IMG/VR virus record: IMGVR_UViG_3300044815_000165
Span: 25,134-89,133 of that record
DNA length: 64,000 nt
Source: a virus
Strand: one strand, 5' to 3'
Shown here: positions 1 to 64,000 of the stretch, one piece after another
Layout of the letters: every line of letters begins with the position of its first letter
Position numbering within the stretch: position 1 is the stretch's first letter
Translations under genes and position numbers: made by a program
Notes under the pieces: generated by a model
What the model was told of the DNA's origin: nothing
Database searches by the model: none
Seen by the model: only the letters and a program-made list of their open reading frames with translations

Positions 1-20
1 ACACCGCCGGCGGATGCACG

Positions 21-2459
21 ATGGCGGGACGCCCCGACAACGCCGCCGTCGCCACCATCCCGAACGGCACCGACATCACGAACCGCCTCAGCGCGGCGAT
101 CGCGCCGAGCACGCCGCCGACGACGCCGTACTTCAACGGTTCGATCCGCACGCTGCACGAGATGGTGCAGAACCTCGCGTACCAGATCGGCGAGGCCGCG
201 TGGAAGGGCAGCACCAACCTGATCGCGTACACCGGATCCTCGTCCGGCGTCGGCGCCGGGACGTTGACCGACGCGTCCAAGACGTTCGTCGTGAACGAGC
301 TGACCGGCGGCGTCTTGAAGGACTCCACGGGCGCGCTGTTCCCCATCAGCAGCAACACCGCGACCATCATCAGCGTCACGGGGAACCCGACGGCTGGCAC
401 GTACGTGGTCTACGCCGCCGTGGTGCTCAACAACTACGGCGCGTACAACGTGCCCGCCGGCGGCGTCGACGCGGCGTTTCGCGGTCTGCCCGGGTACGTG
501 ACGATCGGCAACGGCACGACCATCTTCGGCGACTTCGACACCACGAGCTACGCGAACGCGAACCTCCTGCTCACCGCTGCGATCGCGGCGCTGCCCGCCG
601 CGGGCGGAACGATCATCCTCAAGCGCGGCGTCCAGCTCGCAGGATTCAACGCCGCGTTGGTCGCCGTCGGGCACGCGCGCGTCGAGATCGTCGGCGACTA
701 CTACGAGCACGAGGACTACCCGCAGCTCACCTTCGTCGCCAGCGAGGCGCTCCACGTCACCTCGGGTCAGCTCTGCCTGCGTCGGATCCACGTCGAGTTC
801 GTCGGCAACGCCATCACCATCGACAGCGGCGCCAAGCTCGAGATCCGCGAGTGCAAGTTCGAGTGCACGGGCGCCACGTTCGTCGGGGCTGCGATCGAGG
901 GCGTCGACGTCAGCTACGTCGACATCGACGGGATGCTCCTGACCACCAACCTCGGGTCGCATTCCGCCAACGGGATGGCGCTCCGCATCACCGGCGTCGC
1001 GCGCAACATCCGCACGAACCGCGTGACGCACGAGTATCTGGGTGACGAGGCAGGTGTCATCGACATCGCGGACGGGCGCTCCGACATCGTCTTGCTCGAG
1101 ACGACCGCTCTCGAGTTGGGAACGCCGTTCTCGTCTCTCGTGCGCCCGGCTGCCGTCAAGGTCAGCACGACCGACAACACGACTGCTACCGAGATCCGCA
1201 ACCGCCACATCTCTGGGATCTACGTGACCGGCACGGCGATGGACGGCCTCAACTACGGCGACATGGGGCATCTCGACGTCGAGCGCATCATCACGACATC
1301 GGCGCGTCGCGGTGTGCTGACCACGACGGCTGCGCTCGGTCCCGTCGTCTTCAGGAACTGCGAGTTCGGCGCGCTCGTGGTCATTCACGGAGACATCGAC
1401 GACCTCACGTTCCAGTCGTGCACGTTCAAGAAGGGTCACACGATCGGCATCGACGGAGACGACATCGGTTCGCTGCGCTTCCTCGATTGCACGTACGACG
1501 GCGTCGCGCCGAACACGAGCGACGTCAAGGCGCACACGATCCGCATGCTGCGCGTGAACCGTTGCCAGATCCGCGACGTCTCGCTGGCCACGTCGAACGA
1601 CTTCGCCGTGATCCGCGTGATGGGTGACACCAACGCCAACTTCGACGTCCTCGACTTCTCCGACAACGACATCCGCAACATCCAGTCGACCATCGCCTTC
1701 ACGGGCGACCTGCTCACGCGTCCTCGCATCTTCGAGGTCGACGCGTACATCACCCACGACGTCATCTGCGAGCGCAACAAGGGTGCGCGGTGGATGGCAA
1801 ACACGTCGGGCAACTCGCGCTACGGCGTGACGCTCCTCAACATCGACAGCGTCGACCGCTTCACCGACTCAGTCGGCTTCGTCGAGCGCATCGTCGTGAA
1901 GGACAACGTCATCGGCGGACTCTTCGGATCCTCCATCGACTGCTGTCAGCTCCTCGAGCTGAATCGTCAGAACCCGGACGTCATCGACGTCTCCGACAAC
2001 CACATCGCTCCGCGGTGGAACGACAACGCGAACAACCCGCGGTTCTTCAACCTGGTCCACATCTCCAGCCCGGCCACCGTCGTCTCGCAGATCAGCATCA
2101 ATAACAACAAGGTCATGTTGCTCAACGCGTCGATCTCGCCGTTCACGAAGAACTTCGTCTCGATCGGCATCGCCGGCAGCCTCTACAGCATGACGTTCGC
2201 CGGCAACGAGGTCTCGCAGGTGGGCACCACGCAGCCTTTCGACTTTGCTACCGCGTGGGGTTTCGTGTGCTCCGCGCTTGGCGTCAACGGCATCGTGAAC
2301 CTCACCGTCAAGGACAACACGGCAAGCTGGCAGAGCACCTCGGCGACCGCGTGGTTCGAGACCAAGTTCACAGGTGCTGTCACGCGCTCTAATCCATCTG
2401 GAGGTGTTCCTGGTGCTGGCGTCGCGTGGGGACAGAACATCCAGATCTTCGGTGGGTGA
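21..2459 (+). CDS. Tailspike/tail fibre-like protein with right-handed beta-helix (probably 5'-truncated by the window)
   Basis: 812+ aa, T/G/N/V-rich. 'AAIAALPAAGGTIILKRG' is a typical beta-helix cap, followed by repeated 'xxDNxI' strands. Confidence 0.7.
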   Translation: MAGRPDNAAVATIPNGTDITNRLSAAIAPSTPPTTPYFNGSIRTLHEMVQNLAYQIGEAAWKGSTNLIAYTGSSSGVGAGTLTDASKTFVVNELTGGVLKDSTGALFPISSNTATIISVTGNPTAGTYVVYAAVVLNNYGAYNVPAGGVDAAFRGLPGYVTIGNGTTIFGDFDTTSYANANLLLTAAIAALPAAGGTIILKRGVQLAGFNAALVAVGHARVEIVGDYYEHEDYPQLTFVASEALHVTSGQLCLRRIHVEFVGNAITIDSGAKLEIRECKFECTGATFVGAAIEGVDVSYVDIDGMLLTTNLGSHSANGMALRITGVARNIRTNRVTHEYLGDEAGVIDIADGRSDIVLLETTALELGTPFSSLVRPAAVKVSTTDNTTATEIRNRHISGIYVTGTAMDGLNYGDMGHLDVERIITTSARRGVLTTTAALGPVVFRNCEFGALVVIHGDIDDLTFQSCTFKKGHTIGIDGDDIGSLRFLDCTYDGVAPNTSDVKAHTIRMLRVNRCQIRDVSLATSNDFAVIRVMGDTNANFDVLDFSDNDIRNIQSTIAFTGDLLTRPRIFEVDAYITHDVICERNKGARWMANTSGNSRYGVTLLNIDSVDRFTDSVGFVERIVVKDNVIGGLFGSSIDCCQLLELNRQNPDVIDVSDNHIAPRWNDNANNPRFFNLVHISSPATVVSQISINNNKVMLLNASISPFTKNFVSIGIAGSLYSMTFAGNEVSQVGTTQPFDFATAWGFVCSALGVNGIVNLTVKDNTASWQSTSATAWFETKFTGAVTRSNPSGGVPGAGVAWGQNIQIFGG

Positions 2460-2474
2460 TGTAATATCCCTCTC

Positions 2475-2756
2475 ATGCTGCAAGGAGAACCGAACACCAT
2501 GGAGGGGCCGGCAACCACATCGTGGGTGCGGCTCTATGTCACAAACCGACGCGGGGACAAATCGTTCGCTCGTCAGGTCGTCTTCACCTGTACAGACGCT
2601 GCCAACGACCTGTGGGTGAGCTTCGACGGTGGAACGACCAAGATGATCGTTCGGCACCTGGGTGAGAGCCTGGTGCTGCCGGGGCCGGTGAAAAGCTTCT
2701 CGGTGCGCGCCAGCGCCGCCACGGCTGCGTGGTCGGCAGCCCTCACGGTGGCCTGA
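2475..2756 (+). CDS. Small putative virion protein
   Basis: Beta-rich 93 aa ORF directly after the tailspike; may start at the second ATG, which follows GGAG. Confidence 0.5.
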   Translation: MLQGEPNTMEGPATTSWVRLYVTNRRGDKSFARQVVFTCTDAANDLWVSFDGGTTKMIVRHLGESLVLPGPVKSFSVRASAATAAWSAALTVA

Positions 2757-2994
2757 TCGAGGCTGGTGGAAAAGTCCACCCCACGGGAAGCCTTGCACTT
2801 ATCTTGCACCCGAGGATGATCAAGTTATGGAAGAAGAGATCAAGAAGCTCCGCGACCAGCTCGCAGCGTCCGAGAGACGTGAGGTGGAGCTGATGCGCGA
2901 GGCGCAGGGTCTCCGCGCTGCCATCGGTGTGTGCCGCTCGAACTGCACAGACTTCGGGACGCGCCGTAACGCGCTGACGGCCATCCGTTCACGC

Positions 2995-3750
2995 TCAGAT
3001 GTGGCGCGCGATCCACTCGATCAGAGCGATGACGCCAGCACCGCCTGCACCGCCACCAGCGACTAACGCCGTCGCGCGCGTCTGCTTCTGACGCTCGGAC
3101 GCCTCGAACGGCTTCAGGCGCTCCTCGAGTTCCTTCACGGCCTTGTCACGCGCCGCGTTCGACGCAGCCAGCGAGTTCGTAAGCTCCGAGACCTTGCTCG
3201 TCAGCTCGTCGATCTCTTCCTCGTGACGGCGGTCGCGATCGTCGCGGTGCTCGCCGTCCTTGCGGAACGCCACCGCCGTCGTCGCTGTCTCGCGATCGAT
3301 CGTGGCGACCATCTGCGCGAGGTGCGCGAGGTGCTTGTCGAGGTCGGCGAACCGCCGGTCGTGGTTCGTGATGTCCTTCGAGTTCGACTGGCTCGACTCG
3401 AACGCGGCGTGTGCCGTGCCGGTGATCGACTTCGCGTTCGGGAGGAGGAACGTCTCCACGATCGCCGCCGTGCGCGCGCTCTCGCGCGAGAGCGCGTTGA
3501 CGATGTCTTCGACATGGTCGAGACGGTCGGGCTCGTGGCGCAGCGCCCACACGCGCTCGCGGATGTCCTTGATGACGGTGACGACCGGCTGCGGCAGGTC
3601 GAGCGGCAGCTCGAGGGCCGGGATCGGCGTCTCGTCTCCGTCGACGTGCTGCGGGATGACATCGCGATCACGCTCGCGATCGCGCTTCGCGGCGGCGCCT
3701 TCGATGTCGCGCTCCGTCTGGGTCTGGTGACGTTTCTTAGGGCCGCTCAC
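2995..3750 (-). CDS. Coiled-coil protein with C-terminal membrane anchor (possible holin/lysis accessory)
   Basis: Heptad-rich body, C-terminal ALVAGGGAGGAGVIALIEWI; TAGAGT -10-like box just upstream (3757-3762). Confidence 0.55.
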   Translation of the reverse strand: MSGPKKRHQTQTERDIEGAAAKRDRERDRDVIPQHVDGDETPIPALELPLDLPQPVVTVIKDIRERVWALRHEPDRLDHVEDIVNALSRESARTAAIVETFLLPNAKSITGTAHAAFESSQSNSKDITNHDRRFADLDKHLAHLAQMVATIDRETATTAVAFRKDGEHRDDRDRRHEEEIDELTSKVSELTNSLAASNAARDKAVKELEERLKPFEASERQKQTRATALVAGGGAGGAGVIALIEWIARHI

Positions 3751-3886
3751 CCGGAGACTCTACAGCTAGTCCCTGACGTCAGGACAGATCGTAGATCCGA
3801 CGGTGCTCGACGAGGTAGAGCGCGGGCGCACGGAAGCCATGGGGTCGGGGGCCGAGGTGATGTACGATGCAGCTGGAGATCAACCC

Positions 3887-4420
3887 ATGGCAGCAACCGT
3901 CCTTATTCGCGAGTGGAACGGCACCACGGGTGTCCCCACGCAGACCGACAAGACATCGGGAACCATCCGCTACAAGCAGGCGAACGACTCGACGGTCGAC
4001 GCGATCAACCCGCTCGTCAAGCCGGCGGCGGGCTCGCAGCGCAGCTTCGAGAAGTGGATGCAGCTCAGGATCGGGGCGACGCCGCCGACGGGGTCGATCA
4101 CGAACCTGCAGTGGTACACCGACGGGTCGAACAACTACGGCACCGGCATCACCGCCTTCATCCGCACGACCAACATCGCGAGCGGCGCGTTCGTCACGCC
4201 GACGACGCCGGCGAACGACGCGGCGGGCACGAGCCAGTTCTCGTTCGCCACCGGGTCGCGCAAGAACATGGACGCGGTGACGGCCGGCGCGCCGTACTCC
4301 GCGGCCAACACGGACATCGGCGACTTCGGCATCCTGTGGATGACGATCGACAGCACCGTGTCGGCGCCGCAGAACCCGACGTCGTCGGAGACGCTGACCT
4401 GGTCCTACGACGAGACCTAG
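3887..4420 (+). CDS. Putative virion structural protein
   Basis: GGAG RBS then MAATVLIREWNG; T/G/S-rich, ends LTWSYDET. Confidence 0.65.
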   Translation: MAATVLIREWNGTTGVPTQTDKTSGTIRYKQANDSTVDAINPLVKPAAGSQRSFEKWMQLRIGATPPTGSITNLQWYTDGSNNYGTGITAFIRTTNIASGAFVTPTTPANDAAGTSQFSFATGSRKNMDAVTAGAPYSAANTDIGDFGILWMTIDSTVSAPQNPTSSETLTWSYDET

Positions 4421-4429
4421 GAGATCACG

Positions 4430-4882
4430 ATGACCAAACAACGAGAAAAGATGACCATCGCCATCGAGGATGTCGCCACCATCGACGCGCCTTCGATCGG
4501 AAACGCACGTCCCCGCACGCTGCACTTCGACGAGCTGAAGATCGGCATGCGCGTCGCGTTCGTCGACGACACGCTCAACAAGTTCCCGCGCTCGCACGTG
4601 CCGGTACCGCACGAGTCGAACGAGGCGATCGCAGGTCGCGTGCTGCTCGTCGTCGGGCTCGACGCGGTCACGCCGGGCAAGACGGTCGGCGTCTACTGCA
4701 AGGAACCCATCCCAGGCGGTCACAGCTGCGACGGGCGCGTGCCGGACGGTCATGGCTTGTACCTGCTGCCGGACCATCTCTACACGATCGCCGCTCTCAC
4801 CGAGCACCAGCGGATGGCCGAGCACGCCGTCGTCGAGCATCGCGCCATCGCCTCGATGATCGAAGAGTTCGACGCGGGATGA
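4430..4882 (+). CDS. Hypothetical protein
   Basis: AGGAG RBS, high GC3, coupled to the next gene. Confidence 0.6.
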   Translation: MTKQREKMTIAIEDVATIDAPSIGNARPRTLHFDELKIGMRVAFVDDTLNKFPRSHVPVPHESNEAIAGRVLLVVGLDAVTPGKTVGVYCKEPIPGGHSCDGRVPDGHGLYLLPDHLYTIAALTEHQRMAEHAVVEHRAIASMIEEFDAG

Positions 4883-5364
4883 CCGAGCTGACCCCATCGC
4901 AGCGGCAGAGCATGATCGCCGCCGGCGGGTGCGTGCACACGCCGAACCCGTTCGTCGGGTGTGACACGTGCGAGCGTCCGCCGATCACGGTGCCGACCGA
5001 GGGTGTCATCGCGTACAGCTTCGTCGCGCAGACCATCGACGGCACCGTGATCACGCGATCGGACTCGCCTTCTGTCGAGGACCTCCCGCTCGAGACGGTT
5101 CGCCAGCTCGTCATCCTCACCGACTCGCCGCGCATCCCGCGCGTGATCGTCTGCTGCGATCCCGACAAGGGCGAGCGCGTGTTTCGCTTTCGCCGCAACA
5201 TCCAGAAGATGTCGGCGATCGCGGATGACGGTCCGATGAAGGTGAAGTCGCGGCTGCAGGTCGAGGTGATCGAGATCCGCGACCTCGGCACCGGCAAGGC
5301 TACGCGCCTCTACCTGCACCCGACGCTCGGTCCGATCTTCTCGTCGCAAGACCACTACTGGTAG
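4879..5364 (+). CDS. Hypothetical protein (N-terminal CxH/CxxC)
   Basis: ATGA overlap at 4879; this is the C-terminal part of the listed 3223-5364 ORF. Confidence 0.6.
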   Translation: MTELTPSQRQSMIAAGGCVHTPNPFVGCDTCERPPITVPTEGVIAYSFVAQTIDGTVITRSDSPSVEDLPLETVRQLVILTDSPRIPRVIVCCDPDKGERVFRFRRNIQKMSAIADDGPMKVKSRLQVEVIEIRDLGTGKATRLYLHPTLGPIFSSQDHYW

Positions 5365-5370
5365 GAGACC

Positions 5371-6570
5371 ATGCAGCTCGAACACGTCCGCTCACCACAT
5401 GTGCAGGGCGTCGCGCCGCGGTCGGTGTACGGCGCTGGCGAAGACGCGCGAGCCATCGCCATCGCGCGCGAGGCTGCGAAGGGCAACATCCGGCCGCTGC
5501 CAGTGATCGCGGCGCGTCGCGTGATCGGCGTGGTCGGCGGACGCGAGGCATTCTCGGACGAGACCCAGTTCACGCCGCTCCGCCACGGTGCGCGCATGAG
5601 CGAGTTGCGCAGAACGATCGCTGACATGATCGACGTCCAGCGCGACGACTCCATCTGGCGCGCGCGGCAGCATCAGGAGCTGATGCCGGTCACCGACGCG
5701 AACCAGATCAGCGACTCGATGTCGAACGGCAAGAGCGGGGCGACCTTCTTCTCGAAGACGCCGTCCGCCGCGATGATCGCGAACAACTGGTACGATTACT
5801 GGCCGCTCGCGGGATCGCCGAACGCCGGCGGCATCGCCGGCACGGCGCGCACGGCACAGCGCTGGGACGACACGAGCACTGGGGCACTCAATCACCGTGG
5901 CAACGTGTCGACCGACACGAAGCACACGGCGAGCCTCATGATGATCAACCAGGCGAATACGCCGTTGACGATGCCGTACGACCGCGTCGGGTCGTGGGAC
6001 GCGTGCTCCTTCACGACGTCGAACCAGACGTTCACGAACACGCTCTCGCCGCAACGCTACAACGCCGGTGCACCTGGTTTGCTGCCTGTGATGGTGACGA
6101 ACACCGTCCTCAGCGCAACTGCCACGAACCTTATGCGCTTCGCGTACACCGACCAGGGCGGCACGACCGCGCAGCTCATGCCGACGGGCACGACCGTCTC
6201 CGCGATCGTGTCGGCGGCGGCACCGACGACCACGCTCGGGGCTCGCGTGATCGCGCCGAGCACGAGCGCGAACACGTTCCCGTGGATCTTCCACCTGCCG
6301 CTCGCGTCCGGCGACAGCGGCATGCGCGTGCCCGAGGACTACACGTGGTCCGCAGCCAACACGGGCACGTTCACGCTGATCGGCATGTACCCGTTCGGAT
6401 ACATCCTCAACCCGGTCGCGGCGATCCCGGCGGAGAAGGACTTCATCTACCAGATGCCAGCCCTCGAGCGCATGTACGACGGCGCGTGCGTCTCGTTCAT
6501 GGCCTTCGTGCCCGCAGCCACGGCGATCGCGATCGCGCAGGGGCGCCTCTCCTTCCTCTGGCATTCATGA
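5371..6570 (+). CDS. Putative virion protein, paralogue 1 of 4
   Basis: Shared motifs WYDYWPLAGSP, YDRVGSWDAC, PLASGDSGMR, YDGACV; AGGAG RBS. Confidence 0.75.
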   Translation: MQLEHVRSPHVQGVAPRSVYGAGEDARAIAIAREAAKGNIRPLPVIAARRVIGVVGGREAFSDETQFTPLRHGARMSELRRTIADMIDVQRDDSIWRARQHQELMPVTDANQISDSMSNGKSGATFFSKTPSAAMIANNWYDYWPLAGSPNAGGIAGTARTAQRWDDTSTGALNHRGNVSTDTKHTASLMMINQANTPLTMPYDRVGSWDACSFTTSNQTFTNTLSPQRYNAGAPGLLPVMVTNTVLSATATNLMRFAYTDQGGTTAQLMPTGTTVSAIVSAAAPTTTLGARVIAPSTSANTFPWIFHLPLASGDSGMRVPEDYTWSAANTGTFTLIGMYPFGYILNPVAAIPAEKDFIYQMPALERMYDGACVSFMAFVPAATAIAIAQGRLSFLWHS

Positions 6571-7673
6571 ACCTCGAAACGGCGCCAGCGATCCGCACGC
6601 GACGCAAGGCTCGTCAGAGCGAGCTGGACGAGGCGCGCGCGATCGAACGCGCGGCGTGGTTGTGGCGCGGTGTGCCGTTCCCGATCCCCGTGGTGTCGCA
6701 CGGCAAGTACCTCGGCGTGGTGTGCGGCGACCGCGTCACGGAGGAGCCGACGTTCGTCGACGCGCTCCACGCGATGCCGATCTCGAGCACGTACGACGGT
6801 CACGTCGAACGCAACTGGGGCCGCAAGCAGCACCGCTTCACCTGGTCGGTACGGTTCGGCAACGGCGTGCTCGGCAACTGGTACTCGCTGTGGCCGTGCC
6901 TCGGCGATCCGGGGCCTGGCTTGTACACAGGCACGGCACGCGCCGCGGTCTCGTACACGCGCGCGAGCCCTGGCGCGATGCGCCTCGGCAAGGCCGTCAC
7001 GCCGTCGCTGCGCTACGCGCGTCGCTGCACGGAGTTTCCGAGCGTCGACGCGGCGCACGGCTACGTCGTCGTCGATCGCGCCATCGCTTACAACGCATGC
7101 ACGATGAGCGCGTCGTTGCAGTCGACGAACAACACCGTCACCGCGACGCGCAACATCAGCGCGGGCGAGCGCGGCTATCAGATCTTCGGCGTCGCCGACA
7201 CCGTGCACAACGCGACCGCCGCATCCATGAGCGCGATGATCTACACCAACCAGGCAGGCACTGGATCGCGCAACGTCGACACGACCGTGACGCTCACCAA
7301 GATCGTGTCGCTCGCTGCACCGACCAACACGAACGGTGCGCGCAACCTCTTCCAGACACCCGGAGCCGCGACGCGTGGTCCTGCGACGCCGTGGATCTCG
7401 CTGCAGGCTGGTGATCGCGGCGTGCGGCAGATCGACAGCTACACGTTCTCCGCGGCGCCGACCGGAACGTGCTGCTTCGAGCTGGACTTCCCGATCTACT
7501 TGTCACCCGACGGCTACCGCGGCGGCGCGGCGACCGACTACGAGATGATCTCCGGGATCGAGGCGCTGTACGGCGCGCGCCTCTACGACGATGCTTGCCT
7601 CACCGTGATCGGGTTCGGCACGACGGCGACCGACAAGATCATTCACGGAGCCATCGCAGTAGGCTGGACCTGA
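6567..7673 (+). CDS. Putative virion protein, paralogue 2 of 4
   Basis: ATGA overlap; WYSLWPCLGDP, DRAIAYNAC, LQAGDRGVR, YDDACL. Confidence 0.75.
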   Translation: MNLETAPAIRTRRKARQSELDEARAIERAAWLWRGVPFPIPVVSHGKYLGVVCGDRVTEEPTFVDALHAMPISSTYDGHVERNWGRKQHRFTWSVRFGNGVLGNWYSLWPCLGDPGPGLYTGTARAAVSYTRASPGAMRLGKAVTPSLRYARRCTEFPSVDAAHGYVVVDRAIAYNACTMSASLQSTNNTVTATRNISAGERGYQIFGVADTVHNATAASMSAMIYTNQAGTGSRNVDTTVTLTKIVSLAAPTNTNGARNLFQTPGAATRGPATPWISLQAGDRGVRQIDSYTFSAAPTGTCCFELDFPIYLSPDGYRGGAATDYEMISGIEALYGARLYDDACLTVIGFGTTATDKIIHGAIAVGWT

Positions 7674-8788
7674 TGCTGGCGATCCACACCGAGAGCAAGA
7701 CGCGGTTCCACCCGTCGCTCGTTTCGCACGTGCTGCGTCGCGCGGCGCGAAACATCGTCGGGACGGAGAGCACCGTCGGCGTCTACGCGGACGAGCGCTG
7801 CGTGGGGCTCGTGCGCGGCGAGAGCGGCAGTCGTCGCGTGCGGGTCAAGCCGATCACCCACAAGCAGTGGTGCGGCTTCAACGACCAGGCGGCGATCGAG
7901 GCGGCGGTGCGCGCCGGCAAGATCATCGAGCCCGTCTTCAACAAGGTGGCCAACGCCTTCAACTCGGTGAACGTGTGGGGCGACCTCTGGCCCGTCGGCT
8001 TCTACCCGCAGCAGGGTACGTACGGCGGCACAGCTGCGACGGCGCGACAGCTGGACCAGACCACGCCGGGCGCTTTCGAGATCCGCCACAAGACGCCGGG
8101 GGCCGGCGAGACGCGCCATTTCATGGGCGCGCACCAGGTCTCTCTTCAGAGCGGCGCTTCGACGGCAATCGCGCAGGAGCAATGGCTCTACGACCGCACG
8201 CTCCAATACGACGGCTGCACGATCACCACGTCGACGACGACGATGACCAACACGATCACCGCCGCGCGCCACATCAGCGCGGGCGAGGACGGGTTGCAGA
8301 TCTGCGTCACCGGCGTCGCCGCGCTCGGCGCGACGGCGAGCAACCTGACGAGCGTCGTGATCGTCGACAACGCCGGCAACACGGCGGTGTCGCTCACGCC
8401 GGGCTACACGATGCCCTGGTGGACGAACGGTCTCGCCGGCGCATCCAACGCGCTCGCGCCCGTCGTCGTGCCACACGACAACGGCAACACGACCACGATC
8501 GCGCCGTGGCTGCCGATGCCTCCCGGCGTGCGCGGCTGCCGGTCGGTCACGAGCTTCGCGTCGTCGGCCAACAACACCGGAACCGTCGCGGTCACGCTCA
8601 TCAAGCCGATCGCCTTCATGTGGACGTCGGCCGGATCGATCGTCCACAACCACGACAGCTCGCGCCTCGGCTTCCAGATGGGACGCGTCTACGACAGCGC
8701 GTGCCTGAACCTCCTGTTGCGGAGCTTCTTCAACAACGGCGGTGCCACGTTCACCAACTTCGGACAGATCCGACTCGTCCACGGGTGA
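7673..8788 (+). CDS. Putative virion protein, paralogue 3 of 4
   Basis: TGATG overlap; WGDLWPVGFYP, YDRTLQYDGC, PPGVRGCR, YDSACL. Confidence 0.75.
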   Translation: MLAIHTESKTRFHPSLVSHVLRRAARNIVGTESTVGVYADERCVGLVRGESGSRRVRVKPITHKQWCGFNDQAAIEAAVRAGKIIEPVFNKVANAFNSVNVWGDLWPVGFYPQQGTYGGTAATARQLDQTTPGAFEIRHKTPGAGETRHFMGAHQVSLQSGASTAIAQEQWLYDRTLQYDGCTITTSTTTMTNTITAARHISAGEDGLQICVTGVAALGATASNLTSVVIVDNAGNTAVSLTPGYTMPWWTNGLAGASNALAPVVVPHDNGNTTTIAPWLPMPPGVRGCRSVTSFASSANNTGTVAVTLIKPIAFMWTSAGSIVHNHDSSRLGFQMGRVYDSACLNLLLRSFFNNGGATFTNFGQIRLVHG

Positions 8789-8801
8789 TACGGTGAGCGT
8801 C

Positions 8802-9128
8802 ATGAGCGTCGAGCAGCACGCGGCTTTCCTCTTCGAGAAGCATCCGAGACTTCTCCAGATCCAGATCGAGGAGACCGGCGAGACGCGCTTCTGGTTCGGG
8901 ATCGGGTTGTCGTCGCCGCTACTCGTCGTCGACGACTCCTCGTACATCAACGCGCCGGCCTCGATGTGGTTCACCGACGCGCTCGACACGCACGACGAGC
9001 GCATCGAAGCCTCTGGTCTCGTCGACATGCGCGACGCCGTCCTCGTGTTTCGTGACGAAGCCACTGCCGCAGGTGTGGTCCTGCCGCAAGTCTGGCACCG
9101 GACGATGGTCGAAGAACCTGCCGAATGA
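8802..9128 (+). CDS. Hypothetical protein
   Basis: Fills the gap between paralogues 3 and 4; start uncertain (8793 or 8802). Confidence 0.5.
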   Translation: MSVEQHAAFLFEKHPRLLQIQIEETGETRFWFGIGLSSPLLVVDDSSYINAPASMWFTDALDTHDERIEASGLVDMRDAVLVFRDEATAAGVVLPQVWHRTMVEEPAE

Positions 9129-9159
9129 CCCGGGCTTCGTGATCCTGTAAAACGTAGGG

Positions 9160-10302
9160 ATGCACCTGCAACAGGCGCCGTCGGTCCGAACTCGCTCCAA
9201 GACGCGCGAGTCCGACCACGACCGCGAGCGCGCCATCTGGCAGGCGCTGCAGGGTGCACGCTGCTCCGGCAACGACCGCCTCCTGCCCGTCTACTTCCGT
9301 GGACGCCGCATCGCTTGGGTCGCGAGCGATCTCGAGCGCTACGTCGTCCTCCGTCACGAGTCGTGGATGGACAAGCACGTCGACCGCGTCGGTCGCCTCT
9401 TCGGGTGGACGCGGATCGATCACATCATTCGCGACTCGACACAGTTCGGCCAGGCGTGCGTGCGGATGTGGTCGAAGAACATCTACAACTCCGGGCTGCT
9501 GACACCTCGGTGGCATCACCTCCACGGCGTCGCCGGCAACCCGGGCGCGAACACGTTCGCGGGCACAGCACTGCAGTCGAAACGTCACAGCGACGCACTC
9601 GACATGGGCATCGACCACGGCGGCAACGTCTCGCCAATGGTGAAGTTCCTGCTTGGCGGTGGTGCACGCATCGGTGCTACCGGCACGTTCGCCGAGACCG
9701 CGCTGTTCCTGCTCTACGATCTCGTCGTGAGCTACGACCAGTGCGGGTTCGTCGCGGGCTCGCAGTCGATGTCGACGACCGCCGGCGTGAACGACGCGCT
9801 CCGCTACGTCGGCACGAACGATCCTGGCCTCGTCATCATGCCGATGACGACCGCCGCGAACGGCAACATCGCGTACACGTCGCTCGCGTACACGAGCGAC
9901 ACTGGAACCGCGCCCGAGGGCGCCGCCGCGGTGACGACCTCGCTACAGACCGTCTTCACGTCGGCTGCACCGACCGCGGGGGACCAGTGGGTCAGCGCGA
10001 TCGAGTACAGCGGATCGCACTCGATGCTCAGCATCCCGCTCCGTGCTGGCGACACCGGCGTGAAGCAGATCGACAGCTTCACGATGGGTACCACCGTCGC
10101 CGGTCAGATCGCATTCCTCCTAGGCGGTCCGCTCGGCTGGTTCCCGGTACACGGTGGCGACTATTACCATCCGATGGACTTCGTGAAGATCACTACCGAG
10201 GAGCCCGTGATCCTCGATGGTGCGTGCCTCACGTGGGTCATGCACAGCGTGTCCCTCAACCAGGTGTTCAGCGGTCACCTCAACTTCGCGTGGGGCTCAT
10301 GA
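9160..10302 (+). CDS. Putative virion protein, paralogue 4 of 4
   Basis: WHHLHGVAGNP, YDLVVSYDQC, PLRAGDTGVK, LDGACL. Confidence 0.75.
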   Translation: MHLQQAPSVRTRSKTRESDHDRERAIWQALQGARCSGNDRLLPVYFRGRRIAWVASDLERYVVLRHESWMDKHVDRVGRLFGWTRIDHIIRDSTQFGQACVRMWSKNIYNSGLLTPRWHHLHGVAGNPGANTFAGTALQSKRHSDALDMGIDHGGNVSPMVKFLLGGGARIGATGTFAETALFLLYDLVVSYDQCGFVAGSQSMSTTAGVNDALRYVGTNDPGLVIMPMTTAANGNIAYTSLAYTSDTGTAPEGAAAVTTSLQTVFTSAAPTAGDQWVSAIEYSGSHSMLSIPLRAGDTGVKQIDSFTMGTTVAGQIAFLLGGPLGWFPVHGGDYYHPMDFVKITTEEPVILDGACLTWVMHSVSLNQVFSGHLNFAWGS

Positions 10303-12143
10303 ACCTCTGGAACCGGCCAGGCTTCGCCTACGGTCATCTCTACGGCAACCAGGTTGCCGTCGCGTGGCCTGGTCAGGAGTGGTGCGACCGCGGTCCGCTG
10401 ATCTCGATGACGGTCGGCATGCCGCCGGACACGCTCACGGTGACCGGCGGCATGACGTGGATCATCCCGCAGAGCGTCGGCTCGTACACGCTCACCGCGA
10501 CGGCGAACGCGGTCATCGGCGCGTCGCGCACGATCACCACCATCGCGAACGCGGTCATCAAGGCGCAGCAGGCGATCTCCGCGATCGCGAACGCGGTCAT
10601 CGGGACGAGCTTCACCGACACCACCGTCGCGAACGCAGTGATCAAGGCTGCGCAGAGCATCACCGCGAGCGCGAACGCGGTCCTGCAAGGACATCAGTCG
10701 GTGACGGCGAACGCGAACGCGGTCGTGCAGGCGGCTCAGTCGGCGACGGCGAACGCGAACGCCGTGATCAAGGCAGCGCAGACGCTCTCCGCATCTGCCG
10801 ACGCCGTCATCGCTCAGAGCCACACCGTCACGTCGTCGGCCAACGCGGTGATCCAGGCAGCGCAGACGATCTCCGCCGCAGCGAACGCTGTCGTGCTCGC
10901 GCAGCAGCTCGTCACCGCGAGCGCGAACGCCGTGATCGCGCAAACCCACACCGACACCGCGAGCGCGAACTCCGTGATCGAGGCACAGCAAGCCGTGTCC
11001 GCGGTGGCGAACGCCGTCATCGAGGCGCAGCAATCGTTGACAGCGTCAGCCGACGCGATCATCGCGAACCGCCTCGCCGACACCGTCTCCGCCGATGCAG
11101 TGATCCAGGCAAAGCAGATCGTCACGGTCGCGGCCGACGCGGTGATCCAGGCCGCGCAAGGTGTCGTCGCGCAGGCGAACGCCGTCATCATCAACGTCGG
11201 CGGCACGCAAGTGTTCGTGGGTGCCGACGCCGTGATCCGGGCCGCGCAGATCGTCATCGCGCAGGCGAGCGCTGTCGTGCAGGCATCACAGATGATCACG
11301 GCGAGCGCGAACGCCGTCATCGGTGCCGAGCTGCTCCGAACCGTCGCCGCGAACGCCGTGATCAAGACGAGCTTCTCCGACACCGCGAGCGCGAATGCAG
11401 AGATCGCGTTGACGTCCGTGGTCGTCGCGAGCGCGAGCGCCGTGTTGCAGCTGCGTTCGACGATCGCCGCGAGCGCGAGCGCGGTCATCCAGGCGCATCT
11501 CGACGGGACGGCGAACGCGAACGCGGTCGTGCAGGGGCATCAATCCGTTGCAGACGTGGCGAACGCCGTCATCGCTCTCCGTCACCAGATCCAGTCCTCC
11601 GCCGATGCAGTAGTCCGCGCAGCACAGAGCTTCAGCGCAAATGCCGACGCGATCGTGCGCTCCACCATCAACCTCGTCGCGTTCGCGAACGCAGTCGTGC
11701 AGGCACATCAGGTCGTACCCGCAACTGCCGACGCCGTGATCCAGGCTGCGCAGTCGCACACAGCTGCGGCCGATGCCGAGATCGCGAACGCCATCTACCT
11801 CAGCCTCAACGCCGACGCGATCGTCAAGGCGCTGCAGACGGTGGGTGTCGACGGCAACGCGGTGATCCAGGGCAACATCCTCCAACAGCTCAGCGCGAAC
11901 GCCTTCGTCGCACAACCAGAGATGCAGACGGCGAACGCGAACGCCGTCATCATCCTGCCGTACCCGGTGATCATCGGCCTCCTCAGCAGCGTCGGAGACC
12001 TGCTCGCGTCGCTCGCGCTTGGTCTCGAGATGGACGCCAGCATCACGTCGCGCAACGACCTCGCGAGCGACATCATCGAGGATGACGGTGCGCTCGGTGG
12101 TACGATCACGGTCCGCGATGACCTGGATGGAGACCTGACATGA
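10299..12143 (+). CDS. Tandem-repeat fibrous virion protein (about 14-aa 'ASANAVI' repeats)
   Basis: ATGA overlap; more than 30 repeats of the form xxxxA(S/N)A(N/D)AV(I/V)xAx. Confidence 0.75.
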   Translation: MNLWNRPGFAYGHLYGNQVAVAWPGQEWCDRGPLISMTVGMPPDTLTVTGGMTWIIPQSVGSYTLTATANAVIGASRTITTIANAVIKAQQAISAIANAVIGTSFTDTTVANAVIKAAQSITASANAVLQGHQSVTANANAVVQAAQSATANANAVIKAAQTLSASADAVIAQSHTVTSSANAVIQAAQTISAAANAVVLAQQLVTASANAVIAQTHTDTASANSVIEAQQAVSAVANAVIEAQQSLTASADAIIANRLADTVSADAVIQAKQIVTVAADAVIQAAQGVVAQANAVIINVGGTQVFVGADAVIRAAQIVIAQASAVVQASQMITASANAVIGAELLRTVAANAVIKTSFSDTASANAEIALTSVVVASASAVLQLRSTIAASASAVIQAHLDGTANANAVVQGHQSVADVANAVIALRHQIQSSADAVVRAAQSFSANADAIVRSTINLVAFANAVVQAHQVVPATADAVIQAAQSHTAAADAEIANAIYLSLNADAIVKALQTVGVDGNAVIQGNILQQLSANAFVAQPEMQTANANAVIILPYPVIIGLLSSVGDLLASLALGLEMDASITSRNDLASDIIEDDGALGGTITVRDDLDGDLT

Positions 12144-12580
12144 GCTGCACGAACGGGTGCGACAACAACGCGTGCGTCACGTGTGGAGGCAGCGGTCCGC
12201 CCGTCTGCGTCATGCAGGGCGAGACGAAGACGTTCCTCCTGCTGGTGAAGGTGCTCGCCACGAAGGTGCCGCAGAACCTCGATCTCGTGAAGATCTACTT
12301 CACGGTCAAGGAGCGCGTCGACGACATCGCGCCGTTCATCCTGAAGCGCACCGTGGACGCCGGTGGCGCAGTCGGCGAGATCGTCATCGCGACGCCACAG
12401 GCGACGGCTGCGAACACGGGGCGCGCGACGATCACCCTCACGTCGGACGACACGAAGCTATTCAGGCCGGGCGTCGCGTACTGGTTCGACGTGTGGGTCG
12501 TCCTGCCAACCGGGGAAGAGCGTCCGGTGATCCGCCGGCGCCAGATCGCCGTCGACACCCGCATCACCATCATCCCGTAG
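12140..12580 (+). CDS. BppU N-terminal-like virion/baseplate protein
   Basis: Pattern QGET...NLD..KIYFTVKE...GRATITLTSDDT...YWFDVWV. Confidence 0.55.
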   Translation: MSCTNGCDNNACVTCGGSGPPVCVMQGETKTFLLLVKVLATKVPQNLDLVKIYFTVKERVDDIAPFILKRTVDAGGAVGEIVIATPQATAANTGRATITLTSDDTKLFRPGVAYWFDVWVVLPTGEERPVIRRRQIAVDTRITIIP

Positions 12581-12588
12581 GAGACCTC

Positions 12589-12969
12589 GTGAACGACACC
12601 CTCAAGATCGCAGCTCGGCTCAGCATCCACCCGTCTCCGTCGGCCGTCTCATCGTCCGGCCGGCCGTCGACCGACGTCGAGATCGTCGAGGGCTTCGCCG
12701 TCGTGAAGAAGCTCGACACGATGTACACGCTCGACGCCGCGCCCGCCGTCACCATCGGGATGGGCGATCTCGACGGCGCGAACTTCATCTTCATCTACTC
12801 GGACGAGTCGGTGACGGTCGAGGTGACCAGCGCGCTCGGCACGGCGCAGACCCTGCCGGGAAGGATCGTGTTGCTGATCGACCCGGCCGAGTCCGTGACG
12901 CTCATCCGCCTGACGCAGAAGAACGGCGTGACCGCGAACGTGCGGATCGTCCTGGGGCAGCTCGCGTAG
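12589..12969 (+). CDS. Putative virion protein
   Basis: AGGAG RBS with GTG start; beta-rich; last gene before the promoter at 12976. Confidence 0.55.
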   Translation: MNDTLKIAARLSIHPSPSAVSSSGRPSTDVEIVEGFAVVKKLDTMYTLDAAPAVTIGMGDLDGANFIFIYSDESVTVEVTSALGTAQTLPGRIVLLIDPAESVTLIRLTQKNGVTANVRIVLGQLA

Positions 12970-12975
12970 CGTTTG

Positions 12976-13007
12976 CGTTGACATTGTCAACGATAAACGT
13001 GTAGATT
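12976..13007 (+). promoter_or_regulatory. Sigma70-type promoter with palindromic operator over the -35 box
   Basis: CGTTGACATTGTCAACG; TTGACA-18bp-TAGATT upstream of the helicase. Confidence 0.8.
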
Positions 13008-13013
13008 CCACAG

Positions 13014-14480
13014 GTGACGGAACGTCGTGCCACCGTGACCATGCTCAGCAACGTGCGGTGCGTGGTCGACTTCAAGTACCCGGGGTTGGAAGCGAAGGCA
13101 GCGGAGAAGGAGCGCACGCGGATCGTCAACCTGCTCGACGACGCGCTCGCGATCGAGAACAAGGGTGCGCACTTCAACCCGACCGTCCAGAAGGGTCTCT
13201 GGGACGGCCGGCGTCACATGTTCTACAAGGACGGCTGCACCTTCGCGAAGGGTCTCATGCCTCGCCTGAAGAGCCTGTTGCGCGACGCGGGCTACAAGAT
13301 CATGAAGACGAAGGACGAGCGCAAGAACGTCCCGACGGAGGTCGACCTCTCCATCGTGCAGCCCGACATGCTCGCGACGATCACGCTGCGCCCGGACCAG
13401 CTCCGCGTGATCAAGACGGCGCTGCGCAAGGGCTGCGGTCTTCTCCACGTCGCGACGGGCGGTGGCAAGAGCGCCGACGCGACCGCGATCATCAAGACCC
13501 TGATCGACAAGCGAAGCCTGTTCCTGGTCCACACGAAGCAGCTCCTCGGTCAGGCACGCAAGGAGATCGCGAAGTTCCTCGGCACGATCGAGGAGTACAT
13601 CGGCATCATCGGCGACGGCAACTTCAACCCGAAGCACATCACGGTCGCCACCGTGCAGAGCTTGTCGCGCGTCACGCGTGCCGATCAGAAGAAGATCATC
13701 GCGAAGTACCTCAAGACGATCGAGGTGCTCATCCTCGACGAGTGCCACCACTCGTCGGCGAAGTCGTTCTACAAGCTCCTGCAGCGGATCGACGCGCCGT
13801 GGCGCTACGGCTTGTCCGGCACGCCGTTCGGGCTCGCTGACGGCAAGGGGCTGATGGTGGAGGCCGCGTTCGGGCCGGTGTTCGAGCGCGTCACGAACGA
13901 CGAACTGATCCAGCTCGGCATCAACGCCAAGCCGACGATCCGGATGATCGAGTCGAGCGTGCCGAAGCTCGACTCCGGGCTCGACTGGCAGAGCGTCTAC
14001 AAGGAGGGGATCGTCCTCAACACCGCGCGGAACATCCTCGTCGCCAACCACGCCGCCGCGTTCGCGAAGAAGAAGTGGCCGACGCTCGTGATCGTCCGCG
14101 AGCTGTGGCACGGCGACAACCTGGCCGAGCTGCTCCGTGATCGCAGCGTCGCGCACGCGTTCGTTCACGGACAGATGTCGACCACCGAGGTCGAGCGTCA
14201 GAAGGTGAGGCTGACCGAGGGCAAGATCCACGTGCTCATCGCGTCGCCGATCTTCGGCGAGGGTGTCGACATCCCGTCGGTGCGCGCGCTCATCGTGGCA
14301 GACGGCGGGCAGTCGACCGCGGCGGTGCTGCAGAAGGTTGGACGTGGTCTCCGATCGAAGAAGGGTGACAACCGTCTCGACGTCATCGACTTCGCAGACA
14401 CCACGCACAAGTGGTTAGCCAAGCACAGCCAGGAACGGATCGCACTCTACGAAGGCGAAGGTTTTGAAGTCTTGATGTGA
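13014..14480 (+). CDS. Superfamily 2 DNA helicase (UvsW-like)
   Basis: ATGGGKS Walker A, DECH, GLSGTP, GEGVDIP, QKVGRGLR. Confidence 0.93.
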   Translation: MTERRATVTMLSNVRCVVDFKYPGLEAKAAEKERTRIVNLLDDALAIENKGAHFNPTVQKGLWDGRRHMFYKDGCTFAKGLMPRLKSLLRDAGYKIMKTKDERKNVPTEVDLSIVQPDMLATITLRPDQLRVIKTALRKGCGLLHVATGGGKSADATAIIKTLIDKRSLFLVHTKQLLGQARKEIAKFLGTIEEYIGIIGDGNFNPKHITVATVQSLSRVTRADQKKIIAKYLKTIEVLILDECHHSSAKSFYKLLQRIDAPWRYGLSGTPFGLADGKGLMVEAAFGPVFERVTNDELIQLGINAKPTIRMIESSVPKLDSGLDWQSVYKEGIVLNTARNILVANHAAAFAKKKWPTLVIVRELWHGDNLAELLRDRSVAHAFVHGQMSTTEVERQKVRLTEGKIHVLIASPIFGEGVDIPSVRALIVADGGQSTAAVLQKVGRGLRSKKGDNRLDVIDFADTTHKWLAKHSQERIALYEGEGFEVLM

Positions 14481-14562
14481 TCTCTCGCGCGAACGAATCA
14501 GCAGAACCTGGCTTGCAAGCATCTTGACCTTCGTTGCTCTGCCGCGCTAAAAGGGACGTTCG

Positions 14563-15135
14563 ATGGTCACGCGCTCCAAGGTATCTGAGAAGCGCACCGT
14601 AGCCCAAGATCTCTGTGTCCTCTACCACGAGGCAGTTCGCAGCGTAGTTGCCCGCGAGACGAAGGCGAGCGCGACGCGCATCATGCCGACGCGCACTCTC
14701 GACGAGGTCGATGCTTCCGCGCGGAAGGCATTCCTCTCCGCCGCAACCATCTGCATCGAACTCGGTGCTGATGCGCGCGACTTCATCGCCGCGCAGTTCG
14801 CGTTGTGGCGCGAGGCATCGGCCTTCCACAAGAGGTTGCTGATGCCGTCGCCGCAGCACATGGCGACGCTCGCCGCGCGCGTGCGCTACCTCCAGCATCA
14901 GGCACGCGAACAGATCCGCGTCTCGCGCGTGATCACACGCGACGACGACGGCGGAGACTCCACGAAGAAGTGGTTCGTCGAGGAGCGCCGATTGAAGGGT
15001 CTCGCACGCATGCAGCGGCGCGATCCACTCGAGGTGCTGACCGAGCAGCCGGAGCAGTTCTCGCGTGAGTTCCTGAAGTACAAGGATGTCTGGAACGTCG
15101 TGAAGGACGTCTGGGAAGAGCGAGAGCACTCGTGA
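14563..15135 (+). CDS. Hypothetical replication-module protein
   Basis: 190 aa ORF coupled to the next gene. Confidence 0.6.
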   Translation: MVTRSKVSEKRTVAQDLCVLYHEAVRSVVARETKASATRIMPTRTLDEVDASARKAFLSAATICIELGADARDFIAAQFALWREASAFHKRLLMPSPQHMATLAARVRYLQHQAREQIRVSRVITRDDDGGDSTKKWFVEERRLKGLARMQRRDPLEVLTEQPEQFSREFLKYKDVWNVVKDVWEEREHS

Positions 15136-15701
15136 AGGAAATCAACAAGCGACACCTCGCGGCGTGGAACGTCGGGAAGAAGATCTTCGGGTACACCGGA
15201 GATCTGCCGAAGCCTCGCGGACTCCTGATCGGTGAAGCGCCGGGACCGAACACGAACGCGAAGCTCCCGCTGTTTCCGAGCCCTGCAGGCAGCGCCGCCG
15301 GCAGACTTCTCAGCTACGCGAACATCCACGCGATGGAGTGGATGGGGAAGCTCGTGCGCGTCAACCAGTGTGGAGACGAGCAGTGGTCGAGCCGTGCCGC
15401 GTGCGCCGGCCGCGTCGCGGCGACATCGTTCTTTCTCGATCCGAAGAACTTCCACGACGGCAAGCCGCTGCGTGTGCTCCTCCTCGGCGCGGATGTCGCG
15501 CGCGCATGGTCTTGCTACGGACCCTTCGGGAAGGTGACCTGGATCTTCTCCGACAAGGGAGACATGACGGATGCCGTTCGTGTCGAGGTCGCGTGGATCC
15601 CGCACCCGTCGGGACGAAACCTGATCTACAACGAGCGCAAGAACCAGCTGCGTGCTGGTCGCGCCGTTCGGTGGGCGATCGGAGAGCGTGATCAACCGTG
15701 A
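15132..15701 (+). CDS. Uracil-DNA glycosylase superfamily protein
   Basis: LLIGEAPG motif 1, VLLLG, IPHPSGRN motif 2. Confidence 0.75.
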   Translation: MKEINKRHLAAWNVGKKIFGYTGDLPKPRGLLIGEAPGPNTNAKLPLFPSPAGSAAGRLLSYANIHAMEWMGKLVRVNQCGDEQWSSRAACAGRVAATSFFLDPKNFHDGKPLRVLLLGADVARAWSCYGPFGKVTWIFSDKGDMTDAVRVEVAWIPHPSGRNLIYNERKNQLRAGRAVRWAIGERDQP

Positions 15702-16207
15702 AGCAACGATCTCAGTTTGACGCGGTCGCCGAGGAGGTCACTGCGGCGCCTTCGTGGAAGGTCATCCAACGATTCTGGTCAAGGATCAACAAAAACGGAC
15801 CGAAGCAACCGCACATGAAGACGTGTTGTTGGATTTGGACTGCTGGAACCGCAAACGGGTATGGCGTGATCTGGTGCAACGGTCAGACTCGACGTGCAAC
15901 GCATCTCGCATTCTTCCTATCACATGGACGATGGCCGAATCCATGCGCACTGCATCGCTGCGATGTTCCAGCATGCGTGCGGCACATTTTTGAAGGAACT
16001 CGACAAGAAAATATGGTCGACATGATCCGCAAGGGTCGCGATCGCAAGGCTGTTGGAGAGCGCGCATCACGCACCAAGTTGACAACGGCGCAGGTGAAGG
16101 CGATCCGCCAAGAACGTGGATCATCTCGAGCGGTCGGCAAGAAATTTGGGGTTTCCCACACCGCAGTGGTTTTGATCCGTAATGGATCAACATGGAGTCA
16201 TGTGTGA
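15698..16207 (+). CDS. HNH homing endonuclease
   Basis: CWIWT..GYG...LHRCDVPAC..H...GT..EN, C-terminal HTH; AT-richer than neighbours. Confidence 0.88.
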   Translation: MKQRSQFDAVAEEVTAAPSWKVIQRFWSRINKNGPKQPHMKTCCWIWTAGTANGYGVIWCNGQTRRATHLAFFLSHGRWPNPCALHRCDVPACVRHIFEGTRQENMVDMIRKGRDRKAVGERASRTKLTTAQVKAIRQERGSSRAVGKKFGVSHTAVVLIRNGSTWSHV

Positions 16208-17517
16208 TCGACGACGAAGTCAAGAAACCTTCGTGGTCGATCGACTACGGCAAGGACTTCGAGCGGCGGATGCTTCGCGTGCTCTACGCGGACCAGGAGT
16301 TCGCGACGACGACCGGCCTGCATCTCAGCCACGAGCACTTCAGCACGCCGGGGCTGCGCTGGCTCGCGCAGAAGATCGTTGGGTACGTCAAGGAGCACGG
16401 CGTCGGCATCTCGAAGGACGCGCTCAACATCGAGCTGGACCGTGACGTCAAGATCGGACGCCTCACCAAGGCGAACGTCGAGAACGCGCGAGCGCTGGTC
16501 GACTCGGTCGACGTCGAGGTCAAGGATCGCAGCTACGTCCGCGGCGAGCTGTTCAAGTTCATCAAGAACCAGACGGTAGACCGCGCGATCCGCGCGAGCA
16601 TCGATCACCTCGACGCGCAGGACTTCGAGTCCGTCGATCGCGAGCTGCAGAAGGTTCTTGACGTCCAGACGTCGGCGATGAACGGGCTCGGGCACTTCTT
16701 CGTCCGCGATCGCGGGATCCGACGCGAGCGCCGCAAGGAGTACAAGTTCGACGGGATCTCGACGGGGCTGTTCCTGGACGAGAAACTCAAGCCCAAGGGG
16801 ATCCCGCCGAAGTCGCTGCTGACCGTGGTCGCACCGTCCGGCGTCGGCAAGAGTTCGACCCTGATGTACATGGCGCGCAGCGCGGTCATGAACAGCGAGG
16901 CGAAGGTCCTCTACATCACCACCGAGCTGTCCGAGGAGGTGGTCTGCGATCGCCTCGACGCGTCGTTCACCGGCATCTCGATCGGCATGCTCGAGAAGGA
17001 GCGCAAGCTCGTCAGCGGCAAGGTCCGCAACCTCGGCAAGAAGTTCGGCGAGTTCCTGGTGGTGAAGGAGTTCCCACCGGGCATGCTCACGCCGAACGGG
17101 CTGCACGCGTACATCCGGCAGCTGGAACGTGTGCCGTTCTACCCGGACGTCATCTACGTCGACTCGGCCGACGACATGGTCCCGGACAACCCGGGCCGCG
17201 AGCGCGACTCGTACGAGGACTATGGCTCCGTGTGGCGTGGTCTGCGCAAGCTCAGCTACGACGTCCGCGCGCCCGTGGCGACGGCCTCGCAGACGGGACG
17301 CGGCGCGCTCAACAAGGAGCACGTGGACTGGGACCAGATCGCAGATTCGGCAAAGAAGGTGATGGTGAGCGACGTGGTACTCATCCTCCAGCAGACGCGC
17401 GAGGAACACCGTCAGAAAGTTGGTCGTTTCTACATCGCCAAGAACAGGTTCGGTTCAGCGAAGTCCGAGTGGAAGGTTAGACTAGACTGGGGTCTGGTCG
17501 ACATCAGGAACATCTAG
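16204..17517 (+). CDS. DnaB-like replicative helicase
   Basis: APSGVGKS Walker A, YITTELS, IYVDSAD, TASQ, IAKNRFG. Confidence 0.88.
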   Translation: MIDDEVKKPSWSIDYGKDFERRMLRVLYADQEFATTTGLHLSHEHFSTPGLRWLAQKIVGYVKEHGVGISKDALNIELDRDVKIGRLTKANVENARALVDSVDVEVKDRSYVRGELFKFIKNQTVDRAIRASIDHLDAQDFESVDRELQKVLDVQTSAMNGLGHFFVRDRGIRRERRKEYKFDGISTGLFLDEKLKPKGIPPKSLLTVVAPSGVGKSSTLMYMARSAVMNSEAKVLYITTELSEEVVCDRLDASFTGISIGMLEKERKLVSGKVRNLGKKFGEFLVVKEFPPGMLTPNGLHAYIRQLERVPFYPDVIYVDSADDMVPDNPGRERDSYEDYGSVWRGLRKLSYDVRAPVATASQTGRGALNKEHVDWDQIADSAKKVMVSDVVLILQQTREEHRQKVGRFYIAKNRFGSAKSEWKVRLDWGLVDIRNI

Positions 17518-17528
17518 AGGAGTTGAAG

Positions 17529-18176
17529 ATGAACAAGAAGAAGAAAACTACCAAGCTGCAGGTCACGCCTGCCGTTCAACAAGATCACGTTTCCATCTCG
17601 CTCCAAGAATTCCACGCCTTCCAGGCGCGCGAGGGCGCCTTCGCGCACGCGACGGAGGCCAACATCAAGCTCGAGATGGAACGGAAGATCCTCTCGGACA
17701 CGGTGTCGAACCAGCTGCAGTTGCTCACCGTGAAGGACCTGAAGGTGCTGCACCTCGAGCGCGTCGCGCTCCTGCAGGATGCACTCCTCGAGCACTTCAA
17801 GGACACGACGAAGGTCATGGAGATGGCCGAGATGTCGGAGTTCTGGAAGCAGTGGCAGATCCAGACGAAGAAGGCGACCGACTCCGGCACGCCGGTCGAG
17901 GCGATCGCGAAGATCACGCCGAACATCTTCAAGACCTGGGAGATCTGGCTGCGCGACGCCGGCAAGGTCGACCGCTCCATGACCACGTCTGGTTCGCGTG
18001 CCGAACGTGATAACACCAAGCCGCAGACGCAGGGCGAGATGCAGGCGCACACCATCCGCCGTCTGCGCGAGGACAACTTCAATCTCGAGCGTCGCGCGGA
18101 GCAGCTCCACACCGAGCTGGAAGCGATCAAGGAACAGCTGCTCGCGAACGCCAAGTCGGACGACGCGAAGACCTGA
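17529..18176 (+). CDS. Hypothetical coiled-coil protein
   Basis: GAGGAG RBS; TGATG coupling to the primase. Confidence 0.6.
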   Translation: MNKKKKTTKLQVTPAVQQDHVSISLQEFHAFQAREGAFAHATEANIKLEMERKILSDTVSNQLQLLTVKDLKVLHLERVALLQDALLEHFKDTTKVMEMAEMSEFWKQWQIQTKKATDSGTPVEAIAKITPNIFKTWEIWLRDAGKVDRSMTTSGSRAERDNTKPQTQGEMQAHTIRRLREDNFNLERRAEQLHTELEAIKEQLLANAKSDDAKT

Positions 18177-19189
18177 TGAACCTCCGCGCCATCGATCGAG
18201 CGTTCGACACCGAGCGCTACGTGCTCGACACGTTCCCCGATGCGCAGCGCAGCGGTGGCAACCTCGTGTGCATCTGCCCCGCGTGCGAGAAGCCGAAGCT
18301 CTGGGTGCTCGTCGTGGACCGCGACGACATCCGTGCACCAGCGTGGCAGTGCTTCGGCTGCGGCGACGCGGGACGCACGGCGGTGTCCCTGGTGCGGCGT
18401 GTCGAGGACTGCGACATGTTCCGCGCGTTCGAGCTGATCGTGCAGTTCAAGAAGGGCAACGAGCCTCTCATCGACCTCCGCCGGCTCGTGGAAGAGCGCC
18501 TGCTCGGCGAACCCGAGGCATGGACGGCCGAGCCTGCTAAGGTCCCGCTCCCCGACGAGTTCATCGCCTGCCAGCGCGGGTACACGCGATCCGACCTGCC
18601 TCGCTACTTCACCGAGCGCGGCATCGGTCCGAAGAAGGCGTACCGCTACGGGCTCGGGTGGTGCGACGACGGGTACTTCAAGAAGCGCATGGTGATCCCC
18701 GTGACCGCTGCCGGCGAAGTCCAGTTCTTCGTCGCGCGGTACATGAAGGCGAAGCCGCCGGAGGGTGTCAAGAAGACGCTCTATCCGAAGGGCGCGAAGC
18801 CCGGACGGTACCTGTACAACTACGAGCGCGCGAAGCACTGCGATACGATCCGCGTGGTCGAGGGCGTGCTCGACGCGATCCACGTCGGCAAGTCGGCGGT
18901 TGCCACCTTCGGCACCTCCCTCAGCCAGTACCAGCTCGAGCTGCTCATGCACACGGGTGCGCGCGAGATCGTCATCATGTGGGACCGCGACGCGATCGGA
19001 AAGGCGAAGCAGCTCGCCGACCGCCTCGCTGACCTGTGGAGCATCCGCGTGGTCGAGCTGCCAGATGCCCGCGATCCAGACGAGCACACGATGGAGGACC
19101 TGATGGAGATGGAGCAACGCGCCACCGTGCTCGACACGTCGGGCGCGCGCCGCGCGTACGTGATCAGCCGACTCGAGAGGCACGCGTGA
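18176..19189 (+). CDS. DnaG-like DNA primase
   Basis: Zn finger CPAC...CFGC; Toprim VVEGVLDAI and WDRD. Confidence 0.9.
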   Translation: MNLRAIDRAFDTERYVLDTFPDAQRSGGNLVCICPACEKPKLWVLVVDRDDIRAPAWQCFGCGDAGRTAVSLVRRVEDCDMFRAFELIVQFKKGNEPLIDLRRLVEERLLGEPEAWTAEPAKVPLPDEFIACQRGYTRSDLPRYFTERGIGPKKAYRYGLGWCDDGYFKKRMVIPVTAAGEVQFFVARYMKAKPPEGVKKTLYPKGAKPGRYLYNYERAKHCDTIRVVEGVLDAIHVGKSAVATFGTSLSQYQLELLMHTGAREIVIMWDRDAIGKAKQLADRLADLWSIRVVELPDARDPDEHTMEDLMEMEQRATVLDTSGARRAYVISRLERHA

Positions 19190-19324
19190 AGCCCGACGAC
19201 GTGCGCCGCATCCTCCAGCAGGAAGACGACGTGTCAGAGCCTCCGCTTATGCTGCTCGTGGTCCTGGCGGTGATCGCGGTGGTCCTCGTTGCATACGCGA
19301 TGATGACGACGTGAGGCATTTCGT

Positions 19325-19354
19325 GTTGACAATGTCACCTAAAACCTGTAGGGT
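19325..19354 (+). promoter_or_regulatory. Promoter with near-palindromic operator
   Basis: GTTGACAATGTCAC; TTGACA-17bp-TAGGGT. Confidence 0.75.
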
Positions 19355-19563
19355 CGCGTCTTGTGTCAGAGAACAGCGATATCGAGACGGAGCAGTCGTC
19401 GTACGGGTTGAAGACTCGGGAACAAGCTGAGTCGATCCAAGCCCTGACCGAGCGCGGCCTCAAGCTACGAGGTCAGCTCGGCAGCTACAGCTTCCGCATC
19501 GTCGAGCGATCGGACGGTCTCTTCGACCTCATCGTCTCCAAACGCGTCAACTAGGAGCACAAC

Positions 19564-20421
19564 GTGAAAGCCAAGAAGAACAAGAAGACGGCGGCGAAGA
19601 AGACCAAGGCGAAGAAGCCGGCGACGCCGCCGAAGAAGACGAAGCCAGTTGCGAAGCCAGCGTCGGAGGACAAGGTCGCCAAGATGGCGCCGAAGAGCAA
19701 TGCGGCGAAGGTGATCGCCGATGCCAAGAAGGCTGCACCGCCCAAGGAAAACGAGGATGAGATCATGGACCGCAGCGCGCTGAAGGCGATCGTCTCCCAG
19801 CTCAAAGAGATGGGCAGCGACATCAAGGCTCTCAAGAGCGACACCGACGAGATCCTCCAGAAGAAGGTGAACGAGGCGCTCCACGCGATGCCGAAGGAGG
19901 ACGTGCTCAAGAAGCTCGAGAGCATCGTCCCGGACAAGCTCGTTACCATCCTCAAGCGCGACTGCCTCGGGATCTTCATCGACCTCTCTGACATCTCGTG
20001 CGTCCGCTGCAAGGACAACGTGACGTGCGCGCGCGAGTTCCTCAAGAACCTGAAGGGCGGGCTCGCGGACGTCACCAAGGCGCTGCCGGACGCGGTCGTC
20101 GAGAAGGAGCCGGAGAAGGCGAAGCTCTCCCCGGCCACGCGCTACGAGGCGAAGCGGTTGGTGTTCATCCGCGACGTCCCGAACCCGAACCCGGTCGGCG
20201 ACCCGATGCACGACATGCTGCAGGCGGTGCTCGACGAATCGCCCGACACGATGGGCGAGCTGCGCGAGATCGTGGAGCGCGACTTCGAGATCGAGTCCGA
20301 CGCGGACTTCATGAAGTTCGTGACGAGCATGCGTGATCCCAAGGAGGGCATCATCAAGCTCGACGTCGACCTGAGCGAGAAGAACAAGGCCGAGCTGCGC
20401 GCAGCCGGCATCGACATCTGA
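19564..20421 (+). CDS. Hypothetical protein with Lys/Ala/Pro-rich (histone H1-like) N-terminus
   Basis: AGGAG RBS; KKTAAKKTKAKKP; central C...CxxC...C cluster. Confidence 0.7.
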   Translation: MKAKKNKKTAAKKTKAKKPATPPKKTKPVAKPASEDKVAKMAPKSNAAKVIADAKKAAPPKENEDEIMDRSALKAIVSQLKEMGSDIKALKSDTDEILQKKVNEALHAMPKEDVLKKLESIVPDKLVTILKRDCLGIFIDLSDISCVRCKDNVTCAREFLKNLKGGLADVTKALPDAVVEKEPEKAKLSPATRYEAKRLVFIRDVPNPNPVGDPMHDMLQAVLDESPDTMGELREIVERDFEIESDADFMKFVTSMRDPKEGIIKLDVDLSEKNKAELRAAGIDI

Positions 20422-20503
20422 TCAACATCTCTACCTGAACTCCGGTGAGCGGCGTCCAGGCGAACCTGTCACAGATAACCAAAAGACAATCAGGAGAACG
20501 AAG

Positions 20504-20986
20504 ATGGCTAAGAAGACTCTGTTCACAGTGACGTTGCCGGCGACCGTGTCCGTGCTCGTCGAGGCTGGCGACGAGAAGGATGCCGTGACGGCGGCGATCG
20601 AGAAGGCGAAGGCCATCCTCGGTGCCTCGGCCGGCATCCTCAGCATCGTCGGTGACGCCAAGGCGATCGCCGTCGGCGGTGGTGGCAAGAAGAAGGCGGA
20701 CGACGCCGATGACGAGCCTGCTCCGAAGAAGAAGAAGGCGGTCGTCGAGGAAGAGCCGGAGGAGGAAGAGGAAGAAGAGGAGGAGGAAGAGGAAGAAGAG
20801 GAGGCTCCCAAGAAGAAGAAGAAAGCCGCCGCCGAGGAGGAAGAGGGAGAGGAAGAAGAAGAGGAGGAAGAGGAAGAAGAGGAGGAGGAGGAGCCGGCGC
20901 CCAAGAAGAAGAAGAAGACCGACGACGACGATGACGAGAAGAAGCCGGCGGGTAAGACCAAGATCAAGCTGAAGCTCAAGGGCTGA
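20504..20986 (+). CDS. Low-complexity protein with alternating poly-Glu and poly-Lys blocks
   Basis: AGGAG RBS; three (acidic)n-APKKKK units. Confidence 0.75.
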   Translation: MAKKTLFTVTLPATVSVLVEAGDEKDAVTAAIEKAKAILGASAGILSIVGDAKAIAVGGGGKKKADDADDEPAPKKKKAVVEEEPEEEEEEEEEEEEEEEAPKKKKKAAAEEEEGEEEEEEEEEEEEEEEPAPKKKKKTDDDDDEKKPAGKTKIKLKLKG

Positions 20987-21017
20987 TCTCGACACGTAGG
21001 AAAGCGAGACTCTGAAA

Positions 21018-23270
21018 ATGCGACCGCCGGTAATCTTCGCTGAGACCAACAAGCAAGCTCGGAAGCTCCTCGACGAGGTCTACCGAGAAGCCTACCTCGA
21101 AGGGAAGATTACGGCGGTCGACACCGAGTTCGTGCCCGTCTCGCACGAGCCAGTTCTCATGTCTCTGTCTTGGGGTCGCGGGATCCGCCGCGTCATCCGC
21201 GCCGAGCTGGTGAAGGAACACCTCGCGGAGTGGCTCACCGATCCCGAGACCAAGCTCGCGTGGCAGAACTTCAAGGAGGACGCCGAGACCTGCGAGGCGC
21301 TCGGCATCCCGACTGCAGAGTTGGCGCGGAGCTTCTACATCGACGTCATGGTCGCCGGCGTGCTCCGCGACGAGACGCTGATGAAGCATGGCCTCAAGGC
21401 GCAGATGCTCCACTGGTTGAAGTGGTTCCGCCACGAGTACGGCCAGACGTTCGCCTACGTGCCACCGGGCCTGAAGAAGGCGATCGTCATGGACCCGCGC
21501 CAGGTGATGGATGACCTGCCGGCGGACGCGCTCATCGGCGCCGTCACGAAGTGGGGCAGCGCGAAGGGCGGGCACAAGACCGGCCCACGCACCCTCGAAG
21601 AGTGGATCCAGGCGATGCTGGACTACGCGGGCGACGACGCCGAGGGCACCCAGCTGCTCGCCGTCGACCATCGGAAGTACCTCAAGAAGACCGACTACTG
21701 GGACAAGTACGTCTCGGTCGATCGGCCGTTCACGCTCACCCTCATGCAGTGCGAGAGCGCCGGCGCGTACATCGACCAGCCGATCCTCCGCAAGATCCTC
21801 CGCAAGCAGGAGATCCGCATCCTCCGCGCCGAGCACTGCTTCCGCGCCGCCTCCGGCAACCCGAAGCTGAACCTGCGGTCGGGACCGCAGATGCGGAAGC
21901 TGCTGCTCGAGGAGTGGGAGTGGCCACCGCATCCTGACAACGTGAGCGACAAGACCGGCGAGTCCTCCATGGACAAGGAGGTGCTCACCTGGTGGCTGCA
22001 GAAGCATCACCTCGAGATGGCCGAGGTGAAGATGGCCTTCAACAACGCGAGCACGATGAAGGGCACCTTCCTCCAGGGCCTGCTCGACGGCGTCAGCGAG
22101 GATGGGCGGCTGCGCTCCGACCTCAACCAGATCGGCGCGAAGACCAGCGGTCGGATCTCGTCGCGCAAGTTCGACGTGCTCGTGGAGGAGACGTACATCC
22201 TCAAGCGCACGGGACTCGTCAAGACGCGCATCAAGAAGAAGAAGGCCGGCGCGAACCTCCAGAACATCCCCGCTCGCAAGGAGAAGGACCCGGACGGGAT
22301 CCGCGGCGCGTTCCGCGCACCCAACGCCGGCGAGACCACCGCGCGCGGCACGATCGCGGAGGAGCCGTACAAGCTCCTCATCGCCGACTACGCGGGCTTC
22401 CACCTGATGCTCGTCATCCACTTCTGCTCGAAGCTCACCAAGCAGTCGGCGATGCTGGACGTGATGAAGAAGTACGGCACGCCGAGCGCCGTGCACGTGT
22501 ACACGACGATCCAGATGTTCAAGAACACGAAGCCGCATTTCTGCGACGACTCGTCGTTCTCACCGTGCAAGAAGAACGGGAAGTGGAAGGAGTTCCACGG
22601 GCCGGGCAAGAGCTACTCGCTGAAGGAGTTCACGATGGACGACTGGAAGATGGTGAAGCCCATCTTCCCGGACCAGTACACGTACTCCAAGAACACGAAC
22701 TTCGCGCTCATCTTCCTCGGGTCGCCGTGGACGCTCGCCTACAACACGGGCCGCGATCCCGGCATCGAGGAGCAGCTCGAGGAGTGCAAGCGCCACTACG
22801 ACGATTGGTACGACCTGTACCCGGAGATCCCAGTCTACCAGAACCACATGATCGACCACGGCTACGAGCACGGCTGGGTGCCGACGCTCGGCGGTCGCCG
22901 CGGACACGTGCAGCGCATGCTCGAGGGTCGCGACCGCGCGGGCCGCTACATCGAAGACGAAGAAGCGCGCAAGAAGATGATCAAGCACGGCGAGCGCGTG
23001 TGCACGAACACGCCCGCGCAGGGCAGCGAGGCGGACATCGTCAAGATGGCGCTCAACCTCATCGCCAACAGCCCGAAGCTGAAGAAGCTCCGCGTGGAGC
23101 CGCTGTTCCCGGTCCACGACGAGGTCGTCTGCGAGGGTCCCGAGAGCACGAGCGTGCCGGGTCTCGAGGAGCAGATCCGGTTGATGAAGATCCCGTACCG
23201 CGAGCTGATGGATTTCGAGTTGACGGTCGAAGGCGGCATCGGTTCCGACTGGCTTTCCGGTAAACCATGA
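21018..23270 (+). CDS. Family A DNA polymerase with 3'-5' exonuclease domain
   Basis: Exo motifs AVDTE and YAGDDA; polymerase motifs GRISS..NLQNIP, ADY (motif A), KxxNF (motif B), QGSEADIVK, VHDE. Confidence 0.93.
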   Translation: MRPPVIFAETNKQARKLLDEVYREAYLEGKITAVDTEFVPVSHEPVLMSLSWGRGIRRVIRAELVKEHLAEWLTDPETKLAWQNFKEDAETCEALGIPTAELARSFYIDVMVAGVLRDETLMKHGLKAQMLHWLKWFRHEYGQTFAYVPPGLKKAIVMDPRQVMDDLPADALIGAVTKWGSAKGGHKTGPRTLEEWIQAMLDYAGDDAEGTQLLAVDHRKYLKKTDYWDKYVSVDRPFTLTLMQCESAGAYIDQPILRKILRKQEIRILRAEHCFRAASGNPKLNLRSGPQMRKLLLEEWEWPPHPDNVSDKTGESSMDKEVLTWWLQKHHLEMAEVKMAFNNASTMKGTFLQGLLDGVSEDGRLRSDLNQIGAKTSGRISSRKFDVLVEETYILKRTGLVKTRIKKKKAGANLQNIPARKEKDPDGIRGAFRAPNAGETTARGTIAEEPYKLLIADYAGFHLMLVIHFCSKLTKQSAMLDVMKKYGTPSAVHVYTTIQMFKNTKPHFCDDSSFSPCKKNGKWKEFHGPGKSYSLKEFTMDDWKMVKPIFPDQYTYSKNTNFALIFLGSPWTLAYNTGRDPGIEEQLEECKRHYDDWYDLYPEIPVYQNHMIDHGYEHGWVPTLGGRRGHVQRMLEGRDRAGRYIEDEEARKKMIKHGERVCTNTPAQGSEADIVKMALNLIANSPKLKKLRVEPLFPVHDEVVCEGPESTSVPGLEEQIRLMKIPYRELMDFELTVEGGIGSDWLSGKP

Positions 23271-23529
23271 AGTACAATGTATCCATCAGAGGAGATGTAA
23301 TGCCATCATTCCAAAAATTCCTCCTCATCTTCGGCACGTCGGAACTGATCATGAGCGCCGCGCACTGGGTCATGAACAACCAGCCGCTCGCGATCATCCA
23401 CGGGGCGCTCGCTACCATGTCCGGCTTGGGAGCCGCCGCCATCCGCGCGAAGTTGCATCGGGATCGTGAAGAGATCCCGGCTGCGCGCGTCGTGTCAGAC
23501 GGGCGGCGTATCGTCTCGGAGAAGAAGTG

Positions 23530-23979
23530 ATGTTCTGGGAACGCCGCACCACCGGACCGATCAAGGCGATCCACCCGGCGACCAAGAAGATCATCGAGGT
23601 CGACCCGCAGAAGGACGCCCGCATCGGGTCGGACCTCGACGCCGAGCTGCGCCGCCTCCCGGCCGTCCTGAGCTGGTACCTCTCGCTGCGCGACACCGCC
23701 GAGGAGCACCTCCGCAACATGCGCCACGAGGAGCACAACGCGGAGGAGGACCTCTACGAGGAGATGCGCGCGAACTCGCCGAAGGGCACCGAGACGTCCA
23801 TCAAGATGTCCGTGAAGAAGCACCCGCGCATGCGCAAGGCGTTCCGCGCCCGCATGGACGCGCAGGACATGCACCAGAAGCTGAAGAGCCAGGTCGGCGC
23901 GATCGAGGAGAAGCGCTGGTCGCTGATGGGGCTCGTGAAGTCCGCGCTGATGGAGCGCGGCACCAGAGACAACGCCTGA
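23530..23979 (+). CDS. UvsY-like recombination mediator
   Basis: Helical about 150 aa, pattern E....P....W....TE..I...A.E.KR..L; sits next to SSB and RecA. Confidence 0.55.
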   Translation: MFWERRTTGPIKAIHPATKKIIEVDPQKDARIGSDLDAELRRLPAVLSWYLSLRDTAEEHLRNMRHEEHNAEEDLYEEMRANSPKGTETSIKMSVKKHPRMRKAFRARMDAQDMHQKLKSQVGAIEEKRWSLMGLVKSALMERGTRDNA

Positions 23980-24039
23980 TCTGAGAGCCAATTCTGGCCT
24001 GACGATCTTGAACACACCTGAACGACCGAGGAGCTACCG

Positions 24040-24951
24040 ATGACGGACAAGAGCAAGAACACCGACAAGAAGAAGAGCACCGAAGACCTCGACGACATGC
24101 GCGAGGCGTTCCGCAAGCACAAGGAGCGCGCCGCGGGCGGCGGCGGTAAGAACGACTGGGACAAGCTCGGCGACGGCAAGAACATGCGCCGCGTCCTCCC
24201 GCGTCCGGGCGAGCGGAAGTTCTACACGGAGGGCTGGACGCACTTCAACGTCGGCCCGAACAACCGCGCGATGCGCTGCATCGACGAGGCGAACATCGAC
24301 GACGAGCGCGGGCTCCCCAAGTCGGAGACGAAGTGCCCGCTGTGCAAGAAGTTCCTCCGCGAGCAGTCGCGCATCAACAGCGAGTACAAGAAGGGCGACA
24401 AGGACGGGCACGCGGAGTGGAAGGTCGCGAAGGACAAGTACGTCCCGCGGCACCAGTTCTACGCGAACGTGCTCGTGCCCGGTGACGACGACGAGGGCGA
24501 CGTCGAGATCAAGATCCTCGCGTTCGGTCCGCAGGTGTGGAGCCAGCTGATGAACTTCTACCTCGGCGACGACACCTCGATCGGCGACTTCACCAAGCCG
24601 AAGAGCGGCCGGTGGATGAACATCAAGAAGGAGAAGAAGGGCGGACGCGACCGCCGCAACATCGAGTACAAGGTGTACCCGGCGAGCGACTCCGACGACA
24701 TCTCTGAGGCGTGGGACGCGATCCTCGCTGGCCTCCACGACCTCGACGCCGCGGTCGGCAAGGCGTCGTCCAAGGACGAGATGATCGCCGTGATGAAGGG
24801 CGTCGACCTCAACAAGGGCTCCGACGACGACAGCGGCGACGACGAGAGCAGCGGCAAGAAGAAGAGCCGGGACGATGACGACGAGGAAGAGGAGCGTCCC
24901 TCCAAGAAGTCGAAGCTCGGCTCGAAGATGAAGCGCCGCGACGACGACTGA
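24040..24951 (+). CDS. gp32-like single-stranded DNA-binding protein
   Basis: RVLP, H..C..CPLC Zn site, FYANV, charged tail; GAGGAG RBS. Confidence 0.75.
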   Translation: MTDKSKNTDKKKSTEDLDDMREAFRKHKERAAGGGGKNDWDKLGDGKNMRRVLPRPGERKFYTEGWTHFNVGPNNRAMRCIDEANIDDERGLPKSETKCPLCKKFLREQSRINSEYKKGDKDGHAEWKVAKDKYVPRHQFYANVLVPGDDDEGDVEIKILAFGPQVWSQLMNFYLGDDTSIGDFTKPKSGRWMNIKKEKKGGRDRRNIEYKVYPASDSDDISEAWDAILAGLHDLDAAVGKASSKDEMIAVMKGVDLNKGSDDDSGDDESSGKKKSRDDDDEEEERPSKKSKLGSKMKRRDDD

Positions 24952-24956
24952 AGACC

Positions 24957-25107
24957 GTTGAGATGGCGGAAGTAGGTAGACGCGCCAGCCTAGACGTGAC
25001 CCGATAACGGGCGCGTCGAAGCGGGTGTCTGGTAGCCAACGGGTTGCGCTGCAGCCGCGCTCGTTGCGTTCGCATCGGACTTGCTGGTTCGAGTCCAGCT
25101 CTCAACA
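24957..25107 (+). ncRNA. Expanded tRNA-like RNA (Leu/Ser-type scaffold, 151 nt)
   Basis: Acceptor GTTGAGA/TCTCAAC+A, D-arm GGCGGAAGTAGGTAGACGC, T-arm GCTGG-TTCGAGT-CCAGC; oversized interior. Confidence 0.75.
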
Positions 25108-25116
25108 CGAGGACAC

Positions 25117-26193
25117 ATGCCGAAGAAGCAAGACAAAGACAGAGCCCACGAGATCCGCGTTATGCGATCGACGCACAGCGAGATCACACGCATCAACGCG
25201 AAGGCAGACGTGCTTCTCAAGAACGTCATCGACCTCGGCGTTGTCCGTCCTCCTCCGAAGATCGACAAGGAGAAGGAGAAGAAGCTCACCAAGCTCTTCG
25301 CGAAGCTCAAGAAGAAGTACGACGATGTCGACGTGGTGACCACGATCGCCAACGGCTCGCGGAGCGCCACCAAGATCAGCACCATCCCGTCCGGGTGGCA
25401 GGAGATGGACGACCTCATCACCGGCGAGACCGACTCCGAGGCGCGCACCATCCCGGGCACGGGGCTCGGCTGGCCGCGCGGGCGGATCATCGAGGTCTAC
25501 GGCGACGAGGGTGTCGGCAAGACGTCCCTCTCGCTGCAGATCATCGCGGCGTTCCAGAAGGCTGGCGAGGAAGTCGCGTTCGTCGACGCCGAGCACTCGC
25601 TCGACGTCCGCTACGCGAAGAAGCTCGGTGTCGACCTGACGCGGCTCAAGATCGCGCAACCGGACGACGGCGGCGAGCGCGCCCTCTCCGTGGTTGCCGA
25701 GCTGTGCGAGAGCGGGCTGTTCGGCTGCATCGTGGTCGACTCGGTGGCCGCGCTCACGCCGGCGTCCGAGCTGGAGGCCGACTTCGAGGACACCATGCAG
25801 CCGGCGCGGCAGGCCGCGCTGATGTCGCGCGCGCTGCGCAAGCTCTCCGGCATCGTCTCGAAGAGCAACACGCTGCTCGTCTTCACGAACCAGCAGCGCA
25901 TCAAGATTGGTGTCCGGTTCGGCAACCCGAAGACGACGCCGGGCGGGCAGGCGCTGAAGTTCTACGCGTCGATCCGCATCGAGCTGGTGATGATCAAGAC
26001 CGTCCGCAAGGGCGACCGTGTCGTCCTGCGCCGCACGCGCGTGCGCACCGTCAAGAACAAGGTGGCGCCGCCGTTCCGCGACGTGTTCGTCGACGTCGTC
26101 CCGAACCAGGGCTTCGCCGCGGTGTACTCGGATCCCGACTTCGGCGGGAAGAGCACCAAGAAGAAAGACGAGGACGACGATGGCGGCGAGTAA
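25117..26193 (+). CDS. recA: RecA/UvsX-like recombinase
   Basis: GWPRGRIIEVYG, GVGKT, DAEH, VVDSVAAL, TTPGGQALKFYASIR, KNKVAPPF. Confidence 0.95.
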   Translation: MPKKQDKDRAHEIRVMRSTHSEITRINAKADVLLKNVIDLGVVRPPPKIDKEKEKKLTKLFAKLKKKYDDVDVVTTIANGSRSATKISTIPSGWQEMDDLITGETDSEARTIPGTGLGWPRGRIIEVYGDEGVGKTSLSLQIIAAFQKAGEEVAFVDAEHSLDVRYAKKLGVDLTRLKIAQPDDGGERALSVVAELCESGLFGCIVVDSVAALTPASELEADFEDTMQPARQAALMSRALRKLSGIVSKSNTLLVFTNQQRIKIGVRFGNPKTTPGGQALKFYASIRIELVMIKTVRKGDRVVLRRTRVRTVKNKVAPPFRDVFVDVVPNQGFAAVYSDPDFGGKSTKKKDEDDDGGE

Positions 26194-26475
26194 CAGCATC
26201 GCGGCGCTCTGCGGGAAGACGGCACACGTCATCGTGTCGCGCATCGCGTGCGAGGCGTGCCAGGAGAACACGGCGCGCTACATCTCGATCGATGACGAGG
26301 CCATCGCATTCACGTGCGGCACGTGCCCGGTCAAGCACGGCTGGGAGTCGATCAGGATCTCCGACCTCGCGCCGCTGTTCGATGTCGTCATCAAGCTAGT
26401 TCGCGCCGAGCGCGTGACGGCACTCGGCAGCTCAGCTGCGATCGACGAGTTGCGATCGATCCTCGGGAGGAAGCC

Positions 26476-26730
26476 ATGAGCGCGCTGAAGATCGGCGACA
26501 TCGTTCATCTCAAGTCGGGTAGCGGCATGATGACGGTCGAGAACATCCACCACCAGGAAACGCAGATCGACGTCGTGTGGTGCTCGTCTTCGCGCGGACT
26601 CGAGCGCGCCACGTTGCCTATCGCGTGCATCAAAGAAGGTGCGATGCACGATCGCCTCAACAAGGACGGCGTTCCTCCGCCACGACCACGTCGATCCAAA
26701 CCGGATTACGGAGACAACGGCGAGAAGTGA
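26476..26730 (+). CDS. DUF2158/YodC-like protein
   Basis: KIGDIVHLKSG..MTV; GGAGG RBS. Confidence 0.6.
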   Translation: MSALKIGDIVHLKSGSGMMTVENIHHQETQIDVVWCSSSRGLERATLPIACIKEGAMHDRLNKDGVPPPRPRRSKPDYGDNGEK

Positions 26731-26743
26731 TAGGTTCCGCTCC

Positions 26744-27265
26744 ATGCTCAACCTGATCATCGCCTGGCTCGTCAGCAGCATCGTCTCAACACGCGCGCAG
26801 AGCCTCCCTGACGTCGAGCCTCCGCGGCTCGCGAGGTTCCTGACGGCGCTGCAGCACGAAGCGGTGGACGACGTCCCGACGTCGCTCGTCGTGTACCTCG
26901 CGTGGGCGGAGTCGCGGTTCGATCCCGACGCGAAGCCCGGGTGCGGCGTGCTGCAGGTGTTCCCGCGCGACATCTACCAGCCACCGAGCCGGTGCAAGCT
27001 GTGGCGCTCCGACCAGCGCCTCGCGATCCGTGCCGGTGTGCGTGAGCTGCGGATGCTCATGAGCGAGCCGCGCGTGCACGGCGACCTGTGGATCGCCCTG
27101 ATGTACCGCGCGTGCGGCAACGTCTACTTCGATGGTGCGTGTGATGCGGCTAAGAGTCGGTGGGTGGAGTTCGCCCTGCGCGGCGCATGGATGCTGAACC
27201 CGCTCAGCCTGGACGTCGCGACGGCGTTGCTCCGCGCCTCGCTCGAGAAGGTGAGGGAGTCGTGA
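26744..27265 (+). CDS. SLT-like lytic transglycosylase with N-terminal signal/anchor
   Basis: AWAESRFDPDA (catalytic Glu), GVLQV; hydrophobic N-terminus. Confidence 0.65.
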   Translation: MLNLIIAWLVSSIVSTRAQSLPDVEPPRLARFLTALQHEAVDDVPTSLVVYLAWAESRFDPDAKPGCGVLQVFPRDIYQPPSRCKLWRSDQRLAIRAGVRELRMLMSEPRVHGDLWIALMYRACGNVYFDGACDAAKSRWVEFALRGAWMLNPLSLDVATALLRASLEKVRES

Positions 27266-27537
27266 GGCACCTCGGCATCACCGACAGCGAGATCATCGAG
27301 GCGATCGGCTTCGAGCTTACGGGACGCGCCTCGCCCTCGTACAGCAGCCAGGTGGGTGTGCTCGAGGTCGTCTTCAAGGCCGCGCCGAACATGATCTACC
27401 GCTACGAGGACGTCACGGTCGACGACTTCGTTGCGCTCGTCACGTCCGATCGCATCGGTAAGCTGTTCATCGAGAAGTTCAAGAAGACGAAGCACCCGTT
27501 CGTGAAGAGCGAACGCCCGCTGCTCAAGAAGGCATGA
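27262..27537 (+). CDS. KTSC domain protein
   Basis: S..I..IG...LEVVF...YRYEDV....S.IGK.F. Confidence 0.7.
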   Translation: MRHLGITDSEIIEAIGFELTGRASPSYSSQVGVLEVVFKAAPNMIYRYEDVTVDDFVALVTSDRIGKLFIEKFKKTKHPFVKSERPLLKKA

Positions 27538-27760
27538 AGCCGACGCGCGAAGCCACCGTGAACGCGAACCAGCTCGCCGAGCTGCGTTGGTTGGTTGGAT
27601 CGGAGACGCCGAAGTCGGCGGCAGCTGCGAAAGCTCTCCACCGTCGTGGTCTCGTCTACGTCGTCGACCAATGCGGAGCTGGCTGCTGTCGGCGTTATCG
27701 GCTGACAGAATTCGGTCGTCACTTCTATCGATTCACGAAGGAGATCTCCGCACCGTTGCT

Positions 27761-27791
27761 GTTGACATTGTCAACGCTAACGTAGTAGTAT
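27761..27791 (+). promoter_or_regulatory. Promoter with palindromic operator
   Basis: GTTGACATTGTCAAC; TTGACA-18bp-TAGTAT. Confidence 0.8.
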
Positions 27792-28010
27792 CCGCTTTGT
27801 CATGAACGTCTACAAGGTCACGTACGATTTACGGACCTCCGAGGGATGGCTGGGCGGAGCTGGCGCGCTCGACAGCGTCAACGTCCTCTCGAGAGGAGAC
27901 GTCTTGGATGCCTGTACCAAGATCCAAAAGCGTCTCGTCAAATCCAAGCGATTCGGCGCCGTGCTCGAGGTGATGATCATGTCCGTCGAGTGCCTCGCCC
28001 GAGGTGCCGT

Positions 28011-29138
28011 TTGAAAATCATCATCTTCTCCGACCTGCACGTTCACGCGTGGGGTGAGCACGCGCGAGACGTCGGCGGCGTGCCCTCTCGACTCGACCAC
28101 TGCGTCAGCGTCTTGCGGCAGATCCGCGAGTACGCTACCAAGCACGAGATCACGAACGTCTTGTTCGGTGGGGATCTCTTCCACAAGCGCGGCGTGCTCT
28201 ACACGCTCCCCTACAACCTCGTGGTCGCCGAGCTGGCGCGGTGGCGCGACGCTGGGCTGCAGCTCTACGCGAACGTCGGCAACCACGACGCGGCCGATCG
28301 CCTCGCGAAGGTCCACGCGCTCTCCGCGCTCGAGAGCGCCGGCCTGCTGAAGACGGTCGGAGCCGACGGGTGGACGAACTGGATCCTAGAAGACGCCGTG
28401 GACAATTCTGATCTCGACGTGCTCGTGACGGCGGTCGCGTACTGCTCGGAGGCAGCCGAGCTGCGCCGGCGGACGGACGTCGCCCTCTCCGAGATCGATA
28501 ACCGCGACATCCTCAAGCGCTGCGGGTTCACCATCGGGCTGTTCCATCACGGGTTCCACGGCGCGCGCGTCGGCACCTCGCTGGAGTACGTGGTGAAGGA
28601 GGACGCCGACCCGGACGAGTACGCGAAGTCGTTCGACGTGATGTACAGCGGTCACTACCACGCGCACCAGGAGGTCGGCGTGGCCGGCAACGCCTGGTAC
28701 GTGGGATCGCCGATGGAGTTCGTGCGCGGCGAGACGTCGCCGAAGGGTTTCATCGTGCTCGACACGCGGGAGGCCGAGTTCGAGCGCATCACCCTCGACC
28801 TGCCGCGCTTCGTGAAGCTCACGCGCGCGGAGATCATCGACAAGGCGTTCGACATGGCGGCGCACGTGAAGGGGAACTTCGTCGACGTCGTGTTCGACGA
28901 GCTGCCGATGTCGTGGGAGGCGATCGACGGCGTGCTCACCAAGCTCGGCGCCGCCGGCGTCAAGGCGTGCCCGACGCGCGCGGAAGAGACGTCGAGCAGC
29001 ACGCGGCTGAAGCTCGACCTCTCGCTCGGCGACAAGCACCTCCTGGAGCAGTACATGAGCCACGTCGAAGTCGATGAACCGAACCGCGCTGAACTGCTGC
29101 AGGTCGGGCTCTCGCTGATCGAGGAAGCCTCCAAGTGA
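28011..29138 (+). CDS. SbcD/Mre11-like nuclease
   Basis: FSDLH, GGDLFH, GNHD, GHYH, YVGSP. Confidence 0.92.
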   Translation: MKIIIFSDLHVHAWGEHARDVGGVPSRLDHCVSVLRQIREYATKHEITNVLFGGDLFHKRGVLYTLPYNLVVAELARWRDAGLQLYANVGNHDAADRLAKVHALSALESAGLLKTVGADGWTNWILEDAVDNSDLDVLVTAVAYCSEAAELRRRTDVALSEIDNRDILKRCGFTIGLFHHGFHGARVGTSLEYVVKEDADPDEYAKSFDVMYSGHYHAHQEVGVAGNAWYVGSPMEFVRGETSPKGFIVLDTREAEFERITLDLPRFVKLTRAEIIDKAFDMAAHVKGNFVDVVFDELPMSWEAIDGVLTKLGAAGVKACPTRAEETSSSTRLKLDLSLGDKHLLEQYMSHVEVDEPNRAELLQVGLSLIEEASK

Positions 29139-29347
29139 GCGGACGCGTGAAGCTGTCACCGCTCGGCAGGGCGATGCTGGCGATCGAGGCGATGGCATCG
29201 GTCCTGCCGCCACACCTCGTCGGGCTCAAGCGCGAACTCAACGAGGTGCTCGGTCTGCTGCAGGAGACCGCGCTCGGCATCGACACAAGCGACAAGCCGG
29301 CGAAGAAGACGATCACCAAGAAGCGGAAGAAGAAAGGTACCAAGTAG

Positions 29348-30073
29348 ATGGCGTACAAGAGCAAGCGACTCCTGCTGGAGGCTGTCACCAAGGAGATGGA
29401 TGCGATCCGCAAGCTGCTCACGCAGCTCGGCACCGACGTGGTGAACAACGCGCAGTTCATGATGTCGCAGCGCGTGAGCGACGCGCAGGAGTCGCTGAAT
29501 GACTTGCGCAAGCTGTTCGACGAGGTCACCGAGCGGCTCGAGAAGCCATCGATCAACGATCTCGAAAACATGGAGCCGTCCGACTACGTCACCACCATGA
29601 TGCCGCTGGTGACCCAGTACCACCGGCGGCTCATGATCGCGGACCGCCTCACCTCGTGCATCTGCACCGATCTCGGCGCGGCGGGTGCGGTCATCATCTT
29701 GATCGGCGAGGGCTCCACCTCCGTCAAGACCGCGTACGACCCTGCACGCCCGGACGTCGCACTGGCGATCGAGGCGATCCTAGCCGCGCTCGACAACAAC
29801 ACGAAGCAGGTCCTCACGGAGGGCGTCGCCGAGGCTGAGAAGCAGTTCGGGATCGCCGACTATCCGGTGAGCGAGATCCCGGAGGACTCCGACCTGCGCA
29901 TTCGCTACGGCGACCCGATCCAGGAGCAGGACCTCGAGCGCAACCGGAAGGCTGCGTTCGTCATCAACGCGAGCAACGTAGTCATCAAGGATCGCAACGG
30001 TCCGACGCCGCGTGGCGCTACCGAGGAGGAGATCGACAGCTGTCTCCTCGTCAAGGAACCCGGCGACGAGTGA
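29348..30073 (+). CDS. Hypothetical protein
   Basis: 241 aa, high GC3, within the operon. Confidence 0.6.
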   Translation: MAYKSKRLLLEAVTKEMDAIRKLLTQLGTDVVNNAQFMMSQRVSDAQESLNDLRKLFDEVTERLEKPSINDLENMEPSDYVTTMMPLVTQYHRRLMIADRLTSCICTDLGAAGAVIILIGEGSTSVKTAYDPARPDVALAIEAILAALDNNTKQVLTEGVAEAEKQFGIADYPVSEIPEDSDLRIRYGDPIQEQDLERNRKAAFVINASNVVIKDRNGPTPRGATEEEIDSCLLVKEPGDE

Positions 30074-31101
30074 CGAAGAACCGTTTCGACACGCGCAACC
30101 GCGGCGCCGACGAGGTGTTCTACGACCTCCGCATGATGCGCGCGGACGCGAAGAGTTCGGTCGTGCTCGCCGTGTTCGGATCGAACAGCGTAGACCCACG
30201 TGGGCTCGCGCGCGCTCTCAACGCGCAGTGGTCGGCGGTCGTCACGCTCGTCGGGTTCCAGCCTCAGCGCGTGATGACGAGCTGCCGCGACGTCGGCACG
30301 GAGAAGGCCGTGAGGCTCGCCGCCAAGGACGTCACCGGCAAGCTCGCCGTGATCGTCCACCGCGCCGAGATGACCTACGGGATCAAGCAGGCCGACGAGA
30401 TGTGCTGCAACCTGGTCTCGCGCGAGGCGGACGCGCTCCTCATGATCGGCGGTGGGAGCAAGTTCCTCCGCGATCGATTCGCCGGTTGGTACAAACCCAT
30501 TCACGAGGTGGATTTCTAATGCTGCTCGACAACGTGGTTCTGAAGACGATCCTGGACAAGTACGCGCCCGGCGTCGACGTCGAAGGTGATGGCATCTACC
30601 AGATGCAGTGGCGGAGCACGGAGACGTTCTATCGGCACACGGAGGAGTACGTGCCGCCGGAGAGTCGGCCCGCGTTCAAGTTCGCGCTCGAGATCGCATT
30701 CCCCGGCAAGAAGGGTGCGCTCTAGACCATGTCGCGCCGCCGCAAGCTGATCGTCGGCATGATCCTGGGTGCGGTGCCTGTCGGCATCCTGTGGATCTTC
30801 GCGGCGCTCGATGCTGGAGACTACGAAACGATGCGTCTCCGCATGCGTCTCGTCGGGTGCGTCATCTTCCTGGGAGCCTTCCTGCTCCTCATGGAGAAGA
30901 CGTGATGGCCGTGCAGGCGGACCTACGCGAGCTGTGGAACGCCGTCGATAAGTGGCGGACCACGAAGTGCAGCTACCCGCGCGGCGCTCGTCTCATGGGC
31001 GTAGAGGACTCGCAGTATTGCGATGGCGAGAATCACCAAGAGAACTGTGACGCCGAGATCGCTCGCCAGGATCTGCTCGCAACCCACAACCGGATCAAGC
31101 T

Positions 31102-31458
31102 GTGAAGCCCAAGAACCGAGCGAAGCTGGCGCGCCGCAACGCGGGCCTATCGATCGGGCAAGCTGCGAGGTTGCTCCGGCTCACCACGGACGACGTCGTC
31201 TCGATCGAGGAGACAAACGCGGCGTTCAGCATGGCTGACCACGCGAAGCTCGCCGACGTGTACGGCGTGAACATCCCGTGGTTGAAGGGCGAGGTTCCGC
31301 AGCACGACTACGACACGATGAATAGCGTCGACGGGTTCGACAAGGTCACACCCAACGACCAGGCCGTGCTCGCCGAGTTCGCGGCATCGATGCCTCGACA
31401 AGGCAAAACTGCGGCTGAGCGGCTGGCCAACATCCTCAAGAAGAAAGATCCCACGTGA
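31102..31458 (+). CDS. XRE-family HTH protein
   Basis: ARRNAGLSIGQAARLL...IE...KLADVYGVNIPWL. Confidence 0.75.
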   Translation: MKPKNRAKLARRNAGLSIGQAARLLRLTTDDVVSIEETNAAFSMADHAKLADVYGVNIPWLKGEVPQHDYDTMNSVDGFDKVTPNDQAVLAEFAASMPRQGKTAAERLANILKKKDPT

Positions 31459-33302
31459 AGATCGTCTCGATCGCGATCCAGAATTTCTTGAGCTTCGGCG
31501 ACGCCGTGATCGGGCTCGGCGGTGCCGGGCTCACGCTCGTCGAGGGCGAGAACCGCGACGACAAGAGTGCGCACTCGAACGGCAGCGGCAAGAGCGCCAT
31601 CTTCGACGCGCTCGTGTGGTGCCTGTTCGGGACCACGCTGCGCGGCTACGAGAACGACGAGGTGATCCACCGCAAGGTCGGCTCGGACTGCCTGGTCAGC
31701 GTGTCGCTCGAGACCGACGACGGTGACATGTACATGGTCATGCGCGCGCGCCGCCACAGGGAGTTCAAGAACTCGCTTCGCGTCAAGTACGTCAACTTCG
31801 ACGAGGACATGAGCGCAGGAAGCAATGCTGACACGCAGCTCGTCGTGGAGAAGCTCCTCGGATGCACGCTGCGGACGTTCCTGTCGAGCGTCGTGTTCGG
31901 ACAGGATCGCGCGTACAGGTTCTCGTCGCTCACCGACAAGGAGCAGAAGGAGATCCTGGACGAGGTGCTCGGCGTCGAGCGCTTCGCCGAGGCGTGCACG
32001 ATCGCGCGCGCTCGCGTCGCGTCGCTCAACACCTCCATCGCGACGATCTCGAAGAGCCTCGATCGCGCGCGCGAGCTGATGGAGGAGGACGAGACGGAGG
32101 TCGACGATCTCCGCGAGAAGGACAAGGGCTTCGAGACGGACCGCACGGCGCGCGTGCTGGACGAGCACGAGAAGATGCGCAAGCTCAAGGACCAGATCAA
32201 GAAGACGGACCGGACGCTCAACCCGCAGATGCACACCACGCACGCCGCGCTCACCAAGGAGGTGTCCGTGCTGGACGCCGAGGTGTCCAACGCGCGCGAC
32301 GTCGTCGCCAAGTCGCATGCCTCGCTCACGCACGCCGACGACGTGGTCTCCTCGATCCAGCGGAAGCTGAAACAACACGAGACGCGCGGCGGCGTCTGCG
32401 GCGCGTGCAAGCGCCCGCTGGACGACGCGGTCGACCACGCGAACATGATCGCGTCCGTGAAGAAGGAGCTGAAGGCTGCCGAGAAGGTCGCAGCTGCAGC
32501 GAAGCTCCTGGCGGAGGCGCACGACACCGCGCTCACCGGCGCGAAGCACAAGCTTCAGAAGAAGCGCGTGGAGCTGGAAGCACTCGGCAAGTCGGTCATC
32601 GCAGCTGCGCAGGCCGAGGCGAACGTGAAGGAGTGGACGCAGCGCCTGACGATCCACGAGGAGCGCGCCGCGGAGATCGAGGCCGAGACGAACGCCTACG
32701 CGGCGCTCATCAAGAAGGTCGAGCTGCGCTACGCGAAGCACTCCGCCGAGGTCGACCTGTTCGACGCGCAGCTCGCCGCCGAGGAGGCACAGCTGAAGCT
32801 CGTCGATTTCTGGGTCAAGGCGTTCGGCGCGCGCGGCCTGCGGTCGCTGCTGCTCGACAGCTCCATGCCACTCCTCAACGCGGAAGCGGCGCGCGTGTCG
32901 CGCGCGATCACCGGCGGTGCGATCAAGGTGCGCTTCTCCGTGACGAGCGACCTTAAGTCCGGCAAGACGGTGGACCGCTTCGAGGTCCAGGTCGACAACA
33001 AGCACGGCGCCGGCACCTACGCGGGATGCAGCGCCGGCGAGCGCGCCAAGGTCGACCTCTGCGTGGGGCTCGCGCTGCAGAGCCTAGTCGCGTCGCGCTC
33101 TTCAGCGACGTTCAACGTCGTCGCGTTCGACGAGGCGTTCGACCACCTCGACTCGGCGGCGCACGAGCGCGTCATCGACGTCCTGTCAGAGATCGACAAG
33201 GAGAGCGTCTTCGTCATCAGCCACGACGAGGACCTGAAGGCATGGTTCCCGGCCTCGCTGCGCGTGGTGAAGAAGAATGGCTTCTCCACGGTCGAGACGT
33301 AG
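31455..33302 (+). CDS. SbcC/Rad50-like ATPase
   Basis: NGSGKS, coiled coils, CGAC Zn hook, SAGE signature, FDEAFD, ISHD. Confidence 0.93.
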   Translation: MKIVSIAIQNFLSFGDAVIGLGGAGLTLVEGENRDDKSAHSNGSGKSAIFDALVWCLFGTTLRGYENDEVIHRKVGSDCLVSVSLETDDGDMYMVMRARRHREFKNSLRVKYVNFDEDMSAGSNADTQLVVEKLLGCTLRTFLSSVVFGQDRAYRFSSLTDKEQKEILDEVLGVERFAEACTIARARVASLNTSIATISKSLDRARELMEEDETEVDDLREKDKGFETDRTARVLDEHEKMRKLKDQIKKTDRTLNPQMHTTHAALTKEVSVLDAEVSNARDVVAKSHASLTHADDVVSSIQRKLKQHETRGGVCGACKRPLDDAVDHANMIASVKKELKAAEKVAAAAKLLAEAHDTALTGAKHKLQKKRVELEALGKSVIAAAQAEANVKEWTQRLTIHEERAAEIEAETNAYAALIKKVELRYAKHSAEVDLFDAQLAAEEAQLKLVDFWVKAFGARGLRSLLLDSSMPLLNAEAARVSRAITGGAIKVRFSVTSDLKSGKTVDRFEVQVDNKHGAGTYAGCSAGERAKVDLCVGLALQSLVASRSSATFNVVAFDEAFDHLDSAAHERVIDVLSEIDKESVFVISHDEDLKAWFPASLRVVKKNGFSTVET

Positions 33303-34350
33303 ACCATGTCGACGCGTCTCGATTCCATTCGCGGGATGCGCGCGACGCACTCGATCCGATCTCGCGCGACGCAACCGATCACGGGTCCGTGGTCGTTCCG
33401 CGACATCTGCGAGCACGAGGACGGGTGGAAGGAAGTCGGCGCGCATTGGCTCCAGTGCAAGCGCTGCTGGTGGTGCAAGCCGAAGCTCGGGAAGCCGCCG
33501 AGGCTCGAGAGGTTGCCGGCGATCCTCGAGCGCTGCGTGCTGCCGCCGCTGACCGGGAAGATCGACCTGAGCAAGGTTTTCAGGAATGCTGGCTTTATGC
33601 TCGACGATGATCGTGACTCCGTGTTATCGATTGTTCGTGTTCATGTCGTACAACACGTCTTCGTTGAGGACCCACTCATTCGCAGGTGCGGTGTCGACGT
33701 CCGGTTCAACGAGTTCGGCTGGCACTCGGCCGCGCTCTTCAACGAGACCGCGCTCTACGTGCTGCTAGACGTCGTCGCGAAGGCCGAGCCGCGCAAGCCC
33801 CGCGCGCTCTGGTTGGCGATCCAGGCCGCGTTCTCCAAGGGGTGGAAGAAGCCGTGGGAGAGGTCATGAGCATCATCGAAGTTTTCAAGCCAACGTTCGA
33901 CAATTTCCAGGAGACGCCGATCGTCATCTGGCGCGAGAACAACGGACCGATTCGGATCGCTGTCAACATCCTCGACCAGTACCGGAAGTGGAAGGCATCG
34001 CAAGCGCTGCCGCTCGCGCGCAAACCGGAACCGGAACCATTTTTCTGGGAGTCCCATGGTCCGGCGATCTGTCGCGCCCTCGAACATTGTGGAGCCATGG
34101 CGCTCATCATCGAGGGCGCGTCAGATCGCAAGGTCAAGTATCGCTGGTTCCGCAAGAGTCAGAAGGAGCATCACAGCGGTGACTGGTATTGTATCTCGAG
34201 CGTCTACGCCGAGGGCAACAGCGGATCGACCGCTACGCATGTCCGCGTGACGATGCCGACTGACGAAGACATCGACTTCACCTTCTCGCCCGTGATGATG
34301 AAGGAGTGGCTCAAGCCGAAGCCGGCGAGTCCTGATGGTGTGGAGATCTG

Positions 34351-35046
34351 ATGCAGCACGCACAGGTCAGTGCGCTCGCGCGCCTCTTCGCGTTGGAAGC
34401 GGGGAAACCGTTCCGTCGTGATCTTCCGTGCAGGGTGCTCACGGCTGATCCCGCGTGGATGTTCAACGATCCGCTTCCCGGTGCCGGGCGCGGAGCGGCG
34501 AAGAACTATCGCACCCAGTACATCGACGACATCATCTACCGACGCGGCTTCGAGTTCGACTGGCCGGCGATCGCTGACGATGCGATCCTCGTCCTGTGGC
34601 GCGTCGCCTCGCAGGTCGAGGACGCCTACCGCGTGATGCGCGGCTGGGAGTTCGAGCCGAAGAGCGAGTTCGTCTGGAACAAGCTCACCAAGAACGGCAA
34701 GAAGTGGATGGGCATGGGACGCACAGGGCGTCAGGCCCACGAGATCGCCATCATCGGCACGCGCGGGCGATCCGCGCTCGTGATGAAGGACCTCGGCGTC
34801 CGCTCCACCTTCGAGGCGCGGGTGCCCGTCTACGAGGCGAATCATCCGTACGTGCTCGAGGGCAGGGTGAAGGCGGGCAGCTACGTCCACAGCGGCAAAC
34901 CAGAAGAGTTCCGGATCATGCTAGAGCAGATGTGCAAGGGTCCGTTCGTCGAGCTGTTCGGACGACGCACGCGTCCGGGTTGGAGCGTGCGAGGCAACCA
35001 AGTATGGGACGGCGTGAGCGACCACGTCCGTGTCGTGAGGAACTGA
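34351..35046 (+). CDS. MT-A70 family N6-adenine methyltransferase
   Basis: ADPAW (DPPW-like), FVWNK, HSGKPE, ELFGRR..PGW..GNQ. Confidence 0.85.
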   Translation: MQHAQVSALARLFALEAGKPFRRDLPCRVLTADPAWMFNDPLPGAGRGAAKNYRTQYIDDIIYRRGFEFDWPAIADDAILVLWRVASQVEDAYRVMRGWEFEPKSEFVWNKLTKNGKKWMGMGRTGRQAHEIAIIGTRGRSALVMKDLGVRSTFEARVPVYEANHPYVLEGRVKAGSYVHSGKPEEFRIMLEQMCKGPFVELFGRRTRPGWSVRGNQVWDGVSDHVRVVRN

Positions 35047-35477
35047 TGGCGCTCACCTACCCCAACGAAGTTACGATCCAGATGACCTTCGTGGTCTGCT
35101 GCCACGCGGGCTGCGGCGTCACCTTCGGGATGCCGCAACGCATGTCCGACGATCGCCGCAAGGACCACCAGCTGTTCTACTGCCCCAACGGGCACTCGCA
35201 GCACTTCAACACCAAGTCCGAGGCCGAGCTGCTCAAGGACAAGGTCGCGCAGCTCGAGAAGGACAAGCAGAGCCTCATCAAGAAGCGCGAGTGGGCGGAC
35301 GAGTCCGCACGCAAGGCGACCCACGATGCGAAGACGGCCCGCTCGCACGCGAAGCGTGCCATCACGATCTCGCGGAAGCTCCGTCAACGTCTCAAGACGG
35401 GGCTGTGTCCGTGCTGCGAGGTGAAGTTCGACAACCTCGAAGCGCACATGTCCGAAGTCCACCCCAAGTACCGCTGA
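35046..35477 (+). CDS. Zn-finger/coiled-coil protein
   Basis: YCPNGH, CPCC...HM..VHP; TGATG coupling. Confidence 0.6.
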   Translation: MALTYPNEVTIQMTFVVCCHAGCGVTFGMPQRMSDDRRKDHQLFYCPNGHSQHFNTKSEAELLKDKVAQLEKDKQSLIKKREWADESARKATHDAKTARSHAKRAITISRKLRQRLKTGLCPCCEVKFDNLEAHMSEVHPKYR

Positions 35478-36009
35478 AGGAGCTACCAGATGAATGACAC
35501 GAGCAACGCGAGCAACGACCTCGCGACCTTGATGACGAACGCGCAGAAGCAACTCGACGAGCACGCCGCGTGGCTCGCCGCCGAGATCACCAACCTCACA
35601 CCGGAGCAGGCCGCGCCGTTCATGCGGTCGATGCTCGTCATCCAGACGAAGCAGATCAAGCTCCGCATGGCGCGCGCCGATAAAGACAGCGTGTCGGTCG
35701 TGTGGGACTACCCGGACGAGCTGGGTGAGTTCCTCAGGGAACGCGCACCGGATCACCTCCGCGCGTCGCTCGCCGGTGGTCACCTCGTGGAGATCGACGC
35801 GCCGTCGGTGCGTCCGGTGTCCGCGTGAAGATCGACGTCGACAAGGTCCGCGCGATCCAACGAACGGCGTCCAGCCAGCTCGCGGGCATGCAGGCGCCTG
35901 TCGAGGTGCGGACCGCGGTGGACCTGCTCGACATCTTGCTCGACGAGCTGGTCGAGCGCGACGCCGCCGCCGAGACGCTCGCCGCGTCGATGACGTACGC
36001 GCAGTAGAT

Positions 36010-36153
36010 CTAGCGGCCGAGAGGTAGCGCTCGCAACAGCTCGATCACGCAGAGGAGCAGGATCGGCACCCACGCCGGGCACTTCCCGAGCGCCGATGCG
36101 ATGGTGCAGATGAACGCGGCGATGGCGATGATCAGAAAGACGGTGAGAGGCAT
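36010..36153 (-). CDS. Small two-helix membrane protein
   Basis: MPLTVFLIIAIAAFICTIASALG..WVPILLLCVIELL; fills a gap in the + strand operon. Confidence 0.55.
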   Translation of the reverse strand: MPLTVFLIIAIAAFICTIASALGKCPAWVPILLLCVIELLRALPLGR

Positions 36154-36178
36154 GCCCGAAGAGTACCCGACGCAGGAC

Positions 36179-36787
36179 ATGAAGAGCAGATTGCGCACCG
36201 CAAGCGGTAAGCGCCCGAGCGTCCACAAGGCACAGCGCGCTCCCGTCACGTCGATCGCCAAGGTCCTGTCGAACCGCACGCGAAAGAACAGCCGCCGCAA
36301 GGGCAACCGCAACGAGCTGGACATCGCGAAGGTGTTCTCGAATTGGAGCGGTGAGCTGGTGCGTCGCACGCCGGGCTCCGGCGGATGGTCGACCGAGAAG
36401 TTCGGCGTGACTGCCGACCTCGTGTGTCCGAAGAAGGCGTTCCCGTTCCACGTCGAGGTGAAGAACCGCCAGGGGTGGTTCCTCGATGACCTCGTCACCG
36501 GCGCGCGCGACGACCACGACAAGAGCATCGTGCAGTGGTGGATCCAGTGCACGACGTCGTGCCCCGCGAAGAAGATCCCGCTGCTCGTGTTCCGGCGCAG
36601 CCGCCAGCCGTGGCTCGTCATGATCGCTACGACGTCTCTCCCGGGCATCTACATGCTGCCGAACGTCATCGCCACGACGATGGGAGGCGAGGTCGGCGAC
36701 ACTGTCCGCGACGTCAGCGTGGTGTTGCTGAGCACGTTCCTCGGCGCCGCGTCCGTCCCCAAGGGTTTGCGAAACTACAACAAGTAG
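36179..36787 (+). CDS. Holliday junction resolvase (PD-(D/E)xK)
   Basis: SRRKG...E, RRTPGSGG, ADL...VEVK, WWIQ, PLLVFRR. Confidence 0.8.
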   Translation: MKSRLRTASGKRPSVHKAQRAPVTSIAKVLSNRTRKNSRRKGNRNELDIAKVFSNWSGELVRRTPGSGGWSTEKFGVTADLVCPKKAFPFHVEVKNRQGWFLDDLVTGARDDHDKSIVQWWIQCTTSCPAKKIPLLVFRRSRQPWLVMIATTSLPGIYMLPNVIATTMGGEVGDTVRDVSVVLLSTFLGAASVPKGLRNYNK

Positions 36788-37448
36788 AGGATGTCGATGG
36801 AGAAGCTAGTCAGCGGATTGTTCAAGATCGTGTGCGCAACGTGTCCCGCGCACGCCGTGATCCACGAGTCCGTGAGGTACCAGGACGGGCTCCTCGTCCA
36901 CTACGAGTGCCACGACAAGGAGTACCTGGTCGCGATGTACCCACACTTGACGCGCGCCATCGTCCACAAGGACGGCGGTCGGTGGTTGTACGCGTTCAAC
37001 GTGGTCAAGCCAGACGTCAGCTGTCTGCACGAGCCGATCGAGTGCGTCTACGTCCTCGACACCGAGCTGGAACCGATGAGCCCGGAGAGAATCGCCGAGA
37101 TGCACAAGCACCTCTCCGAGAGCCTACCCATCGCGGAGGTCTCGGGACGGCCGAGCTTCTGCGAGACCGAAGAGGCGTGGATCGACCTCCTCGCGGAGGG
37201 ACGCAAGACGCTGGCGCTGCTGGCGCGTTTCGTGGGGAAGACGTGAAGCGTTTCCTCTTCGTCGACTCGGTCTTCTCGGGCGTGTTCCACTTCTTCGACC
37301 TCAACGAGTACCTCGCGTTCGAGCGCGGCTTCTCGGTGGCGATAGAGCGCTACGCCTCGCGCGTGTCGTTCAAGTTCTGGGATCCCGAAGACCCGGATCT
37401 CGATGTCATCGAGTCCCAGTCCGAGGTAGAGAAAGCCAGGAGGAAAAC

Positions 37449-37820
37449 ATGAGACGTCCACGCCATCTAGATTTCGAGTGCGGCACCTGCGGGTTCATCG
37501 GCGAGGTGTTCGTGGAGACGAATGACGACAACACGCCGCTGGAAGAGCAGCACTGCGCGCAGCCCGTCACGGATCTATCGGAGGCTGCCGAGACCTGCGG
37601 CGCGACTTGCGGCGCCGTCCTCGAGCAGCGCGACACCGTCTTCAACGGCTACATGAAGACCATCGTGAAGGGCAGCCACGACTACAACGACCGCGAGCGC
37701 GAGCGCCTCGAGAAGCGCAGCGACGAGCACTGGAAGCGTGAAGGTCGCCACGAGGCGATCGAGCGCGAGCGTTCCATGCTCAAGAAGAACGGCATGGAGG
37801 GTGCCGGCGGCGTGCGGTGA
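37449..37820 (+). CDS. FmdB-like zinc-ribbon protein
   Basis: DFECGTCG...CGATCG; GGAGG RBS. Confidence 0.55.
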   Translation: MRRPRHLDFECGTCGFIGEVFVETNDDNTPLEEQHCAQPVTDLSEAAETCGATCGAVLEQRDTVFNGYMKTIVKGSHDYNDRERERLEKRSDEHWKREGRHEAIERERSMLKKNGMEGAGGVR

Positions 37821-38199
37821 AGGTCCTCATCGCTGTAGACGTCGCGGAGGACGAGACGAACAGGATCACGATCACGTGCGAGAACTGCGGCGTCGAGATC
37901 GCCGACACACACGAGGGTCCGGCGATCATCAACATCAAGGGGAACATCCCGCAGGCCGCGTTCGAGGCGTTCAAGCGGCAGTGGCTCAAGGCCGTCGAGA
38001 GCGGGTCGCTCCGCCCGATGATCGTCAACGCCGAAGACGTGCAGCTCATCCAACCTGAACCATCACTACGAGCGTTGGTCGTGTCGCACGCGAAGTCGTG
38101 CAAGAAGTCAGGCTGAACAGTTCGTCTGTACCACTGGTACATGGATCGTCGCCGGGAGCCCGATCGTGTGTCGTCAACACGATGTCCAGAACGGGGCGG

Positions 38200-38228
38200 T
38201 TGCACCTACCACCCGAGCTGCGTAGACT
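38200..38228 (+). promoter_or_regulatory. Putative promoter
   Basis: TTGCAC-17bp-TAGACT upstream of the HTH gene and the TerS candidate. Confidence 0.5.
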
Positions 38229-38234
38229 GAACTG

Positions 38235-38498
38235 GTGCCCGGGGCTCGCCGTCGTCGCAAACCCGTCGTGAAGGTCGACCTCTTCGCCAAGGCGAAGTGG
38301 ATGATCGGGCGCGGGATCCCGCCGTCCTACGTGGCCGAGAGGCTCAACGTTTCGCGTACCACGCTGTGGTCCTGGCGCCGACTGATGAACCACGACAGCA
38401 CGTTCAAGGAGCTGCGTCGGCGCGTCTTGATGTTGCCGGCGCATCTGCGCGACCAGCTCGTCACCGACCTGTCCGATGCCAGGAGAGCTGCAGCATGA
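38235..38498 (+). CDS. HTH DNA-binding protein
   Basis: GIPPSYVAERLNVSRTTLWSW. Confidence 0.65.
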   Translation: MPGARRRRKPVVKVDLFAKAKWMIGRGIPPSYVAERLNVSRTTLWSWRRLMNHDSTFKELRRRVLMLPAHLRDQLVTDLSDARRAAA

Positions 38499-39367
38499 GC
38501 GAGTCCAAGACCGACCGATCTACCGCGCCGCGCGATGGCACCCGACGTAGCCGCGCGAAGCAGGCGCACGATCGCAACATCAAGCCGCCGAAGGCGAAGC
38601 GCACCGCGGCGCGCAAGCCGAAGAAGGGCGCGCGCGTGATGGAGGCACAGCTCGCGAAGCAGCCGCCGCCGACCTCGCTGATCGAGCACGACGAGCCCGC
38701 GGAGACGCTGGCGGAGGTCGTGGTCGATCCGGACGAGGTGCCCGAGGTCAAGGATCCCTGGTGGACGGACGAGCGCGAGAAGGCGTTCGCGTTCGCGATG
38801 CAGGGCTTCCCGAAGTCGCAGATCGCGCGCGAGCTGGGTCGTGAGCGTCACGCGATCGCACGCTGGATGGAGGACGAGCGCTTCGAGACGCGCATGTACG
38901 AGGAGAACCTCGACAGGTTCAAGACGTCGCGACAGCGCCGCACCATGCAGACGCTGCGGCTCACCGACAAGGCGCAGGCGCTCGCCGACAAGATGATCGA
39001 CATCGCGGACGAGAACCCGAAGGACCTCAACGCGCGCCTCGCCGCGCGCGACTGGCTCAACGAGTTCCGCGAGCAGAGCCGGCGCGAGGACGAGATCTAC
39101 GGGCTCGACAAGCAGCGCGTGGACGTCAACGTGCACGGCACCATCCAGCACAAGCACAAGGGCACGGTCGACGTCAGCTTCAAGAACTTCCTGCTCGGCT
39201 CGATGAAGCGCCTCGGCGTCGACGTCGACTCGGAGGAGATCGACGCGGGCCGCGCGGACGAGGCGCTCGTGGCGATCACGGAGCGCGCTCTGATGGAGGG
39301 CACGTTCCTGGAGGATCTCGTCGCACAAGAGAAGGAGCAGGCGCTGCTCCTCGCCGAAGGCCGCTAA
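38495..39367 (+). CDS. HTH protein, probable terminase small subunit
   Basis: GFPKSQIARELGRERHAIARW HTH, helical core, DVNVHGTIQH beta tail. Confidence 0.5.
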   Translation: MSESKTDRSTAPRDGTRRSRAKQAHDRNIKPPKAKRTAARKPKKGARVMEAQLAKQPPPTSLIEHDEPAETLAEVVVDPDEVPEVKDPWWTDEREKAFAFAMQGFPKSQIARELGRERHAIARWMEDERFETRMYEENLDRFKTSRQRRTMQTLRLTDKAQALADKMIDIADENPKDLNARLAARDWLNEFREQSRREDEIYGLDKQRVDVNVHGTIQHKHKGTVDVSFKNFLLGSMKRLGVDVDSEEIDAGRADEALVAITERALMEGTFLEDLVAQEKEQALLLAEGR

Positions 39368-40332
39368 CCTTTCCAGTAGAGGCCAGCGGGGAACTTGTTG
39401 CCGAACTCCGGCACGATGCTGTGCAACGTCGCGCGCGCCGGGATGCAGCGCTTCCAGCACCAGAGGTTGAGTTCCGACATCGTCATCGTGACACGCGCCT
39501 GCGTGCGGCAGCCGTTGCAGATGTACATGGCGCTGTCGGGGATCGACTTGTCGACGAACTCGAGCGCGTAGACCGGGGTGCTCTTGCATCCGCGACACCA
39601 CACGCTGCTCTTCGTCTCGTTCATCGTGAACGCCGTGCAGCCGCACGCCGGGCACGCCGACAGCTGCTTGTTGATCACGCGGATCGTCGGCTCGAAGACA
39701 CGTGGAGCCCTCGGCCGCGCCGGCTCGGTCGTCGGCGTCGGCTTCTTGAGCGGTGCGATCTCCACGGTCAGCTCCTCCACGACGGCGGAGAAGCGCGTGC
39801 GGGGTGCTGGTACAGGTACATCCGGTAGACCGAACTGCGCGCGCGCCTCGTCTGCGGTGATGATACCGGCGGCGTATGCGCTCGCGGTGACGAGATCGAT
39901 CGCATCTTCTTTCGACTTCTCGAGCATCTCGGTCGCCGTCTTCAGCAGGCTGTCGAACGAAACTTTGCCTTCTTCGGAGAGCTTCATGTACGCGGCGCTG
40001 GGTGGTGGTTCCGGTGGTGGAGGCACGATCGGGTTGAGCCATGCCATTCGTTCGCGCTTGGAGAACTGGATCTTCGGCAGATCTTCGTAGCGTGTCACCG
40101 CCTCGATTTCCTCGTACTCCATGCGCACGATCCATTTGACGGTCAGCGGACCAGCCTTGCGCAGCTCTTGTTCGACGCGAAACTTGATGCTCTCCATGAC
40201 CACGGCGCTGCACGTGCGATCGATGATCACGTAGACGCGACAGTCGCCGAACTTGTCGACATCTTCGATCTGCGTCCGCAGGATGTTGCCAGACACGGTC
40301 GTGATGATGTCGGCGATCTCGGACTTGAACAT
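39364..40332 (-). CDS. Hypothetical protein with C-terminal Cys clusters
   Basis: CPACGC, CRGC, CNGC; converges on the + block with overlapping stop region. Confidence 0.55.
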   Translation of the reverse strand: MFKSEIADIITTVSGNILRTQIEDVDKFGDCRVYVIIDRTCSAVVMESIKFRVEQELRKAGPLTVKWIVRMEYEEIEAVTRYEDLPKIQFSKRERMAWLNPIVPPPPEPPPSAAYMKLSEEGKVSFDSLLKTATEMLEKSKEDAIDLVTASAYAAGIITADEARAQFGLPDVPVPAPRTRFSAVVEELTVEIAPLKKPTPTTEPARPRAPRVFEPTIRVINKQLSACPACGCTAFTMNETKSSVWCRGCKSTPVYALEFVDKSIPDSAMYICNGCRTQARVTMTMSELNLWCWKRCIPARATLHSIVPEFGNKFPAGLYWKG

Positions 40333-40338
40333 GCGCGG

Positions 40339-40830
40339 CTACCTCTTGTTGGTGAATTCGATCTCGATCTCGTAGACGGGTCGCTTGCGCGCCACCATGC
40401 AGCCGAGCATGTGACCGCTCCCTCGGCTCTTCCCGTCCCAGATGACGAACAGCGCGTGCGCGACGCTCGCCATGTCGAGGTTGCGGAGCGGACCGGCAGC
40501 CTTGCCGAAGCGGTTCCAGTTCGCGGGGAACACGATCGCCTCGTGTCGCGTGAGCGCCCTGGCGACGCGCTCGCCGGCGTAGTCGACGCCGTACCACACG
40601 CCGTCGTCCTGCGAGCGCTGCCCTCCGCTGATGACGAAGTCGGGCCGTGCCTTGATCGCCTTGCACATCGAGTCCCAGTGCTCGGTGAGCAGCTTGACGG
40701 CGAGCTTGGTCCTGATGTGACGGGATCCCGCGACGATGATCTTGTAGCCGGGCAGCTGACGCACGCGCGAGGTGCGCTCCCCGTCCGCCGCGATCGCCGC
40801 GGGATCCAACTCCTTCGAGTCGTACATCAC
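40339..40830 (-). CDS. SLOG superfamily (YspA/DUF2493-like) protein
   Basis: IVAGSR, VISGG, GVD, FPANW..FGKAAGPLRN..M, WDGKSRG. Confidence 0.85.
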   Translation of the reverse strand: MMYDSKELDPAAIAADGERTSRVRQLPGYKIIVAGSRHIRTKLAVKLLTEHWDSMCKAIKARPDFVISGGQRSQDDGVWYGVDYAGERVARALTRHEAIVFPANWNRFGKAAGPLRNLDMASVAHALFVIWDGKSRGSGHMLGCMVARKRPVYEIEIEFTNKR

Positions 40831-40843
40831 AGGACCTCCGTGA

Positions 40844-41539
40844 TCAGAGCCCGAGCTTGGCGAAGATGCTCTCGGCGGCGGCGACCGCGACGGTGCACGT
40901 CTCGTCGATCACGTCGCCGTTGATGTCGCCGTCGCCCATCGAGAGGATGCGTGCGGCGATGTTCGAGGCGATGGTCGCGATGTTGACCTTGCGCATCATC
41001 GCCTCGAAGTCACGCGCGCCGCCGGGACGCATCTTCCTGAGCGGTTCGCCCTGCTGCATCGCCTCACCGAGCTGCTCGCCCGTGAACGACGGACCGAGCT
41101 TCTCGGCCGCGTTCATCGCCTCGCCGAGGAGGGATCCCGGGTAGATCTCGTTCGGAGCCTCGGGCGTGAAGTCGAGCTGCTCCTTACGGATCTTGCGCGG
41201 CGTCGTCATGGAGGCCGCGGGCGCCTTCGACTGCGCGCGGAGCGCGAAGCGGACGTCGGCGAAGCGCTCCTGCAGCGACTCGTCGTGCGGGCTCTTGCTG
41301 ATGGCCTGGGAGAGGCGCTGCAGCTCGTTGCCGAGCTGCTCGGCCGACATCTCGGAGACCTCGATCTGCTTCGGCTCCTCCGGCTGCAGCTCGCGCTGGG
41401 CAGCGCCACGACGCTTCAGCTCCGACTTCAGAGCCTTCATCTGGTCGACCTGCTGCTCGGGGATCCCGCCCGGCCACTGCTTGATCATTGTCTCGAGGTT
41501 GTTGTGGATCTGCTCGGTGGTCATCAATTTCACGGACAT
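40844..41539 (-). CDS. Hypothetical protein
   Basis: 231 aa helical ORF, good codon bias. Confidence 0.6.
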   Translation of the reverse strand: MSVKLMTTEQIHNNLETMIKQWPGGIPEQQVDQMKALKSELKRRGAAQRELQPEEPKQIEVSEMSAEQLGNELQRLSQAISKSPHDESLQERFADVRFALRAQSKAPAASMTTPRKIRKEQLDFTPEAPNEIYPGSLLGEAMNAAEKLGPSFTGEQLGEAMQQGEPLRKMRPGGARDFEAMMRKVNIATIASNIAARILSMGDGDINGDVIDETCTVAVAAAESIFAKLGL

Positions 41540-41574
41540 GTTCTTGGTTCTCTCTTATCTCGTTGCTGTTGCGG

Positions 41575-41973
41575 TTACTCGGAGGGTTGGGACTTGATGA
41601 GTTTGGAGACGAGGGTGAGGCGCTCCTCGAGCACGCGCTTCTCGTCCTTCGCGATCATCGTCTCGACGACGAGCTTCCCTTGCTCGCTCTCCATCATGAT
41701 GATCTTGTTGACGAGCGCGCGGTTGTCGCTCTCGAGGCGCTGGTTCTCGCGGGTGAGCGCCTGCTCCCACGTAACGTCGGGCTGCGGTGCGGGCTGCTCG
41801 TCGGCGGTGGTGCGCCGGCGCGCAAGCTCCGCGGAGATCCACCCGAAGCGGTTCTTGTCGTCGCTCAGCTGGATGCTGCCGGCGTCGATGTTGGTGGAGA
41901 GCTTGGCCAGCTCCGCCTCCAGCTCTTCGGTGGGTTTCACGATCGTGGTCATCTGGTCTGCAGCTGTGGGCAT
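41575..41973 (-). CDS. Hypothetical coiled-coil protein
   Basis: Starts immediately after the promoter (probably leaderless). Confidence 0.55.
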   Translation of the reverse strand: MPTAADQMTTIVKPTEELEAELAKLSTNIDAGSIQLSDDKNRFGWISAELARRRTTADEQPAPQPDVTWEQALTRENQRLESDNRALVNKIIMMESEQGKLVVETMIAKDEKRVLEERLTLVSKLIKSQPSE

Positions 41974-41980
41974 GGCGGGA

Positions 41981-42011
41981 ACTCTACCAGGTTCTGGTTG
42001 ACAATGTCAAC
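41981..42011 (-). promoter_or_regulatory. Promoter with palindromic operator
   Basis: GTTGACAATGTCAAC 41997-42011; TTGACA-18bp-TAGAGT on the - strand. Confidence 0.8.
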
Positions 42012-42012
42012 A

Positions 42013-43770
42013 CTAACCCTCGAACGAGAAGCTGAACGGCGATTTCTTGCTGAGCTTCTCCATCGCGAGCCACGCGCTGCCAGCGGCGTGCACGAGGTGG
42101 TCGTCACCCGAGGAGGCGATCGCCTCGATCATCTCCTTGGTGTCGTCGTCGATCTCCTTCATGAGCGCGAGCGCCCTGAAGTGCTTGTGGAGGATCTGCA
42201 TCTTGTCGAGGGCGAGGCTGGCGAGCCCGAACTCACGCTCCTTGATGGCATGGCAGATGTTCTTGATCTGCATCGTGCGGTCGACGAGGACGCGTGCGCG
42301 CGCCGGGTCGCTCCACTCGGGTTGGAAGGTGCGGCTCTTGTGCGCGCTCGGGTTGTACCACTGCGCGTAGAAGCGATCCTCGTTGCCGACGGGGCATAGC
42401 CGTCGCAGGAGGTACGAGTTGCGGTCCTTGCCGTAGCCGGCGTCCGCGATGACGAGGTCGGGCGAGTACGGGCCGAGGAACCGCTCGACGTCCTTCGCGG
42501 ACCGCAGCTCCTCCGAGCTGTCCTCGAAGATGCCGATGTTGAGCAGGTACACGAGCCCGTTGATCGAGGAGCGACCGAGCACGAACACCCAGTTGAAGTA
42601 GCCCCAGTCGATGCCGGCGGTGATCTGCGACCACTCGTCGGTGCGGCCGAGCACGAACTCATGGCCGGCGCACGCGTTCTGGAAGTCGACGTCGCTGACG
42701 AGCGCGTCGTCCATCGAGCCAGGGAGCGCCGCGACGTAGTTGAGCCACGGCTGCAGCCACTTGAAGTCGATCTTGTCCTGCATCACGCGCGTCGCGGAGA
42801 TCCACGGCGCGATGAACTGCGGGACGTGGTAGCCGCGGATGTGCTTGCGGCTCGGGAAGCGCGCGACCCACTGGCCGGAGAACACGCGGTCGAGCTTCCC
42901 GCGGCACTTCACCTTGTGGCAGAGGTACTCGTAGCTCTCCGGCGGCAGCTCCTTCGTGCCCTCTGGGAAGTCCTTCACGCGGACGATGTTCTTCTGCCAG
43001 TCGACCTCCTGGTACTCGCCGCACTTCTCGCACTTCACCATCCAGACCTGCTGGTCGGAGTCGTTGAAGGCGACGTTGATCCCGCGGCCGGGAAGCGTCG
43101 GCGTGCTGTACTCGCGGAACAGGCCGTACTTCGACGACTTCAGCGACTCGCGGAAGGCCAGCTCGACCTTGTCGCGCATGCGGTCCTTCTCGTCCAGGAA
43201 CACCGCGTCGGCGTCGACGCCCTCGCCGAGGTTGCTCTCCCACGCGGAACGCATGATGAGGAACGACTCGCCGATCTTCTTCGTGAAGACCTGGTTCGGG
43301 ATGCCGGCGAGTGCGGCCATGCGCGGCGACTCGTTGAAGGCGGTGCCGATGCGCGTGATCGAGAAGTCGGCGAGCTGCTTGTCGCGCGGGAACGTGAGGA
43401 TGAGCTTCGTGCCTGGGTGCGTGGAGAGGAAGTGGAACACCTCCGACACGGCCAGCTCCGACCACCCGATCTGACGACCCTTCTGCGAAGCCTTGTGCTT
43501 GTGGTCGTCGCGCAGCGGCTGCTTGAGGAACGGCCGGTGGTGGAGCAGCCGCGAGTACAGCTCGCGCTCGTAGTCGGACCTGATGAGCGTCTTCTGGATG
43601 AAGCCGAGCGACTCCGGCGAGAGCCTGCGCGCGTTGTCGTAGATCAGCGCCTCGCCCTTCACCCGGCGGTTCAGGGCGCACCACAGGACCGGGTCCCGCT
43701 CTGCCACAGCCTCAAGCCCTCCCAGCGCCGATGCTTCGGGGGGAGACTCGATCACGTCCTTGAGTTTCAT
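42013..43770 (-). CDS. terL: Terminase large subunit (gpA/SPO1-like type)
   Basis: KGRQIGWSE, FLDE, YSTPT, CEKC...C Zn site, GIDWG, ADAGYG, GDDH nuclease motifs. Confidence 0.9.
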   Translation of the reverse strand: MKLKDVIESPPEASALGGLEAVAERDPVLWCALNRRVKGEALIYDNARRLSPESLGFIQKTLIRSDYERELYSRLLHHRPFLKQPLRDDHKHKASQKGRQIGWSELAVSEVFHFLSTHPGTKLILTFPRDKQLADFSITRIGTAFNESPRMAALAGIPNQVFTKKIGESFLIMRSAWESNLGEGVDADAVFLDEKDRMRDKVELAFRESLKSSKYGLFREYSTPTLPGRGINVAFNDSDQQVWMVKCEKCGEYQEVDWQKNIVRVKDFPEGTKELPPESYEYLCHKVKCRGKLDRVFSGQWVARFPSRKHIRGYHVPQFIAPWISATRVMQDKIDFKWLQPWLNYVAALPGSMDDALVSDVDFQNACAGHEFVLGRTDEWSQITAGIDWGYFNWVFVLGRSSINGLVYLLNIGIFEDSSEELRSAKDVERFLGPYSPDLVIADAGYGKDRNSYLLRRLCPVGNEDRFYAQWYNPSAHKSRTFQPEWSDPARARVLVDRTMQIKNICHAIKEREFGLASLALDKMQILHKHFRALALMKEIDDDTKEMIEAIASSGDDHLVHAAGSAWLAMEKLSKKSPFSFSFEG

Positions 43771-43983
43771 GCAGGCGAGCGTAGCTTGATGAACGCCCTG
43801 TACGCAGCATCTGCTTCGGGAAGCTGGTCGAGAAGCTGGTCGTCCGTGTACTTCGACGTGTCGTCGCCGAACTTCCCGCGGATGTACCCCTGGACGAAGG
43901 CTTCCTTGCGAGCTGCCTCGCGCATCGGCGCCATCCGCTCGCGCTCGGCGCGTCGGAACTCCTCGATCTCGCGTTCGGTCACG

Positions 43984-44193
43984 TCACGTCGCGATCTTCG
44001 GCTTGAGCGCGGCGTTCAGGACCTTGCGGATCCACTGGCTGCGCGTGTAACCCATCGCCTTGGCCTTCACCTCCCAGGCGCTCTCCTCGGTCTTGGTGCA
44101 GCGGATCTGGATGCGTGTGTCCAGTTCCGCCGGCAGGACCTTCGGGCGTCCCACAGGCTTCCGGTCTTCTTCGGCTGGTCGCTTCCTCGGCAT
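43984..44193 (-). CDS. Ribbon-helix-helix DNA-binding protein
   Basis: GRPK...RIQIRC....W...A...G.TRSQWIR.VL. Confidence 0.7.
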   Translation of the reverse strand: MPRKRPAEEDRKPVGRPKVLPAELDTRIQIRCTKTEESAWEVKAKAMGYTRSQWIRKVLNAALKPKIAT

Positions 44194-44198
44194 GGGCT

Positions 44199-44230
44199 CT
44201 ACTATCTCATTTCTTGTTGACAATGTCAAC
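44199..44230 (-). promoter_or_regulatory. Palindromic operator/promoter upstream of the RHH-terL genes
   Basis: GTTGACAATGTCAAC 44216-44230; -10 box less clear. Confidence 0.7.
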
Positions 44231-44424
44231 GCTTAGCTTGCCTTCGGCGCGACGCCGCTCCTCCGCGCCGATCCTGAGCGCCTCGCGCACCTCGTCGACT
44301 GTCAAGGCGAACTGCTGCGCGTCGCCGTCGGGCAACACCTCGAGCACGCTCGGACGCGCCGGGATGTGGATCACGACGCAGGACTTCGTGCGGATCCGTA
44401 TCGGGTCATCACGTGGAGGTTTGC

Positions 44425-45198
44425 TCATTTCCCAGCTCCGAGCAGACGGCTGCCGTCCTGGATCTTGTCGAGCTGCTTGGCGACCTTCGTGGTGTCACCA
44501 CCGAACAGCGCGTAGAGGCGATCGTCGAGCGCAGTGATACCGGCACGGATCTGCTTGAGCACCTCGAGCCGCTCTTCGCTGAACAGCACGAGCCCGACCG
44601 GCGGCATCTCGCGCACCGCCTGGTTGTGTGATGCCGCGGTCCCGTCGTCATCGTCGACGTCTCGCTTGAGGATGCGATCCGCAGTGTCGCCTGGCAGCCG
44701 GAACGGGTTCGTGTACTCCTCGACGTGCCACGTCAGGTTGATGCCTAAGATGGGACGCGAGTCTTCGCCGTCCTCGTCTTCGTGCTTGCGGTTGAGACCA
44801 CGCGTGGTCGTGCCGTGCATGCCGCTGTGACCTCGGTACGGGATGACGGCCTCGTACGAGATGCGGATGTAGCGCGTCCACACCAGCGCGACGGCGGTGT
44901 TCGCCACGATCTCCATGCGCGCCTTCAGCGCGTCGAGGGACTTGGACACGTACCAGGTGGTGTCGTGCTCGGCGATGAATTCGGAGCCCTCGAGCCGCAG
45001 GATGAACGACACCGTCGAGTACCCGCGCGTGTCGAGCGCCACCTTCACCTTAAGCGTGTCGATCTTCTTCGGCAAGCGTCCGTTCAGCGGCTTGGATCTC
45101 TCCTCGACGAGCGACAGCTGCGCCTTGAGCTTGGCGGCACGCTCGGCCTCGTACACCGCCAGCGCGTCATCCGTTCGACTCGATAGCTTCTTGGTCAT
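44425..45198 (-). CDS. Hypothetical protein
   Basis: GGAG RBS, ATGA coupling. Confidence 0.6.
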   Translation of the reverse strand: MTKKLSSRTDDALAVYEAERAAKLKAQLSLVEERSKPLNGRLPKKIDTLKVKVALDTRGYSTVSFILRLEGSEFIAEHDTTWYVSKSLDALKARMEIVANTAVALVWTRYIRISYEAVIPYRGHSGMHGTTTRGLNRKHEDEDGEDSRPILGINLTWHVEEYTNPFRLPGDTADRILKRDVDDDDGTAASHNQAVREMPPVGLVLFSEERLEVLKQIRAGITALDDRLYALFGGDTTKVAKQLDKIQDGSRLLGAGK

Positions 45199-46223
45199 GG
45201 TGTTCTGCTCCCTACGATGGCGGCGCGCACGCGCTCGCGTTCTTCGTTCTCGCGCGCGATCATGGCGTTCATCAGATCGCGGTCGATGTTGTTGTTGATG
45301 GCTGTCTCGACGAGCGCGTTCAGCTGCTGAGGATTGAGCGCGTCCAGCTCCCAGCTCTGGTCGCCGAACTCCTCGATGTACGCCGCCGCGCGCGAGTCGG
45401 TGATCTTGGCGGGGTTCGGCGGTGGGCGATACCTCCGGATCTGCGCCATCGTGAGCGCGAGCTTCTCTACCTTCAGGTTCGGCACACCGAACTCGCCGAG
45501 GCGCTCGCGGATGTCGCGGACCATGTCGTTGCCGCTCGGGTCATGGTCGCCGAGGTAGAGCACGACACACTGCTTCAGCTCGCCATCCTCGGCTTGCTCG
45601 CCGTCGCGATCGCCGCCCTCGAAGTTCCACCGGAAGATCGGATCAGTCTTCGTCTCGCATCCCTCGCACTTGCCTGTGTTCGAGCGGTTCTCGAACGGCG
45701 CCATGCAGTTGTCGCACTGCACCTCGACGTCGACGCCGCAGGCGCTGAGCATGCGGTCCGCGCTCGCCTTCATCGCGCTCGCCGAGCTGTAACCCTTGTT
45801 CACCATCAGCGGGACGTGGTTGCGACGCGCGATCGGTGCGAGCACGCCGGCGAGCGCCTGCTTCTCCACCCACAGCTCGACGTACCTCGGCTGGTCGGCC
45901 CACCGCGGAAGCCTGAACTGCCGGATGGCGAGGTCGACAAGCTCGTCGACGCTGTCCCACTCACCGGGCACGTCGGGCTCGCGCCCGCGGTCCTCGATGG
46001 CTTCCCAGTCGATGAGACCCGCGTACCGCGCGTCGGTGAGCATGCTCGTGAGGTTCTGGTACGTGCGCGGCGTGTTGGCGATCAGGTCGCGCGACACGAA
46101 CTGGTAGAAGAGCTGGCGCGCGGTGAGCTTCTGCCCGCCGTACTCGGCGATGATCGCATCGGCCTGCGCGATCATCGAGCGCGCGTTCTCGCGGAAGTTG
46201 GTCGATCTGAATTGTTGCTTCAT
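45195..46223 (-). CDS. Topoisomerase VI-A/Spo11-like Toprim protein with Zn-ribbon insertion
   Basis: TARQLFY, VELWVEK, GYSS, YLGDHDPSG, WELDAL; CDNC...CEGC insert. Confidence 0.75.
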   Translation of the reverse strand: MKQQFRSTNFRENARSMIAQADAIIAEYGGQKLTARQLFYQFVSRDLIANTPRTYQNLTSMLTDARYAGLIDWEAIEDRGREPDVPGEWDSVDELVDLAIRQFRLPRWADQPRYVELWVEKQALAGVLAPIARRNHVPLMVNKGYSSASAMKASADRMLSACGVDVEVQCDNCMAPFENRSNTGKCEGCETKTDPIFRWNFEGGDRDGEQAEDGELKQCVVLYLGDHDPSGNDMVRDIRERLGEFGVPNLKVEKLALTMAQIRRYRPPPNPAKITDSRAAAYIEEFGDQSWELDALNPQQLNALVETAINNNIDRDLMNAMIARENEERERVRAAIVGSRTP

Positions 46224-47090
46224 CGGAGGACGATCTTCACGTTGCCGACGGATGTGCGGACGATGACGTCTTCGGTGAGGCCACAGACGAACGCATACGA
46301 CGTGACGATCGCGACCTCCGCGAGGATGTGCGTGCCGCAGCGCTCGTACATCGCCTGCGCCTGTTTCTGGATCTGCTCGTGGAGCCACTGCATCTCGATG
46401 TTCACGTTGGCTTCTCCGTTCCGTCGCGAAAGATGGTTCCGATCGCCGCCTGGTACCACCACCACACCTCGTAGTTCCAACGCCGCTTCGTCGGGTACCA
46501 CTCGGCAGTGACGATGCGCGTCTCGCCGTCCTGGTCAGGAAAGACGGACAGCACGTGGAGGAGCGCGTCGACGTGCTTCACGCCGCCGGTTTGTCCATCA
46601 CCGTGCAGCGTCTGGTGGCGGAGCTTGTCGCCGACCTTCGGAGGCCACCACTCCGGCGCTTCCCTCGGCATCAGAGGTCTCCTCGGATGCACGCGACGCG
46701 CTCCGGGTTCTCTTTGGTGCCGACGTCGCAGTGGCAGACGCGGTCCATCGCGCAGGTGAGATTCATCTCAGCCTGGCGCTCGCACTCGGCGCTGACCGAA
46801 GCGCAGCTTGGGACGTCGGGCGCGTCGAGAGGCGGCGACGGCTGCGTTGATGGTTCGACGCATGATGGCGTCAGGAGGCTCGCCGTCACCGCGATGATCG
46901 CGGAGCCGAAGGGAGGGAACATGATCGAGAAACGTCTCATGGGATATTCCTTGGTAGTCGGTGAAAGAGTCGTAGCGGCCGAGGAACACGTTCCAGTCGA
47001 GCCCGGTCCGCTTCGCGAACTCGATCCAGCGCACGCGCATCCACGCGCCGTCGTACTTCTTGAAGAGAGGGTCGAACCTGACCTGCGTGA

Positions 47091-47477
47091 TCACGCACCA
47101 CCGCGGTCGGGCTTCAGGTTCCGCCAGTCGGCCTTCAGGCGGATCTGGGTGAGCGGATCGACGCCCTTGTTCTCGGCGGTGCAGCCCTCGATCGCGCACT
47201 CGTTCCCGTACGGGTACTCGCTGCACATCATGGGGCGCGTCTCGTAGATGCGGCAGTCGCCGGTCTCCGTGTCGTGGTGGCGGCACGTGTAGAGGAACGA
47301 CTTCTCGCCATCGCCATACGTCGACGTGCCGAGCGGGATCAGCATGTCGGCGAGCACGGCAGCCTCGCCGGGACGTCCGAGCTTCATGCCGGTCGTCCGG
47401 CTCACACCCTCCTTCAGCTCGTCGACGCTGTACGGGAGAGGGAATCGCTTGCAGCAGTGACCAGTGCAGCGGCTCAC
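47091..47477 (-). CDS. YkgJ-like CxxCC cysteine-cluster protein
   Basis: CTGHCC...C..H....C.IYETRP..C..YP. Confidence 0.75.
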   Translation of the reverse strand: MSRCTGHCCKRFPLPYSVDELKEGVSRTTGMKLGRPGEAAVLADMLIPLGTSTYGDGEKSFLYTCRHHDTETGDCRIYETRPMMCSEYPYGNECAIEGCTAENKGVDPLTQIRLKADWRNLKPDRGGA

Positions 47478-48830
47478 AGGATGGTCACCTGGTCGCTTGG
47501 CACGACGAAGATACCTGCGCGTGGGTTCCAATACCCAGCCTTGGGCCAGTCGATGAGGTGGTGCGTCGCCTCGTCGGTGGCGGGTCGGATGAGGCACTTG
47601 TCGATCGCGGCGGACGCGACGACCACGCACGCGCCGGCGATCTCGAACACGTCGGCGACGAACATCGCGTCGTGTCCGCAGTAGCGGACCATAGCGCCGC
47701 ACTTCGACTTCGGAGCGCGCTCGCGCTTCTCGCACGTGTGCAGACCTTTGAGTTGTGGGTCAATGCACTGCGCGCAGCCGCTCTTCTTCTTTTCCTTCAT
47801 CGCTTCTTTCCTCTCGCGAGCTTCTCTCGCGGCACGAAGTGGTTGATGTGCGACGGACGCAGGCACATCACGCAGGGTTTAGAGTAGCCGCGCTCGTGTC
47901 CGTCGTTGCTGTTGGCGCAGTCCGCGCAGCTGCCGACCACCTCGACCTCGTCCGGCACGATCCCGGCGAAGGCGAATAGCGCGTCCAGCTCATTCGCGGT
48001 GAATTGTCCGAGCGACGTGGAGACGAAGCACCACGCACCGTCGCTGAGCGACGTGTACCCGCCCTGCTCCTTGGAGCGCATGTCGATGAGCACGCGCTGG
48101 ATGACCTTGCGCGCCAGCTCGTCGACGAGTTGCGTCGTCTTCGACGTGTTGATCTCAGGCGCGGGTCGCGGTGTGCGCTTCGGCGCCGCGATCGGAACGA
48201 AGTTGTCGGTCTTCATGTTCTCTTCTTCTTTCGTTCCTCGTATTCGGCGACGCGGTCGGCGCGCTGAGGAATTTTCTTGGGTTGCTTGGTGGTGGCGAGC
48301 TTGAAGTCGAAGAACCGACCGCACGCCGTGCACTTGTGCTCCATCGCACCGTCGCAGAGAAGATCTGGACACGGGGTCATCTGGTCTTGGCGTCCCACTC
48401 TTCGGCGAGGAGCGTCGCGACCTCGTCCGGCACGCACGCCCCGATCTCCATCGGCGTGAGCAGCTTCCAGTACCAGGACAACACGAGGTGCCGGTACTCG
48501 GCGCGTGCCGCGGTGAGGCGCTGCAGTGCTGCCACGCGGCGAGAGTCAGACGCACCCATCGGCATCTGGCGCATGTCGTCTTCAAAGCGCGCCAACGCGG
48601 TGTGCCAGCCACGGAGCGCGTTGGTCGTGTGGATCGCCCACTCGTTCATCGGCGATGCCTCATGGCGCGCGCGAGCACGATGCAGTCGTGCGCGTGCTCT
48701 ACCAGCTGGTCGGGTGTCAGGAAGATGGATGCCTTCCTGTTATCCACGCGCTCGCGGACGCGGATGCGTGCGTACAACCCGTTGTTCTCGTCAACGAGTT
48801 CGATCTCGTCGCCTAGGTTGATGGTCCCTT

Positions 48831-49817
48831 TCACGACGTGTACTCCGCGACGCTCTCGTCGTCTTCGCTCGGCGTCGTCATCGGGTTGTTCTGGAGATGC
48901 GTGACCGCCGCGGGCATCGCCATCCGACCTTGTGGCGTGCGGCGGATGAGGCCGGTCTCGAGCAGCCACGGCTCGATGATCCCTTCGATCACGCCGCGCT
49001 CGAGGCCGAGCTGCGCGGCGATGGCCATCACGCCGTACGGCGCGCCGAGCCGCTCGCAGAGGATCCCGAGATAGGCGCGGTCGTTCACGGTGAGTCCGAG
49101 CGCATCGACGCCGAGCGCATCGAACGTGTGGTCGGCGACCTCACACGTGATCACGCGCTCGCCGGCGGACTGCATGAAGTCGCGGCACGCGCGCACGAGG
49201 CGGTTCGCGATGCGCGGCGTGCCACGCGCTCGGTTCGCGATCATGACCGCGATCTGCGCCGGGTCGCTGCACCCGATGCCGAGCTTCTCCATCGTCCGCT
49301 TCGCGATGATCGACAGGTCGAGCACGCTGTAGTGCTTCAGGTCGAACGTGTACGCGAAGCGGTCGCGCAGCGGGCCGGTGATGAGGTGCGCGCGGGTCGT
49401 CGCGCCGATGAGCGTGAACGGCTGCAGCGGCAGGCGGATGGTCTTCTTGCCCGCGCTGAGGTCGACGTGGCCGTCCTCCGCAGCGCTGTACAACAATTCT
49501 TGAAGAGCAGGCTTGAGTCCGTGCAGCTCGTCCAGGAACAGCACGTCGTTCTTCCCGAGTGACGTGAGCATCCCGGTCAGCTCGCCCTTGTGTTCGATCG
49601 CCTGACAGATGGCGGCGTGGAGCTTCGACTTCATCTCCGTGGCTACGATTTGTGCGAGGCTCGTCTTGCCACATCCAGGCAAACCAGTCAGCAGAACGTG
49701 TCCGCATGCACGATCGTTGTGAGAGGCGGCAACCACGACTCGACGAAGCACGGAGACGGTTTCTCGTTGACCGACAAAGCTGTCGAAACTGCTCGGTCGG
49801 ATGTCGTTGTCCTTCAT
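48831..49817 (-). CDS. ruvB: Holliday junction branch migration ATPase RuvB
   Basis: RPSSFDSFVGQ, GLPGCGKT, FLDELH, GATTR, PLRDRF, RGTPRIANRL, RTPQGR. Confidence 0.93.
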   Translation of the reverse strand: MKDNDIRPSSFDSFVGQRETVSVLRRVVVAASHNDRACGHVLLTGLPGCGKTSLAQIVATEMKSKLHAAICQAIEHKGELTGMLTSLGKNDVLFLDELHGLKPALQELLYSAAEDGHVDLSAGKKTIRLPLQPFTLIGATTRAHLITGPLRDRFAYTFDLKHYSVLDLSIIAKRTMEKLGIGCSDPAQIAVMIANRARGTPRIANRLVRACRDFMQSAGERVITCEVADHTFDALGVDALGLTVNDRAYLGILCERLGAPYGVMAIAAQLGLERGVIEGIIEPWLLETGLIRRTPQGRMAMPAAVTHLQNNPMTTPSEDDESVAEYTS

Positions 49818-50230
49818 GTCTTGTCTTTCTTGCGTCGATGAAAAGCTGCACGATGGCAAGCTCTACAGAATCGACGACCGTTGGAGATTGTGGTGTTTTC
49901 TTCGGTGTACGCGTGACCTTGCGGACACTTCGTCTTGCGAGCGTTCCGAGCTGACAGCCCGTCGCCGCGCAGGGTGTTCTCGCGATGCGTGACCAGCTCG
50001 ACGTGGTTCGGGTTGCAGCACCAGCGATTCCTGCAGAGGTGATCAGGAACCATTCCGTTGGGGATTGGTTTGATGAGGTGTTCGTAGAATGCGCGGTGGA
50101 TATACAGCTGCGCGTAGTTCACGGTGATGCGCACGTACCCATCTTCTTTGGGGTGGATCGGAGATCTCCAGCATGACCATGGACCGACGATGCGAATCGC
50201 CGCCAAGTGATCTCCGATAGTCTTCTTCAC
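49814..50230 (-). CDS. HNH homing endonuclease
   Basis: DGY..HRAFYE..PDHLCRNRWCCNPNH; KCPQGH..CRAC. Confidence 0.88.
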   Translation of the reverse strand: MKKTIGDHLAAIRIVGPWSCWRSPIHPKEDGYVRITVNYAQLYIHRAFYEHLIKPIPNGMVPDHLCRNRWCCNPNHVELVTHRENTLRGDGLSARNARKTKCPQGHAYTEENTTISNGRRFCRACHRAAFHRRKKDKT

Positions 50231-50779
50231 GCGTCATCCGTTGGTTTGGGGATCTTCGCGAGCCAGCGCTCGCCGTCGTCGCGACCCGTCGTCTTCTTCA
50301 TCTTGCCGTTGTCCTCGAGCGTCACCCACCCGAGCTTCTCGAGCGAGCGAGCAACGGTCACCTGCGGTCCCTTGAGGAACATCCCGCCGCGCGGGAAGTC
50401 GCGGATCTCGTTCAGCAGCGCCAGCTGCTTGTCCGTGAGCAGGTTCTCCTTGGGCTCGCCGACGATGACGACGTCGCGGCGCGCCTGCGCCTCGTTCAGC
50501 GCGTGGTACGAGTTGCCACCGTCGATGCTGACCCAGACGTAGTTGCCCTGCGGACGCACCTCGGCGACGGCAGCCGCACCCTTGTAGATGCACGGACGCT
50601 TGCGGAAACCGAATCTACTGTGGAGGCTCATGCGTTCTCCTGCCATCTGATGAAGTGGCTGCGCAGCTCGTCGTAGTGCTCGTGCTCGAAGTCGTAGACG
50701 TCCTTCTGCCACGGTGCGTGCGACGGGTTGAGCCACGCGCGTCGCAGCAGTTCGGCGTAGCGCTTGAACAACTCTTCGC

Positions 50780-51262
50780 TCACGTGTCACCTGCTACGGC
50801 GCCGGTGAGCGCCGCGGTGACCCACGTCTCGAGGTCGATGCGCGAGTCGGTCGAACACGCGTCCGTCCACCGGATCGCTTCCTTCCGGCTGTAGCCGGCA
50901 CCCGTGAGTGCCGCGATGACGTCGTCGCGCCACGGGTTCGCAGAGATGGGCTCGCGCTCGCCACGCGTCGTGTCGACGATCGGGGTGAGCTGAGGCTTGG
51001 TCATCACCTTGCGAAATGGACGCACGATCTTGGTGCCGGGTTCGGACGGCGGGCGACGTTCACGCGGTGGCGCCAGGCGAGCAGCGGGCAGCTCCCTGCG
51101 ACGTTCGTCAGCCAGCTTCGCGGCGTCGAGCTTCGCGAACGCGCGACGCTGGCGCCAGTCCTGAACGCGCAGCACGATCTTGTGCGTCTGGTAGCCGACG
51201 TAGATCCCGACCACGCCGCCGGCAGCTGCGCCGACGCCGAGGACCTCCCACGGCGGGCTCAC
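50780..51262 (-). CDS. Predicted membrane-anchored protein with RuvA C-terminal (domain III)-like domain
   Basis: GTGA overlap start; TM VLGVGAAAGGVVGIYVGY followed by a basic patch; C-terminal DDVIAALTGAGYSRKEA...LETWVTAAL. Confidence 0.7.
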   Translation of the reverse strand: MSPPWEVLGVGAAAGGVVGIYVGYQTHKIVLRVQDWRQRRAFAKLDAAKLADERRRELPAARLAPPRERRPPSEPGTKIVRPFRKVMTKPQLTPIVDTTRGEREPISANPWRDDVIAALTGAGYSRKEAIRWTDACSTDSRIDLETWVTAALTGAVAGDT

Positions 51263-51986
51263 GCTGGCCTCCGAGTCGATTCCTCGAACTTGTCGACGGC
51301 GTTCTGCATGGCCTCTCCGATGACGCGTCCGATGCCGATCCACGTCTGCTGCTCGCCGCGATAGTTCACATCGCCTCCCGCGATCGTGACGCGCCAAGCA
51401 CGTGCGCTGGATACGAACACGACTTGCATGTCGAGTCGGTTGTCGTTGAGGTAGCGCTGCAGTTCCAGCACCGACGTCGCGCCGTTGAACTTCACGCACC
51501 CTCCTTGAGGAGCTGCGCCTTGAACTCGGGCGACACCTTCTTCGCGTAGCTGTCCGCCGCCTCTTGCAGCTCGGTGAGCGCCTCGACGAGTGGGTTGCCG
51601 TCGTCCGAGCCGTCGCTGTCCTTGCTTGCCGCGTCCGACCACCGGATCGCCGCGACCTCGAGTCGGATCATCGCCTTCTGGCGATCCATCAGGCTCACGC
51701 GAGCACCTCGAGTTCGTTGACGTCGAACCAGTGGGACTGCACGTCGCTGCCCCACTTCCAGGTCTTGCCCGGCGACTTGTCGAACTTCACGAGGCACGAC
51801 GCGAGCGCCTTCTTGTGCCCGGTCGCGCGCTCGTGCGTGAGCACCTCGGTGACGACGCCCGTCTGGCCTTGGAGGACCTTGAGCGCGTCCGCGTTCCACG
51901 CGCTCACGTCCTTCACGTCGACGCGCACGCGGTCTCCGACCTTCTTCTCGATCATGGTTCAGGTTCCTTTCAGGTTGGTGGGAATG

Positions 51987-52015
51987 AGTATACCATTAGC
52001 GTTGACGTTGTCAAC
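51987..52015 (-). promoter_or_regulatory. Promoter with palindromic operator
   Basis: GTTGACGTTGTCAAC 52001-52015; TTGACA-16bp-TATACT. Confidence 0.75.
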
Positions 52016-52904
52016 ACCAATAGTCCACTACTTGCCGAGGTTGCGAGGCTTCGGATCGGTGAGTTCGCCGCGCTCGACCTGCGCGATGACGGCGTCGCAG
52101 TCGGCCATGCGGTGGCCTCTCCAACGTCCGCCGGCGAACGACCAGCCACACCGCGTGCACGCGTGCTTGTAGTAGCTGTTCCAGCGACGCCCGCTCGCGT
52201 ACGTCTGGGTGAACTTGTTCTCGACGAACGTCAGGCCGTAGCGATTCGTCGCGATGACATCAGTTTGCAGTGCCGTCGTCATGCTTCGCGACCTCGCCAG
52301 CGGTCACGTCGCTCGGCGGCGTGTCGTGCTGCGACACGATGTTGTCGATCGTGATGAACGCCTCGGCGAGCATCTTGCCGAGCTTCGCGATCTGGTGGCG
52401 GCGCGCATCCACCGTCTCGCCCGGCGCGAGCGGTGACGCGTTCAGGTCGGCAAGCTTGACGATGCGCTCGCTCATCTCGCGTGCCTGCTTGTGAGCTGCC
52501 CGGAACAGCTCGCCCTCGGTGACGACGACGATCATTTTCCACCTCTCTCCGCGCGAAGCTTCTTGATGAGCTGGCGTTCGTCTTCGGTGAGCGACGCCGC
52601 GAACTCGATCTTCTCGCGGCGCGCCCTGTCGAAGACGTCGAGCGCGTTGCCGAGCTTGTTGTTGATCCCTTCGACGAGCTTCTGCTCGCCGTTCGAGTAA
52701 CGTGTAGTTCTCGCCCTCGTCGCATGCATAAAGCACATTCTTGAGCAGCTGCATCTCGTCCTCCCCGAAGAGCAGGAAGTGTTCTGAGTCTCTCTTCAGG
52801 CGCTCGATCTCGACATCCTTCGCCTTGATTGTCTCGAGCAACTCTGCCACGTCGAATCCCATTGCCATGTTCTCTCCTCGGTTCAGGGTTGGTTCAAGCA
52901 TCCG

Positions 52905-52956
52905 GTGCGTTGCCTGGCAAGCGAGCCAGCTGGAACGGCGGACCGTTCAACGCTTC
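52905..52956 (-). repeat. 52-bp structured repeat, copy 1
   Basis: Identical to 59841-59892; folds as a three-way junction. Confidence 0.9.
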
Positions 52957-53549
52957 GCAATGATCATCGCGAGGGCGAGCGACCCTGCGAGGGAGCGGCG
53001 AGGTCGAGGTCGCGCACGCTCGATCTTGAGACGCACCGCTCTCCACCTCACCCAGTAATCGAGGATCGCACCGTACGCGAACTGCGCATCCGTCCTCACA
53101 GCGTGTCGACCTTCGCACGAGCGCGGTGCATCTCCGCGGCCTTCTGCGCGAGCTTGCGGATGCCGCGCGCGTCGCCCTTCCACTTACACGTACAGCTCGG
53201 GACGAACTTGCCTTCCTCGTTCTCGTCGACCTTGGTCACGTGCTGGTTGCTCATCGCTTCGTGAGGTCCTCGTCGTGACCATCGGGGTGCGTGAGCGTGA
53301 TGCGGATGCGGCGAGGATGCGTGCCCCACACGTTCGCCAGGATCGCTTCCTCGAGCTTCTCGCGCGTGTCGGCGCGCAGCACGAACTCCTCGCAGCCTCC
53401 GTACAGCAACACGGCGGTGACGCGCATGAACTCGCCGTGGCTGAACGTCGCGCGGAGCATCCATGGCATCCTCACCTTGTCCTCGTTCGCGCGATTGTCG
53501 ATCTTGTACGTCGGCGCGTAGATGACCTCGAGCCCTTCGATGGCTGGCA

Positions 53550-53885
53550 TCAGTGACCCTTGTGCCAGGTGTGCCCGCCGTCGTGCGAGTGCGTGCCGCT
53601 CGCGACGGCGTTCGCGTTCACCTTGCGTCCCGTCATCGCCTCGGCCTTCGCGACGGCCTGGCGAAGCTCCCACGAGCCCTCGGCGGTGAGCGTGCGGAAC
53701 GCGCAGACGTCGGTGACGTCGTCACGGTCCTTCCACCCGGTGAACGCGACGGCACCGTTCGATCCGATGTTCACCTTGACGGTGCCGCCCTTGAGCGCGG
53801 CCTCGAGCTTGCGCAGCGCCGCCTTCACCTGGTTGTTGCGATCCTCGAGCGTCTGCCCGTTCTTCAAGCTGGTGTCGCACGGCAT
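53550..53885 (-). CDS. Hypothetical protein in the AAA-associated module
   Basis: GGAGG RBS; MPCDT...HSHDGGHTW. Confidence 0.65.
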   Translation of the reverse strand: MPCDTSLKNGQTLEDRNNQVKAALRKLEAALKGGTVKVNIGSNGAVAFTGWKDRDDVTDVCAFRTLTAEGSWELRQAVAKAEAMTGRKVNANAVASGTHSHDGGHTWHKGH

Positions 53886-54034
53886 CTAGCAATCCTCCGT
53901 CATGCTGTTGAGTTCGTCGGCGAGGCGGTGGAGAAAATCCTCCAAGGTCTCGCTCTCGTGGATCGAGTAGCTCATGGTCTCTTCGCCCTTGTTCGTCGTC
54001 ACCTTGATGACGACCTCGACGTTGAGCAGCTTGG

Positions 54035-54853
54035 TCACTCGACTTCCATCTGCCGCGTCGGTGCGGCGGGCGCGATGGTGGCGGGCTCGGCGTCGCTCAC
54101 GTCGAGGTCGGCGAAGCGCTGCGCGTTGACCGCGGGGAGCGCCTCCACCTCGATCATCTCGCCGGACATGTCGAGGAAGGCGACGCGCGCGCTCTCGATC
54201 TGACCGCGCTGGATGTCCAGCATCACCGTGTTGCGGTCCTCGCCCTCCTTCTCGATGCGCTTCACGATCGTGCGGGCTGCCTTGCGCGCCTGCTCGATGG
54301 CCGCGCTGACCTTCGCCTGCTTCTCGTCGGAGAGCATGCTCGACAGCTCGCGCGCGCGATCCGCGGCCTCGCGGATGGCCTTGGGATCGAATGCCTGGAT
54401 GCCGGCGCTCATCTTCACCGTTAGCTCGGCGATCTCCTGGGTGATGGCGCGCGCGGCCTCGGCGTCGTCGCTCGCGACGCGGCCCTTGATGACCCACAGC
54501 CCGACGCGCGCGTGCTTCGAGGTGTCGTTGAAGTTGTCCATCAGCTGGCGCGCGGCCTTCACGGCGGCGTCGAGCGCGCCCTCCTGGTCGTTGGGGCAGA
54601 GCAACCCGAACGAGGTGTTGGAGCAGACCTTCGTGATGAGGCTGCGAGCTTGCGTGCGGCACTTCGTCGCCGCGTCGTGCTCCTCCTTGTCCTCGATCGT
54701 GCGCTTCGTCTTCCACTCGGAGACCTCGGCGCCGTCGGGCAGCTTGTCGCCGGTGACGAGGTCGACGCGCTCGTAGGCGACGCCGCCGCGCAGGGTGGTC
54801 TTGAGGGACACCAACAACCCAGGTCGGATAACGGATGCGTTCGACATATTCAT
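54035..54853 (-). CDS. Helical protein, possibly DUF3150-like
   Basis: AAGGAG RBS; helical 272 aa near the AAA ATPase; family call tentative. Confidence 0.55.
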   Translation of the reverse strand: MNMSNASVIRPGLLVSLKTTLRGGVAYERVDLVTGDKLPDGAEVSEWKTKRTIEDKEEHDAATKCRTQARSLITKVCSNTSFGLLCPNDQEGALDAAVKAARQLMDNFNDTSKHARVGLWVIKGRVASDDAEAARAITQEIAELTVKMSAGIQAFDPKAIREAADRARELSSMLSDEKQAKVSAAIEQARKAARTIVKRIEKEGEDRNTVMLDIQRGQIESARVAFLDMSGEMIEVEALPAVNAQRFADLDVSDAEPATIAPAAPTRQMEVE

Positions 54854-55293
54854 GCTCCTTGATTCAGGTTTCGTTGTTTGCGTTTCCATTTGCGCGTTCT
54901 CTCCCTCGCGCAGATGCGGCACGCTCGATAGCCGTTGTAGCCGTTCGTGTTTTCCGTGGAGTACGGATGCCCCTGCGGGCAGTGCGTCTTCGCCGCATTA
55001 CGCGACGCGATCCCATCTCCTCGGAGAATGTTCTCGCGCTGCGTGACAGGCTCGAGGTGGTTCGGATTGCAGCACCAGGTATTCCTGCATAGATGATCAG
55101 GAACATGTCCGTCTGGAATCGGTCCGATGAAGTGCTCGTAGAAGGCTCGGTGCGCGCGAAGTTTCTTCGCACCCATGTGGAGCCTGACGTAGCCGTCGCG
55201 ATCCACTCGGTTCGGCAACCTCCAACACCACCACGGTCCGACTAGTTCGATGTTCGCGAAGTAGTCGCTGATGTGTTTGAGCGGAGGAGCCAT
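54850..55293 (-). CDS. HNH homing endonuclease (paralogue of 49814-50230)
   Basis: DGY..HRAFYE..PDHLCRNTWCCNPNH; HCPQGH..CRIC. Confidence 0.88.
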   Translation of the reverse strand: MAPPLKHISDYFANIELVGPWWCWRLPNRVDRDGYVRLHMGAKKLRAHRAFYEHFIGPIPDGHVPDHLCRNTWCCNPNHLEPVTQRENILRGDGIASRNAAKTHCPQGHPYSTENTNGYNGYRACRICARERTRKWKRKQRNLNQGA

Positions 55294-55304
55294 CGGTGAC
55301 CACT

Positions 55305-55568
55305 CTACTCGTTAGCTGTGATGATGTCACGGACCACGTCCGTGAACCCAACAGACGCCACGTACGTGAACGCTTCGTCTTCGGTAGCGAAGAACTTGTT
55401 GAAGCCCGTACCGACGTTGTCCTCGATCTCGACGACCGCGATCGGGAAGTGCTTCTTCGTGTTGTCGCGCTGAATCAGCCGCTTGAAGCGCGACGGTGCA
55501 CGACCATCGCTCGGCTGATAGCACGTCGCTATCTTGGTGATGACAGATGCGTTGCTGGACATGTTCAT
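55305..55568 (-). CDS. Hypothetical protein
   Basis: AAGGA RBS after the promoter; N-terminus resembles that of 54035-54853. Confidence 0.55.
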   Translation of the reverse strand: MNMSSNASVITKIATCYQPSDGRAPSRFKRLIQRDNTKKHFPIAVVEIEDNVGTGFNKFFATEDEAFTYVASVGFTDVVRDIITANE

Positions 55569-55596
55569 GATCCTTGGTTCAGGTTGTGACGTAGCG

Positions 55597-55627
55597 AGCA
55601 TAGCAGGTTCGTGTTGACAACGTCAAC
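55597..55627 (-). promoter_or_regulatory. Promoter with palindromic operator
   Basis: GTTGACAACGTCAAC 55613-55627; TATGCT -10 box. Confidence 0.75.
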
Positions 55628-55645
55628 CCGAATCTACTCCACCAA

Positions 55646-57193
55646 CTACAGGTCGAGCGAGCGCGTCGTGCCGAGCGCCGTGGTCTCGGGCGTGCTAGCC
55701 GGTCGCGCGCGTCCTTTCGCCCACTCGCGGAGCGTCGAGATCTTCTCGCTCGCCGTCTTCGACAGCGGGATGACGCGCGTCGCGGCCCGCTTCAGGTCGT
55801 CCGTGTTGATGGGACGCTTCCCGTCCGCGAACGCCTCGAACAGCGCGTCGGGCACGAGCGCCGCGATCTCCGCGCCGACGAACCCGTCGGTCGCGAATGC
55901 CACCGCCTGCAGGTCGATGTCGTCGATCGGACGGTTGAATGCCTTCAGCGACGCCGCCACGATCTCGCAACGCTCGCCCTGCTGCGGAAGGTCGACGAAG
56001 AACATCTCGTCGAAGCGTCCCTTGCGGAGCAGCTCGGGCGGCAGCTGGCGCACGTCGTTCGCCGTGGCCACCACGAACACGCTGGCCGTCTTCTCCTGCA
56101 TCCAGGAGAGGATGACGCCGAGCGCGTCGGTGGACACGCCGCCGTCGCCCTGCTGCCCGGAGGCGCCGGCGAGCGCCTTCTCGATCTCGTCGAACCAGAG
56201 CACGCACGGCGCCATCGTCTCCGCGAGCGCGATGAGCCGGCGGATGTTCTGCTCGGAGTCGCCGACGTACTTCGACTTCGCGCCGCCGAGGTCGCCGCGG
56301 AGCAGCGGGACCTGGAACGCCGTGGCGAAGCACTTCGCGGCGAGCGACTTGCCCGTGCCCGGGAGACCGACGAGCATCACACCCTTGGGAGCCGGGAGAC
56401 CGAAGTCGCGCGCCTCCTGCGTGAAGGCAGCCTTGCGCTGCGTGCACCATGTCTTCAGCTCGCCGTAGCCGCCGATGGCATCCAGGCCGCGCGGGTCGGG
56501 CTCGTGCCACGTGACGCCCGGGATGCCAGCGATGAGGCGCTTCTTCTCGCTGGTGACGATCGCCGGGTCGACCTTGCGGTTCGTGACCAGCGAGCGGCTG
56601 TAGCTGTTGCTGATCTGGAAGGCGGAGAGCCCGAGCGCGCCGTCGATGGCGCGGTCACGCGTGCCGTTCGGTGCGGCGTCTGCGCGCATCGGCTCGGGCA
56701 GCGCGCCGATCACGTCGTCCAGGAGGCGCGAGACTTCCGCGCGGTCAGGGAGCGGGTACTCGATGACCGTCATCTCGGGCACGTCGCGCGGGATCTCGGC
56801 TGTCATCGGCGAGAGCAGCACCACGCTGCGCGCCTCGTTCGGCGGCGCGACCTGCAGCTCGCGCGACAGGTTGCGGAGCTTGCGCAGGATGGTCGGGTCG
56901 CCGACCCACTTGTGGAGATCGCGGAGCACGTACACCGCGCGCTCCTTGCGCGTGCGGATGAACTCGAGCGCCGCCGACGGGTCGCCATTCTGCGAGAACC
57001 GCGTGGTCTCGTCCGCGCCCGTGATGCCGCGGTCACAGTCCCAGAACCGCGTCTCGTACTTCGCGGCGGCAGCGGCACCCACGAGCGCACGCTCCACGCG
57101 CATCTCGTCGTCGCTGCGCACGAGCAGGAGCGTGTTGCGCGCCTTCAGGAGCGCCGTGATGTCGCCGTTGACGGTGGTCGCGTTGATGCTCAC
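55646..57193 (-). CDS. Ycf46-like AAA+ ATPase
   Basis: GLPGTGKS, LWFDEIEK, ATAN, PPELLRKGRFDE, LREWA..RARPAS. Confidence 0.88.
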   Translation of the reverse strand: MSINATTVNGDITALLKARNTLLLVRSDDEMRVERALVGAAAAAKYETRFWDCDRGITGADETTRFSQNGDPSAALEFIRTRKERAVYVLRDLHKWVGDPTILRKLRNLSRELQVAPPNEARSVVLLSPMTAEIPRDVPEMTVIEYPLPDRAEVSRLLDDVIGALPEPMRADAAPNGTRDRAIDGALGLSAFQISNSYSRSLVTNRKVDPAIVTSEKKRLIAGIPGVTWHEPDPRGLDAIGGYGELKTWCTQRKAAFTQEARDFGLPAPKGVMLVGLPGTGKSLAAKCFATAFQVPLLRGDLGGAKSKYVGDSEQNIRRLIALAETMAPCVLWFDEIEKALAGASGQQGDGGVSTDALGVILSWMQEKTASVFVVATANDVRQLPPELLRKGRFDEMFFVDLPQQGERCEIVAASLKAFNRPIDDIDLQAVAFATDGFVGAEIAALVPDALFEAFADGKRPINTDDLKRAATRVIPLSKTASEKISTLREWAKGRARPASTPETTALGTTRSLDL

Positions 57194-57410
57194 GAGCGCA
57201 CCATCCGGGCGACGCCGCGCACGGCGAGGGTGAGCGCGACGATGAGGAGAAGCACGATCACCGGGTTGGTGATGGTCGCGTGCGCGGCGGGCGTGCCACC
57301 GATGCCGACGTCGTCGTGACCGGGGTGCGCGAGCGCGAGGCTCGGCGCGAGCAGGATGGCGATTGCGAGTTTCTTCATGTTCAGGTTCCTTGGTTCAGGT
57401 TGTGAGTGAG

Positions 57411-57440
57411 AGCTTACAGATTCCTGGTGACAACGTCAAC
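57411..57440 (-). promoter_or_regulatory. Promoter with near-palindromic operator
   Basis: GGTGACAACGTCAAC 57426-57440; TAAGCT -10 box. Confidence 0.7.
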
Positions 57441-58029
57441 AAGAATCGGTGAACCATCACGCGAACGGCTGCAGCACGACACCGCAACCGATGTGCGTCT
57501 CGAATGCGAGGAAGCGCCAGAACAAGTAGGTGGAGATGTAGCCGAACCGCCTCACGGTTAGTCCTTCCACGGATGCGTCCAGCTCTCGTACTGCTTCATC
57601 GTGATGCGCCTGTCTTTGCAGAGCGCGTCCGTGAAGTTGTTCCATGCCTCGGCACGCATCGGCTTGTCGATGTAGCCGCGCTGCGATCGGAACGACTCGG
57701 GAGGACACAGCTCGTCGAACTCGGCCTTCGCTTCGGCTTTCGTCATCACTTCACCTCGCAGAAGATGTGCTCGATGTGAGACCACACGAAGTAGAAGCAC
57801 GGTCTACCGTCGTACGTGGAGCGGTGGTAGGACACCGCCCAATCCTTGGACAACCGGAGCCCGATCTCGCGACCGTGCCCGACGTCGTAGCCGAGCTGTC
57901 GTTCGATCTCGACCATCGCGTCGCCCACGTGCTTGCGCATCGTGCGGTAGGTGCACTCCTTCGCCGTCGACGTCATCGCGTCGATGAGCGCGCCCGTCGA
58001 GTTCACGCACGTCGTCTCGAACTGGTACA

Positions 58030-58458
58030 TCACGACTCCTTGAAGTCTGGGATGGTGACGGAGTTGATCTTCGCGACCCATGGACCAGCGATGATGCGCG
58101 AGTTGTGGCAGACGACGAGCGAGCGCCCGTCCGTCCACTCGATGACCTCGAAGTTCATCGTGTCGCCCTCGACGAACGTGATCCGCGGCGTCATCGCTTC
58201 GAGGACCTGCTTCGTCGGCGTCACCTCGAGATAGATGCGCCGGTCGAGACGCTTCAACGAGCAGAACTTGTCGAGGTACATCGGGTCGCGCGGCTCGTTG
58301 GCGCGCAGCGGCGGCAACGTCCACACGTGACTCGAGCGATCCTTGCGGCTGCGCTTGCTGAACTCGGCGAGCTTGTCGCCCGGGATGACGGTCGCGGACG
58401 CGAACACGTCGCTCCACTCTTTCCACTGTGTGATCGGAATTCGCTCTGCATTCGGCAT
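58030..58458 (-). CDS. Hypothetical early protein
   Basis: AGGAG RBS before MPNAER. Confidence 0.55.
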   Translation of the reverse strand: MPNAERIPITQWKEWSDVFASATVIPGDKLAEFSKRSRKDRSSHVWTLPPLRANEPRDPMYLDKFCSLKRLDRRIYLEVTPTKQVLEAMTPRITFVEGDTMNFEVIEWTDGRSLVVCHNSRIIAGPWVAKINSVTIPDFKES

Positions 58459-58647
58459 GGTCAAGGCTCCTGGTTTGGGTTTCGTTTCGCGCGACGGCAG
58501 TCCCTCGAGACTGCTGGCGAGACCCACGCGCTTCGCGTGGCTCGTCGTCGCTCCTTAGCTACGACCTCATGATGCTGCCCTCCAATCCTTTCGCGCGCTG
58601 TCGAGACGGCTCTCGATCGTCCCGGCTTGACGGGAATCAGCGCTCGT

Positions 58648-59028
58648 TCACACCTTCAGGCGTTTCAGCGATTCGATCGTCTCGCCGGCAGCTGCGAGCG
58701 TGGCAACGATCTCGAGACACGCCGCGTGCACGAGGTCCTCGAAGTAGCCTCCCGCGCGGAAGTCCTCCTCGCTGAGGTACGAGCACATCCCGAGCGCGTC
58801 GCTTCCCCTGAATCGCCCGTACGAGACGACGACCCGCACGTAGCACCATGCCCACGCGTTCCCCGACTCGAGCTGCTCGCGAATCCACTGCTCTTGCTGC
58901 GCGTCGGCTTCAGGGTCGACTGCAGAGCAGTTGCCGACGTAGTCGATGTCCTCGTCTTCACGGAAGACCGTCACGGTGCCGTGCTTCTCGAGGATCTTGA
59001 CGAGACGGTTTTGCTCGCGCTTCCTCAC
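58648..59028 (-). CDS. Hypothetical early protein
   Basis: GTGA-coupled, good codon bias. Confidence 0.6.
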   Translation of the reverse strand: MRKREQNRLVKILEKHGTVTVFREDEDIDYVGNCSAVDPEADAQQEQWIREQLESGNAWAWCYVRVVVSYGRFRGSDALGMCSYLSEEDFRAGGYFEDLVHAACLEIVATLAAAGETIESLKRLKV

Positions 59029-59573
59029 TTCGCACGCTCCACGCGCTCGCCGGTCTCCACGCTGTAGACGGGGAACGGTGCCTCGCCTCCCTCGAACCAG
59101 TCGTGTCCCGGGCAGTAGCAGCGCTCGCCGTCATCGCACGGCGTGTTGAGATGACAGGCACCCGGCGCGCACGGCGAGCAGAACGATGCGCGCGTGAAGT
59201 AGAGAGACTTCGTGAACCAGACGTCGTTCGACGAGTCGATGTGCGCCGTGACGATGCCGTTCTCGCAGACCTGCGCGTCGGGCTCGTCGCCGTACTGGTC
59301 ATCCTCGCGGATGGTCTTGCCGCACTCCGTGCAGTCGGCCACGAACATGCTGCGCAGGTGACCACCGGGCACCTTCACGTCGCGAGACTCGAAGTGGAAG
59401 TCCTCCGGGATGTCTTCGCCGCAATGCGGACAGCGCGCCGTGTAGACGGACTCGAAATCGTCGAACACCTCGCCGAGCGCGTGCAACGGGATGATGCCGT
59501 AGCGGATGCCCGTCTCCGTGTCGCGGTTGTCCGTGGATCCAGGGCCGCTGTAGTCGATGCCCGGCCCGCTCAC
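59025..59573 (-). CDS. Cys-rich (Zn-binding) hypothetical protein
   Basis: CPHC, CTEC, CSPC, CYC. Confidence 0.6.
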   Translation of the reverse strand: MSGPGIDYSGPGSTDNRDTETGIRYGIIPLHALGEVFDDFESVYTARCPHCGEDIPEDFHFESRDVKVPGGHLRSMFVADCTECGKTIREDDQYGDEPDAQVCENGIVTAHIDSSNDVWFTKSLYFTRASFCSPCAPGACHLNTPCDDGERCYCPGHDWFEGGEAPFPVYSVETGERVERAK

Positions 59574-59840
59574 TTCGCCGCCTCGAGATCATCGAGGAAT
59601 GCGGGCGTCGGGCCGCTCAGCTTCGGCCACTTTACGTAGACGCCGTCGTCAGGCGCCTTCGTCGAACCGACGGGCGGAGCCACGATGGTTCCCGCCGCGT
59701 CACCCGCGAACTTGCGCATCGCGCTACCAGCGAGCCAGCGCACCTTGACGCCGATGTTCGTGACGTCGGCATCCTTCCCCGTGTTGAACTTGCTCATATC
59801 TCAAGACCCCTCGTGTGATGGTTACGTTGCAATTCGTCTA

Positions 59841-59892
59841 GTGCGTTGCCTGGCAAGCGAGCCAGCTGGAACGGCGGACCGTTCAACGCTTC
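59841..59892 (-). repeat. 52-bp structured repeat, copy 2
   Basis: Identical to 52905-52956. Confidence 0.9.
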
Positions 59893-60278
59893 CAATTCTC
59901 GGGCTCGTCGCCGTTCGCGAGGAACCGAACACAATCCGTGCACATGTCCGACTCGTGGTGGAGATCTCGGATGGGAACGTTCGGGTTCCCGCTCGGGATC
60001 ACGTGGACCCAATGCCACACGTAGCGGTCTCCACCGAGACGCGATCCGCACACGCCACACGGACACCACGAGAACTCGGCTTCGTCGTTGGTCTTGCCAG
60101 ACTCCCAGAGCTTGCGAAACTCCGCGGCGATCGTCTCCTGCGCTCGCGGCGTGTCGCTCTCGTCGCGCAGCACGATCCCGTGATTCTCTGCGCACGTCAT
60201 GCATCCCGGACACGCACCGCTCGAGACGCCTTCCATCCCGTGCGTGCCACGCGCTACCGCGTCGGTGAACTCGCTCAC
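59883..60278 (-). CDS. Cys-rich hypothetical protein
   Basis: CPGCMTC, CGVC, CTDC; start inferred from GTGA overlap. Confidence 0.5.
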   Translation of the reverse strand: MSEFTDAVARGTHGMEGVSSGACPGCMTCAENHGIVLRDESDTPRAQETIAAEFRKLWESGKTNDEAEFSWCPCGVCGSRLGGDRYVWHWVHVIPSGNPNVPIRDLHHESDMCTDCVRFLANGDEPENWKR

Positions 60279-61146
60279 GTCTTCACCTGAGACGCGCGCC
60301 ACTCTTTGATCGTGGTGAGGATGCTACGCAACCCGTCCTCGTCCTCGTACAGCTCGTCGTGTTCGCTCGCGCTGCTACGTTCGCGCGTGAGATTGCAGTC
60401 ATCGAGAGCGCTCTGCGCCTCGGACTCCAAGTTGTCCGCGAGCATCGCGATCCACTCGTCGTCGGACAGAGGACCATCGCAGCCGCGCGGACGGATGGTT
60501 CCGGTTCCGAGGTAGCCGGAGGACGACAGCGCGTAGAGCATGCTCGTCATTCCGCCGTGCCAGTGCTCGGCCGCGACGATGGCATCGTGCTCGAAATCGA
60601 TTCGTTTCTTCATGAGTTCAGGCTCCGTTCGTGGTGAGAGTTGAGAGACAGAGGCTTGATCGAAACCACGAGAGACTCGCGGGCTCGATGAAACCACCGC
60701 GTCGGTGGATTCGAGACTAGACCGATCGGAGTTGTCCGTTCTCGCGGACCATCAGCAACGTGGGCTCGTCGCGAGAGAAATAACCCTCGCCAGAACCGCG
60801 CCACTCCAAGCGACCTGTGAGACGCGTCCACGTACCGTCGTGGTACGCGATGTCGTGCGTCGCGCCGTTCGGTGCGCGCTTCGCTCGCACGCCGTCCTCG
60901 TACAGTTGCCACACGCAATGCGTGCGCTCCGTGAGATCGCGACAGCCCCAGTTGTGGGCACGCAACTCCTCGCGCTGCGAGACGGTCAGGTCGGCGCGCG
61001 CGAACATCTTGAAGCAGCGCTCGTGCACATCGTTCGCTGGCAGAGACAGCTCGGTGGCACGCGCCCACTCGCTGACGATCTGAGCTTTGAGAGACCGGAC
61101 GCGCGCCTCGCGTGTCTTCGACGTGCGCACGCGCTTGGGTTTCGCA

Positions 61147-61644
61147 TCACTCATCGGAGACACCGTCCGCGGCGTACTCTTCCGCTCGCAGGTCGCAGTA
61201 GCCCGCGACGTTCATCACGTACGCTCCGGTTTCCGAGTGGTAGCACTCGTCGAATTCCTCGCGATGGCTGATCTCGTCGAGAGTGTAGGAAGCGAAGAAC
61301 GCGAGGATGAAAGCCACGCGCTCGTGCGGTTTCATCTCCTGGATCACTTCGTCATGCTCGTCGAGATCAGATGACTCGTACGCGTTCGCGTAGTTTCCCG
61401 CGTCGAATGCTCGCGAGATCTCGGTCATCACTTCGACAGCCGCATCCGGGATGGATTTCATCTCCTTCCCTTTCGCGTCGAGCCCATAGAGGAAATTCCC
61501 CGAGAGATCGATCGCCCATCGTGGTTTGCCCGTGAGGAAACCGGCGATGACACCCTGAGAGATGTGGCCACGTTCGACTTCCGGGAATTCCGGCGAAGTC
61601 CAGAGCGCAGGTTCCAGCGACTGGTAACGGAATGCGGTTTTCAC
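61147..61644 (-). CDS. Hypothetical early protein with acidic C-terminal half
   Basis: GTGA overlap with the upstream 46-aa ORF. Confidence 0.55.
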   Translation of the reverse strand: MKTAFRYQSLEPALWTSPEFPEVERGHISQGVIAGFLTGKPRWAIDLSGNFLYGLDAKGKEMKSIPDAAVEVMTEISRAFDAGNYANAYESSDLDEHDEVIQEMKPHERVAFILAFFASYTLDEISHREEFDECYHSETGAYVMNVAGYCDLRAEEYAADGVSDE

Positions 61645-61781
61645 GCGACACCGATCCAGGTTGCGTCCGGCCATTCGAGACGCGCCAGAGCGAAAGCTCC
61701 GTCGAGAGTGTCCGCGAAGAACTCGCGAGACGGGACGATGCGGGTACGCGGTAAACCCGCGCACATGTAGAAGCGCAGCAT
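61641..61781 (-). CDS. 46-aa small protein (MLRFYMCAG...)
   Basis: Shared leader CGGAGTCTTGAATC-ATG; below the ORF track cutoff. Confidence 0.55.
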   Translation of the reverse strand: MLRFYMCAGLPRTRIVPSREFFADTLDGAFALARLEWPDATWIGVA

Positions 61782-61825
61782 GATTCAAGACTCCGTGGTG
61801 AAGGTTTCTGAGACGTGAGACGTGT

Positions 61826-61892
61826 TGGTCCCGTGGTAGGGAATCGAACCCTACACGCGACGGATGAGATCCGTCGTGCCGATTCACGCGAG
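61826..61892 (-). ncRNA. D-armless tRNA-like element ending in CCA
   Basis: T-arm TAGGG-TTCGATT-CCCTA, 3' CCACGGG-A-CCA, stem GACGG-ATCTCAT-CCGTC. Confidence 0.6.
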
Positions 61893-61905
61893 CTAGCAGC
61901 TGCAG

Positions 61906-62136
61906 CTAGTAACGGTCGAACATGTCGAACGTCGCATCGTCGAGAGAATCGCACGCTGAATTGTCGAAGTAGAAGATGGGATCGACGTGCCACACATCGA
62001 GGGAATCTAGATCCAGATCGACGGTCGCGAGATCCAGCGCATCGGTGTTGTCGTCGATCTCGTCGAGATTGATCTCCGTGATCGGGTCGTGCGAGTTCAG
62101 GATGAATGCGAGCGCGTGAGACGTGGCATGAGACAT
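61906..62136 (-). CDS. Small, very acidic protein
   Basis: 19 D/E versus 1 R in 76 aa; GGAG RBS. Confidence 0.65.
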   Translation of the reverse strand: MSHATSHALAFILNSHDPITEINLDEIDDNTDALDLATVDLDLDSLDVWHVDPIFYFDNSACDSLDDATFDMFDRY

Positions 62137-62263
62137 GAGAAAGCTCCGAGTTCAGGTTGAGTTCAGGTTGTGAGACGTTCGACCGTTCTAGGAGCGCGCA
62201 CGGATCTCTGACGCGAGACCGAGCGCGAACCTACAGCGTGCGAGCGTTGAGACGCGATGCGAG

Positions 62264-62413
62264 CTAGCGACGCATCCGCGCGCACCACGCGTGGAACGCT
62301 CGCGAAGTCTCGACGAGCGTACGGTTCGGCGTCAGTCCCCAATCGCGCATGAGTTCAGGATCGGACTGGAAGGGATCGAGGATGGCAAGCGACGAGCAGA
62401 TGACGTGGATCAT
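62264..62413 (-). CDS. 49-aa small protein (MIHVICSS...)
   Basis: Shared leader CGGAGTCTTGAATC-ATG. Confidence 0.55.
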   Translation of the reverse strand: MIHVICSSLAILDPFQSDPELMRDWGLTPNRTLVETSRAFHAWCARMRR

Positions 62414-62611
62414 GATTCAAGACTCCGAGTTCAGGTTGAGACGTTCGACCGTTCTAACCGCACGCACGATCCCGATGGATCGAGCGCGTAGTTACAGCGT
62501 GCGAGCGATGAGAGTGAGACGCGCTACCGTCGCCGTCGCCAGACGAGTAACAGAACGATGAGAGCAAATGCGATCCACGTGGCCGGAGTAGCACCGAACG
62601 TGATGGTCATC

Positions 62612-62830
62612 TCAGATCCCATCCGTCGAGATCGCGTGGTACGCGCGGCGGTACCAGGAGAGATCCTCATCGGTGAATCCGGGAACCTGGTAGCGCTCGG
62701 TTTCCGTCTCGTCGAGATCCAGATCGGGCGATCCGTCCGAGACGAGCATCACAGCGATCTCGTCGAGAGAGTCGAGAGAGTCGGCCGACATGATGAGAGA
62801 GTTCAGTGCGTGGCGAGTAGCGTGGGACAT
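62612..62830 (-). CDS. Small acidic protein, paralogue of 61906-62136
   Basis: MSHATRHAL versus MSHATSHAL; 15 D/E in 72 aa. Confidence 0.65.
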   Translation of the reverse strand: MSHATRHALNSLIMSADSLDSLDEIAVMLVSDGSPDLDLDETETERYQVPGFTDEDLSWYRRAYHAISTDGI

Positions 62831-62949
62831 GATTCAAGACTCCGAGTTCAGGGTTTGAGAGTTCAGTGAGCGGATACGAGATCCCTCGCGAGATCCCATC
62901 CCGAAGGATGAGATCTCGTGAAAGCGCGAGCGGTAGCGCTCGCGAGTCT

Positions 62950-63405
62950 CTACGCGGTAGCAGCGACGTCCGAGACGGTTTCCGTCTCGTCGTTTGCGAC
63001 GTCCGAGGATTCGATCTCGACGATCTCATCGGTGGGAAGCGCGGTAGGAGCGCTACCAACGTTCGCTAGGGACTCTGCGATGCCCTTGCGCGTCACTCCC
63101 ACGATCCCGCACGCTTCATCCGTCGCGGTAGCTAGCTCGTCGCATGCGGCAACGTACGCCGCAAAGACACGCATGTAGCGCTCGTTCGCTGCACCCAACT
63201 GCCCGAGGGCGCCCTCTAGGTTGCGCATCCGTCGCGCATCGTCATTCTTGCCGCGCGACACCCGAGCGAAGGGATTCTCCGTGCCAGTCTTACCCGCGCC
63301 ATAGGTGCGCTTGCTGGCGAGCTTGTCGATCTCGTGGTTGATCCGGCGACCGAGTGCCATCGCGATGGAGTGGGCGGTTTCGTTGGGGTTCTTCAGGTTC
63401 GACAT
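62950..63405 (-). CDS. Hypothetical protein, first gene of the leftward unit
   Basis: Follows the promoter at 63510-63538. Confidence 0.6.
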   Translation of the reverse strand: MSNLKNPNETAHSIAMALGRRINHEIDKLASKRTYGAGKTGTENPFARVSRGKNDDARRMRNLEGALGQLGAANERYMRVFAAYVAACDELATATDEACGIVGVTRKGIAESLANVGSAPTALPTDEIVEIESSDVANDETETVSDVAATA

Positions 63406-63509
63406 GGTTTCTAGGTCCGTTCTCTGTATTCAGGTTGCATGCCAGGTCGGGCGATCCCGCGTGCTACCAGGTAGCATCGCGTCGTCCGGTGGATCCTTGA
63501 TCCACCATC

Positions 63510-63538
63510 ACTGTAGGGCTTGCACGGTTCCGTGTCAA
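63510..63538 (-). promoter_or_regulatory. Near-consensus sigma70-type promoter without the operator palindrome
   Basis: TTGACA-17bp-TACAGT. Confidence 0.7.
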
Positions 63539-63575
63539 CACGAATTCGTACCTAGTGTGTCGATCCCGGGATCGC

Positions 63576-63838
63576 TACCCAATGGGGTACTCATGAGGTA
63601 GTGAGTACACAGGAGAGTGAGTGCACCCACGGACCATCCCGCACTAGCTACCCGTCCGACCATGCTCTAGCTACCTAGGACCCTACCTCTCACCCATTCA
63701 GCCTAGCAGCCCCCGACGTCACCCATGCTCCACACTCGCCACACTCGGACCGTCCGCACCCATGGCACCCATGCGCGACGTACCACCCATCACACCCATG
63801 CGACCTGTATGCCATCCTACGTATCGCCTGGCACCCAA
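63576..63838 (+). repeat. Cluster of CACCCAT direct repeats in non-coding DNA
   Basis: Exact copies at 63691, 63720, 63757, 63766, 63784, 63793; variants at 63576, 63624, 63832. Confidence 0.8.
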
Positions 63839-64000
63839 CGCTCCGGGGGTGTGATCCCCACACTGGCATCGCGCGCCCTCTGGCTCGGTCGCGGTCGCTC
63901 GCGCATCGCCCCCGACGGCACCGCTCGGTCCGCTCGCACGCCCGGGGGCCGACCGGCGCCGGTCCGTGAACCGCCCGAGGATACTCCGGGGGCCGGGTCT

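What the first reader, a model, noticed from the sequence alone, without database searches (positions are those of the whole stretch)
22383..22721. Family A polymerase with a rewired nucleotide-selection site
Seen: motif A reads ADYAGFHLM and motif B reads YTYSKNTNFALIFLG. Known: Pol I has DYSQIELR and RxxxKxxNFGxxYG. By eye, the steric-gate Glu (E710 equivalent) is His, its partner Tyr (Y766) is Phe, the triphosphate-binding Arg (R754) is Tyr, and both motif B glycines are replaced. The catalytic Asp residues, Lys, GRISS, NxxxQG and VHDE are intact, so this looks like coordinated change rather than decay. Inference: altered sugar or base selectivity (modified dNTPs or rNTP tolerance) or altered fidelity.
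Basis: partly seen in the sequence, partly recalled or inferred. Interest (0 to 1): 0.78.

Follow-up and report, generated by a model that had tools for sequence, protein, structure and literature searches.

The report
Phage DNA polymerase with histidine sugar gate
An uncultured soil-type phage encodes a well-conserved, apparently working family A DNA polymerase in which the supposedly universal glutamate-tyrosine pair that checks the sugar of each incoming nucleotide is replaced by histidine and phenylalanine, and a new glutamate appears on the neighbouring helix.

Summary
ORF 21018-23270 (+) is a 750-aa PolA with an exonuclease domain. Against an E. coli-like Pol I it reads E710H, R712M, R754Y, G763A, Y766F and G767L. 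D705, K758, F762, TGR, N845/Q849 and HDE are kept. This is not decay: about 60 relatives at 65-80% identity keep the same residues, four active-site motifs host inteins in relatives, and the alignment-based AlphaFold model is excellent (pLDDT 95.8).

The changes arose in two layers. R754Y and loss of R712 are old and shared by a broad uncultured-phage clade that keeps E710/Y766. E710H is confined to the close clade and always comes with Y766F.

One close relative (P0061) keeps E/Y/A. One unrelated singleton has Q710/F766/E852. Among 234 PolAs, Glu at 852 never co-occurs with Glu at 710.

I found no PurZ, ThyA-type hydroxymethylase, TGT/DpdA, dUTPase or RNR. ThyX and dCTP deaminase are shared with a Glu-type relative.

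Best reading: a rebuilt but functional sugar pocket (a His gate backed by a relocated Glu) in an ordinary replicase. Altered selectivity is possible but unsupported. This is a new variant of a known kind. The scan had noted this same gene once before, on the same genome.

The parts
21018..23270 (+). Family A DNA polymerase gene (750 aa; 3'-5' exonuclease plus polymerase domains, no 5' nuclease domain)
   Evidence: Pfam DNA_pol_A at 126.7 bits against a cut-off of 34.3. PHROG 17 at E 2.7e-54. AF2 pLDDT 95.8. Foldseek best matches are Bst/Klenow Pol I, TM about 0.83.
21114..21644 (+). Exonuclease motifs: Exo I AVDTEF (21114-21131), Exo II YIDVMV (21336-21353), Exo III YAGDDAE (21624-21644)
   Evidence: D35, E37, D109 and D207 lie in nearly invariant columns of the 114-sequence alignment. 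Coordinates. The Pfam exo1 hit is weak (19.4 bits, below the 23.6 cut-off).
22143..22163 (+). TGR motif, here TSGRISS (S377 = T666, R379 = R668)
   Evidence: Ser replaces Thr in 95% of the His clade. This is an intein insertion site in six relatives.
22170..22247 (+). 26-aa Lys-rich beta-hairpin insertion between the TGR motif and GANLQNIP
   Evidence: Absent from canonical PolAs. K396, K402, K406 and K409 are conserved in the Y754 clade. Modelled as two strands, 385-394 and 401-410.
22386..22409 (+). Motif A, DYAGFHLM. The catalytic Asp D457 is kept. The steric-gate position is His462 (codon CAC at 22401-22403). R712 is Met.
22536..22598 (+). HxC...C...H segment inside a roughly 48-aa fingers insertion between motifs A and B (possible small metal-binding knuckle)
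   Evidence: The pattern is kept in the His clade and several Glu-type relatives but absent in others. It is the only low-confidence stretch of the model, pLDDT 59-70. Metal binding is an inference.
22656..22721 (+). O-helix region: K547-PIFPDQ followed by motif B, YTYSKNTNFALIFLG (Y554 = R754, K558, F562, A563 = G763, F566 = Y766, L567 = G767)
   Evidence: K547 is invariant in the Y754 clade. The column is a gap in 83 of 110 canonical PolAs; 19 of them do carry Lys there.
23007..23036 (+). Motif 6, NTPAQGSEAD. N664 = N845 and Q668 = Q849 are kept. E671 (23028-23030) replaces A852.
   Evidence: Glu here is found only where position 710 is not Glu.
23112..23123 (+). Motif C, VHDE (H700, D701, E702)
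   Evidence: D701 and E702 are invariant across 114 PolAs and H700 is nearly invariant, 90% or more.

Best explanation
This is the working replicative polymerase of a roughly 118-kb uncultured phage. The floor of its nucleotide sugar pocket has been rebuilt.

In ordinary family A enzymes, Glu710 on the first turn of the motif A helix lies under C2' of the incoming dNTP. It hydrogen-bonds the dNTP's 3'-OH and is held by Tyr766 of the O-helix. Here His462 takes the gate position. Tyr766 has lost its hydroxyl (Phe566). The O-helix face towards the gate is more hydrophobic (Ala563, Leu567). A new buried carboxylate, Glu671, appears on the long palm helix next to motif A.

I infer that Glu671 pairs with His462, fixing its orientation and protonation. 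The imidazole would then both block a 2'-OH and bond the 3'-OH, keeping the enzyme a dNTP-selective, proofreading replicase with somewhat different kinetics.

The loss of Arg754 and Arg712 is an older trait of the wider clade. It is probably compensated by clade-specific basic residues: the invariant Lys547 just before the O-helix, and the Lys-rich hairpin.

Shown: the substitutions, their conservation, their joint distribution and the fold. Inferred: the His-Glu contact, retained sugar selectivity, and which residues replace Arg754.
For: - The motif equivalences hold in three independent alignments.
- The catalytic residues and exonuclease motifs are intact.
- About 60 proteins at 65-80% identity keep H/F/E, with the His codon fixed and synonymous variation in neighbouring codons.
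- Inteins interrupt the TGR motif, motif A, motif B and motif 6 in relatives. This marks them as indispensable sites.
- The AF2 model has pLDDT 95.8 and pTM 0.93. Its nearest structures are Bst and Klenow.
- Only 4 of 750 columns both split the His clade from Glu-type relatives and follow P0061 (Glu state) against P0063 (His state). All four lie in motifs A, B and 6: 710, 713, 766 and 852.
- In 234 PolAs, Glu852 never occurs with Glu710. Positions 710 and 852 change on the same tree branches. Every non-Glu gate has Phe766, and E710 with Phe766 exists as a possible intermediate.
- The singleton P0107 in another subclade repeats the Q710/F766/L767/E852 pattern without any sign of mosaicism.
- Literature: E710-Y766 is a hydrogen-bonded pair and Y766F is wild-type-like (PMC3715850). 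The gate Glu also bonds the 3'-OH (PMC7200780). The long palm helix contacts E710 and Y766 (PMC4882331). His is the invariant steric gate of Pol III alpha (PMC8485763).
- No base-modification pathway was found. The gene sits in an ordinary replication module: helicases, primase, RecA, Mre11/Rad50.
Against: - I had no access to model coordinates, so the His462-Glu671 contact is not measured.
- The joint change rests on one well-populated lineage plus one singleton. Phylogenetic inertia could therefore produce much of the association.
- P0107 also carries N845M and G667M, so it may not be a normal enzyme.
- In Klenow, E710Q and E710A are mutators with weak dNTP binding (PMC3715850). Unchanged function is therefore not the default expectation.
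- Phe at 766 is otherwise reported as unique to the two 2-aminoadenine-specific DpoZ clusters (PMC10201439).
- No enzyme of this clade has been assayed.
Confidence: 0.55

Rival explanations
1. The rebuilt pocket is an adaptation to a non-standard substrate. The polymerase would prefer or tolerate a modified base or sugar (DpoZ-like specialisation, rNTP or 2'/3'-modified nucleotide tolerance), or would exclude a nucleotide analogue present in the host.
For: - E710 is the residue that excludes rNTPs in Klenow, and its replacement relaxes sugar choice (PMC3715850, PMC7200780).
- Phe at the Y766 position is described as a substitution unique to both DpoZ clusters (PMC10201439).
- The change is fixed and coupled, which suggests selection.
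- The His-type relative G001 has a DUF7768/DUF4406-like (nucleoside deoxyribosyltransferase-like) protein and a PAPS-reductase-like protein beside its dCTP deaminase. It has no thymidylate kinase hit, while the Glu-type G005 does have Tmk.
Against: - No PurZ, ThyA-type hydroxymethylase, TGT/DpdA, dUTPase or RNR in five records. This genome and G001 together span about 118.8 kb.
- ThyX and dCTP deaminase are shared with the Glu-type phage G005.
- The authors of PMC10201439 themselves judge that Phe766 is unlikely to affect the choice of A versus Z.
- His is bulky enough to act as a gate, as in Pol III alpha (PMC8485763).
- The gene-content contrast compares one genome with one genome at about 50% protein identity.
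- Many ORFs remain unannotated, so absence is only weak evidence.
Confidence: 0.2
2. The change tunes fidelity or speed rather than substrate class. The phage replicase would be a natural mutator or antimutator, or would have altered fingers-closing kinetics, with proofreading compensating.
For: - E710 and Y766 control the partially closed fidelity checkpoint. E710A, E710Q and Y766A are mutators, and Y766F shifts the open/closed equilibrium (PMC3715850).
- The exonuclease motifs are intact.
Against: - No direct evidence.
- The close-clade proteins are about 75-80% identical with strongly conserved motifs, which shows no obvious sign of hypermutation.
- The added Glu671 suggests restoration of the pocket rather than loosening.
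Confidence: 0.15
3. The polymerase is inactive or decaying, or the odd motifs are an artefact of assembly or alignment.
For: - In Klenow, R754, E710 and the motif B glycines are important.
- P0107, the only other non-Glu gate found, is a singleton with further unusual changes.
Against: - The same residues appear in about 60 independent assemblies from JGI, ENA, NCBI and Logan.
- The 750-aa frame is open, with GC3 of 0.93.
- The catalytic triad is intact.
- Inteins are maintained in its motifs.
- Model confidence is high.
- It is the only PolA match in this record (other polymerase families were not searched), and it sits in a full replication module.
Confidence: 0.03

Closest known systems
Bacterial DNA polymerase I large fragments (Klenow, Bst LF, Klentaq)
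   Same: - The same two-domain fold: Foldseek TM about 0.83, and the family profile matches Klenow along nearly its whole length, residues 7-604.
- The same catalytic Asp/Asp/Glu, K758, F762, R668, R682, H734, N845, Q849 and H881 equivalents.
- The same exonuclease motifs.
   Different: - E710H, Y766F, A852E, T666S, R754Y, R712M, G763A and G767L.
- A 26-aa Lys-rich hairpin after the TGR motif.
- About 48 extra residues in the fingers, with an HxC...C...H pattern.
- Only about 18-25% identity.
Glu-type members of the same uncultured-phage PolA clade (for example P0061 on a 119-kb contig and P0065 on the complete 117,941-bp IMG/VR genome G005)
   Same: - The same architecture, insertions, Tyr at R754, loss of R712, and FPDQY/K547 motif.
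- The same genome size and replication module, and the same ThyX and dCTP deaminase.
   Different: They keep Glu710, Tyr766 and Ala852. P0061 already has Leu767, which looks like a permissive background.
DpoZ, the 2-aminoadenine-specific PolAs (phiVC8-like and Wayne-like clusters; PMC10201439)
   Same: A phage PolA with an exonuclease domain. Phe at motif B position B4 (= Y766), which that survey reports as unique to the two DpoZ clusters.
   Different: - No PurZ in this genome or in four relatives.
- No close sequence relationship to any deposited phage: the best tblastn identity in INPHARED is 25%.
- In the 2023 survey the conserved motif positions, which include the gate A2, are described as strictly conserved in all 19 clusters. 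Here the gate is His. That DpoZ itself keeps Glu is my reading of that general statement, not something I checked.
Steric-gate histidine of C-family Pol III alpha (E. coli H760; PMC8485763)
   Same: A His side chain proposed to contact the deoxyribose and clash with a 2'-OH. It shows that His can serve as a sugar gate in a high-fidelity replicase.
   Different: An unrelated fold and family. The His sits on a fingers helix, not on the palm motif A helix. The resemblance is functional only.

Membership tests
Family A DNA polymerase (Pfam PF00476) | Significant match to the family profile over the polymerase domain | tested here: met
   126.7 bits against a cut-off of 34.3. PHROG 17 at E 2.7e-54. 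56 PDB PolA sequences at E of 1e-3 or better.
Family A DNA polymerase (Pfam PF00476) | Catalytic carboxylates of motif A (D705) and motif C (D882, E883) | tested here: met
   D457, D701 and E702. D701 and E702 are invariant, and D457 is nearly invariant, in 114 sequences.
Family A DNA polymerase (Pfam PF00476) | Klenow-like palm, fingers and thumb plus exonuclease fold | tested here: met
   AF2 pLDDT 95.8 and pTM 0.93. Foldseek best matches are Bst and Klenow, probability 1.00, TM about 0.83.
Family A DNA polymerase (Pfam PF00476) | O-helix Lys758 and aromatic 762 | tested here: met
   K558 and F562.
Family A DNA polymerase (Pfam PF00476) | O-helix Arg754 (triphosphate contact) | tested here: not met
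   Tyr554. Tyr is shared by 94 of the 234 aligned PolAs, all from this uncultured clade.
Family A DNA polymerase (Pfam PF00476) | Steric-gate Glu710 paired with Tyr766, called universally conserved in PMC4882331 | tested here: not met
   His462 and Phe566. The family assignment stands on fold and catalytic residues. These two features define the canonical pocket rather than the fold.
Proofreading PolA (3'-5' exonuclease, PF01612) | Exo I DxE, Exo II D, Exo III YxxxD | tested here: met
   D35/E37, D109 and Y203/D207 in conserved columns. The Pfam hit itself is below its cut-off (19.4 against 23.6 bits).
[quoted passage not shown] | N-terminal 5' nuclease domain and high similarity to Pol I | tested here: not met
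   No 5' nuclease Pfam domain. About 22-25% identity to bacterial Pol I.
DpoZ (Z-genome PolA) | Phe at motif B position B4 | tested here: met
   F566. The feature is taken from PMC10201439.
DpoZ (Z-genome PolA) | Genome also encodes PurZ (adenylosuccinate synthetase homologue) | tested here: not met
   PF00709 is absent from G000 and four related records, although the control genomes all matched. G000 and G001 together span about 118.8 kb.
DpoZ (Z-genome PolA) | Sequence membership in the phiVC8-like or Wayne-like cluster | tested here: not met
   The best match to any of 50,697 deposited phage records is 25% identity.
DpoZ (Z-genome PolA) | Preference for dZTP over dATP | not testable with these tools
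   Needs an enzyme assay.

The most novel reading that the evidence does not exclude
This clade would be the first natural family A replicase in which the sugar-sensing carboxylate has moved from motif A to motif 6. That would leave a His-Glu dyad as the gate. The dyad would give a changed reading of the 2'/3' positions of the incoming nucleotide: for example, tolerance of ribo- or 2'-modified nucleotides, or better exclusion of 3'-deoxy or arabino analogues made by soil bacteria. The enzyme would then be both a natural example of active-site residue relocation and a new scaffold for engineered polymerases.
Probability: 0.25. Interest if true: 0.8.

Novelty: new variant of a known kind. Interest (0 to 1): 0.6.

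Why it matters
Glu710 and Tyr766 are treated in the literature as universal in family A polymerases. They are central to how these enzymes reject ribonucleotides and mispairs. A 2023 survey of 19 PolA subfamilies reports strict conservation of the crucial motif residues, which include the gate position.

A large natural lineage that has replaced the pair shows that the family A sugar pocket has a second workable design. The replacement has been kept under selection in a proofreading replicase, with a compensating Glu on another helix. A three-residue swap between two natural enzymes about 70-75% identical (P0001-type and P0061-type) would test that design directly.

If selectivity differs, this is a ready-made natural scaffold for incorporating modified nucleotides. 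If it does not differ, it is a clean case of compensated active-site evolution.

The wider clade's loss of Arg754 raises a second, independent question: how is the triphosphate held?

Tried and rejected
- Single-sequence AlphaFold gave an unusable model (pLDDT 33.8). The alignment-based job replaced it.
- Model coordinates are not exposed, so I could measure no distances (His462-Glu671, Lys547-triphosphate site). Literature searches for residue-level neighbours of E710 gave only the statement that the long palm helix contacts E710 and Y766.
- The 119-kb contig of the key Glu-type close relative P0061 could not be reached through viral contigs or metagenome contigs. Metagenome loci could not be searched as records.
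- Host assignment failed. No clade member is present in 185,579 species genomes (one search failed for lack of conserved columns) or in INPHARED. Cluster look-up gave no accessions or organism names.
- Z-genome reading rejected: no PurZ.
- Hydroxymethyl-pyrimidine, deazaguanine and dU readings have no support: no ThyA-type, TGT or dUTPase. RNR is also absent.
- Recombination as the source of P0107's shared states: sliding-window identity shows no segment closer to the His clade.
- Looked for relatives of P0107, to see whether a Gln-gate lineage exists. It is a singleton.
- PDB and atlas searches of the 357-aa protein next to dCTP deaminase in G001 gave only a weak DUF7768/DUF4406 lead.
Full report
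**Setting**

The window is bases 25134-89133 of an 89,133-bp IMG/VR phage record, 76% complete by CheckV and 64% G+C. Related contigs of 115-119 kb suggest a genome of about 118 kb.

The finding lies in ORF 21018-23270 (+), 750 aa, with GC3 of 0.93. Its neighbours form an ordinary phage replication and recombination module:
- a UvsW-like helicase (13014)
- a DnaB-like helicase (16192)
- a Toprim primase (18176)
- RecA (25081)
- an Mre11-like phosphoesterase (27846)
- a Rad50/SbcC-like ATPase (31455)
- an MT-A70 methyltransferase (34351)
- a PDDEXK nuclease (36101)
- on the other strand, the large terminase (42013) and a topoisomerase-like protein (45195)

Window 22383-22721 translates to residues 456-568, from ADYAGFHLM to YTYSKNTNFALIFLG.

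The protein is a family A polymerase: Pfam 126.7 bits and PHROG 17. It has a confident Klenow-like fold. The alignment-based AlphaFold model has pLDDT 95.8 and pTM 0.93, and its best structural matches are Bst and Klenow at TM about 0.83.

I aligned it with an E. coli-like Pol I that carries DYSQIELR and RRSAKAINFGLIYG at positions 705 and 754. The substitutions are E710H (H462), R712M, R754Y (Y554), G763A, Y766F (F566) and G767L. D705, K758, N761 and F762 are kept. The same equivalences hold on 234 sequences.

TSGRISS, IRGAF, SAVH (H734), NTPAQG and VHDE are present, as are the three exonuclease motifs.

**It is not decay**

A search of 5.8 billion proteins found about 60 relatives at 65-80% identity from JGI, ENA, NCBI and Logan assemblies. 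Nearly all read DY[SA]GFHL[VM] and QYTY[SA]KNTNFALIF[LMK]G.

In 13 related loci plus the window, the His codon is always CAC, while the adjacent Ser, Gly and Leu codons vary synonymously.

Relatives carry inteins at four sites. The sites are after T376 (TGR motif), before D457 (motif A), after N559 (motif B) and after G669 (motif 6). These are exactly the active-site motifs. Such sites are the classic homes of inteins in indispensable enzymes (general knowledge).

**Two layers of change**

An exhaustive HMMER search of 1.84 billion representatives returned 53 clusters at E of 1e-30 or better.

Across them, Tyr at R754 and a non-basic residue at R712 characterise a broad uncultured-phage clade whose gate and partner are otherwise canonical: DYSGFEL... 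and ...KNNNFNLLYGG. More basal members keep Arg754.

This clade has gained conserved basic residues that canonical PolAs mostly lack:
- the invariant K547 just before the O-helix, in a K-x3-FPDQY motif
- R383 and K384
- four lysines in a 26-aa hairpin inserted after the TGR motif
- K423

These are candidates to hold the triphosphate in place of Arg754. That is an inference.

His at the gate is much younger. On a maximum-likelihood tree a fully supported 20-row clade contains three branches:
- the 18-row His core
- P0063, with His, Phe and Gly763
- P0061, which keeps Glu710, Tyr766 and Gly763 but already has Leu767

The three-way split among them is unresolved.

I asked which columns separate the 62 His-type proteins from 27 Glu-type relatives and also follow P0061 (Glu state) against P0063 (His state). 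Only four of 750 columns qualify: 462 (E710H), 465 (I713 column, Met to Leu), 566 (Y766F) and 671 (A852E, motif 6 NTPAQGSEAD). The core clade also has T666S in the TGR motif.

Among 234 aligned PolAs, the four-position patterns at 710, 754, 766 and 852 are:

| 710 / 754 / 766 / 852 | Count |
|---|---|
| E/R/Y/A | 111 |
| H/Y/F/E | 63 |
| E/Y/Y/A | 24 |
| E/Y/F/A | 3 |
| Q/Y/F/E | 1 |
| other E710 or D710 patterns | 32 |

Glu at 852 is never found with Glu at 710, and no non-Glu gate has Tyr766. On the 74-row tree, positions 710 and 852 change on the same branches, with no discordant row.

The Q/Y/F/E protein, P0107, sits in a different, well-supported subclade. It also has Leu767 and Leu at 713, and shows no segment of raised similarity to the His clade. 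However, it is a singleton on a 3-kb contig and has other odd changes, N845M and G667M. I therefore count it as a hint of convergence, not proof.

E to H needs two nucleotide changes, by way of Gln or Asp. E/F proteins (P0069, P0074, P0106) show that Phe766 can precede loss of the Glu.

**Mechanistic reading**

Four published points bear on this.
[quoted passage not shown] E710A, E710Q and Y766A are mutators that fail to close the fingers, while Y766F is close to wild type (PMC3715850).
- In Bst the gate carboxylate lies 3.1 A from C2' and also bonds the dNTP's 3'-OH (PMC7200780).
- A simulation study notes that the long palm helix contacts E710 and Y766, and calls both residues universally conserved in the family (PMC4882331).
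- Position 852 is on that long helix (residues 648-683 in the model), one turn after Q849. In other PolAs it is small or hydrophobic, usually Ala.

A buried Glu appearing there, only when the gate Glu is gone, fits one picture: relocation of the carboxylate and formation of a His462-Glu671 pair. Phe566, Leu567 and Ala563 would repack the O-helix face that used to donate the Tyr hydroxyl.

His can act as a sugar gate. It is the invariant proposed gate of Pol III alpha (PMC8485763).

My best reading is therefore a second workable design of the same pocket in a normal, proofreading replicase. I could not measure the His-Glu distance because model coordinates are not exposed.

**Is a non-standard nucleotide involved?**

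The 2023 PolA survey reports Phe at B4 (= Y766) as unique to the two DpoZ clusters, although its authors doubt that it affects the choice of A versus Z (PMC10201439). I therefore looked for modification pathways.

G001, a His-type relative of 79.8 kb, overlaps this record and adds about 29.7 kb upstream. Together the two cover about 118.8 kb.

PurZ, ThyA-type enzymes, TGT/DpdA, dUTPase and RNR are absent from this record and four relatives, while the control genomes matched.

The part missing from our contig encodes ThyX, a dCTP deaminase-like protein, a PAPS-reductase-like protein, a RyR-domain protein and a 357-aa protein with a weak DUF7768/DUF4406 (deoxyribosyltransferase-like) N-terminus.

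ThyX and dCTP deaminase also occur in G005, a complete Glu-type genome of 117,941 bp with 51% PolA identity. G005 additionally has a thymidylate kinase and a Nuc_deoxyrib_tr-like protein. No Tmk match was found in the His-type records. That contrast is one genome against one genome, at a distance where many genes differ.

Nothing here points to a replaced base. ThyX plus dCTP deaminase looks like ordinary dTTP supply. Many ORFs remain unannotated.

**Comparison and novelty**

No member of the clade is in INPHARED, where the best match is 25% identity. None is in 185,579 prokaryotic species genomes. The host is unknown.

The protein is a family A polymerase by fold and catalytic residues. It fails three features of the canonical pocket: Arg754, Glu710 and Tyr766. 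It shares Phe766 with DpoZ but lacks PurZ and any close kinship to deposited phages.

I rate it a new variant of a known kind. The same gene was noted once before by the scan, on this same genome (e1-6073756). That note agrees with the observation and adds nothing independent.

**Limits**

- The association of 710, 766 and 852 rests on one populous lineage plus one singleton.
- Function is untested.

Noticed in passing
relatives of window 21018-23270 (proteins P0019, P0032, P0039, P0040, P0047, P0056, P0058, P0061, P0100 and others): Across the clade the PolA gene hosts inteins at four distinct sites. All four are inside active-site motifs: after T376 (TGR), before D457 (motif A), after N559 (motif B) and after G669 (motif 6). 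P0100 (1400 aa) carries two. The window's own copy has none.
   Followed up: partly
window 22536-22598: The fingers insertion contains H-x-C-x7-C-x9-H (HFCDDSSFSPCKKNGKWKEFH). The pattern is kept in many but not all clade members, and it is the only low-confidence part of the model. It may be a small zinc knuckle next to the O-helix.
   Followed up: partly
window 22170-22247: A 26-aa Lys-rich beta-hairpin (ending ...TRIKKKKA) is inserted between the TGR motif and GANLQNIP. It is conserved throughout the Tyr754 clade and absent from canonical PolAs. It is a candidate for DNA or triphosphate contacts.
   Followed up: partly
window 25015-25108: ARAGORN calls a 94-nt tRNA-Cys (GCA) between the SSB-like gene and recA. 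That is unusually long for a tRNA. Another first-stage note (e1-6073757) reads the same spot as a Leu-like tRNA with insertions.
   Followed up: no
window 19564-20986: Two ORFs just upstream of polA (285 aa and 160 aa) are extremely Lys/Glu-rich, with long poly-E and poly-K runs. They have no Pfam match.
   Followed up: no
L029 (G001) 10897-16179: In the part of the genome missing from this contig, a His-type relative has a tight gene row: a 682-aa RyR-domain protein, a 357-aa protein with a weak DUF7768/DUF4406 (deoxyribosyltransferase-like) N-terminus, a dCTP deaminase-like protein, then a PAPS-reductase-like protein. ThyX lies about 5 kb upstream. The Glu-type genome G005 instead has thymidylate kinase next to its dCTP deaminase.
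   Followed up: partly
protein P0107 (JGI contig of 3,056 bp): A singleton PolA from another subclade has Gln at the gate with Phe766, Leu767 and Glu852. It also has N845M, G667M and Y706Q. It may be a convergent second case or an aberrant enzyme.
   Followed up: partly
window 34351-35046 and 45195-46388 (-): An MT-A70 family methyltransferase, and a protein matching a PHROG annotated as DNA topoisomerase (E 6.5e-88) that has no Pfam hit.
   Followed up: no

Follow-up and report, generated by a model that had tools for sequence, protein, structure and literature searches.

A viral RuvB linked to a predicted membrane-anchored protein with a RuvA domain III-like bundle

In the textbook recombination machine RuvAB, recognition of the Holliday junction falls to RuvA, whose domain III also activates and braces the RuvB motor. 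The locus described here raises the question of what a phage RuvB might do when the protein encoded upstream of it appears to keep only the bracing domain, attached to a hydrophobic helix. The locus lies in a window of 64,000 nucleotides, the whole stretch of DNA that was analysed, taken from an 89-kb soil virus record of an uncultured phage with an estimated completeness of 76%. No description of such a pair was found in the literature on phage RuvB or membrane-anchored RuvA domains. GenBank phages gave no DNA match to the window and no protein match to the upstream protein, and their matches to the window RuvB, about 40% identical, were mostly unannotated fragments or host-like DNA. Reference prokaryote genomes contained one truncated match to the upstream protein, at the beginning of a MAG contig and without a ruvB in 8 kb; this match gives no firm indication of the host of the phage.

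The motor gene and its docking element are as follows.

48831..49817, minus strand: ruvB, encoding a RuvB AAA+ dsDNA translocase of a viral short-hairpin clade (328 aa; Pfam, PDB, alignment and model).
49428..49469, minus strand: presensor-1 beta-hairpin, the docking element for RuvA domain III, residues 117-130 of RuvB (alignment and model).

All three RuvB domains of Pfam were matched above their cut-offs (RuvB_N, 1e-46, 159.1 bits; AAA_lid_4, 3e-18, 65.7 bits; RuvB_C, 2e-15, 57.2 bits), and the top PDB matches were RuvB chains (E 4e-71). The Walker A (GCGKT), Walker B (DE), GATTR, RDRF arginine and RGTPR sensor 2 motifs were aligned and conserved, and K51/T52, D96/E97, T140/T141, R151/R153 and R202 were invariant in the RuvB clade and lined up with those of solved RuvBs. 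Of the three arginines in the C-terminal (winged-helix) hairpin, two were retained (R293 and R298), and the protein was modelled with a pLDDT of 88.5 and a pTM of 0.79. The three domains and the ATPase motifs bear out an earlier, sequence-only reading of this DNA, which had called the RuvB intact. Judged by its sequence, the protein is a RuvB by every criterion except the length of the docking hairpin, and it would be expected to assemble as a hexamer on dsDNA and to translocate with ATP.

The hairpin had looked shortened in that reading, and the alignment confirmed that four residues are absent at its tip in comparison with solved RuvBs. Across 72 RuvB sequences, the length of the hairpin region was 23 residues versus 27. 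In the model, strands 117-122 and 125-130 are joined by a tight two-residue turn (pLDDT about 91-92). The four-residue deletion was present in all 22 distinct RuvBs linked to the upstream gene, in five further clade representatives and in P0125, and the four tip residues were kept by 44 of 45 cell-like RuvBs. Short-hairpin RuvBs formed one side of a branch with an SH-aLRT of 100 in a quick IQ-TREE tree. At the sequence level, the shortened hairpin marks a distinct viral RuvB clade.

The upstream gene, hereafter the anchor gene, encodes a 160-aa protein with the following parts.

50780..51262, minus strand: predicted gene for a membrane-anchored RuvA domain III protein (TM-D3; 160 aa; ORF, GC3 0.83, GTGA start overlap, GGAGG).
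51182..51250, minus strand: Gly-zipper hydrophobic helix, predicted single-pass anchor (N-out, C-in), residues 5-27 (hydropathy and model).
50933..51181, minus strand: basic juxtamembrane helix followed by a disordered Pro/Arg-rich tether, residues 28-110 (model and charge).
50783..50932, minus strand: RuvA domain III-like helical bundle, residues 111-160 (Pfam, profiles and fold).

The ORF has a GC3 of 0.83 in frame, its GTG start shares bases with the stop codon of the ORF before it (GTGA), and GGAGG stands 5 nt upstream of that start. About 46 representatives of the protein family were found. In the window protein, a hydrophobic Gly-zipper helix at the N-terminus and its basic flank are followed by a disordered basic linker and a domain III-like bundle at the C-terminus. 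Its best 19-residue Kyte-Doolittle window is a borderline 1.40, in a Gly-rich segment with three consecutive GxxxG motifs; the corresponding values are 1.4-2.1 in close relatives and 2.2-2.6 in a distant subfamily. Residues 5-27 were modelled as a helix (pLDDT 87-95), a net positive charge follows the hydrophobic segment in every full-length family member, and the weak N-terminal family matches go to single-pass membrane families (MTLN and LapA_dom). The hydrophobic N-terminus and the positive-inside charge, which had been picked out from the letters as a Gly-rich hydrophobic helix and a basic patch, are both conserved in the family. Such a helix would span the cytoplasmic membrane and place domain III in the cytoplasm. 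The model continues as helix up to residue 57 and as coil beyond it (pLDDT 58-69), and what had been described as a Pro/Arg linker appears there as a disordered Pro/Arg-rich tether with a net charge of +11 (family median +7, positive in 46 of 47). Across the family, the linker spans 46-132 residues.

The bundle at the C-terminus was compared with RuvA domain III at several levels. The window protein matched Pfam RuvA_C (PF07499) over residues 111-152 with an E of 0.0055 and 17.6 bits, below the 24-bit cut-off, and a six-frame search gave 19.7 bits at the anchor ORF, again under 24 bits. Forty of the 47 family members matched RuvA_C (E <= 0.1), the best at 1.1e-9. The ten best matches of the family profile in the PDB were all RuvA, whereas a shallower profile of five sequences had matched nothing there. 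The AF2 model of the bundle has a pLDDT above 93, and the top 18 Foldseek matches were RuvA, with probabilities up to 1.0. The VIA fold comparison placed RuvA domain III at Z 9.0-8.1 versus 6.9 or less for UBA domains, with 7oa5_B 148-203 as the best match (Z 9.0, rmsd 1.4 A over 50 residues). Profiles and models together strongly support homology of the bundle to RuvA domain III, which we accept at the family level; the RuvA_C match claimed from the single sequence holds for the family by member counts, PDB profile and fold, the window protein by itself staying below the Pfam cut-off.

In E. coli RuvA, L167 and L170 are RuvB-contact residues of helix alpha7; L167A abolishes RuvB activation, for which L170 is also needed (PMC2628435). 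L119 of the anchor protein is the equivalent of L167 in the HMMER alignment and is nearly invariant in the family. The whole family has Ala or Ser at the L170 equivalent in the alignment, which suggests that the interface between domain III and RuvB is remodelled and could be weakened.

Pfam detected neither RuvA_N nor HHH_5 in the 160-aa protein or in the 89-kb record, and RuvA_N was not matched in five related records. The sequence-only reading had called the junction-binding OB and HhH domains absent from the protein and a full ruvA absent from the window; both absences extend to the whole record, although, as the record is 76% complete, a RuvA could still lie elsewhere in the genome. The phage has a RecA gene at 25081-26193 (plus strand) and also encodes Mre11/Rad50-like proteins, DnaB, primase and PolA. 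Given RecA and the Mre11/Rad50-like genes, an ordinary recombination role for RuvB is still plausible. The pair had been placed far from RecA and from a resolvase; Pfam matched neither RuvC nor RusA.

The two genes are embedded in a run with these further features.

51987..52014, minus strand: sigma-70-like promoter by consensus match, TTGACA, 16 nt, TATACT with a TG extension (11/12 positions match).
50628..50783, minus strand: 51-aa ORF, kept in the closest relative, L025, immediately before ruvB.
50227..50640, minus strand: ORF of about 137 aa, without a family match and not conserved in relatives.
49814..50230, minus strand: HNH homing-type endonuclease (HNH_3 1e-11, phrog_826 1e-37), whose stop overlaps the ruvB start (ATGA).

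The promoter precedes the gene run that holds the anchor gene and ruvB and is the sole such site in 48000-53000; from the promoter to ruvB, the minus strand has no terminator-like site. The anchor ORF had been described as lying about 1 kb upstream of ruvB on the same strand; the strand is right, and the gap needs the correction that it holds two small ORFs and the endonuclease gene. The latter has a GC3 of 0.65 versus 0.83-0.87 in its neighbours, is absent from L025, and probably came to lie between the two genes of the pair as a mobile element. The product of the 137-aa ORF has no similarity to genes at the same position in other loci. The intervening genes were considered as a third conserved partner or as parts of a split RuvA and rejected, as they differ among loci and have no such family match. 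Another AAA+ ATPase (55646-57193) was likewise rejected as a partner of domain III, being a classical AAA protein confined to the close phage group. The assignment of the pair to an early block is unproven, because the same strand block also contains the terminase large subunit.

A survey of co-occurrence, suggested with the first description of the pair, revealed near-universal linkage. Of eight related viral loci found through RuvB, seven have the anchor gene upstream of ruvB and in the same orientation; the exception (L008) has no anchor gene in the 3.5 kb available upstream of ruvB. In the reverse search, viral and metagenome contigs were searched with a sub-alignment of the 47-sequence anchor-family alignment, and ruvB was found downstream in all five viral loci and in 22 of 24 metagenome loci; a five-sequence alignment used as the seed had returned no match in either set. 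The two genes overlap by 4 bp at the closest and are about 2.6 kb apart at the widest, with order and strand constant in the linked loci. The clade includes contigs of 107-121 kb. Distant loci have almost nothing besides the pair in common with the window phage, and no third gene is conserved beside the pair across the loci compared.

The anchor protein co-varies with the hairpin-shortened RuvB, which points to the phage's own RuvB as its partner. We consider it probable, with moderate confidence, that the anchor protein is a RuvA replacement working at the inner membrane face, where it docks and activates this RuvB. It would be a RuvA pared down to the RuvB-docking domain III and joined to a membrane anchor, working with the phage RuvB and not that of the host. 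One or two domain III copies would dock on the alpha3/presensor-1 surface of RuvB subunits and drive nucleotide exchange and ATP hydrolysis, as in RuvAB, where domain III is an activator that serves RuvB as nucleotide-exchange factor and fulcrum (PMC9477746). The hexamer pulling dsDNA would be braced through domain III against the membrane instead of the RuvA tetramer on a Holliday junction. Along the inside of the membrane, the RuvB ring would then hold duplex DNA or reel it. Possible uses include anchoring of replicating or recombining phage DNA, drawing in of the remaining genome after early expression, and concatemer handling before packaging. A bolder proposal, which we put forward only tentatively and hold to be rather doubtful, is that the pair represents a new type of membrane-anchored dsDNA pump. 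The RuvB lever would then have its fulcrum in the membrane, through the domain III tether, in place of the RuvA-junction core. With such a pump the phages would shift duplex DNA with respect to the envelope, for instance to bring in most of the genome once the first genes have been expressed, or to hold and spool replicating DNA at the membrane.

Other roles for the N-terminal helix and for the docking domain have to be weighed against activation at the membrane. The helix might be an oligomerisation element that bundles domain III copies like the RuvA tetramer. The pair would then carry out conventional branch migration, or reverse forks, during recombination-dependent replication, and junctions would be recognised by RuvB, by a different phage protein or by the basic linker. 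Helices that are soluble or interfacial also pack through glycine zippers, the hydrophobicity of the window segment is borderline, the strongly basic linker could bind DNA, and RecA, the Mre11/Rad50-like proteins, DnaB, primase and PolA would provide a setting for such a role. However, the segment of the distant subfamily is a classic hydrophobic span of ~20 residues (KD 2.2-2.6) with flanking positive charge, which would hardly be soluble, the weak N-terminal family matches go to single-pass membrane proteins, and the pair occurs without a conserved third gene. We regard bundling as unlikely.

It is quite improbable that the anchor protein is a decoy, capturing host RuvB at the membrane or competing with host RuvA and thereby disabling host recombination and repair, even though isolated domain III is the RuvB-binding module (PMC9477746) and small early membrane proteins commonly act in host takeover. 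Cases of the anchor gene lacking a phage ruvB immediately downstream are very rare, and the linked RuvB carries a clade-specific change in precisely the docking hairpin; the family-wide change at the L170-equivalent contact argues for a private pair and not for a mimic of host RuvA. Sequestration of host RuvB, the alternative offered by the sequence-only reading, accordingly loses ground to a pairing with the short-hairpin phage RuvB. Tethers can sequester as well as activate, and the anchor might restrain the motor, parking phage RuvB at the membrane off the DNA until a later stage or turning it on the DNA of competing phages (superinfection exclusion). A flexible tether and a membrane location fit exclusion proteins, and co-transcription from the single promoter is plausible, but domain III acts as an activator in RuvAB and the neighbourhood has no known defence or exclusion signature (the PADLOC library being outside the search); we give restraint little credence.

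In the anchor family, the junction-recognition part is gone, the bracing part sits on a predicted membrane anchor, and the docking hairpin of RuvB is altered in step. A group of viral 'hypothetical proteins' now gains a probable partner, RuvB. If docking and membrane location are true, the lever mechanism of RuvB would be transferable to another fixed point, and phages would possess a DNA-handling device beyond terminases and FtsK-like pumps. Experiments on how domain III controls the AAA+ cycle would gain an orthogonal RuvB/domain III pair and, in a domain of ~50 residues, a natural minimal activator.

Among known systems, UBA domains share with the bundle a compact three-helix form and the Pfam clan and fold class of RuvA_C (fold-search Z 4-6.9), whereas RuvA domain III outranks every UBA by profile and fold and the gene context is ruvB; to our knowledge, bacteria and phages have no ubiquitin system. 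FtsK and SpoIIIE are hexameric membrane-anchored dsDNA translocases with an N-terminal anchor and a long linker. If activation at the membrane is the correct reading, the phage pair would resemble them by functional analogy as a hexameric dsDNA pump held at the membrane, but its motor is the AAA+ protein RuvB, and its anchor and motor are separate polypeptides that would associate non-covalently. FtsK_SpoIIIE is absent among the best 25 of 34 Pfam matches of the window RuvB, those 25 being AAA+/P-loop families.

A passage of PMC4974454 that cites Serna-Rico 2003 presents phi29 p16.7 as an integral membrane protein organising phage DNA replication at the membrane. It is similar by analogy in architecture and proposed role, as a small phage protein whose N-terminal anchor and cytoplasmic C-terminal domain link DNA machinery to the membrane. 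p16.7 binds DNA and terminal protein directly, whereas the anchor protein is a predicted dock for an ATP-driven dsDNA motor, and the comparison makes no claim of homology. The closest comparison is with bacterial RuvA-RuvB (PDB 7pbl-7pbt, 7x7p/7x7q, 1ixs; PMC9477746), with which the phage pair shares a three-domain RuvB with catalytic motifs, a partner gene just upstream of ruvB, as ruvA is in ruvAB, and, at the C-terminus of the partner, a flexible linker followed by a domain III that agrees in fold and sequence family. Unlike RuvA, the phage partner lacks domains I (OB) and II (HhH), and so has neither Holliday-junction binding nor a tetramer core; their place is taken by a membrane-type hydrophobic helix with a long, basic tether. 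The docking hairpin of the phage RuvB is four residues shorter, the L170 equivalent of the anchor protein is Ala or Ser, and the anchor family has conserved residues of its own, D134, C136, E140, R141 and W147.

Several lines of evidence mark the 160-aa ORF at 50780-51262 (minus strand), hereafter the anchor gene, as a real gene: its third-position G+C in frame is 0.83, it begins at a GTG that overlaps the stop codon of the ORF before it and has GGAGG five bases upstream, and homologues of its product are present across metagenomes. The sequence-only reading had placed a RuvA domain III, the module that docks on RuvB, at the C-terminus of this protein. Pfam RuvA_C scored the window protein alone at 17.6 bits, under the 24-bit cut-off; it matched 40 of 47 family members (best 1.1e-9), and the ten best hits of the family profile among all PDB sequences were RuvA chains, aligned over domain III. 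An AlphaFold model built with 47 homologues consisted of a helix (residues 5-57), a low-confidence coil (58-111) and a compact helical bundle (112-158, pLDDT >93). The first 18 Foldseek matches of this bundle were RuvA domain III, with a TM-score of 0.81 and an rmsd of 1.7 Å to the isolated domain in a RuvAB cryo-EM structure. VIA-align gave Z 9.0 and an rmsd of 1.4 Å over 50 residues against M. leprae RuvA 148-203; four mycobacterial RuvA entries reached at least 8.1 and UBA domains at most 6.9. Because of these domain, profile and fold matches, the identity of the C-terminus as RuvA domain III is settled at the level of the family. Both L167 and L170 of E. coli RuvA are required for RuvB activation (PMC2628435); in our HMMER alignment, the L167 equivalent is nearly invariant in the anchor family, and all members have Ala or Ser in place of L170.

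The claim that this protein is membrane-anchored stood in part. In every full-length family member found, the first ~30 residues or so include a hydrophobic stretch of ~19-22 residues that is followed by net positive charge. The window segment itself, Gly-rich with three consecutive GxxxG motifs, is borderline (KD 1.40), close relatives range from 1.4 to 2.1, and the segments of a distant subfamily (2.2-2.6) are unmistakably membrane-like. Membrane insertion is a prediction. The C-terminus is predicted to be cytoplasmic, since the positive-inside rule points that way and there is no positively charged N-region of the signal-peptide type. The linker to domain III is 46-132 residues long with ~10% proline, and its net charge (median +7) is above zero in all of the 47 members but one. 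Within this otherwise variable basic linker, all members share a short motif of the (V/I)-I-P-(L/V) type (window ~50960-51000, minus strand; residues ~88-100), in which P94 is nearly invariant; the motif may be a second contact site.

RuvB (48831-49817, minus strand) had been described as intact, and it carries three Pfam domains far over their cut-offs, aligns over its full length with RuvBs of known structure (E ~1e-71) and has all catalytic motifs in place. About 75 relatives at 54-79% identity lie on contigs of up to ~120 kb; cellular RuvBs follow at 48% or less. The presensor-1 β-hairpin and helix α3 of RuvB form the binding surface for RuvA domain III (PMC9477746), and the suspected shortening of this hairpin proved clade-wide: in an alignment of 72 RuvBs, four residues were missing at its tip in all 22 distinct anchor-linked sequences, in five further clade members and in the sequence P0125, and the hairpin was full-length in 44 of 45 cell-like RuvBs. 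A quick maximum-likelihood tree, with cellular RuvBs sampled as nearest database hits only, placed the short-hairpin RuvBs on one side of a branch with an SH-aLRT of 100. The hairpin is retained in the RuvB model, where a turn of two residues connects its strands (117-122 and 125-130). P0125, from a 10.6-kb JGI contig, falls by identity (48% or less) among the cell-like RuvBs, yet it branches beside the viral set and is probably another viral RuvB. RuvBs of the viral clade also share a conserved acidic tail at the C-terminus, with E-x-T-S as its last residues (window 48831-48890, minus strand; E325 invariant in the clade alignment), which may be a partner-binding tail; in the model its last five residues have pLDDT <50, and block means over the last 18 residues are 63 and 48. 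In one distant relative, an intein with a Hint domain (3.8e-15) and a LAGLIDADG homing endonuclease splits the P-loop region of RuvB (L035:8620-10641, plus strand), as it also does in the truncated copy at locus L036.

The proposed pairing held up in a survey of co-occurrence. Among viral loci fetched through RuvB, the anchor gene lay upstream on the same strand in seven of eight; the eighth, a 62-kb record without an anchor match, has only 3.5 kb upstream of ruvB. A reverse search with the anchor family alone retrieved RuvB at all five viral loci and, downstream on the same strand, at 22 of 24 metagenome loci. One of the two exceptions is a contig of 1.7 kb. The other belongs to a pair of twin contigs, L026 and L027, which agree at 99.97% identity up to and including the anchor gene but part from position 9448, ~150 bp before the ruvB start; this may reflect rearrangement or misassembly. 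The gap between the two genes ranges from a 4-bp overlap to ~2.6 kb, the genes within it vary locus by locus, and distant loci have essentially only the pair in common with this phage. In the closest relative (L025), a 51-aa ORF shared with the window directly abuts ruvB. Because of this arrangement, the low GC3 of the HNH endonuclease gene and its stop/start overlap with ruvB, that gene and a 137-aa ORF look like an insertion here; the HNH endonuclease, absent from L025, is probably a recent mobile one. At one distant locus, ORFs taken by eye for phosphomannomutase-like and mannose-1-phosphate guanylyltransferase-like genes lie on the opposite strand ~4.5 kb from the pair (L037:40-2827, minus strand); they could be auxiliary genes or mark the boundary of a prophage.

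Features of the window
49814-50230, minus: HNH endonuclease between the pair; GC3 0.65 (atypically low); stop overlaps the ruvB start (ATGA)
plus-strand half: replication/recombination genes (SF2 helicase, DnaB, Toprim primase, family A polymerase, Mre11/Rad50-like proteins)
25081-26193, plus: RecA, in that half
~64000 down to 39364, minus: block with AAA ATPase, anchor gene, ruvB, topoisomerase-like protein and terminase large subunit
55646-57193, minus: AAA ATPase of mycobacteriophage type, 515 aa; closest to Mycobacterium phage AAA ATPases (41% identity)
42013-43707, minus: SPO1-like terminase large subunit; 37% identity to Bacillus phage SPO1

Co-transcription of the anchor gene and ruvB would be consistent with a strong match to the sigma-70 promoter consensus on the minus strand (52014-51987; a consensus match only) and with the lack of terminator-like sites on that strand. 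The same strand block encodes a small CxxCxxCC zinc/iron-chelating domain protein (47091-47477, minus strand; Pfam 3e-6) ~1.4 kb downstream of ruvB. Gene content is mosaic, with the SPO1-like terminase alongside an AAA ATPase nearest to those of Mycobacterium phages. The window, bases 25134-89133 of its virus record, has a G+C of ~64%, a soil metagenome was the only public sequencing run to match it strongly, and a DNA-level search found nothing resembling the region among GenBank phages. The absence of a complete ruvA, noted earlier for the window, extends to the whole 89,133-bp IMG/VR record (76% complete by CheckV), where neither RuvA_N nor HHH_5 was matched; five related partial records likewise gave no RuvA_N match.

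The anchor family comprises unnamed hypothetical proteins, has no match among GenBank phages and hardly occurs in a set of 185,579 reference prokaryote genomes. Its nearest ESM Atlas cluster, a weak match (score 0.83) and a lead only, has 55 members, all viral, 11% of them with RuvA_C. A C-terminal family fragment opens an Alphaproteobacteria MAG contig (L044:3-131, plus strand), followed by a ~340-aa open frame that was taken by eye for a solute-binding protein gene; the nearest 8 kb contain no ruvB. The fragment could mark the edge of a prophage, stem from a chimeric contig or hint weakly at the host.

In the best reading, phage RuvB and the anchored domain III would form a private pair with the membrane in place of the RuvA-junction core, and the RuvB ring would hold or reel double-stranded DNA on the cytoplasmic side of that membrane. 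We regard phage RuvB as the partner, together with the membrane anchor, as somewhat favored, and hold any particular biological role to be far less certain. Candidate roles are tethering of DNA to the membrane while it replicates or recombines, for which phage phi29 p16.7 (PMC4974454) offers an architectural precedent, second-step genome entry, and concatemer handling near packaging. Alternatively, the anchor protein could serve ordinary branch migration as a soluble oligomeric adaptor, work as a device for parking or exclusion, or act as a decoy for host RuvB; of these, the decoy fits worst with the strict linkage of the two genes and their co-variation.

We class the pair as a variant of RuvAB; our literature search found no description of a membrane-anchored RuvA domain III paired with RuvB. 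Domain III of RuvAB sits as a wedge between RuvB subunits, where it promotes nucleotide exchange and activates the ATPase; its attachment to the RuvA core makes it the fulcrum of the lever motion that pulls DNA (PMC9477746). In contrast, the phage domain III would hang not from a RuvA core but from a membrane-type helix through a basic flexible tether, and the docking hairpin of the phage motor is altered along with it.
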